This document shows positions 1 to 39,451 of a stretch of DNA of 39,451 bases, one piece after another. The stretch comes from Octopus bimaculoides (Eukaryota): the NCBI RefSeq assembly GCF_001194135.2, contig NC_068986.1, positions 68,775,469 to 68,814,919 of the forward strand. Direction: 5' to 3'. The translations under genes and the position numbers were made by a program. The notes beneath the pieces are model-generated. The model did no database searches, was not told where the DNA came from, and was given only the letters and a program-made list of their open reading frames with translations. Positions within the stretch are counted from its first letter, which is position 1. The number at the start of each line of letters is the position of its first letter.

Positions 1-246
1 TATATATATATAGGGTTGGTAGAAAAAATCAAGATGAAGAGATCTCAGTATTTTTGAGGCATTGTTTTTACAGTTAGATGCTTTTACTGTTGTTAACCTT
101 TGCCTGTTTTTTCAAGTAAAGGGAGTATTCATTCCAATTATTTTCAAATGTGCAGAGCAGGCAGAAAATTTGTTGACAGAAAAATGTCAACCAGCATGCT
201 GTAGCTTAGTGCTTCAAAAGCAAAGTGCATTCTCACAGACCTGCAC

Positions 247-430
247 TCATACACACACACACACACATGAACACACACAAACATGTACACACATGCACAC
301 ATACACACACATGCACTCATACACACACAGCCATGCAGGCACACACACATGCACATACATACATACACACATGCATGCACACACACACATACATACATGT
401 ATGCATGCACATGCACTCACACACACACAC
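247..430. repeat. Degenerate (CA)n/(CATA)n microsatellite
   Basis: Directly visible CA-rich simple repeat; explains the His/Thr and Val/Cys ORFs at 62-459. Confidence 0.95.
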
Positions 431-540
431 ATGAATAGATGTAAAGTGTAATATGGCATTGATGAAGGACCCTTTCAAAAGATGCCTACTCAATCATACT
501 GCATCATTCAGCAGGTATGAGAAGCAGAACATCACTATAG

Positions 541-923
541 TTGTTGGCACTCCGTCGCTTACGGCGTCGAGGGTTCCAGTTGATCCGATCAACGGAACAG
601 CCTGCTCGTGAAATTAACGTGCAAGTGGCTGAGCACTCCACAGACACGTGTACCCTTAACGTAGTTCTCGGGGATATTCAGCGTGACACAGTGTGACAAG
701 GCTGACCCTTTGAATCACAGGCACAACAGAAACAGGAAGTAAGAGCGAGAGAAAGTTGTGGTGGAAGAGTACAGCAGGGTTCACCACCATCCCCTACTGG
801 AACCTCATGGAGCTTTAGGTGTTTTCGCTCAATAAACACTCACAATGCCCGGTCTGGGAATCGAAACCATGATCCTATGACCGCGAGTCCGCTGCCCTAA
901 CCACTGGGCCATTGCGCCTCCAC
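541..923 (-). mobile_element. Full-length tRNA-derived SINE, family A (AAC tail)
   Basis: Minus strand reads GTGGAGGCGCAATGGCCCAGTGG (A box) ... GGTTTCGATTCCC (B box) ... GACGGAGTGCCAACAA. Flanked by a perfect 10-bp target-site duplication ATCACTATAG (531-540, 924-933). Highly similar copy at 17643-18019. Confidence 0.92.
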
Positions 924-1626
924 ATCACTATAGTACCCAAGAACATTTGGTGGTTGAAAAGAAGGCCTGAAATTTCTGATATGAAAGTTTTCCAGAAAAG
1001 ATCTCCAAAACTGTTGTCACTGATGCCCAGAATTGCCTCTGGACCACTTATGTTCCTACATTCCACTGTCATCACATCACCATCATCATCATTTCATGTT
1101 CTTTCTCTATGAACAATTTGACAAGCACTGGCAAGCCAGGGGGCTATTTTTTTGGCATTGTTTCTATGACTTGATGCCCTGTGAGAATTTTTTTGCTGCC
1201 AATGATGTTGTCCAGATTATATAGTGCTGTGGATAACTGGCAAAATACCAGATACTCAACCTTAGTCTATGCTTGATCCATATCTGCTGTTCAATCAAAG
1301 AGACGTGCAACAGAAAGACATGCTGCACAAAATGTCTTACACCTGTTCACTCTCCATTTCATCATTTTCATTGCTGTCACAATGGTTAAGATGTTCCTAC
1401 AGATACATTGCTGGTCAGTGCATGACCAGCAATGGCATCCTGATAACCATAGAGTAGTGTTGGCAGCAGATGGATTTCCTGATGAGTGGAACCTATTACT
1501 TTCATAAGAAACAAGAAAGTATGCACTCTAGCCTCATTAGATGTGTCTTGGGACAAGGTACAACAGTCAGGTGGTATTACACTATTGAAGCAATGTAGGC
1601 ATTAACCACTTCTTCCCAAATTTCGA

Positions 1627-1853
1627 CCCTTTAGCATTTAAACTGGCCATATCCAGTCCAAACCTTGTACCTCTTTTATGCTCAAATCAGCCGGATCCAG
1701 CCTCTCACATCTACCCTAAAAATAAACAGTTATTCTAAAAATAAGCAGTTACATCATAGAAATCTCAAAGCTACAAAGTAAACTGTGATTAATTCAAAGC
1801 AATGAGTATAAATAAGCATTACATTTAACAAGAGGAATCTGAATACTGAAGGA
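1627..1853 (-). mobile_element. piggyBac-type MITE, copy 1 (decayed)
   Basis: Begins CCCTTTAGCATTTAAA and is the reverse complement of the elements at 8355-8575 and 19544-19764; TTAA flanks are eroded. Confidence 0.75.
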
Positions 1854-3679
1854 CAACGTCCTCTCTGCCTCTCCACTCTAATAACATACTTCAATAATAA
1901 CAACAATATTTAGGACAAACTTTGTTAGTAAGATAATTATTTTCTAATCTTATTATTATTAGAGTCAACTGGTATTGATGTCAAGTATCAAGACAAAGAT
2001 TAAGAGCCAGTGTGAATCCAAAACAAAATCTTCACACTGAATTCAAACACAGCAGCCAGAGTAGTTGTTTCATAATGCTCAACTAATATGTGTTATCAGC
2101 CATTCTGATTAACATTGAGCTAATTCTAGTTTTGTTAACATATCAGATATGTATGAGATGCTTCTTATTATTGATCATGCACTTCACCTATGAGCCAAAT
2201 GCTTGGTGTACATCCAGAAAAAATATCAGAATAAAAATGTATGCTTGAATTTTTTTAAATATAAAAGAATAGTAAAAATAAAAGTATATTAAACCAGGTA
2301 AATAAGCTACAGTATAGATTTTGTGCAAAATCAATCCAAATTTCCTGGTGATATATTGCATCATTTCTTGAATTTTCTCATCGATTCTTTGAAAGGCATT
2401 TTCTGTAAAATCTTATGCCACATAAACATCGTAAACTATTGGGAAAAACTCATTTTTGAAATAAAATGTGTCAGCTGTCCCCAGCAGAAATTTTCTTTGG
2501 AGTTAAATACAATATATTTTATGAATCTTGGCAATGTTGAACTTTCATGCTACAGTAAAGTTAATTAGTTAAAAATAAAGATATTTCCTTTGAAACCATA
2601 TTTAATAAAGAAATAATATTGCAATACAACTGCATAACAATGCAAGAAAGAAACTCTATTTTATTTATTGTTTGAATACAAATTTATTTTATTGCTGATT
2701 TCCCTGTTTTGAATCAAACTTTTTACAATGCAATTAGCATTATAAATGAGAGGAAAAAGAATAGTAAGGGTAACACAAGTAAAATATTGATTTTATTTTG
2801 GAAGGAGAATGAGTATAACTGATCTTTTTAGTGTTCAGATTATTAACTGAGTTCAATGAGTTATAGGGGCATCACAAAATACTTTATCTTTATGTGGTGT
2901 ATCAAAAGCTAGTAAGTCTATCATAAATCATTCTTCTCCAAGTTAACTTCATATAAGTAATCAAACTCAGCACTACAACTTAACACAATATTTGTCAATT
3001 TTACCGTACATTTACTACTTACAGGAGTAGAAGCTTTAAAACAATGCTGAATCTATTTACAGCTTGATGAACTGACTTGTTGAGTGTTTATATTACAGAT
3101 ATATTATCTGCTAATCAAATTACAGCAAACACAGATCCTTTGGATTAGTGTATTGATACTTCAGAACTCTGGTATTTTTTATTGTCTATGGAAGAATAAA
3201 AAACTTATCTGATCATATCACCTTTACTCAGAGTCAGAGCAAGTGAGATTAGAAAAACAGATTAGTAGTTGAATATGAAATTAACTAGAAAGTAGTTTGG
3301 TGGTTTGTATTCATCACACAAATGATTAAAAAGCAATGAATTTGCATTGAGATCAACTCAGTTTGGTCACTTCAATCCCTACCTTCTCTTTTATATACCA
3401 CATGTCTACTGTATCACCTCAACTCCTAAATCAATGATATATACAATACTTTTCACCAGTTCAAAGATTTGACCTATTTTAAAAGTTTGTCAACATGTCT
3501 ACATTTTCATCTTTTTACTTTATATCATGCATTTATGAATGAAGAAAGTATTGTTGGTTATAGGTTTTCTATGGCCCAATCACTAAGTTACTGTATTTTT
3601 AATGGTGAAAATGACAAGAGAGTATCTGTGCAACTTGGGTAGAATAAAAACTACAAGGTATTTTTTGTTCCATGCTGGA

Positions 3680-3775
3680 AAGGATCTTCAGATGTTGGGC
3701 CTTACAGAGGAGATTACAAGGGACCAAAACTTTTGGTGGCTTGCCATGCTTGAGAAGGTACATCATGCTAAGTAA
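3680..3775 (+). mobile_element. RTE-clade LINE 3' coding remnant
   Basis: Translates KDLQMLGLTEEITRDQNFWWLAMLEKVHHAK*, resembling the RTE ORF C-terminus (DL..LGL....A.DR..WR). Confidence 0.6.
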
Positions 3776-3867
3776 AACTGTGACTGTCCATACATACAGT
3801 TATGTCCTCTGTGTCCCTCTTTCAGCTGAGAGGTCCTTCCTTTGAGGGCTCATGGGTGTTGATGTCA

Positions 3868-3990
3868 CCTAAAAAGTACTTGTGCTGGTGTCATGTAAAA
3901 ACACCCATGCCAGTGTCACATGAAAGTGTCTGTGCTGGTACAACATAAAAGCACCCATGCCGGTGCCACATAAAAGCACTTGTGCTAGTG
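3868..3990. repeat. Degenerate ~21-bp tandem repeat (GGTGCCACATAAAAGCAC-like)
   Basis: About 5-6 diverged units visible; probably an internal array of a SINE. Confidence 0.7.
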
Positions 3991-4024
3991 TTATGTATAT
4001 GTTTCCTTCTCAAGCCATTCCAGG

Positions 4025-4240
4025 TTCATAAGGGCCAGTTTCAGTGGTGTATATATTCCCCACCTGGATGAGATGCCAATCTGTCACAGGATTACTCACT
4101 TTTGCCAGCTGAGTGAACTGGAGCAACATAAAATGAAGTGTTTTACTCAAGAACACAATGCGTTGCTGGGTCCAGGAATTGAAACCACAATCTTATGATC
4201 ATGAATCCAACACCCTAACCACTAAGCCATGCACCTCCAC
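4025..4240 (-). mobile_element. tRNA-derived SINE, family D (5' part)
   Basis: Minus strand GTGGAGGTGCATGGCTTAGTGGTTAGGG...GGTTTCAATTCC (A/B boxes) then CTTGAGTAAAACAC...CCAGTTCACTCAGCTG; same head and core as 35571-35890. Confidence 0.8.
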
Positions 4241-4276
4241 AGTGTCATATATAAAGTACCTATTACATTCTATGAA

Positions 4277-4432
4277 GTGGTTGGCGTTAGGAAGAGCATC
4301 CAGCTGCAGAAACCATGCCAAAACAGACAATTGGAAACTGGGCAGCTCCCCAGCTGTCCAGCTCTTGTCAAACCATCCAACTCATGCCAGCATGGAAAGC
4401 AGACATTAAATGATGGTAATGATGATGATGAT
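4277..4432 (+). mobile_element. SINE/LINE 3' tail, family E, ending in (GAT)n
   Basis: GGTTGGCGTTAGGAAGAGCATCCAGC...CATGCCAGCATGGAAAGCAGACATTAAATGATG; reverse-complement relative at 19208-19381. Confidence 0.75.
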
Positions 4433-4994
4433 TATGCTGTACTGATATTTTGCTGATTCATCATTAATACCAGTGCATATAACATTTATGACATGTACAC
4501 AAACATGGCTTCATTTAGAATGCTGGTGGATTGCTTGACATGGGGTTTTGACCTGATGGGGTCTCTTCCATGACAATTACTCAGGATGTTCTGAGCTAAG
4601 CCACAAATGCTTGTTTAGATATAGAAATCAGTGAGCAAAAAAATTTACTGATTTGAGTGAAGGCTAACCAGGCAAGAATCAAATTAACATACAAACTTGA
4701 AACAACCTTAGATTGAAATACCTGTGTGTATAACACTTATAATGTAGAGTGGCACTAGCTGTTATATTTTGTCTCAGAGAAACAATGCTGGCAATTCACT
4801 AGACATAGTGCTTTGACTGTTTTTGGTTTCCTCAGTAACAAATACCCTGGATATCCTGAGTTAAGTCAAAAATGCTTGTTTAGATATAGAAATTGGTAAA
4901 CAAAAAAATTTACTGGTTTGTGTGAAAGCTAACCAGGCTAGAATTAAATTAATGCTTTCCAAATCAGTTTGAAATGCTGTGTCTGGTGACTCAC

Positions 4995-5051
4995 CAGTGT
5001 TTTGAGTGAAGCTCTGTGTTTTTAATGCAGAAGTGTCTCTGAGAAGTTTCT
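4995..5051 (-). CDS. Candidate 57-nt internal exon of an unidentified gene
   Basis: ttatttgtcag|AGAAACTT...AACACTG|gtgagt; open as (E)KLLRDTSALKTQSFTQNT or ETSQRHFCIKNTELHSKH. No homology recognised. Confidence 0.3.
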
Positions 5052-6788
5052 CTGACAAATAACATATGAGGAGACACAATTAGCTGGATTAATAGGATGC
5101 TAGGTCACTGGTTTGTATTATGTGACCACTCTTATTTTATCGTGATTTTGGCTTGAGGAGGGTCTTTGCAAGCTCTCTGAATATATTGAAATCATATGGG
5201 TTTATGTTCATCCCAAAGTCAACTTCTGCAGGAAAAATGTGATTGGAGAAGGAATACCAGAGGACTGATACCTAGCCTTCTGGTTGTGTCTTTATTGTGT
5301 AATAGATAATAATAACTCTACCAGAAGCTTCCTTTTTCTATACCTTAGCTAGGGTGAATCAAGCTGGTAGTCTACTCCTTTCTAAACTATAACCAGAAGC
5401 AAAACTCAATACTGTAAAACTAAACACTCATCAATTTTACTATGTTCTTGCTACTTACTATAATTATTTCTAGTATACTGTCACTACATAGTAAAGTGGC
5501 ATTTAAGAATTTAATTGTTTTATTAATGTAAACTATAAATCTGATAGACTGGAAAATACCCATCCATCAACATGCAGACATACTGTCTTCTCATCAATAT
5601 TACAATGAACTCTGTTCCTTAAACAGTTAATAGAAATAGTTGCTGGATCTCCCTCATATCGCATCCTACAGTCATAATTAAAGAAAGTTGATACATTCAA
5701 TGTATCACTCCTTGATATAAAAAAAAAACTATGATAGTCTTGATAGGAATACTTTTGATCATAAATTTGCTTACTAAGGTTGGCATGAGACTAAAGAACA
5801 ACAGCAATCATAAGAAAAACATTTGTTACAAGTAGAAGCATAGCATAAGGGATCAATAGGACATAGTGATTTATTGTTACTATGGCTGTTAATTAAGGTG
5901 AGAGCACCAAAAATATCTTTACCTCTGGGTCCTGAGAATCATCAGTATGCTCTTGGTTACAGCATACAAATTACTGGCCTTCATAGCTTGGTTTACTCTC
6001 AAACCACCAAATAATAGCTGCTAAATGGTATATGTAGCTAATAATTCTGGGTGTTTCCAATACCTATAGACATAAAATGGTTAATATAATTTCTGTATAA
6101 TTCTGTATGAATCAATGTTGCAACTAAAGTGAAATGTAAAATTGTGAAATGTTCTGCTTCAGATAGCAATAGATTTATGAAACCAGAGACAAAGGAATCC
6201 TTATTTCAATGTTTGTAAAAGCCAGCTATCCAGCCAGCCAGCCAACCAACCGGCTAGGGAACAGCAAGGTAACAGCTGCAGGCAAATTAAATTTTACATG
6301 TTAAACATCAACTCTTCCTGTCATGATATAGAAGCTGTTGGGAAGTTCATCACAGTCACTGATTCCTGATTGTCTTTCTCTAAAACTACATTTGTAGTTT
6401 TCTGTATTGCAACTTGGAGAAGTTCCTTTACATTTTCTCTATGTTGTACACTATTTATTAGTTATGGCATCATGCTCGTAAGCAAGGTACACAGTTCTGA
6501 CTGGATAACAAGTAACATTCCAATTTCACAGTTGAGTGGTTTTAGCTGTAGAAAGCACATTCAGCTGTTAAAATACACCAACAAAGGTATTTTAAAAGTG
6601 GATATATGCAAATTTCCTTTTCCTTGATAAGTTTTTCTTGCAATATCATGAAGTCCAAAGCTAATAATGCATTACATCATAAAACATATGAAATAATACA
6701 TTATGTGCATATAAACATACTTAATCTGGCTTTGAAGATTTTGAAAATCAATCCATTAAAGCTATTAAAAAAAAATTCTTTAATACAT

Positions 6789-7098
6789 GCATGGCTGTGT
6801 GATAAGAAGCTTGCTTCTCAACTACATGATTCTGGGTTCAGTCCCACTGCATGGCACCTTGGGCAAGTGTTTTCCACTATGGCCTTGGGCCAACCAAAGC
6901 TTTGTGAGTGGATTTAGAAGACAGAAACTGAAAGAAGCCTGTTGTGTGTGTGTGTGTGTGTGAGATCAATAGAATAAGTAGAGTTAAAAAAAAAAAGTCC
7001 TGGGGGCAATTTGTTCAACTAAAAAACCCTTCAAGGCAGTGTCCCAGTCTGGTTGCAGTCTAATGACTGAAACCAGTAAAAGATAGAAAACAAAAGAT
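6789..7098 (+). mobile_element. tRNA-derived SINE, family C (central TG microsatellite)
   Basis: GCATGGCTGTGTGATAAGAAGCTTGC...GGGTTCAGTCCC head, (TG)n centre, TAATGACTGAAAC...AAAAGA tail; homologous to 14221-14630. Confidence 0.85.
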
Positions 7099-7543
7099 AT
7101 GCAACATAACTAAATAAAACAAAAGTACCAATGGTCGCACAACAAAGAGTGGGGAACCTCTTGCTGGTGGGCAAAATCCTACTCACCAAAACTCATATGG
7201 AAAAAAAATTAGTCTAAGCCAAAACAATAATTTAATGTAAGTTACATATCTAAGAAATTATGTTCTTATACACCTTCAATTTGTCTTTGGTATGAAAAAG
7301 ATTTTCTAACTCTGGTTTAAATTGAATGACTGTTTTATTTTTTTATTTTCTGTTTTTTAAATATAGATATAAACATGAATACAGAATAACTTCAATTATG
7401 AAAGGCAATTTGTAGTATTTCTCATTGATTGCTATTTTATTTATTTCAGTGAGGTAAAAAGTTAAAGTTGACTAGAATTTATAACAGAATGGAAGGTTTA
7501 TGATACCTGTGGAGTATCTCCTTCTCCCATTATAATTTGTTTT

Positions 7544-7926
7544 TGTAGTTCCAAGGATCTGGAACATGAAGAAGTTCACAAGCAGAGTACAATTCAATAA
7601 CTGTTTATTTACAGAGTTCTCGTTCATGTGATTCGCTCTCAGTGACCATCTTTATAGCAACGGGTTTGTCTTAACTCCATACATGTAAGGTTCATTACTT
7701 CTGGAGATAAGCATGTGGAGTCAGAGCAGGACAAGAGTCTGCTGTGAGCTGTTGGCTATGCAGTGTTTCTCAGTGTAAGTGTGAGAAGAAATGAGAGAGT
7801 AAATGCTGTTGTTTCTTGCTGTTGTCTCGCACATTGCAGGTGAGATCTTGTTCTTGTCTCGCACATAGCATTGGCTACTGGCGAGATCTCGTTCAAAGTG
7901 GTGCTGGCTTCTTGTGCCTCGCTACA
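7544..7926 (-). mobile_element. Probable solo LTR
   Basis: Ends TGTAG...CTACA; minus strand has TATAAA followed by AATAAA before the 3' end; internal TGTCTCGCACAT duplication. No clean target-site duplication seen. Confidence 0.5.
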
Positions 7927-8354
7927 AATTAAACTGGAAATTAAAAGTGGTAGAACAAAATATTGCAGTATATTTAACTCAGCAATGTTCTCATCTTGAG
8001 CATCTCTACTTAGTTTATCATTATTATCTGGCATTGGCACAAGCTAACAAATAGACAGAGAAGAGGTTATATAAGTTGACTGAATCAATTCCAGTTCATG
8101 CCTTGTACTTATTTTATTGACACCCCAGAATTTAAATCATAGAGAGGTGAAATTAAAAATTGCAAGAGATGGGTATGTTCCAACAACTGTTGTCGAACCT
8201 TCAGTATTGAAGGATTCAGATAAATAGATAAGGTTGATACGCTTGACACTAACTTTGAGAATGAAGGGTAAATGTGCTTAGTGTAGGGTAAGTCATGTGA
8301 AATATCAGTTGGAGTGTTGAGACTAGGAGTGATAAAAGCATTGAGAACATTTAA

Positions 8355-8575
8355 TCCTTTAGCATTCAGATTCCTTTTATCAAATGTATTGCTTATTTAT
8401 TCACATTCTTTTGAATTAATCACGCATTATCTTGTAGCTTTGAAATTTCGATGGAGTGTTTGTATATTTTAAGAATGACATTGTAGGATAGGTGTGAGAG
8501 ATTGGATTTGGTCAGTTTGAACATAAAACAGGTAGAATATTTGGTACAGTTATGGCTGGATTAAATGCTAAAGGG
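8355..8575 (+). mobile_element. piggyBac-type MITE, copy 2 (221 bp)
   Basis: TTAA(8351-8354)-TCCTTTAGCATT...AATGCTAAAGGG-TTAA(8576-8579): TTAA target duplication and CCC/GGG-type terminal inverted repeats are diagnostic of piggyBac. Confidence 0.85.
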
Positions 8576-10613
8576 TTAAAGAAGAGGGATGTAAGATGTT
8601 AGTGGGATCCAAGGGAGGCTGAGGTACTAAAAGCAGTGTGTAAGGATGAGGAATATTCAGCTTGGCAATGGGTCTGATGGGTGTATGTTTACCTATCAAG
8701 TAGAAATGTTTACTTGGATGGGTATGTGTACGCATGTATTTGTGTATATATATGGTAAGTATACTGTAGTAGGTGCATAGTCAAAACTAAAGTGTAGAAA
8801 TATATTTGGACTTTGTTAAAATTTAACCTTTTTGATATCAATCTACTTGAAACTGCTTCTGGTTCTATGATACAAACTCCTTGTTTAAATATTCAAGATC
8901 AAAATTTTCTACCAACAATTCATGTTCATCTATGTCCAAAAACACTGACTTAATACAGACATGGTTATTTTTTCCAAATTCTTCATTATTTTCAAAGTAA
9001 ATTGAAACAACAGCAATATACTTCAATAGAAATATTATAATAAAAGAGTCAAGATTTAAGGCTGAACGGTTTATGGCTAAACTCAGCTTTTGTTATGCAA
9101 ATGAAGCGAAGAACATAGTGATGGTGGTTTTAATCAACAATGAATTGAATGCAGCATTTCATATTTATGTACTTTTGTTATAACTGGATTAGATTATTCA
9201 GAATGACAATTCCTTCAGTTTCTGAAAGTGATAAAAATCTGAAAGAAGTTGTAGTGTTAAGTCTACAAGAATGCAAATGAGAGAGCCTCCTTGTGGTTGC
9301 TCAACATTCTTGAAGTAGCAACAAAATCTCTCTCAGACCTTACTCTCTGAACTTTAAAAGACAGACATTCACAACTGTTGCCTGATATACAATAAGTCTG
9401 ATGGAAAAACAGTTGTTTTGAATATCTTTGATTATGGACACACTTAGGCTGAACATCAATAACAACTATAGGAAAAAATGTGTTGCAGTGAAAGTTTTCA
9501 ATTGAGGTCAACAGATTATATATTTTCAAAGATTTTAAAAGGCTTGATTTATTTTGATCTAATATAAAGCTTAATATTATAGCTAATATTCCTCATTTAA
9601 AACTTAATATTTTTCAAATTACAATTATGGGATTTTTTCCTTTTCATTCAAATAATTTTCTCATTTAGTCATATGTTTTTTTAGCCATGTTACATAGAAG
9701 ACAAATTTCTCATTTAGCTACATTAATTTTATATTTTAGGGGTGGTGTACATATTTTTCTTGTGTTCAATGCTGTAAAAATTATTAGCAGTGATGAATAA
9801 AAAAAAAGTCATTGATTCTATATTTAAAAAAACACCTCTAAAAATCTACGAAGTTAATGTATGTCAAAATAGAAGCCAATTAAATGCTGATTCATTTCCT
9901 TGAAGGGAGTAATTGCAGGAGTTGTTGAGGAAAGCTATGAGAATATAAATCATGGCAAAATGTTTACAAGTAAAAGGTGGGGGAAAAAAGAAAAATTTAT
10001 ATCAGCAAGAAACAAATTTTTCTTCTAATGTTCCAATGTTTTGGAAAAAATTCTTTGATTAATTTCTTTGTAAATGTAATTTCCTTTGTTCCATATTGAA
10101 ATCATTCTGATGATTCATATATTCATAAGGATTCTCAGCAACAACCATTTTCTCATAACATGTAATTTTTTTTTAATTATGAGAGGAGGGTAAAGTGATT
10201 TACTGTAGGGTTTCAATATTTCCATTACAGATAGAATTTAAAGTATCAACTTCAATCACAGCTTGCTTACATTTGCAATTACACACATATACATATGCTT
10301 CCATGCCTAATGTGCATTTATACATTTCATATACATATATGTATATATGAGAAAGTGCATTTAAAGGTTGCACATACTTCCACTATCACCAGAAACTGGC
10401 TGCTGCCTTATGACTTCCCTACCCACATCTGCCCCACCCTCCACCTTGTTTGCTGGTGTTTTATGGGATTGAAGGGAGGTTGTGGATACGTGAGGAGCAT
10501 AAGCATATATACGTATACCTCCTTTCAGATATGTGCAAGGATACACTGCTTCCTGGCAAGTACTCCAAAATGTACTCTTCTTCTTTACAGATGTTGAACA
10601 CAATTCTGTGCAT

Positions 10614-10647
<34 letters not shown>

Positions 10648-10721
10648 CGAATTGCTATGATACAGGGAAGTAAACAAACTGACAGCAATTGTCAAGCGGT
10701 GGTGGGGACAAACACAAACAC

Positions 10722-10753
<32 letters not shown>

Positions 10754-11248
10754 TCTAATATATAAATGGCAATTTCTATTTGTCTGTTACCATCTTCACA
10801 AAACTTTGCATACATGTTGCACCAACATCCAGTTCAATAATAGGCTAATTGGATTTCAATAAAAATCTATAATGTGTCCCCCAGGGGCGTTGGGCGAATT
10901 ATATGAGAAAATGAAGAAGTTGCAAAAAGTATGTCTGAAGGAAAGTTAGTAGCAGAGAGAGGGTGATTTATATCAATGAAGGTGAGAACAGCAGTAGCAA
11001 TGGGGGTAATAACATTAATACAGCTGTCATATACATGCGACGCTGCAAACATATTTTCATAAATACATAGATACAATACACACACACACACACAGCAAGG
11101 TGGGTGCGAGGAATACATAGCGTTAAGGAGGAGGCAGGTAGCTTTTCTGTTGTCCATCACAAAGAAACACTCATACACACTCACACACACACCACACACA
11201 CAAATACATATATATACATATGTGCCTACATATATACATACATACATG

Positions 11249-11843
11249 TCTACTATACACGATTTTAAACTCGTGATTACTTGTGTGTACATTTGTAAAT
11301 ATGTGTGTGTCACGTCCTATAACTGTTTGTTTCTCTACTTTCCCTGTTGCTGTCACATATTGTGACATTTTAAAATTACATCAAAATTTTCAAATTTGGT
11401 ATATTGAAATAATTTTCCACGTCAAATCTGATTTTGTAATTTGTTCGAGAAAAATGTTGCTGAGGTTTAAAGTTTAATCAGTTTTACCTCATTGGAAGCT
11501 GGCATTTTCTGCATGATAGCTGTCTATCATGAAATGAAAGTAAAATCATAAGGAGGAGGAATTTTTATTAAACAAACGAAAGCAAAGCATTACGATGACC
11601 AAAGTTGTAAGAACTTCTGAAGATTTAAGGAATAAAGTCAGGTGAAATGGTCGAACAGACATGTAAATAATTTAAAAAGGAAAAAAATCCTCAACAAAGT
11701 TTTTTGACGAAAAATTGCACAAATCTGTCCTGATCAAGAGGCCTATCTGCTGGGGAAGAAATGCTCTGACATGGAATAAATAAAAATTTATATAAGACAA
11801 TCTATTGTAAACATTGCTAGGCAACGACGGGCTACTCAGCTAC
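11249..11843 (+). mobile_element. Decayed non-autonomous Helitron
   Basis: 5' TCTACTATAC; 3' GCTAGGCAACGACGGGCTACTCAGCTAC|T matches the hairpin+CTAG terminus of the element ending at 32781. Confidence 0.55.
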
Positions 11844-11889
11844 TGTGTGTGTGTGTGTGTGTATGTAATCTTCTTCTTCTTCTTCTTAA

Positions 11890-12140
11890 CCAAGAATTCA
11901 CAAAGACCTCGAACCCACAAGAGTTAACAAGAGAAACAGAGACAGACAGAAATAAGGAAAATGCCCCTGGTATTTGAATACTATGCAAATATGTTTTTAA
12001 AAAGTCTTTTCAAAATTTAATTTTTCCAAAATTTGTTATCCATATTTACAGTTGAAAAGACCTCAAGGATCGAAACCGGTACTGAAATGTTTTTTATAAA
12101 AGAATTTTAGCATTTTCTACCTTGACTTTTTTTTCCATAT
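11890..12140 (+). mobile_element. Possible Penelope-like terminal-repeat fragment
   Basis: TTGAAAAGACCTCAAGGATCGAAACCGG...ATAAAAG resembles the 'TGAAGA...CGAAAC' motif of Penelope termini; no ORF recovered. Confidence 0.35.
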
Positions 12141-12146
12141 ATATAT

Positions 12147-12271
12147 NNNNNNNNNNNNNNNNNNNNNNNNNNNNNNNNNNNNNNNNNNNNNNNNNNNNNN
12201 NNNNNNNNNNNNNNNNNNNNNNNNNNNNNNNNNNNNNNNNNNNNNNNNNNNNNNNNNNNNNNNNNNNNNNN
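12147..12271. other. Assembly gap
   Basis: N-run; other gaps at 15531-15742, 25689-26345, 31411-31420, 32061-32070, 33843-34136, 36139-37029, mostly abutting microsatellites. Confidence 1.
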
Positions 12272-12428
12272 AAGTGACAAACTTTTTCAGTTTCTGGTTA
12301 CCAAATCTACTCACAAAGCTTTGATTGGCGCGTAGTTATAGCAGAATACACTTGTTCAAGGTTCTGTGCAGTGGGATTTGACCATGTGCTGGGGAAGCAA
12401 GCTTCTTAACCACACAGCCACGCCTATG
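12272..12428 (-). mobile_element. SINE family C, 5' half
   Basis: Reverse complement of the family C head (GGCGTGGCTGTGTGGTTAAGAAGCTTGCTTCCC); cut by the gap. Confidence 0.8.
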
Positions 12429-12789
12429 CTTCTGACCGTATATACATTGAAAAACAACTGATTTTAGTTTAGTAAAATATTGAAGGCGCGTACAAAAAAG
12501 TGAGTACAGAAAATAAACTTATATTTATATAAAATGTACAGTTAAAAAGTGAGTATAACGAAAAGGAGAAGAAAAGAATATCCAACATAAAGGCAAAGGA
12601 AAATATAACATAAATTAGAAAAAATATTGGTAGGTGTGCTAGGAAGCGAAACTGTATAAAGGGAAATAACTCGAAATTATAAAATGAAAATGTTCAGTTT
12701 TTCAGTTGTTCATAATTTCACAATAGTTTACACACACACACGTGCTCGCACACACACACACACACACACATGGCTCTTTACGTCTTGAC

Positions 12790-13140
12790 AGACTGTCTTC
12801 GCAGCGGAGAACGTCTTAAGTAGGCACTCGTAGTCTTCTTACTGCAGCTTTTCTCATGGCTGATCCTTCCTAAGTTCAATGATGGTCTGTCCCCAGCTGA
12901 CTTTTCCCAAATCGTTGCATTGATGTAACACTTGGTCAGGCTGCTCTTACACGTGTCCTCGAATCTCAGCTTTAGTCGTCACCTGGATCTGCTATCCTTA
13001 ACCAACTCCTCATATAACAACTGCTTGGGAATTCTGTTGTCATTCATTTGCTTCACATATCCAAGCCATCTTAGTTTCCTTTTGTATAGAATAGTTATTA
13101 TGCTCAGAATTGCTGCTTATTTCAAGAATTCTGTGTTGAA
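12790..13140 (-). mobile_element. RTE/BovB-like LINE C-terminal fragment (pseudogenised)
   Basis: Translates RKLRWLGYVKQMNDNRIPKQLLYEELVKDSRSR*RLKLRFEDTCKSSLTKCYINATIWEKSAGDRP, matching the RTE motif RRLRWLGHV.RM...RIPKQLLYGEL..G.R..GRPKLRFKD. Confidence 0.88.
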
Positions 13141-13289
13141 AGTTTTAAAAGCCTGTTTTTTTAAGTTTTGAATTTTTATATATAAAGAGGCCAGACTCAT
13201 ATGGACCAACTCTTCCCTGAGATGAAAACAGGTTTGCATAGGACCAACATCCTAAAAGCAAAGTTACAGGAGCAATGATGGTAATTCAA

Positions 13290-13385
13290 AACCAACAAGG
13301 CTTGAGAAAGATAGCCGAGAGTTGAGAACAGTGGAGAAAAGTTGTTAATGACCTATGCTCCAAAGGGAGTAAAGGGCTTAAGTGA
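13290..13385 (+). mobile_element. RTE LINE extreme 3' end
   Basis: KIAES*EQWRKVVNDLCSKGSKGLK* resembles the RTE-1 terminus (A.DR..WR..V..LC). Confidence 0.55.
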
Positions 13386-13589
13386 CCTCATACCCCACCA
13401 TCACTAACCACTTCCCACTATCTTTCCTTACTGGAATGTTGGCCCTTTGGAATCCTCTCCTTGATTAGTTTTTCCCTGCAACCATTGAACTGCTCATGTT
13501 AAGAGCAATATTGATGAAATTAGTTTCACTAGTCCAAGAGGACATGGAAAGGCCAGGGGCACAGCATCTTTTAGACTAAAACAACTGAA

Positions 13590-14200
13590 AAGGGAAAAAA
13601 TTCACCCATCCACTATTCCTGGATGACTCATGGTCATCTCCTAGGTTTCCTGACAGTTGGCTCAGTTTGAAGATTCTATCTTGTAATCCTTTCCTGCAGC
13701 ATTCTAATTACATGTCTGTAGTACCAGAGTTGTGATCTCTCAATGTTGAGAAGTAACAGCTCAACTTGGAGAGGCTTTCTGATCTCTGAGTTGCACAACC
13801 TGACATAAAATATTACTCTTGAGATCCTTCACAGTAACCCTATTTCGGTCACTTGTATTTGTGATTGTATTCTTCAGGTCATTACCCAACATTCATAATT
13901 ATAGGCGAGGACAGGTATGAAAAGCGAACTGAATTTTGGTTTGTCTTTTTTATCAGCCTTTCCTCTTCTGAAGATTGAATGATGAAGTTGGTACTTTACT
14001 GTGCCAACACTTGCAAATCTAGCATTCTATTTGGCCTCCATTAGCCTCATGAATGTGACTTTAAGATGCTTAAACTTTTCCACTTGTTTCAGTGATGCTC
14101 CACACACATGCAGAGTGCATTGGGAAGACTTTCTTGAGTGGGCCAATGTCTTAACCTTTGCAATACCGATCCTCATCCTTGATGTGCAGCATTCAAGTAA
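13590..14200 (-). mobile_element. RTE LINE RT/thumb fragment (pseudogenised)
   Basis: Minus frames give CTLHVCGASLKQVEKFKHLKVTF (cf. QVEKFKYLG) and VELLLLNIERSQLWYYRHVIRMLQERI (cf. IERSQLRWYGHV.RM). Confidence 0.85.
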
Positions 14201-14220
14201 AAAAAAAAACATCTCTTCTT

Positions 14221-14630
14221 GGCACAAGCATGGCTGTGTGGTAAGAAGCTTTCTTCCCAACCACATGGTACTGGGTTCAGTCCCACTGGGTGACTCTTTG
14301 AGCGAGTGTATTCTACTATAGCCTCAAGCCAACCAAATGTAAATGGATTTGGTAGATGTAAACTGAAAGAAGCTCATTGTGTGTGTGTGTGTGTGTGTTT
14401 GCGTGCGCATGTGTGTGTTTGTGTTTGTCCCTCACCACTACTTGACAACTGGTGTTGATGTGTTTACATCCACGTAACTTAGCAGTTTGGCAAAAGAGAC
14501 CAATAGAATAAGCATCAGGCTTAACAAAAGATAAGTACTGGGATTGATTCATCCAACTAAAAAGTTCTTCAAGGCAGTGCCCTAGCATGGCCACAATCTA
14601 ATAACTGACACAAATAAAAGATAAAAGAAA
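14221..14630 (+). mobile_element. SINE family C, near full length
   Basis: tRNA-like head, (TG)n centre, GTAACTTAGCAGTTTGGCAAAAGAGAC core, TAAAAGA tail repeats. Confidence 0.9.
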
Positions 14631-15240
14631 CTCTTCTTTCTTCACCAGGTGGCAGTGCTATTTGTTTACTTTGATGATGTTCAAAGGGAGACTGGTTATC
14701 ATTTGTATTGATATAATATTGATTTGTTAGTGTACTGATTGTAGAAATGCTCTTTGTAATACTTATATTGAACAATAATTATATATGGCAGTGTGCTTTT
14801 GTTTTGTTACTATGCATGTTTCATTTTTTTGTATTTACACCAAGTGATTAATTTTAAGATAACTAAGTCCTTGTATGTATTGTGAATTATCTTTAAGAAT
14901 TTATTGCTTATGTAAAGTGTAAGTCCCTTTAATAATGACATTGAAATGTAGTTATTCAAATGAGAAGTTATGCAACTCATTTGATACACTAATAATACAT
15001 TACTCCAGTCATCAAGAATATGAAAATAATCTGGTTTAATATATCATATTGCATAAATGTAATGGACAGTGTTACAAGAGATGCATTTTTTTTAAACAAA
15101 TAATTTCCTAGCTTTGGTTTCCATTAACTGCTGAGTAATATAATGTAATGGTAAACTAAAATTGTCAGTCCAACATTACCCATATCATTAAGAAGCACAG
15201 TTAAAAAATATTGATTTCAAATATTTGCACAAGGTTTACA

Positions 15241-15412
15241 AGGAAGTAAGTCGATTACATCAACCCTAGTGCTCAACTGGAACTTATTTGATTGACCCCA
15301 AAAGAATGAAAGGCAAAGTCGACCTCAGCAGAATTTGAACTCAGAACATAAAGACAGATGAATGCCAGTAAGCATTTTGCTCAGCAGGCTAACAATTCTG
15401 CCAGAACGACAC
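15241..15412 (-). mobile_element. SINE family B
   Basis: Reverse complement of GCTGGCAGAA...TCTGAGTTCAAATTC...GTCGACTTTGCCTTTCATCC core. Confidence 0.85.
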
Positions 15413-15496
15413 CATAATCTATACCTATAGTATAGCTCAGTTTATGAGTGTGTGTGTGTGTGTTGCATCTATAGAAATCCATACCTTACAAGATAG

Positions 15497-15530
<34 letters not shown>

Positions 15531-15797
15531 NNNNNNNNNNNNNNNNNNNNNNNNNNNNNNNNNNNNNNNNNNNNNNNNNNNNNNNNNNNNNNNNNNNNNN
15601 NNNNNNNNNNNNNNNNNNNNNNNNNNNNNNNNNNNNNNNNNNNNNNNNNNNNNNNNNNNNNNNNNNNNNNNNNNNNNNNNNNNNNNNNNNNNNNNNNNNN
15701 NNNNNNNNNNNNNNNNNNNNNNNNNNNNNNNNNNNNNNNNNNTGTTGTTATTTTTTGTATATTCTCCCATATATATATATATATATATATATATATG

Positions 15798-16101
15798 CTT
15801 ACTATAGCCTCAGGCTGAACAAAATCTTGAGTGGATTTCTTACTCGGAAACTGAGAGAAGACTCGTATATATGTATATATTTGTATATGTGTGTGCCTGT
15901 ATCTTGGGTTTGTACCCCCACCATTGTTTGACAACTGATGTTGCTGTGTTTACATTCCCGTAACTTAGCGGTTTGGTAAAAGACACTGACACAATGACTA
16001 CTAGGCTTACAAAGAATAAATCCTGTGGTTGATTTCTTCGACCAACGGTGGTGCTCCACCATGGCCGCAGTCACATGACAGAAACAAGTAAAGCAATAAA
16101 A
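15798..16101 (+). mobile_element. SINE family C, 5'-truncated
   Basis: CTATAGCCTCAGG...GTAACTTAGCGGTTTGG...CATGGCCGCAGTC...GAAACAAGTAAA. Confidence 0.85.
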
Positions 16102-16538
16102 TCTATGCCATTTTCATCCTGAGCAAGGCCGGGTATCTCTGTTAGTAAATATTAAGAGGATAAAAATAAAAAGCTTGTAGTATAACTGTCGAAATCTAGA
16201 ACTCTGCTACTTGAAGAAAAGCTTCCTTGAAAGAAGCATCATCTGCTTTGTCAAAATCTGCATTGAGAGAAATATCGGATGTCATTTGACTCCTTTTGCT
16301 TTTTGAAATAGATTTCATCTGGCCACCAGCTTGGACCAACAACATTCAATGGCCTATACTTTACTCTCTCAAAATTCACAGAAGAAAATAGTAGCTGATG
16401 GACAATACAGATAAAGAATCAGTCCTAGAATCAAGGACACATAGAATAAGAAATTATGCAATAACACATTTTGAATAAAAGTTCTACATTATGTGTATCT
16501 TTAATACTAAGTATTAAATAGCAAGATAGGGTTAGTAG

Positions 16539-16775
16539 TAAGGCAGCGAGCTGGCAGAAACGTTAGCACGCCAGGTGAAATGCTTAGTGGTATTTCGTCT
16601 GCCGTTACGTTCTGAGTTCAAATTCCGCTGAGGTCGACTTTGCCTTTCATCCTTTCAGGGTCGATAAATTAAGTACCAGTTGCACACTGGGGTCGATGTA
16701 ATCGACTTAATCCCTTTGTCTGTCCTTGTTTGTCCCCTTTGTGTAGCCCCTTGTAGGCAGTAAAAAAAATAAGAT
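16539..16775 (+). mobile_element. SINE family B, young copy with alternative tail
   Basis: GGCAGCGAGCTGGCAGAAACGTTAGCACGCC...GAGTTCAAATTCC (B box)...GGGTCGATGTAATCGAC; CpGs retained. Confidence 0.9.
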
Positions 16776-17642
16776 GGGGTTAGTAGAGGTAGGGAGGTTT
16801 GAGATGATAAGGACATGTAAGGGTACAGAATAGGTAATATGTGGATGGGGTGGGGCATAGTGGATTCAAATGGACAGATCCCCCCACACACACACACATT
16901 TATATAAATAATGAAAAACTTGCCAATGAATCTGGTACTTGCAAGTGGAATCTTTTAAATACCAGAGAATATAAGACACCTTGGTCATTTAAGGAAATGT
17001 CTTTGCAAGTGATTTAGGATAATCATAAGGAATATACATCAGGAGTTGGTTTCTTTTTAATCAGATAGTCCAGAATCAAAAGAAAATTTCAGAAATGAAG
17101 GCCTATTCTCTTTTTGAACTTTTGGAGGGTTCATTTCCCAGCATAGCAAATGGTACCAGGCAATATTTTTGCCATCTACCTACCTGCTATTGGGACATCA
17201 TTGATCCAGTTTGTGAACCAAAGTGTGATTAAAGACCTAAAATTGCACCAAAGGTAAAAAACAGTGAATTCTGATATTACAGTGAAAACTCTTCAGTCTT
17301 TGTGTAGTATTTTCCAGTTGCATTGGCAAGGAAATGTCGTTTTAAGGTTTTTTATTTGAGTATCATATTTGAGGACTAGGTTAAGTGAGTTCTCCAGCGC
17401 TGTAAAGCAATTTATCTTGGAGAGGGCCACACCAATGTAAAACCTAGTTTGTTGGTTAGTACAATAATCTTAGCTATGTGAGCCACTGTGGTCAGATCTC
17501 CAAGTCTAAAGATTGGATTGTGGAGACAGACTCTCTCTTTGAAGCTGCAAAGCACAAGTAGGAAGAAAAGCTTGATAGTGTTTCTTGACCATTTTTTTTT
17601 ACCTATGGCCCCTTTGATTCCTAATTTACTTTGATGTACCCT

Positions 17643-18019
17643 CCAGTGGTTAGGGCAGCGAACTCGCGGTTATAGGATCGCAGTTTCGATTCCCAGATCG
17701 GGCGTTGTGAGTGTTTATTGAGCGAAAACACCTAAAGCTCCACGAGGCTCCGGCAGGGGATGGTGGTGAACCCTGCTGTACTCTTTCACCACAACTTTCT
17801 CTCATTCTTTCTTCCTGTTTCTCTTGTACCTGTAATTCAAAGGGTCAACCTTGTCACACTGTGTCATGCTGAATATCCCCAAGAACTACGTTAAGGGTAC
17901 ACGTGTCTATGGAGTGCTCAGCCACTTGCACGTTAATTTCACGAGCAGGCTGTTCCGTTGATTGGATCAACTGGAACCCTCGACGTCGTAAGAGACGGAG
18001 TGCCAACAACAACAACAAC
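17643..18019 (+). mobile_element. SINE family A, slightly 5'-clipped
   Basis: Reverse complement of 541-923 at high identity; ends GACGGAGTGCC(AAC)n. Confidence 0.92.
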
Positions 18020-18262
18020 CCTCCTAGCAAGCTGATGCTTGAAAAAACCACATTATTTTTTTATAATCAAATGTTACTAGTAATTGTAGAAACAAAATTG
18101 CTAAAATATTTTGCGCACTGTAGAAGTATAACTAATTTATTGCAAATAAATTTTAACAACAAATTCTTATATACACCCTGGTTGAGAACCACTGCTCTGT
18201 AGTATCAAGTGTCGGTTTACATAGACACTTGAGGGCAAGCTGCTCTTCCTCATAATTTTCAG

Positions 18263-18465
18263 AAAAGAGAAAGCTTCCATCAGTATCTGAAGAATTTTCA
18301 TCAAATGGAGATGAATTTGAATGGTTTGATTTTAAATGGAAGAAATCCATACCTTTTAGTGGCCTTATAAAGATCAGAGAAAGTGCGCCTGAGAATAACC
18401 CAATGAACATTCTAGCATATGATGAAATGGGAGAATGGTTGGCAACTGACAGACATTCCTACTGA
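18263..18465 (+). CDS. Candidate 3'-terminal coding exon of an unidentified gene
   Basis: Acceptor cttcctcataattttcag| with an in-frame stop just upstream; 66 open codons KRKLPSVSEEFSSNGDEFEWFDFKWKKSIPFSGLIKIRESAPENNPMNILAYDEMGEWLATDRHSY*; AATAAA at 18632-18637. An antisense frame is also open, so strand is not certain. Confidence 0.42.
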
Positions 18466-19207
18466 GAAAACTTTGCTGACTGAAATGAAATGAAAAAGTT
18501 TGTAATGCTATAAAGCCCTTAATTAAAGTTTAATTACGCAAAAGTGGAGTGAAATTAGTATTTTTATGCTACATGTAAAGTCCTTATAATAAGCTCATAT
18601 CTGTGAGTTAATTTTAATAAGTGTGTGTGTAAATAAATTCAGTACATATATGGTTTTATGTATTGTACATACAACAATAATTAAAGTGTATCCACTGCCA
18701 CAATAACAGTACAGTATAGTAAAGTTTTTATCTTTTATTTTACTACAACTACTATTATTACTTTGTCGATCTCGGGAGGATGAAATGCAAAATTGACAGC
18801 GGCACGATTTGAACGTTAGAGAGCCAGAAGAAACATTCTGTTGCTTTTACGAATCTTCCGATCCACCACCAAGTAAGCTATAACTGATTTTTAAAGTTGC
18901 TTCCCTTTACATATTTCAGCCTTCATTTTGTGAATTTGTGGATTATCTCCCCTATGATAAGAGAATTGCACTTATCAACTGTTCGATTGAGATATTTATT
19001 TTATTTCCTTTTTGAGTAATAGTTGAACAGTTTACATTTTTTTATCTATGTGAAAACAAAGAAAGCCAAAAATGTGCTAGATTCTTTATTTAGATTTGAC
19101 GTTGTAGTTTTATATCTATACGATATCAGTGTTTAAAAAAATGATTAATCATAGATGACCACTCAAAATATCGAAGTACACGATACGGGACAAATTAGAA
19201 ATAGAGA

Positions 19208-19249
<42 letters not shown>

Positions 19250-19381
19250 TTAACGTCCATTTTCCATACTGGCCTGGGTTGGACGATTCCACAAGAACTG
19301 GCAAGTCAGAAGACAGCGCTAATCTCTACTGTCAGCTTTGGCTGGTTCCTATGACTGGATGCTCTTCCAAGCGCCACAACC
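19208..19381 (-). mobile_element. Family E tail with (CAT)n
   Basis: (CAT)n then TTAACGTCCATTTTCCATACTGG...GGATGCTCTTCCAAGCGCCA, the reverse complement of 4277-4432. Confidence 0.75.
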
Positions 19382-19543
19382 AGGAAAATAATTCTAAGCT
19401 AATGAATGCTTAATTTGCACAACTTATGAATTTTGGATAGTATATAATCCTATTGAGGCACCTTCTGGGTTAATATGGAAATATTTATTTAACAGAAAGC
19501 AATCAAGAAAACAGAAATACACATATACCAAATCAATATTTAA

Positions 19544-19764
19544 CATTTTATCAATCAAATTACTCTATCAAATGTGATGCTTATTTATTTACACTGCTTT
19601 CAGTTTTTTGTGCATTATCTTATAGCTTTGAGATTTCAGTGATGTAACTGCATATTTTTAGAATGACATTATAGTGGTAGGTGTGTGAGGCTGGATCTAG
19701 CTGGTTTCAGTATAAAATAGGTAGAATATTTGGGCTGGATATGACCAGTTTAAATGCAAAAGGG
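19544..19764 (+). mobile_element. piggyBac-type MITE, copy 3 (221 bp)
   Basis: TTAA (19540-19543) ... AAATGCAAAAGGG-TTAA (19765-19768); same length and body as 8355-8575. Confidence 0.82.
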
Positions 19765-20136
19765 TTAAAGCATTTTGGGGGTGCTTTTTATAACAACTAA
19801 TTTTCAAGTTAGGATAAACAGGAAAGAATTTTCTTGGAACAAATTTTTTTTTTTTTTTTTTTTGCAGTGAGATTATTTATGAAGTTTAAAAGTAATCCCT
19901 TATGTCAGATAGGAATCTTTGTAAAACAGGAGCACCACATTGTTGCTGTTAGCTGTATTAAGGTTTGAACTCAACCTGTGGTTGGCCTTCCAGCATCTTC
20001 ACCAAAGTACATAAGGCAAACAGAAAGATTTTCTTTGTTTTAATTGTAAATCTACTAGCAACCAAATCGTCAAGTAAATGAAGTATTGGACAGGCTCAGA
20101 TGTTCTCTGTAATGTAATACTTTTATTTTGCATTCC

Positions 20137-20321
20137 TCAATTCACCAAGATATCAGGAGTAGGCATAAGATCATCTGAGAAAGCTATCTTGGATAAACTA
20201 ATTTCCTGTCTAGGAAAATATCTATATCTTATGTACTTCAAACATGAAACAGAGTTAAGCAAAAGGTCTTGCAATTTAAGGGATATTATAGATTTTTTTA
20301 TAATCAAATTATGTAATTGGT
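20137..20321 (-). CDS. Candidate last coding exon of an unidentified minus-strand gene
   Basis: Acceptor ttgtcatacttcag|; phase 1; (D)QLHNLIIKKSIISLKLQDLLLNSVSCLKYIRYRYFPRQEISLSKIAFSDDLMPTPDILVN*; AATAAA 9 nt after the stop (20122-20127). An alternative donor TTG|gtgaat lies at 20146. Confidence 0.55.
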
Positions 20322-20422
20322 CTGAAGTATGACAATGAAATATGAGTTTTCATTTAAAATTGAATTCAATTACTGTAAATTTGTGATATTATTTCATCAC
20401 TGCCTAATATTAAATCTCTTAC

Positions 20423-20500
20423 CAATCTTTTCTTTGATGTATAATGATACATTATTGTTTACTTTAATGGTACTTTTGAATAAATAAGCACAATGAAAAC
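20423..20500 (-). CDS. Candidate 78-nt internal exon, spliced in frame to 20321
   Basis: aactatag|GT TTT CAT...AAG ATT G|gtaaga; FHCAYLFKSTIKVNNNVSLYIKEKI; phase 1 to phase 1 across a 101-nt GT-AG intron (20322-20422). Confidence 0.55.
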
Positions 20501-21555
20501 CTATAGTTTATGTAAGGTGGAATAGGAAATGGGATCTTGTGTCATTTATACTTTTCTCAAGTGCAAAGTAATATTAAACAACTTTAAGCAGGAAATGGAA
20601 CTTCATCTTTGGAGTTTTACTTTTGGCTCTACAGAGTTTCCATTTGATAAATGTATAATCAACTGAATCAAACTGAACTATTACTGGTACATATTCTATA
20701 GATCTTTAAGTGATGAAAAGCAAAGCAGATTTAGGTAGAATTTGAATAAAGAACATTGAAAGTTCTAGAAGTATTGTGATCCTGAAAATCAATTTCAATG
20801 TTATGTAACTTGGAAGTCCATGGGAAAATTGGAGTTTTGTGTAACTAAATTCTGCATTAAAGCCAAATTTTCATGACTACAATGCTTCCATAATGCAAGG
20901 GATGTCTATAAATACTAAAAGATACTTATTCTGACAATTTATTTGGCCAATTTGCAATCTTTACACTCCAAAATTGATCACTTTTCATTTTGCACATGGC
21001 CAACTTGGTGAATTGGGTGTATAGTTAACTAGGTAGTCCAAGGAATTGATTATTTTTGTTTTATCAGTCCTTGGGGAATAAGAATTGCAAAGTTGAATCC
21101 AGAAGAATTTGAATACAGAGCGAAGAGAAATGAAAGTAAACACTATTTATTATTTAGTTTGGCACTTAGCTATTTCTTCTTGCTATTACACTTACATAAT
21201 AAAATGTTGATTTTTTAAAATTTGGCACAAAGTCACAAATTTATTGAGAAATAGTGCCAAATGAACCCAGTACATTACAGGTACTTAATATAGAGACCCC
21301 AGAATAATGAAAGGCAAAATTAAATCTGACAATGTTTGAACATAAGACACAAAAGAATGTAGTTAAATACCATAGGATTTTTTTTTTAACTTGTCAAATA
21401 TCATCTTTGCAGGCATCTCCAGACTGGTGATGGAGATGGAAGATGATTAGATGTGGTTATAATTGTGACAAAAAATGCTTTTGGAGATTGAAAGACAAAG
21501 ACAGAGCTCATGGGTTGTTGCTGAACTCAGCATCCATATCTGTATGTAGTTCAAC

Positions 21556-21835
21556 TTTCAGAGAACGTCTCAAAATTCAGTGTTTGCTGAGTAAAGGCAT
21601 GATTCAGGAAATAAGGAAGCCCAGAATGCAATAATCTGTGTGCCAATTTGTAGGGCAGCCTTTTGGTATCAGATAAAAATCTCTGTTGGGAAAACTTTTC
21701 CATTGGTACAGACCCTTGAACAGTGGCAGTAAAAATCAGAGCTGAGACAGGCAGCAGTTTGTCAAGATTGTTGTTTGCTATTAAACCAGGTACTTCATTG
21801 GTAATATAGTGAAGACTGTTAAATGAACTCGAGGC
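21556..21835 (-). CDS. Candidate internal exon of the same minus-strand gene
   Basis: Acceptor ctccttatctcttag|; 93 open codons ASSSFNSLHYITNEVPGLIANNNLDKLLPVSALIFTATVQGSVPMEKFSQQRFLSDTKRLPYKLAHRLLHSGLPYFLNHAFTQQTLNFETFSE; phases fit neighbours, but the donor (A|gttgaa) is weak. Confidence 0.33.
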
Positions 21836-22531
21836 CTAAGAGATAAGGAGGCTAAGCCAGGTAACATGTTAGGCATTTCTTCTTTCCTTGTGATGTCTTC
21901 TTTCTGTTGACTTCTTTGACATGATTTGTGTGTTTACCATGAAATTTTTGTGAGAGAAAAAAAGACACACACTCACACACTACATCTGATACTTAACAGA
22001 TATTTTTTTTATTGGACCCTAAATGACAACAGGCAAAGTAGACTTGGGCAGGATTTGAATTCAAAACACGGAGTTAGAATGAATATTGCTACATATTCTA
22101 TGTGACTCGGCCAGTTCTCTGCCTCAGGTTAGACATACTAACCATTCAGTCCAGTACTATGCTATCTTTTCCCCTAAATGCTCTTTGACATGCTTTATGT
22201 GCTTACCATGGGATTTTTGTGAGAGAATATGAGAGAGATAGATAGATAGATAGAGAGAGAGGGGGGGCACGCACACACACACATACACACACACACTAAC
22301 TGGTACTTTATTTATCGGATCCAAAGTTGACTCGAGCAGGATTTGAACTTTGGACACAGAGTTAGAATGGATATCTTTTAAACATTTTTACAGAACTTTT
22401 AAAAAGAACAGCTCTAATTGGGTTGAATGATTATGTTGGAGTTTTCTTGCTGGTGCACCTCAACAGAGCAATGAACTTTAAAGCACAAAAATAATATACT
22501 TCAAAGCAGTTAATGTATCAGTATTTCTCTC

Positions 22532-22975
22532 AAGACAGTGAGTTGGCAGAATTGTTAGCACTCTGGGCAAAATGCTTAGCAGCATTTTATCCATCTTTAC
22601 ATTTTGAGTTCAAATTCTGCCAAGGTCAGCTTTGCCTTTCATCCTTTCAGGATCGATAAATTAAGTACCATTGAAACACTGGGATCAATGTATTCGACTT
22701 GTGCCCTTTCCCTAAATTTCAGGCCTTGTGCCTATTGTAGTATTATTATTATTATTAAGGTGACAAGCTGGCAGAATCATTAGCATGCTGGGCAAAATGC
22801 TTTAGCAGCATTCCATCCATCTTTACATTCTGAGTTCAAATTCTGCCAAGGTCAACTTTGCCTTTCATCCTTTTGGGATTGATACAATAAGTACCAGTTG
22901 AACGATGGGGCTCAATGTAATCAACTTACCCTCTGATCTGAAATTGCTAGCCTTCTGCCAAAGGTTGAAACCCAT
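22532..22975 (+). mobile_element. Head-to-tail pair of family B SINEs (22532-22756, 22757-22975)
   Basis: Two complete GCTGGCAGAA...GAGTTCAAATTCTGCC...GCCTTTCATCC units joined at a (TAT)n tail. Confidence 0.9.
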
Positions 22976-23096
22976 ATGTCTGCATTACTCTGAGAGATGC
23001 AATAGCCAGGAGGCCAAAATGGATAGGGCTTAAAAGGTTTAAAAGGTTGGGGAAAGAGAACGTTTGCAAACATTGAATTATGTTAATCTAAGTCTA

Positions 23097-23454
23097 CAGG
23101 GAGACTGTAACATATGGCTACATGGGGCTAGCAAAAACCTTAGCCATGACTGCTTCTTTTATTTCATCTGTTACAGTTGGTCATCTGAAAAGGGCTTGTC
23201 TAAGACACTGCCTATTTCTTTGAACTTCTTAACCACTTTCCCCACTGTGGGAAAGGCAATGGGGGCTTTTCAAAGATTGACGTACATTGAAAGCATCTGC
23301 CGCCAGTCGATATGACCATCCCCCACATCAAGTGAGTAGTACCAATTCAGTTCTTTCTTCTTTAGACAAACTCATATTCAATCTGCAGAGGGAGTGGGGT
23401 AAGACAAGTACATTTGAGATATTTCCCATGTATCCAGACTTTATGGTCATCCTG
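23097..23454 (-). mobile_element. Internally deleted Tc1/mariner element with N-terminal transposase HTH remnant
   Basis: TA-CAGGATGACCATAAAG terminus at 23454 and degenerate TA-CAGGGAGACTGTAAC at 23097. From ATG at 23375: MSLSKEERTELVLLT*CGGWSYRLAADAFNVRQ, frameshift, PTVGKVVKKFKEIGSVLDKPFS..VTDEIKEAVMAKVFASP (cf. TV.K...KF.ETGSV.D.PRSGRP). Confidence 0.8.
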
Positions 23455-23515
23455 TATTTCTCAAATACATGCATCTATTGATAACCTTCATAGAATATTC
23501 ATCTCTTTGTAAGTT

Positions 23516-23727
23516 GTTCAGCTAGCAGAATTGCTAGCAAACCCAGGGCTGATGCTTGGCAGTATTTCATCTGTCTTCACATTCTGAGTTCAAGTTCCAC
23601 TGAGGTTGACTTTGTCTCTCATCCTTTCAGGGTCAATAAAATAAGTACCAGTTGAATGATGGAGTCAATGTAATTGACTTTACCCCATCCCTGAAATTGC
23701 TGGCCTTGTGCCAAAATTTGAAATCAG
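23516..23727 (+). mobile_element. SINE family B
   Basis: Same core as 16539; tail GCTGGCCTTGTGCCAAAATTTGAAA. Confidence 0.85.
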
Positions 23728-23908
23728 TAGTTATCTGAAATTGAAATGTCACAGTATATAAAACCTTGTGTTTATTAAACTTTTGACCTCATTGCTAACT
23801 CTTTAGTAACGTATCAGTTGACACAGAAAGATTATTTGGTAAAGCATTATTTCATTCACATGGCTATTACTAGAGAGAGATATTGTATCTTACACTGGCA
23901 CATTTTTA

Positions 23909-24037
23909 TGGCTGTGATAGGTACTTCTCAACCATGTGGTATCAGGTTCAGTTCCATTGTGAGGCACCTTGGTCAAGTATCTATGAATGGATTTAATAAA
24001 TGGAAACTAAAAGAAGCACGTTGTTTATATGTAAGTA

Positions 24038-24060
<23 letters not shown>
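23909..24060 (+). mobile_element. SINE family C, decayed 5' half
   Basis: GGCTGTG...GGTTCAGTTCC...GGCACCTTGG...GGAAACTAAAAGAAGC then microsatellite. Confidence 0.65.
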
Positions 24061-24071
<11 letters not shown>

Positions 24072-24143
24072 AACAACTGTCAGCAATGCTCATACTTGCC
24101 TATGAATGAACAGCCATCAAACATGCATGCATGTATGTATGTA

Positions 24144-24179
<36 letters not shown>

Positions 24180-24379
24180 AGACCTGTTATACAGGTCATG
24201 AGAACTATCAGCATACATACAAACAGCCGTATGTATGTCAACATACATACATGATCACACACATACACACATTCATATATGCATACATACATACAGTTGA
24301 TAGTTATTCTCATGACTTGTATAACAAGTCATGAGAACAACCATCAATGATGATCATACTTGCCTAGGAATGAACAATC

Positions 24380-24717
24380 ATTAAAGACCTGTGATATGCA
24401 GGACACTGACTGGGAGAACAATGCCTGTCATCGCCACGGATGGAGGAAGCAGGTTAAGGAGGGGATCGACACTTTCGAGAGAGCACGTATCCAGTATGAA
24501 GAACTCAAGCGAGCTGCGCGAAAGTGCACGGCTCATATAGTGAATGGGGAAAGCTTGGTCTGCAATATTTGCAGTCGTGTATGCTTGTCAAGAGCAGGGC
24601 TCATTAGCCACCAACGGAGCTGCAAATTCAAAATATAAGTTAGTTTTAGAATGCACAATGTTCCTGAAGGTCGGCAATGGTCTTCCTCGGTCACAAGTGG
24701 ACGGCCATCATCATCAT
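24380..24717 (+). mobile_element. 5'-truncated RTE (BovB-like) LINE 3' end with C2H2 zinc finger
   Basis: Open frame SLKTCDMQDTDWENNACHRHGWRKQVKEGIDTFERARIQYEELKRAARK...CNICSRVCLSRAGLISHQRSC* then short 3' UTR ending GGACGGC(CAT)n. Confidence 0.88.
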
Positions 24718-24771
24718 GTAGGTATGTGTGTGTATGTATGTGTGAGTGAGTATGTATGTATGTACATACGT

Positions 24772-25150
24772 AATGTCTGTATGTTTTCTTTCTCTTTTTA
24801 ATTTTCTGTAAATTTTGACTACTCACCTACTTAGTAGGAAGGTCGTGAAGGAAAGTATTTTATTCTAACTTTCATCCTTTAAACCTTAAGAAGGTCTTTC
24901 AGATTTTTATAATCCCAGATACCATGGTCATTTATTGGTAGCATCTGAATTAAGGATTTGCATTCCCTGCTCAAGATCCCAAGTTCAGCCATATTTTACT
25001 CGAAACGGTTTGATATGTATCCTGTGGCTCCAGTAATAATAGGTATGATGCTGAAAGTGTATCTTGGGTATTGGATTTGCAAGCTCCTTATCAATGATCC
25101 ATAGATGTCCTCTTTCTCTTGTATTTTTCTAACCATATTGGTGTCCTGAA
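24772..25150 (-). mobile_element. RLE non-LTR retrotransposon 3' fragment in (CATA)n
   Basis: DTNMVRKIQEKEDIYGSLIRSLQIQYPRYTFSIIPIITGATGYISNRFE*NMAELG...KTFLRF, homologous to 34137-34650; (TATG)n on both flanks. Confidence 0.8.
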
Positions 25151-25491
25151 GGCAGTGTATGTATGTATGGATGGATGGATGTATACCACACAGCCACGTC
25201 TATATATAGGCCAAATTTACTTTATAAAATAACTTATCTCCCTTTACTTAAGTTTAAATTTGCTGTGATCAATATTTATCTGAAATGGTCAATAAAATAA
25301 TATCAGTTGCATAGTGTGATCGTACATATTTATTGCCCCAGATGTAGTGAAGAGCAATTTTAACCTACAAAACATGATGAAAACGCTTGATGAAATATCA
25401 TTCATTCTTATATTGTTATTTTATTCATTTTTAAAAATAAAGCATCTTAAACGCAAATGGAATTTTAATATAAAAATATCCATGGACTTTA

Positions 25492-25547
<56 letters not shown>

Positions 25548-25587
25548 TTTCAAATTTTTCCACAAGGGCAGCAATTTTGGGGAAATG

Positions 25588-25688
25588 GATGAGTTGACTA
25601 AATCGACTCTAGTGTTCAACTGGTGCTTATTTTATCGACCTCAAAGGGATGAAAGGTGAAGTCGACCTCGGCGGAATTTGAACTCAGA
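25588..25688 (-). mobile_element. SINE family B, cut by gap
   Basis: AAATCGACTCTAG...GATGAAAGGTGAAGTCGACCTCGGCGGAATTTGAACTCAGA. Confidence 0.85.
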
Positions 25689-26345
25689 NNNNNNNNNNNN
25701 NNNNNNNNNNNNNNNNNNNNNNNNNNNNNNNNNNNNNNNNNNNNNNNNNNNNNNNNNNNNNNNNNNNNNNNNNNNNNNNNNNNNNNNNNNNNNNNNNNNN
25801 NNNNNNNNNNNNNNNNNNNNNNNNNNNNNNNNNNNNNNNNNNNNNNNNNNNNNNNNNNNNNNNNNNNNNNNNNNNNNNNNNNNNNNNNNNNNNNNNNNNN
25901 NNNNNNNNNNNNNNNNNNNNNNNNNNNNNNNNNNNNNNNNNNNNNNNNNNNNNNNNNNNNNNNNNNNNNNNNNNNNNNNNNNNNNNNNNNNNNNNNNNNN
26001 NNNNNNNNNNNNNNNNNNNNNNNNNNNNNNNNNNNNNNNNNNNNNNNNNNNNNNNNNNNNNNNNNNNNNNNNNNNNNNNNNNNNNNNNNNNNNNNNNNNN
26101 NNNNNNNNNNNNNNNNNNNNNNNNNNNNNNNNNNNNNNNNNNNNNNNNNNNNNNNNNNNNNNNNNNNNNNNNNNNNNNNNNNNNNNNNNNNNNNNNNNNN
26201 NNNNNNNNNNNNNNNNNNNNNNNNNNNNNNNNNNNNNNNNNNNNNNNNNNNNNNNNNNNNNNNNNNNNNNNNNNNNNNNNNNNNNNNNNNNNNNNNNNNN
26301 NNNNNNNNNNNNNNNNNNNNNNNNNNNNNNNNNNNNNNNNNNNNN

Positions 26346-26402
26346 CACCACATGTCCATACCAGCGCAATCGTCTCTCTTGCACGCCACAACTGATGTTT
26401 CT
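26346..26402 (-). mobile_element. RTE LINE fragment continuing into the gap
   Basis: Translates ISCGVQERRLRWYGHVV (RTE RRLRWYGHV motif). Confidence 0.8.
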
Positions 26403-26429
26403 AAATAATAATAATAATAATAATAATAA

Positions 26430-27098
26430 CACATCAAATACAGAATAGACAACACATCAGAAAGTGATAAGTGCAGAATTTGTGTACAAAATGGTGAAAC
26501 CGTATGGCATATTACCAGTCAATGTACGCCACTGATCCAGAAAGAATATAAGAGACGTCATGACAATATAGCAAGGATTGTCCATTGGACACTTTGCAAC
26601 AAGTATGGATTTCACAGAGCAAAAACGTGGTACGAATATAAACCCGAAGGCATCATCGAAAATGATAATGCAAAGATCCTATGAGATTTTATGATTCAGT
26701 GCGACCATGAGATAGAGAATAGGAAACCAGGCAGTGTTAATTGAGAAAGAAAGCAAACGATGCTGGATCATAGATATAGCATGCCCAGCTAACAACAAGG
26801 TATGTAATAAGGAAGAAAGAAAAGTCGAGAGATATGAAAGGTTAGCTTGGGAGGTTAAGCGGTTGTGGTCGCTGAAAAAGGTGGTAGTAGTACCAATAAC
26901 TGTCAGAGCCCTGGGAACAGTGAGTAAAAATCTTGAGAAGTACGTGGAACAAATAGGGGCTACAATAAGTGTGGAGTACTTGCAGAAAACAGCACTGCTT
27001 GGAACCGCTCGAATACTCCCGAAGGTGCTCGAAAAATAAGGAGTGTTACCTTAATTCACTGGTAGTGAACAGCTGATACTGTAGTACATCTCCAGCGT
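26430..27098 (+). mobile_element. 5'-truncated R4/Dong-like RLE LINE (pseudogenised)
   Basis: CCHC knuckle CRICVQNGETVWHITSQC, KRRHDNIARIVHW, W-to-stop at 26682-26684 in IL(W)DF, RKP(D) with frameshift, then IIDIACP..K...KVERYERL...VVPITVRALG..LQKTALLGTARIL; preceded by (TAA)n. Confidence 0.92.
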
Positions 27099-27104
27099 CT
27101 TTTT

Positions 27105-27285
27105 ACTGGAAGCACAACGCCTCACATCTGGGGAAAGGGATTAAGTCGATTACATCAACTCCAGTGCGTAACTGGTACTTATTTAATTGACCTCAAAAAG
27201 ACGAAAGGCAAAGTCGACCTCAATGGAATTTGAACTCAGAACATAGTGACTGGCAAAATGCCGCAAATACTTTTGTCCAGCACGC
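27105..27285 (-). mobile_element. SINE family B
   Basis: AAGTCGATTACATC...GAAAGGCAAAGTCGACCTC...TTGAACTCAGAAC. Confidence 0.85.
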
Positions 27286-27796
27286 GATACAACAACAACA
27301 GCAACAACAATAATAATAATAATAATAATCATTGCAATATTCGTTATCAACAAGCAATAAACTATATCAAAAGTACATTTTTTGGAAATTTCCAGATTCA
27401 GTTTTGTGGTTGGAAGAAAACGAAAAAATTCCTACATTTTACGAGAGAAAATAGTAATTGTGACGTTCATATTATTCTCAGTCTTACACATCTTTTCACC
27501 CCACCCTCACTGCACGTGCGCTCACACACACAAACACACACACACACACATGCTCACGCACACAAAACATCCTGTTTACTAAAAAAAGAAACAAAGCTCC
27601 ATTTCTGGAATTTAGAGGATGATAGTGGTGAAGACTTATTGAAAATTCCTGCCTATTTTTACTCTTCCGTTTATCTATTTTACAAATTGTAATTGCAAAG
27701 CGCATGTTAGCTGATTATTGTCTTCATCTGAAAACTCCAGATTTTCAAAATAGCCATTGTATCATTTGCCAACATAATCAAGTGTATCAATACGTA

Positions 27797-27822
27797 TCTT
27801 ACATATTAAAACTGAAAATGTC

Positions 27823-27863
<41 letters not shown>

Positions 27864-28127
27864 CGGAATGTACACGTTTCGCGCCAAAACGGCTCGACCG
27901 ATTTTTCTTAAACTTCACACGCACATTGCTTATGTGTCTGGGGAGGTTTTAAGTATAAATTGATTTCGAAAAAAATGTTCGGGTAGACGGCGGGAGGAAT
28001 AACATTTGGGCGCGAGTGAACAGTGAGAGTAATGATTTTTAAGCTTCCAAGGGAAATAACCCATTCCCTCCTGGAAATGACCACCAAGGTAAATAACCCA
28101 TTCATTTTTCGTATGCTTATTTCTTAG
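27797..28127 (+). mobile_element. Helitron-like non-autonomous element
   Basis: A|TC start, AAAACTGAAAATGTCTGTGTG microsatellite and ACGGCTCGACCGATTT motif typical of non-autonomous Helitrons; 3' end uncertain. Confidence 0.45.
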
Positions 28128-28471
28128 TATTTGAACTATTTTAGTTATTTTCTCAATTTATCCAATACAACGCTTAAACAAGTAAATAGTATTCCCCTAA
28201 ACAATAGATCCACTTATTTCAGTTAGTGACTTATTCGTGCTGCTGAGGGTAATATTCTCTGGGAACGCACGAAAGCTTTTTTTTCACAGTTAATTACTTT
28301 GAATTGTTATTATCTCATATCTGATTAGCCTGTTATTACGTAACATGCTTCACGATTTTAGTATACATACCTTATTAGTATTTCCTCCTAAAATCTATAT
28401 ACTCTGGGAACGTATTAAAGCCATTTTCGGGGCTACTTTATTTGAATTTTTTAGACACTATCTTTGTTTAC

Positions 28472-28530
28472 CTCATATTTGTTTAATACATTTTCATCAA
28501 TATCTAGGTATTTGTAGCAGCTGTTATATG
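28472..28530 (-). CDS. Candidate 59-nt internal exon of the minus-strand gene
   Basis: Branch-like GCTAAC, then tttttatttcatttgtag|CA TAT AAC...TAT GAG|gtaaac; only one frame is open: YNSCYKYLDIDENVLNKYE; ends in phase 0, matching the exon starting at 21835. Confidence 0.5.
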
Positions 28531-29164
28531 CTACAAATGAAATAAAAAGACCCTTGATACAAAGATTTTTGGGTTAGCAAACTGTTTTTGCATTCAAATA
28601 TCAAATATAAAGATTTTTGTTGCCAAAGTTCAGTCCTACATCAGTTGAAAATATTGCTACTAAATCCAAACATTTTCCAAATTCTAAATATTTAGATCGT
28701 CCATAAAGAAACCGTGGGTTATATTGGTGTCTCTTGCCGCTTTAAATCCTATTATATAACAAGTGACATTTTGTAATTCAAATTGCAGGAGATTCAGTGC
28801 CGAAATACTCGTAAGCACAAACGAAGACAATGTCATTTTGAAATATTTCTTTTGAAACTCACTCTTCAACTTTTATCAACTACAAGTGTATAGATGTAAA
28901 TGTTTTAGAGTTACTTTGCTGAAAGAGAACTAGAATTATGTGGTTGTGTAAAGGAACTGTATGTCTTTATACATACATCCATGTTTTACATAACTGTAGA
29001 TGAAAGCAAAACAATATCCATAGAGCCTCTTTGTGATTACTAGATATGCCAGATAAAGCGGCGAAATCAGCTTCAGAGCTGATTCTACATTCTCATAAAT
29101 TATATAGTTCTGTATTCTCTGCTGCTGCTGCTGAATAATAATAATAATAATAATAATAATTATA

Positions 29165-29570
29165 ATAAAATTCATTTATTAGCCACAAGGGCTTAAATAA
29201 AATTACATTAAAATACATACAACATCATGAAAGACAAAAGGACGATACAATGAGTTTTACAGAGTGTAAACAATATATATAGCGATTAAAAATTGAACAA
29301 TTTACCACTCCCAATAGGGGAGGCGCTTTAAGGACCTCGTGGAAAAACCCAGAAAAGTCACAGGGGCCTTCTCCTTTTGTTTACAGGTGCAGACTCAGAA
29401 TTGGTCCTTTTACATTGGTCATTCTTCCAACAGTCACCTACTTTTCAACAAACTCGCTACAAGGCAACACTTCCTTCTCCACGCTCAACTTCCTTTTCAA
29501 GTGAAACTTGAAAGAGTTGATGAGGGCTTGGCCAAAGAGGAATAATCTCGAATCGAATGTTTAATTATAG
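29165..29570 (-). mobile_element. Tx1/L1-like LINE 3' end
   Basis: FLFGQALINSFKFHLKRKLSVEKEVLPCSEFVEK*(W)VTVGRMTNVKGPILSLHL*, resembling Tx1 ORF2 termini; T-rich 3' UTR, AATAAA, then (ATT)n. Confidence 0.6.
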
Positions 29571-29610
29571 GTCTACTCAGTCAGAGTTAACTTGGGGTTA
29601 AAACAAGACG

Positions 29611-29692
29611 ACGACGGCGACAACAACAACAACAACAGCAACAACAACAACAACAGCAACAACAACAACAACAACAGCAATAACAGCAACAA
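29611..29692. repeat. (GAC)/(CAA)/(CAG) trinucleotide tract
   Basis: Directly visible; follows a GTTAACTTGGGGTTAAAAC motif resembling 38928-38950. Confidence 0.9.
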
Positions 29693-30621
29693 AATTTCAC
29701 CCGAATGTCACTATTCGCTGGAATGTTGCTCATATGATCAGTGAATCTGACCAATTGCCATTTCGCCTGGAAAGAATATTGCCCAAATGATCGACCGGAT
29801 CCGGATCTGGCCAATCATAACCTCACACAGCGACAAATCTCACTTTGGCCTCTTTCTTTCTGACCTTTTCAGTAGGTATAAAAGGACACACACACACACG
29901 ACTAGGACCCAGGACCCAGAGAGCTTTGAGACAGCGCAGAGAGAACCTTGAGTTGTAGCAGACATGGCGAACAGATATAGGCAGCGGTTGAGTCAAGCTA
30001 TTACCATCAAGATGAACCTAGCCTTCAACATAGGAACTTTTCACAGAAACACAATGACTAACAATAACTTCAATTACAACATTTTAACTCTCTCAACATT
30101 GTAATTATACTATTTTTAATAACATTCCAACTATCAACCAGAAATAAAAGTTATTAGTAAAATCAACAAATTTCATCATTTTCTTCTATGTAAAACTGTT
30201 GACCTCCGACGCGAGAAACAACAACCAGCACCTCCAAGACTAGCAGTCAGATACAGCTCCTAGCGTTTAGCAAATTAGCTCAGGTACCAGTGGCATCCCC
30301 ACATATTAACAGCCACAGCTGTGTCAGCAAAAATCACTTTGCAATTTATTTTTTGATCAAAAACATTCTTTTCTCAAGAAGGCACGTGAACTTCATTCAT
30401 TTTTTAAAAGGTAATATCTATCCCCACTTAAACGTAGATGTTCTTTTAGAACAACCTATACTGCTGGAGATACCATAAGAGAAACTCTCATACTGGCTTT
30501 TCATGCAGATGATATCTCTCATGATATCTACCGCAGTATAGTTTGTTCTAACAGAACATCCACATTTAAGTTTGGATAAATATTACCCCTCACTATAAAC
30601 ACTGCCTCTGTCACTAATATA

Positions 30622-31103
30622 TCTATATATATATATAATATTAAGAATGTATGTGTGTGTGTGTGTGTCTGTGTCTGTGTGAATCCCTAAAACTCCAGAA
30701 CTACACAACCAATTTCATTCAAATTTTACACATGCCATACTTAGGTTGTGTTTTAGTCAAAATTTTTTTTTTAATCTTGCATAGTTCGAGCCCTCAGCAA
30801 CATAATATATCCTCCACTATTTAAGTATTATGTGTCAAAAGTGAAACAAAAACACTCATGTCAAATACTTTCACTTTAAAAATGAAACTTTTCCACTATT
30901 TCAGTATCAAAACTGAAACAATCACATTTCGATACTGTAATGACAGATACTTTCACTTTAATGGTTTCATTTCCATACTGAAAGTACAACAGTGAAACTA
31001 TACTCTCACATATATACAGGCATACATATATACATACATACATGCATATATATCTGCACAAATGTATCCATATACATGTATATAGATATACATGTATATA
31101 TAT

Positions 31104-31134
<31 letters not shown>

Positions 31135-32781
31135 CAGAGAGAGAAAGAGAGATGTATATGTATACATGTATACATATACATGTATATGTACGCATATATG
31201 TATAGATATATATATAGATATAGATCTATATGCATACATGTATATGTATATGTATAGATGTACATGTAATATGTACACATATATACACATATATACATTC
31301 ATACAGATATCTAGACATATATACACACACATACACATGCACACAAACACACACATTGCTCATTTGTTTTTTTTTATCCAAAACTACGTCAAAAGTACTG
31401 AATGGATCTTNNNNNNNNNNTTGTGAAATTCAAACAATACATATTAGACCCAAGTTAAAAACATTCCCAACAATTCAACTTCTCTGGTTGACATTAACAC
31501 CCCACCCACAATTGGGGCCTTAACTCCCACATTTTTCAGCCCCAAGAGCTCCATTTTTCAAGAGCAAAATTCTTTTTACAGGGTTCATAACACTAGAATT
31601 TTCGAATATGCGCATAAATGTCACATATATAAAGATGAGAATGTGTGTCTGTGTGAATCCCTAAAACTCCAGAACTACACAACCAATATCATTCCAAATT
31701 AACACATGCCTTACTTAGGGTCCATGTAGTGTCTTAGGCCAAAACAATTTTTAACTTCTTGCATAGTTCGAGCTTACAGCAATATCATATCTCCTCCACT
31801 ATTTCACTATTACGTGTCAAAAGTGAAACAATAACATCACTCTACTGTAATGTCAGATACTTTCACTTTAACACTGAAACTATTCCACTATTTCAGTATT
31901 ACATGTCAAAAGTGAAGCAATAACATGTCGCTACTGTAATTTCAAATACTTTCACTTTAATACTTCCAATTTCATACTGAAACTATTAAAGTGAAACTAT
32001 ACTCTCACATATATACAAGCATACTATAAGACCCAAGTTAAAAACATTCCCAACAATTCANNNNNNNNNNAACCAATATCATTCCAAATTAACACATGCC
32101 TTACTTAGGGTCCATGTAGTGTCTTAGGCCAAAACAATTTTTAACTTCTTGCATAGTTCGAGCTTACAGCAATATCATATCTCCTCCACTATTTCACTAT
32201 TACGTGTCAAAAGTGAAACAATAACATCACTCTACTGTAATGTCAGATACTTTCACTTTAACACTGAAACTATTCCACTATTTCAGTATTACATGTCAAA
32301 AGTGAAGCAATAACATGTCGCTACTGTAATTTCAAATACTTTCACTTTAATACTTCCAATTTCATACTGAAACTATTAAAGTGAAACTATACTCTCACAT
32401 ATATACAAGCATACTATAAGACCCAAGTTAAAAACATTCCCAACAATTCAACTCCTCTGGTTGACATTAACACCCCCACCCCCAATAGGGACCTTCATTC
32501 CCACATTTTATAGCTCCATGAGTTCCATTTCTCAGGAGCAAAATCCTTTCTACAGGTTCCAGAAGACTGAAATTTTGGAATATGCGCATAAAGATCAATA
32601 GTATGGGATACATGTCTCATGATTAGAAATTTTTTAGGGTGTGTAAAGAGGGAAAGAACCCTCATGTGCAATTTTGATGAAATTCGAATCATATGTATTC
32701 CAATTCCCTACAGAAAATATAAGAGAAAAGTCTCATCCTTCAATTGCATGTAACACGGGCAACGCCGGGTATTTCTGCTAG
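30622..32781 (+). mobile_element. Non-autonomous Helitron with internal tandem units
   Basis: A|TCTATATATATATATAAT start; 3' CGGGCAACGCCGGG hairpin then CTGCTAG|T; no target duplication; unit GTGAATCCCTAAAACTCCAGAACTACAC occurs at ~30680 and ~31650. Confidence 0.82.
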
Positions 32782-33132
32782 TATTTTTATAAAGGTTATT
32801 AACTTGTAGGCTACACACTCCATTTCCTACGCAATCGGTAATCTGTGTTTGTGTGTGGTTGGGGGGAGGGGGTCTTTGGTCGTGAATGAACTAGCGAGTC
32901 GGAGTATTGATATATGTGCGTTGGTGTGTATAACTGCGCAGATGGAACTAAATACAAATGTAACAATAATATTGTATTTAGATAAGATTTATACAACTTT
33001 TATCTTTAAATTATCATAAAATAACATTAAAATATTTAAGATTACAGTTCAACTCAAACATTAATATCAAAGAAACAATACAAATGCATGTATGCATGTA
33101 TGTATGTATGCATGTATGTATGTATGTATGTG

Positions 33133-33300
33133 TAGGGCCGGCTCAAAGTACCGGCAACTCAGGCAGTTACCCGGGGCGCCATGTACTATAAGAAGCGTCA
33201 AGGAGCACGTGACAACGACAAGGAAATTTCCACGATCATCAGCTTGTACACGCCGAAGTTCAACTTGCCCGGGGCGCCAGCAACCATAGGGCTGACCTTC
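33133..33300 (+). mobile_element. GC-rich hAT-like MITE in a (TATG)n tract
   Basis: TAGGGCCGGCTC start, degenerate GGGCTGACCTTC end, CCCGGGGCGCC twice; TGTATGTG on both flanks (weak evidence inside a microsatellite). Confidence 0.5.
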
Positions 33301-33309
33301 TGTATGTGT

Positions 33310-33535
33310 GTATGTATAATATGTATGTCTTTTTCTCTTTTAATTTAGAGTAATTTTTGACCGGTCACCGACATGGTAACAAGGTTTATAAGGAAAGTAT
33401 CATGATTTAACTGACATCCTTTAAATTTTAAGGTCTTGCAGATTTTTAGTCTCAGATCTGAATTTGCAAACTTCTTATTAATGATCGATAGATGTCCTCT
33501 TTCTTTTGTATTTTTCTAACCACATTTGTGTTCAG
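33310..33535 (-). mobile_element. Internally deleted copy of the (CATA)n RLE element
   Basis: Shares GATAGATGTCCTCTTTC..TTGTATTTTTCTAACCA and the 3' UTR with 24772-25150. Confidence 0.78.
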
Positions 33536-33569
33536 GGTATGTATGTATGTATGTATGTATGTATGTATG

Positions 33570-33800
33570 TATGTATATATGATAAAAATTGTCATTAACA
33601 CTAATGATTTCTCTTGCCATTATGGATGTAATTTCAAAAGATTAAAAATCCCTTTTGGTTCACTACATTGTTGTTTTTAGATTTTTAAACTGTCTGTGCT
33701 TAGTAATTGCTTGAATAACCTCAGATGATCAAGATTATACATGTACATATATAATCTTGACAGAATTTTGATGAGAATGTTCCACCAATATTCCTTGCGT
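33570..33800 (-). mobile_element. Decayed copy of the (CATA)n RLE element
   Basis: Begins RKEYWWNILIK, matching KKEY*WNVQMK of the copy at 34137; (CATA)n on both sides. Confidence 0.55.
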
Positions 33801-34136
33801 TACGTATGAATATATTATACATACATACATACATACATACATNNNNNNNNNNNNNNNNNNNNNNNNNNNNNNNNNNNNNNNNNNNNNNNNNNNNNNNNNN
33901 NNNNNNNNNNNNNNNNNNNNNNNNNNNNNNNNNNNNNNNNNNNNNNNNNNNNNNNNNNNNNNNNNNNNNNNNNNNNNNNNNNNNNNNNNNNNNNNNNNNN
34001 NNNNNNNNNNNNNNNNNNNNNNNNNNNNNNNNNNNNNNNNNNNNNNNNNNNNNNNNNNNNNNNNNNNNNNNNNNNNNNNNNNNNNNNNNNNNNNNNNNNN
34101 NNNNNNNNNNNNNNNNNNNNNNNNNNNNNNNNNNNN

Positions 34137-34915
34137 ACTACCGATAAGACATGATGCTGTAGCTAGGACACTCTATAATGAAATCCGTCAGAAGGATTAT
34201 CCCGAGGAGAAAGAAATAAGAATCCACAATATGGTAGAAGTCATAGCCACTCATAATAAAAAGGAATATTAGTGGAATGTACAAATGAAGACTTCAATAA
34301 AATGTAAGCACAACAAACCTGACATAATGAGTTGGGATATAAGAAGAGAAACTGTACAGTTGTGGAAATTAGCTGCCCAGCGGATGTTAACATAAAGCTG
34401 AAGATCAGTGAAACAGAGAATACCTATGCTGAACTATTGAGGAATCTGCAGTTACTCTATCCAGATTACAAACTCAAGTAATTATTGTAATTGTTGGGCC
34501 CTGGGATATGTAACACACCGCCTAACCAATCTAGAGAAATTAGGCTTCTCAAAACCAGAAAGGGGAAAGATAATTCGAAGACTGCAGATCCAGTCCATCA
34601 CTGGAACTGTAAAAATCTGTAAAACTTATCTGAAGTTTATCATTTAAATATATATGAGAATGTCTAGATATGCAACTATATGCATGAGAATACATACATA
34701 CGTACGTACGTACATACATACATACATACATACATACATACATACATACATACATACATACATACATACATACATACATACAAACAAACAAAAAAACAAA
34801 GAAAAACACTCTGCTGTTTGATGTTGAAATTTCAGTGAAGGCGCCTTGGATCTAGGTTACAAACCGGTTCTTTCTATTGGTAAGAAATCTTGAAATAGAA
34901 CTCAACAATGACATA
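34137..34915 (+). mobile_element. RLE non-LTR retrotransposon 3' part (pseudogenised)
   Basis: IRHDAVARTLYNEIRQKD...KEY*WN...KHNKPDIMSWD, frameshift, CTVVEISCPADVNIKLKISETENTYAELLRNLQLLYPDYK...LGFSKPERGKIIRRLQIQSITGTVKICKTYLKF*; RHD, PD and E-x-x-C-P are RLE hallmarks; putative 3' UTR ends ACAATGACATAC. Confidence 0.88.
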
Positions 34916-35214
34916 CGTAAGTTGTCAAACCTGTATGTGTTTACAAGAAGAAAAAAAAAGATATTTTTTTAATTAGTGATAACGATATTTAATTGAAAGT
35001 TAGGCGAGATAATATCCAGACATATACCTCTTTCAATCGGCACCTCCCCTTTGTGCATAGGATATCATCTTACCCGATACCTGCATGAAAATGCTTAAAT
35101 GTTCCCCTATGCAGATGTAAAAAACATCTCAAGGCCTCTTCTAGTCTACTGTTAAGTAATTGGTGTTTCGATGGAAATTCTGAATAAACTAAAACTCAAC
35201 TTAAAACTGCATCA

Positions 35215-35365
35215 TCATAAAACCATAAAACGGCAAAAGAGACTAATAAGAACCAGTACTAGGCTTTTAAAAAATAAGCACTGGTGTCGATTTATTCGAC
35301 TACAGATTTTTCTAGATGGAGCCTCAGTACGACTGCAGTCTAATGACTGAAACAAGAAATAAAAT

Positions 35366-35375
<10 letters not shown>
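35215..35375 (+). mobile_element. SINE family C, 3' part
   Basis: CGGCAAAAGAGACTAATAAG...GGTGTCGATTTATTCGACTA...GCAGTCTAATGACTGAAAC. Confidence 0.8.
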
Positions 35376-35397
<22 letters not shown>

Positions 35398-35525
35398 ACA
35401 CACACACACATATATATCATTGGAAGAATCAATTTATTAGACGGATTCAAATAAATGCCATCAAATAAATGGAACAGCTTTTGATTGTAATAACGCCCTA
35501 AATGGAAGAAGTATTTTCATCTGGA

Positions 35526-35566
<41 letters not shown>

Positions 35567-35570
35567 TGTG

Positions 35571-35890
35571 ATGAAGGCGCAAGGCTGAGTGGTTAGAGTG
35601 TCGGGTCTTCAATCATGTGGTTGTGAGTTCGATTCCCGGGCCGGGCTGTGTGTTGTGTTCTTGAACAAGACACTTTATTTCACGTTGGTCCTGTTCACTC
35701 AGCTGTAGAAACGAATTGCGACATCACTTGTGCCAAGCTGTATCAGTCTTTACCATTCCCTTGGATAACATCAGTGGCGTGGAGAGGGGAGGCTGATATA
35801 CATGGGTGACTGCTAGTCTTCCATAAATAACCTTTCCCTCAGACTTGTGCCTCGGAGAGAACTCTCTAGGTGCAATCCCATGGCCATTCA
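35571..35890 (+). mobile_element. tRNA-derived SINE, family D-related
   Basis: GGCGCAAGGCTGAGTGGTTAGAG (A box), GAGTTCGATTCCC (B box), CTTGAACAAGACAC...GTTCACTCAGCTG core. Confidence 0.85.
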
Positions 35891-35918
35891 TAATATATAT
35901 ATATATATACAATATACA

Positions 35919-35956
<38 letters not shown>

Positions 35957-37029
35957 GTAGTATATTGCCACTTAAGTGTGGCTGACCCCTAGGGGTGGAT
36001 GTTACTGTTGCTTTTAGCCCCAGGAGGACATCTCCTCCAGCTGGCTTATCGACACACGACTGTGTCCTGTTTGCCAAGGGAAGTTATCCCTCTCACCAAC
36101 ATCTGCAGCACGAACGGATCCGGATTTCAGGGTTATTTNNNNNNNNNNNNNNNNNNNNNNNNNNNNNNNNNNNNNNNNNNNNNNNNNNNNNNNNNNNNNN
36201 NNNNNNNNNNNNNNNNNNNNNNNNNNNNNNNNNNNNNNNNNNNNNNNNNNNNNNNNNNNNNNNNNNNNNNNNNNNNNNNNNNNNNNNNNNNNNNNNNNNN
36301 NNNNNNNNNNNNNNNNNNNNNNNNNNNNNNNNNNNNNNNNNNNNNNNNNNNNNNNNNNNNNNNNNNNNNNNNNNNNNNNNNNNNNNNNNNNNNNNNNNNN
36401 NNNNNNNNNNNNNNNNNNNNNNNNNNNNNNNNNNNNNNNNNNNNNNNNNNNNNNNNNNNNNNNNNNNNNNNNNNNNNNNNNNNNNNNNNNNNNNNNNNNN
36501 NNNNNNNNNNNNNNNNNNNNNNNNNNNNNNNNNNNNNNNNNNNNNNNNNNNNNNNNNNNNNNNNNNNNNNNNNNNNNNNNNNNNNNNNNNNNNNNNNNNN
36601 NNNNNNNNNNNNNNNNNNNNNNNNNNNNNNNNNNNNNNNNNNNNNNNNNNNNNNNNNNNNNNNNNNNNNNNNNNNNNNNNNNNNNNNNNNNNNNNNNNNN
36701 NNNNNNNNNNNNNNNNNNNNNNNNNNNNNNNNNNNNNNNNNNNNNNNNNNNNNNNNNNNNNNNNNNNNNNNNNNNNNNNNNNNNNNNNNNNNNNNNNNNN
36801 NNNNNNNNNNNNNNNNNNNNNNNNNNNNNNNNNNNNNNNNNNNNNNNNNNNNNNNNNNNNNNNNNNNNNNNNNNNNNNNNNNNNNNNNNNNNNNNNNNNN
36901 NNNNNNNNNNNNNNNNNNNNNNNNNNNNNNNNNNNNNNNNNNNNNNNNNNNNNNNNNNNNNNNNNNNNNNNNNNNNNNNNNNNNNNNNNNNNNNNNNNNN
37001 NNNNNNNNNNNNNNNNNNNNNNNNNNNNN

Positions 37030-37061
<32 letters not shown>

Positions 37062-37234
37062 GTAAATTTTATTTATTTACTTTTTCTCGCATCTTTTTTT
37101 AGTGTGCTTGACAGAGAGAGAGGGGGAGAGGGGTATTACGCTATCACCCTCTCTCTCTCTCTCTCTCGCTCACAGTCAATCACTCACTCAAAAAAGATGC
37201 AAGGAAAAATAAATTTTAAAAATGTACGCTGTCA

Positions 37235-37271
<37 letters not shown>

Positions 37272-38259
37272 ACAATACTGTCGCCATTGCAAGAAGGAGA
37301 TTTAACTCATGTAAGCAAACTTTTCTCCGACGTTCAAAATTGGTAAAAGTTATGGTTGAAAATCGAGTTTTACCGCTATCCGCAGGTGCCTCTGGAAAAA
37401 TAAGTTGACAAAAACACAGCCATGGTCTTGACCAATATCCTCCTAAAATTGGAGCGACATGCGTGCTAATTTGTAGACGTGCATAAATTACATTCACATA
37501 CACACACACACACACAGATATAGATGTAAGGTTAGCTGCGCTTAACTACAGGGTCGACTTAACAGCTTTATAGGCAGGCCTCCGGACGAATCAATGCATT
37601 GGTCCCTATAATATTTTTATTGACATCAAGCCACATTATACATAAACTAGAATTGAGCTTATAAACTCATGAGGCCCAGGGTGCCCATTCTTTAAGACGA
37701 TCCTGCGTAACTATATGAGGAATCACTTTACATATCACTTTACATGTATCAATATGCTTGTTTTATCGTCCACAGAAAGATGAAAACTCCAAGACGATGT
37801 CAGCAGATTACCCCACTTTAGACATTATTTTTTGAAAATTATACAATTAGATATTAGTGTGGGAAAAAATTGACTTGGAATCCAACAGAGAAAGGAATAT
37901 TAATAGCTAATCCCCACAAATTATCCAGATATTTTAGTAGCAACCTCAATTACAATCGGGTTGAAGTTGAGGAAAAATTTCTTGAAAAAAGTAGTACCTG
38001 CCATCTGACTGTTTCAAACTCTCCCAACTTCAAAAACAATTTTGCTAACCAACTTTTACTCCCAACGATGATGCAATAGTATAAATGATGATACATTACT
38101 TGCAATGTACTGATTTCATACAGGAAGGGAGAAAATAAAAAGAAATCAGAAATTACTCATTCTACCCCGGTTAATTTTGCCCCTCCCTACTTATTTTGTA
38201 CTTAATAGAAAGTATGTGTTAATTGAGCAGACTTATAATCAAATGCATTCCAAACGTGA

Positions 38260-38575
38260 CCATCTTGTCTTTTATTGAGGCAGTGTATATTCAAGACGAA
38301 ACGCACATTTATTTTAAAAGACGGATGTGATTTACGGGAGATTTGGCTCTTATTTCTAGCAGGTCAATCGACCACATAGACAATCCCATCTTGAACTGAA
38401 AAGAAGTGTAAACAGAAACTGACTCATTTGTTGACACATAATCATCACAAAAGATTGTACTTAAGTGGGAAGGAAAACTTTTAAGCAATCTCTCGGCTGC
38501 TAGAAATAGCAGTCAAATGTCCCTTACATAACATCCTTCCATTTTAAATAAGGTGGGACACATTAGATAATGTAG
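38260..38575. repeat. Two oppositely oriented fragments of an interspersed repeat (CTGCTAGAAATAGCAGCCAAATCTCCC family)
   Basis: Minus copy ~38320-38375, plus copy ~38490-38570; decayed relatives at ~5635, ~9290 and ~29020. Confidence 0.6.
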
Positions 38576-38578
38576 TTC

Positions 38579-38890
38579 GGGCGATCTAGGCCGATATTTA
38601 GGTAATCGTACCAGGGTGAGTGTTTAGGGTTAGGGTTACGGTTACGGTTAGGGACGGAATTCCTTAACGCAAACCCTAAAACCCAAACCCTAACCGTAAA
38701 CCTAACCCTAACCCTAACTCTAAACCCTTCAAAATAAATCGCGCTCTCTGTATGTCTTTCGCTGTTATGACATCGTTTCCCTGTTTCTCTCCAACACTTT
38801 TTACGGAAAGGGCCGATATTTAGGTAATTGTACCGAAAGATCGCCCTAACCCTAACCCTAAAACCCTAACCCTGACACTAAAACCCTAAC
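38579..38890. repeat. Element with telomere-like TTAGGG/CCCTAA tracts
   Basis: TTAGGG-type 38624-38653, CCCTAA-type 38672-38727 and 38844-38890; 24-bp direct repeat and 9-bp inverted repeat. Confidence 0.85.
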
Positions 38891-39220
38891 TTCGAAACAA
38901 TGGTCTTAGTTGGAAAGCCTCGAAGAGAGCTGACCTAGGGCTAAAAAGCAACAGCTACATACAGTGTACGTGTTTTACCACACGTATCGTTTTATTTGTT
39001 TACACTTGATCGGTCAGCGACAAACTTTACTGCGTATATCATTCTCGTATTTGATGCTATTTCTATAATAACTTTCATCATCTTCGCACGTCGTCGATTG
39101 TGCGTAAAAATAACTACCATGAAATAGTAAGCATAAACACGCGCACGGGTCACACGTGGCAAGCTTCTGCCACTGTTGGGATGTACCAGCATTAACATTG
39201 AAGATAGAGATTAACCGATA

Positions 39221-39420
39221 TTTTATCGTTTACTTGTTTCAGTCATTGGACTGCGGCCATGCTGGGGCATCGCTTTGACGGGTTTTGTCGAACAAATTGA
39301 CCCTAATATTTACTTCTTTAGCTTGGTACTTATTCTATGGTTGTGTCTTGGTGAACCGCTAAGTTATGGGGACGTAAACACATCAACACCAGTTGTCAAG
39401 AGGTGGTAGGGGGACATACC

Positions 39421-39451
<31 letters not shown>
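39221..39451 (-). mobile_element. SINE family C, 3' half
   Basis: TTTACTTGTTTCAGTCATTGGACTGCGGCCATGC...ACCGCTAAGTTATGGGGACGTAAACAC, reverse complement of the family C core and tail. Confidence 0.88.

What the first reader, a model, noticed from the sequence alone, without database searches (positions are those of the whole stretch)
24772..34915. RLE non-LTR retrotransposon family apparently targeting (CATA)n microsatellites (4 copies)
Four homologous fragments (24772-25150 -, 33310-33535 -, 33570-33800 -, 34137-34915 +) encode parts of the same restriction-like endonuclease C-terminus (RHD, KEYWWN, KPD, EISCP, LRNLQ..YP). Every copy has (CATA)n on its sense strand at its flanks (for 34137, the 5' tract lies across the gap), so element orientation follows repeat orientation. 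Sequence-specific targeting of simple repeats is established for RLE elements (e.g. Dong into TAA). I do not recall a CATA-specific lineage, so it may be undescribed. Two different 3' UTRs suggest two subfamilies. That targeting causes the pattern is inference.
Basis: partly seen in the sequence, partly recalled or inferred. Interest (0 to 1): 0.75.

Follow-up and report, generated by a model that had tools for sequence, protein, structure and literature searches.

The report
CATA-repeat-targeting LINE retrotransposons in octopus
Decayed copies of R2/Dong-type jumping genes sit inside (CATA)n simple repeats in this octopus DNA, all pointing the same way; homing into microsatellites is a known habit of this class, but I found no paper reporting this repeat motif for it.

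Summary
The core of the finding holds, with corrections.

**What is there**
- The fragments are remnants of non-LTR retrotransposons with a C-terminal CCHC plus restriction-like endonuclease (RLE). Sequence and fold match only R2 proteins among solved structures.
- They belong to two families, about 40-46% identical at protein level, not two subfamilies.

**Corrections to the observation**
- Copies 1 and 2 are flanked exactly on both sides by same-sense (CATA)n.
- Copy 3 is real but covers only about 45-60 nt, and its 5' tract has the opposite sense.
- Copy 4's 5' end is lost in an assembly gap.
- Copy 4's "3' flank" is a microsatellite inside its 3' UTR. The element really ends near 34912.
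- Two further RLE-LINE remnants were missed: a Dong-like copy in (TAA)n and an old RT fragment.

**Evidence from elsewhere**
- An Octopus vulgaris copy has a (CCAT)n(CATA)n 5' junction.
- A 20-kb locus from another organism holds five different families, all in one orientation, within one (CATA)n array.
- Sister families lie in (TTAC)n.

**Verdict**
Target-primed insertion specific to a microsatellite is the best explanation. This is a new member of a known kind (Dong, HERO and Togen types). Repbase and Dfam could not be checked.

The parts
24716..24773 (-). 3' flank of copy 1: imperfect (CATA)n read on the minus strand
24774..25155 (-). Copy 1: 5'-truncated RLE-LINE remnant. It runs from CLQDTNMVRK (25154-25125) through the decayed end of the ORF and a 3' UTR of about 110 bp ending ...AGAAAGAAAA
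   Evidence: It is 65% identical in protein to P0165.
25156..25187 (-). 5' flank of copy 1: (CATC)3(CATA)3 read on the minus strand, abutting the element
33291..33318 (-). 3' flank of copy 2: imperfect (CATA)n read on the minus strand
33319..33535 (-). Copy 2: same family as copy 1. Its 5' end lies within about 3 nt of copy 1's, and it has an internal deletion of about 150 bp.
33536..33584 (-). (CATA)n read on the minus strand: the 5' flank of copy 2, lying downstream of the copy 3 fragment
33752..33814 (-). Copy 3: short coding fragment (YIHT..KEYWWNILIK) of the copy-4-type family. The rest of 33582-33751 has no relative.
33817..33842 (+). (CATA)n read on the plus strand, ending at the assembly gap. 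It has the opposite sense to copy 3. It could be the 5' flank of copy 4, but this cannot be verified.
33843..34136 (.). Assembly gap that removes the 5' part of copy 4 (CCHC motif and everything upstream)
   Evidence: Reads were unavailable.
34137..34647 (+). Copy 4 coding remnant: RLE domain from LPIRHD to KICKTYLKFII*, with 2 in-frame stops and 1 frameshift
34648..34692 (+). Copy 4 proximal 3' UTR
   Evidence: 86% identical to L002
34693..34794 (+). (CATA)n followed by an A-rich stretch, internal to the 3' UTR of the copy-4 family. It is not a flank.
34795..34912 (+). Copy 4 distal 3' UTR, ending ...CAACAATGA|CATAC. It is shared with L002 and homologous to the 3' UTR of the (TTAC)n sister family.
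26404..27330 (+). Not in the finding: a Dong-like RLE copy at 26430-27130 (CCHC, RHD, ..LLGTARIL). It has (AAT)n at 26404-26429 upstream. Downstream lie a SINE (27131-27293) and then (CAA)n(TAA)n at 27285-27330.
28424..28857 (-). Not in the finding: an old, stop-ridden RT fragment (ITHGFFMDDLNI; FSTDVGLNFG) of the same LINE group

Best explanation
The fragments are dead copies of two related families of single-ORF non-LTR retrotransposons of the R2 group. The ORF has an N-terminal region, an RT, a CCHC knuckle and a PD-(D/E)xK restriction-like endonuclease.

**Inferred mechanism**
- The elements integrate by target-primed reverse transcription specifically into (CATA)n microsatellites, in one orientation.
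- The protein recognises the repeat.
- The RLE nicks the (TATG)n strand.
- The freed 3' OH primes cDNA synthesis at the element's 3' end. That end abuts CATA in a near-constant phase (...A|CATA).
- Incomplete reverse transcription gives variable 5' truncations joined again to (CATA)n.

**Shown**: element identity, domain content, exact repeat junctions and constant orientation.
**Inferred**: the nick site, the priming step and the domain that recognises the target.
For: **Identity**
- A family profile hits the R2 CCHC+RLE region at E 6e-4, aligning CxxC..H..C, RH, the K..KY helix and the GxxG strand (motifs as defined in PMC4838377).
- P0055 hits only R2 proteins, at 1e-24.
- Foldseek on the AlphaFold model gives R2Tg at E 2.7e-10 and TM 0.55, then R2Bm, then other PD-(D/E)xK nucleases.
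- Full-length relatives of 1085-1161 aa carry RVT_1 and no APE.

**Targeting in octopus**
- Copies 1 and 2 have same-sense (CATA)n at both exact ends. The chance probability is 8e-4 per copy.
- The 5' flank of copy 1 is preceded by unrelated sequence, not by another copy.
- L002 (O. vulgaris), truncated at a different point, joins (CCAT)n(CATA)3 at its 5' end and CATAT at its 3' end.

**Targeting elsewhere**
- L009 has copies A1, A2, B, C and D, from five different families. Three (A1, A2, C) are truncated at different points, and B and D run on into 5' leader sequence. All lie on the plus strand, separated by seven plus-sense (CATA)n tracts, with none of the other sense.
- L011 is an intact ORF whose 3' UTR ends in (CATA)n.
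- P0138 and P0039 are gene models that read from HTYIHTYI or PSIHPYIHT straight into the RLE.

**Sister families**
- L003, L004 (full length, about 4.5 kb), L005, L006, P0103 and P0126 all lie in same-sense (TTAC)n.
- A Dong-like copy in the window lies in (TAA)n.
- The 3' junction phase is ...A|CATA against ...A|CTTA.
Against: - Only 3-4 octopus insertions could be examined.
- Copies 1 and 2 start within about 3 nt of each other, so they may represent one event or a non-autonomous derivative.
- The copy-4 family carries (CATA)n inside its 3' UTR and has only about one CATA unit after its true 3' end, in both copies seen.
- The 5' side of copy 3 faces a tract of the opposite sense.
- The O. 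bimaculoides copy L001 has no clear repeat at its 5' junction, and its 3' part is deleted.
- No empty-site comparison was possible, and no biochemical evidence exists.
- The organisms behind L003-L006, L009 and L011 are unknown.
Confidence: 0.78

Rival explanations
1. The (CATA)n tracts are made or carried by the elements themselves: a microsatellite 3' tail or UTR repeat, as in RTE, CR1 and L2 LINEs. Integration would be essentially non-specific, and upstream tracts would be tails of neighbouring copies.
For: - The copy-4 family does carry (CATA)n inside its 3' UTR.
- Octopus RTE elements are reported to end in a microsatellite (PMC9115989).
- The 5' tract of copy 2 lies just downstream of the copy 3 fragment.
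Against: - The 5' junctions of copy 1 and L002 abut repeats that are preceded by unrelated SINE-like sequence, not by another copy.
- In L009, copies truncated at different RT or RLE positions each start exactly at the repeat.
- L003 has about 70 bp of perfect (TTAC)n on its 5' side.
Confidence: 0.1
2. The association is passive. LINE fragments and microsatellites both accumulate in the same repeat-rich, low-recombination DNA, or the RLE merely prefers AT-rich flexible DNA, as proposed for Drosophila Waldo-A and Waldo-B near CA repeats.
For: - The window is dense in simple repeats, with about 40 loosely defined CATA-like tracts, and in SINEs.
- Waldo-A/B is a literature precedent (PMC3812793).
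Against: - The junctions are exact to the base.
- The sense is constant. In L009, five independent insertions on the plus strand lie among seven (CATA)n tracts that are all plus-sense, with none of the other sense. In the window, copies 1 and 2 have same-sense tracts at both ends. The single exception found is the 5' side of copy 3.
- P(both ends in a same-sense tract) is 8e-4.
- Related families show different but equally exact repeats.
Confidence: 0.06
3. The in-window pattern is a by-product of local duplication or mis-assembly around microsatellites. It would then not reflect several insertions.
For: - Gaps lie at 33843-34136, 31411-31420 and 32061-32070.
- A 390-bp unit is duplicated at 97%.
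- Repeat sense flips at 33816/33817.
- Copies 1 and 2 share a 5' end.
- In L009, copy E is a segmental duplicate of copy D.
Against: - Copies 1 and 2 lie in gap-free sequence 8 kb apart. They are only 75-89% identical and have unrelated outer flanks.
- Independent loci from other assemblies show the same pattern.
Confidence: 0.05

Closest known systems
Dong (R4 clade; Bombyx mori, DongAg, DongBg of the snail Biomphalaria)
   Same: - It is an RLE-bearing, single-ORF non-LTR retrotransposon that inserts into a microsatellite in a fixed orientation (PMC3812793, PMC4640811).
- Octopus repeat libraries already list abundant 'Dong-R4' LINEs, including a full-length 'Dong' (PMC13282606, PMC9115989).
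- A Dong-like copy in (TAA)n sits in this same window.
   Different: - Dong's target is (TAA)n. Here the repeat is the tetranucleotide (CATA)n, and (TTAC)n in sister families.
- The in-window Dong-like copy is only 30-37% identical in the RLE and falls in a separate branch of my rough tree.
- Clade membership by RT phylogeny was not testable.
Microsatellite-specific HERO family of the leech, and Togen (TG)n families of fish
   Same: They are RLE-type LINEs with microsatellite targets, and one is from a lophotrochozoan (cited in PMC4640811).
   Different: The motif of the leech family is not given in the texts I could read. Togen targets (TG)n. No sequence was available for comparison.
Waldo (R1 clade; WaldoAg1/2, WaldoFs1)
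   Same: It targets ACAY repeats, which include (ACAT)n = (CATA)n (PMC3812793).
   Different: Waldo uses an APE-type endonuclease and has two ORFs. The elements here have a C-terminal RLE and no APE. The shared target is convergent.
R2 (28S rDNA-specific; R2Bm, R2Tg)
   Same: - R2 proteins are the only solved structures that match, in both sequence and fold.
- The RT-CCHC-RLE order is the same.
- The RH, PD, D/E and K..KY motifs are shared.
- R2 is the mechanistic model for target-primed reverse transcription.
   Different: - The target is a microsatellite, not rDNA.
- The N-terminus has no recognisable zinc finger or Myb domain in Pfam. It has a conserved W.YEL..D.Y..Y..A..DP..GY...K..W...HP motif instead.
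- Rfam found no HDV-like ribozyme.

Membership tests
RLE-type non-LTR retrotransposons (R2 group: R2, R4, HERO, NeSL, CRE) | C-terminal CCHC motif followed by a PD-(D/E)xK restriction-like endonuclease (RH, PD, D/E and K..KY motifs) | tested here: met
   - Copy 4 has RHD, KPD, the E of VVEISCP and K..E..Y.
- The CCHC motif is seen in relatives (CRLCK..H..C) but lies in the gap for copy 4.
- A family profile hits the R2 RLE.
- The fold matches R2Tg and R2Bm.
RLE-type non-LTR retrotransposons (R2 group) | Reverse transcriptase upstream in the same ORF, and no APE endonuclease | tested here: met
   - Full-length relatives P0055, P0062, P0140, P0142 and P0168 have RVT_1 only.
- P0207 and P0213 have an uninterrupted ORF of 1135-1161 aa.
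- In the window itself only an old RT fragment is present, at 28424-28857.
Target-specific (microsatellite-homing) LINEs | The same repeat at both junctions, constant orientation, and independent copies with different 5' truncation points | tested here: met
   - Copies 1 and 2, L002, L009 A1/A2/B/C/D and L011 show this for (CATA)n.
- L003-L006 show it for (TTAC)n.
- The octopus sample is small, at 3-4 insertions.
R4/Dong clade | RT-domain phylogeny groups the element with R4_AL, Dong or Rex6 reference sequences | not testable with these tools
   No reference sequences (Repbase) were available. The only indirect evidence is that published octopus annotations label such LINEs 'Dong-R4' (PMC13282606, PMC8967140).
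R4/Dong clade (Dong proper) | Insertion into (TAA)n | tested here: not met
   The flanks of the four fragments are (CATA)n, not (TAA)n. Only the separate copy at 26430-27130 lies in (AAT)n.
HERO clade | RT-domain phylogeny groups the element with HERO-1_SP, HERO-1_HR or HERO-1_BF | not testable with these tools
   No reference sequences were available.
Waldo / R1 clade (ACAY-specific) | N-terminal APE-type endonuclease | tested here: not met
   - Full-length relatives have no Exo_endo_phos or APE hit.
- The endonuclease is a C-terminal RLE.
- APE-bearing LINEs appear only as remote hits, at 24-27% identity.

The most novel reading that the evidence does not exclude
The elements would belong to an undescribed clade of RLE LINEs, widespread in cephalopods and other invertebrates.
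- Its families read tetranucleotide repeats sharing a TAC core: (TACA)n = (CATA)n and (TACT)n = (CTTA)n.
- They have switched between these one-base-different targets more than once.
- Target recognition would reside in the uncharacterised conserved N-terminal motif.

That would give a natural series for working out how R2-like integrases are retargeted.
Probability: 0.3. Interest if true: 0.55.

Novelty: new member of a known kind. Interest (0 to 1): 0.4.

Why it matters
**Annotation**
- It explains why microsatellites in octopus genomes are interrupted by LINE tails.
- It explains why assemblies break there. Gap 33843-34136 starts in the repeat.
- It explains why some "hypothetical proteins" are artefacts. 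P0039 of O. vulgaris is translated from a CATC/CATA repeat into a LINE fragment.

**Biology**
The set of related RLE elements gives comparative material for how target choice evolves in R2-like retrotransposons. The elements have exact junctions and lie in (CATA)n, (CTTA)n and (TAA)n. R2-like elements are now being developed as site-specific gene-insertion tools (PMC13580325).

**Limits**
It does not change the known picture that RLE LINEs home to repeats.

Tried and rejected
- **DNA similarity of copy 4 to copies 1-3.** None was significant.
- **Pfam on the window peptides and on the conserved N-terminal motif.** No hits.
- **Rfam.** Nothing in the window at gathering thresholds. In L009, L004 and L011 there was no HDV-like ribozyme or R2 RNA element at E<=1, and the mir-297 "hits" are just the repeat.
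- **L002 as the orthologue of copy 4.** Rejected. Homology stops at the element ends.
- **The 110-bp "tail" as a separate element.** Rejected in favour of a distal 3' UTR, because it aligns with the sister family's UTR.
- **The 170 bp downstream of copy 3.** It has no relative among UTRs or coding sequences.
- **Loci that gave little.**
  - L001 (O. bimaculoides) has an ambiguous 5' junction, and its 3' part is deleted.
  - L007, L008 and L010 were too short to show flanks.
  - P0115 was not on record.
  - The last protein search, with copy 1, returned only P0165.
- **Clade assignment (R4, HERO or NeSL).** Not possible without reference sequences. Cluster names gave no help.
- **Literature search for a (CATA)n-specific RLE lineage.** None was found. 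This is absence in the held library, not proof.


Full report
**Source of the window.** The window is octopus DNA. The best protein matches include Octopus vulgaris and O. bimaculoides gene models, and common octopus SINEs recur through it. The species was not established.

**What is in the window.** I re-read the four places.
- Copy 1 (24774-25155, minus) and copy 2 (33319-33535, minus) are one family. They are 89% identical over the first 73 bp and 75% over 143 bp of 3' UTR. Copy 2 lacks about 150 bp in the middle.
- Both copies begin within about 3 nt of each other, at CLQDTNMVRK / NTNVVRK, just inside the (E/D)xSCPxDxN motif.
- Copy 4 (34137 onward, plus) reads LPIRHD..KEY*WN..KPD..EISCPADVN..LRNLQLLYPDYK..GALGYV..GTVKICKTYLKFII*. 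It has two in-frame stops and one frameshift.
- Copy 4 is related to copies 1 and 2 only at protein level. No DNA match was significant, and copy 1 is about 40-46% identical to copy-4-type proteins. They are two families, not two subfamilies.
- Copy 3 is real but tiny. At 33752-33814 (minus) it reads YIHT..KEYWWNILIK and matches the coding DNA of a relative (L008) at about 30 of 32 nt. The other 170 bp of the stated interval has no relative.
- Two further remnants were missed. One is a Dong-like RLE copy at 26430-27130 (plus). The other is an old RT fragment at 28424-28857 (minus).

**Assembly gaps.**
- Only gap 33843-34136 touches a copy. Copy 4 starts, mid-domain, at the first base after it, and the other edge of the gap is (CATA)n. 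Its 5' end, its CCHC motif and the claimed "5' tract across the gap" therefore cannot be verified.
- Gaps 31411-31420 and 32061-32070 lie at or within a 390-bp unit duplicated at 97%. They look like scaffolding artefacts.
- The left edge of gap 25689-26345 lies inside a SINE copy. Its right edge lies 58 bp upstream of the (AAT)n tract that flanks the Dong-like copy.

**What the protein is.**
- Pfam finds nothing on the peptides themselves.
- A profile of 12 relatives hits the C-terminal CCHC+RLE region of R2 proteins at E 6e-4. It aligns the CxxC..H..C knuckle, the RH motif, the EK..(K)Y helix and the following strand. These are the motifs shown experimentally to form the R2Bm endonuclease (PMC4838377).
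- An exhaustive HMM search found 5739 relatives. The full-length ones (1085-1161 aa) have one ORF with RVT_1 and no APE domain.
- P0055 matches only R2 proteins in the PDB, at 1e-24.
- An AlphaFold model of P0004 has pLDDT above 80 over most of the RLE part and an alpha-beta-beta-beta-beta-alpha-beta order. Its five best structural matches are R2 proteins: three avian or turtle R2 structures (top hit R2Tg, E 2.7e-10, TM 0.55) and two R2Bm structures. Other PD-(D/E)xK nucleases follow.
- The RLE call is therefore sound.

**Flanks in the window.**
- Copies 1 and 2 have (CATA)n on their sense strand exactly at both ends:
  - copy 1, 5' junction: ...CATCCATCCATCCATACATACATACA|CTGCC...
  - copy 1, 3' junction: ...AGAAAGAAAA|CATACAGACATTACGTATGTACATACATACATAC
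  - copy 2, 5' junction: ...(CATA)10C|CCTGAAC...
  - copy 2, 3' junction...GAGAAAAAGA|CATACATATTATACATACAC.
- CATA-like tracts, loosely defined, cover 1.9% of the plus strand and 1.7% of the minus strand. A random 300-bp interval has both ends within 10 bp of a same-sense tract with probability 8e-4.
- The shared 5' end means copies 1 and 2 may not be independent. They could be a short non-autonomous derivative, a preferred truncation point or an old duplication. Their outer flanks are unrelated.
- Copy 3 has the shared tract 33536-33584 on its 3' side. On its 5' side it faces a tract of the opposite sense (33817-33842), 25 bp from the gap. This could be an inversion, a head-to-head arrangement or a mis-join.

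**Copy 4's tract is internal.**
- The 110 bp after the long tract (34804-34912) recurs after the tract in O. vulgaris locus L002, at 81% identity. Beyond the element the two loci are unrelated, so they are not orthologous.
- That segment aligns collinearly, to its last bases, with the distal 3' UTR of the (TTAC)n sister family. The score is 21 against 10.3 +/- 1.8 for shuffles, with 0 of 500 shuffles as high. The terminal motifs are ...AATGA|CATAC here and ...AATGACA|CTTA there.
The tract 34693-34794 lies inside the 3' UTR, and only about one CATA unit follows the true 3' end in both copies.
- Copy 4 alone therefore gives no flank evidence.

**Evidence from other loci.**
- L002 (O. vulgaris) is truncated at SENENTYAELL and joins (CCAT)n(CATA)3 directly. 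The annotated "hypothetical protein" P0039 is translated from that repeat into the LINE.
- L009 is a 20-kb stretch of a 3-Mb contig from an unidentified organism with no DNA similarity to the window. It has seven (CATA)n tracts, all plus-sense, and none of the other sense.
  - Between the tracts lie copies of five different families, all on the plus strand.
  - A1 is truncated in RT and A2 at another RT position. B and D run on into about 450 bp of leader sequence. C is truncated at the KPD motif.
  - D is 4.2 kb with a single interruption of its roughly 1230-aa ORF.
  - A sixth copy, E, is a segmental duplicate of D.
- L011 carries the intact 1085-aa ORF of P0055. It ends, 130 bp after the stop, in (CATA)n at the contig end.
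- Sister families lie in same-sense (TTAC)n.
  - L003 has perfect tracts on both sides.
  - L004 is full length, about 4.5 kb.
  - L005 and L006 are older, with decayed tracts and different truncation points.
  - The gene models P0103 and P0126 read into LLTYLLTY.
- The in-window Dong-like copy has (AAT)n at its 5' end. On its 3' side, beyond a 90-bp 3' UTR and a SINE, lies (CAA)n(TAA)n.
- The L001 copy (O. bimaculoides) is uninformative.

**Relationships.**
- I built a rough neighbour-joining tree of the RLE region. It is a short alignment with no outgroup, so it is only indicative.
- Both octopus CATA families fall in one "SCPADVN" group together with the TTAC families.
- The L009 CATA families, P0055 (CATA) and P0126 (TTAC) fall in a second "VPLD" group.
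- The Dong-like copy falls in a third group.
- (CATA)n and (CTTA)n, which equals (TTAC)n, differ by one base per unit. The 3' junctions mostly read ...A|CATA or ...A|CTTA.
- I infer repeated switching between closely similar tetranucleotide targets. This is not shown.

**Mechanism.**
- Established knowledge of R2 (PMC4838377, PMC4640811) is that the RLE nicks one target strand and the 3' OH primes reverse transcription of the element RNA from its 3' end.
- Applied here, by inference, the (TATG)n strand is nicked after G. cDNA synthesis starts at the element's terminal A-rich end, possibly helped by pairing with CAUA units on read-through RNA. Incomplete synthesis yields 5' truncations rejoined to the repeat.
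- Constant orientation on an asymmetric repeat requires strand-specific recognition.
- The candidate recognition domain is the conserved N-terminal motif (W.YEL..D.Y..Y..A..DP..GY...K..W...HP). It has no Pfam match, so this is a guess.
- Rfam found no 5' HDV-like ribozyme.

**Comparison with what is known, and novelty.**
- Microsatellite homing is documented for LINEs:
  - Dong in (TAA)n, including a snail element;
  - Waldo (ACAY), Mino (AC), Kibi (TC) and Koshi (TTC), all of the APE-type R1 clade (PMC3812793);
  - a leech HERO family and fish Togen in (TG)n (PMC4640811).
- "Dong-R4" LINEs are already annotated as abundant, and partly young, in octopus genomes. A full-length "Dong" exists in the O. 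bimaculoides repeat library. Those papers do not discuss any target (PMC13282606, PMC8967140, PMC9115989).
- I found no paper describing a (CATA)n- or (TTAC)n-specific RLE lineage.
- Repbase and Dfam entries often record such targets, and I could not consult them.
- The fair label is a new member of a known kind. For a specialist it is unsurprising, but it offers useful comparative material.

**Limits.**
- Only 3-4 octopus insertions were examined.
- The donor organisms of L003-L006, L009 and L011 are unknown. An Argonauta protein (P0222) shows that octopods carry the group.
- Clade placement was not tested.
- No empty sites were examined.

Noticed in passing
window 26404-27330: A fifth RLE-LINE copy that the finding did not list. 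It is Dong-like (CRICV..H..C, RHDNIA, ..LLGTARIL) at 26430-27130 (plus strand). (AAT)n lies directly upstream. Downstream lie a common octopus SINE (27131-27293) and then (CAA)n(TAA)n. So two kinds of microsatellite-homing RLE element share this window.
   Followed up: partly
window 28424-28857 (minus strand): An old, stop-ridden RT fragment (ITHGFFMDDLNI; FSTDVGLNFG) of the same LINE group. Weak RLE-like matches at 27642-27824 may be its C-terminal end.
   Followed up: partly
window 33132-33290: A 160-bp GC-rich insert splits the (ATGT)n tract next to copy 2. It contains two direct CCCGGGGCGCC motifs. No relative was found in the window or in the fetched loci, and Rfam gave no match.
   Followed up: partly
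window 31681-32451 (gaps 31411-31420 and 32061-32070): A 390-bp unit is present twice at 97% identity, with 10-N gaps beside and inside it. This is probably a scaffolding or gap-filling artefact rather than a real tandem repeat.
   Followed up: no
window 38672-38890: Interstitial telomere-like (AACCCT)n / (CCCTAA)n arrays.
   Followed up: no
L002 ~3010-3075; L009 9300-9362 and 17480-17545: Antisense tRNA-like SINE heads abut the (CCAT/CATA)n tracts directly. This occurs in O. vulgaris and in the unrelated organism of L009. It suggests that another element also uses these repeats, or that the SINEs carry them.
   Followed up: no
L009 10040-10078 and 15590-15660: A repeated unit (..CCGCTGCCCTTAAC..GGGTCTTGG..CGAATCTCAT) ends in (CATA)n. 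It may be a non-autonomous partner of the CATA-homing LINEs.
   Followed up: no
L009 4588-4620; L004 6752-6790: Full-length elements of different families and organisms share CAAGACGTGT within the first 30 nt after the repeat. This may be a conserved 5'-terminal signal. Rfam finds no ribozyme there.
   Followed up: partly
L002 3001-3327 (O. vulgaris OX597824.1): The annotated 'Hypothetical predicted protein' P0039 is an artefact gene model. It is translated from SINE-like sequence and a (CCAT/CATA)n repeat into a 5'-truncated LINE RLE fragment.
   Followed up: yes
L009 10957-15199 and 15745-16481: Element D is 4.2 kb with a single ORF interruption. Its 3' part plus flank is duplicated at 99.6% identity. 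The family looks recently active in that unidentified genome.
   Followed up: partly
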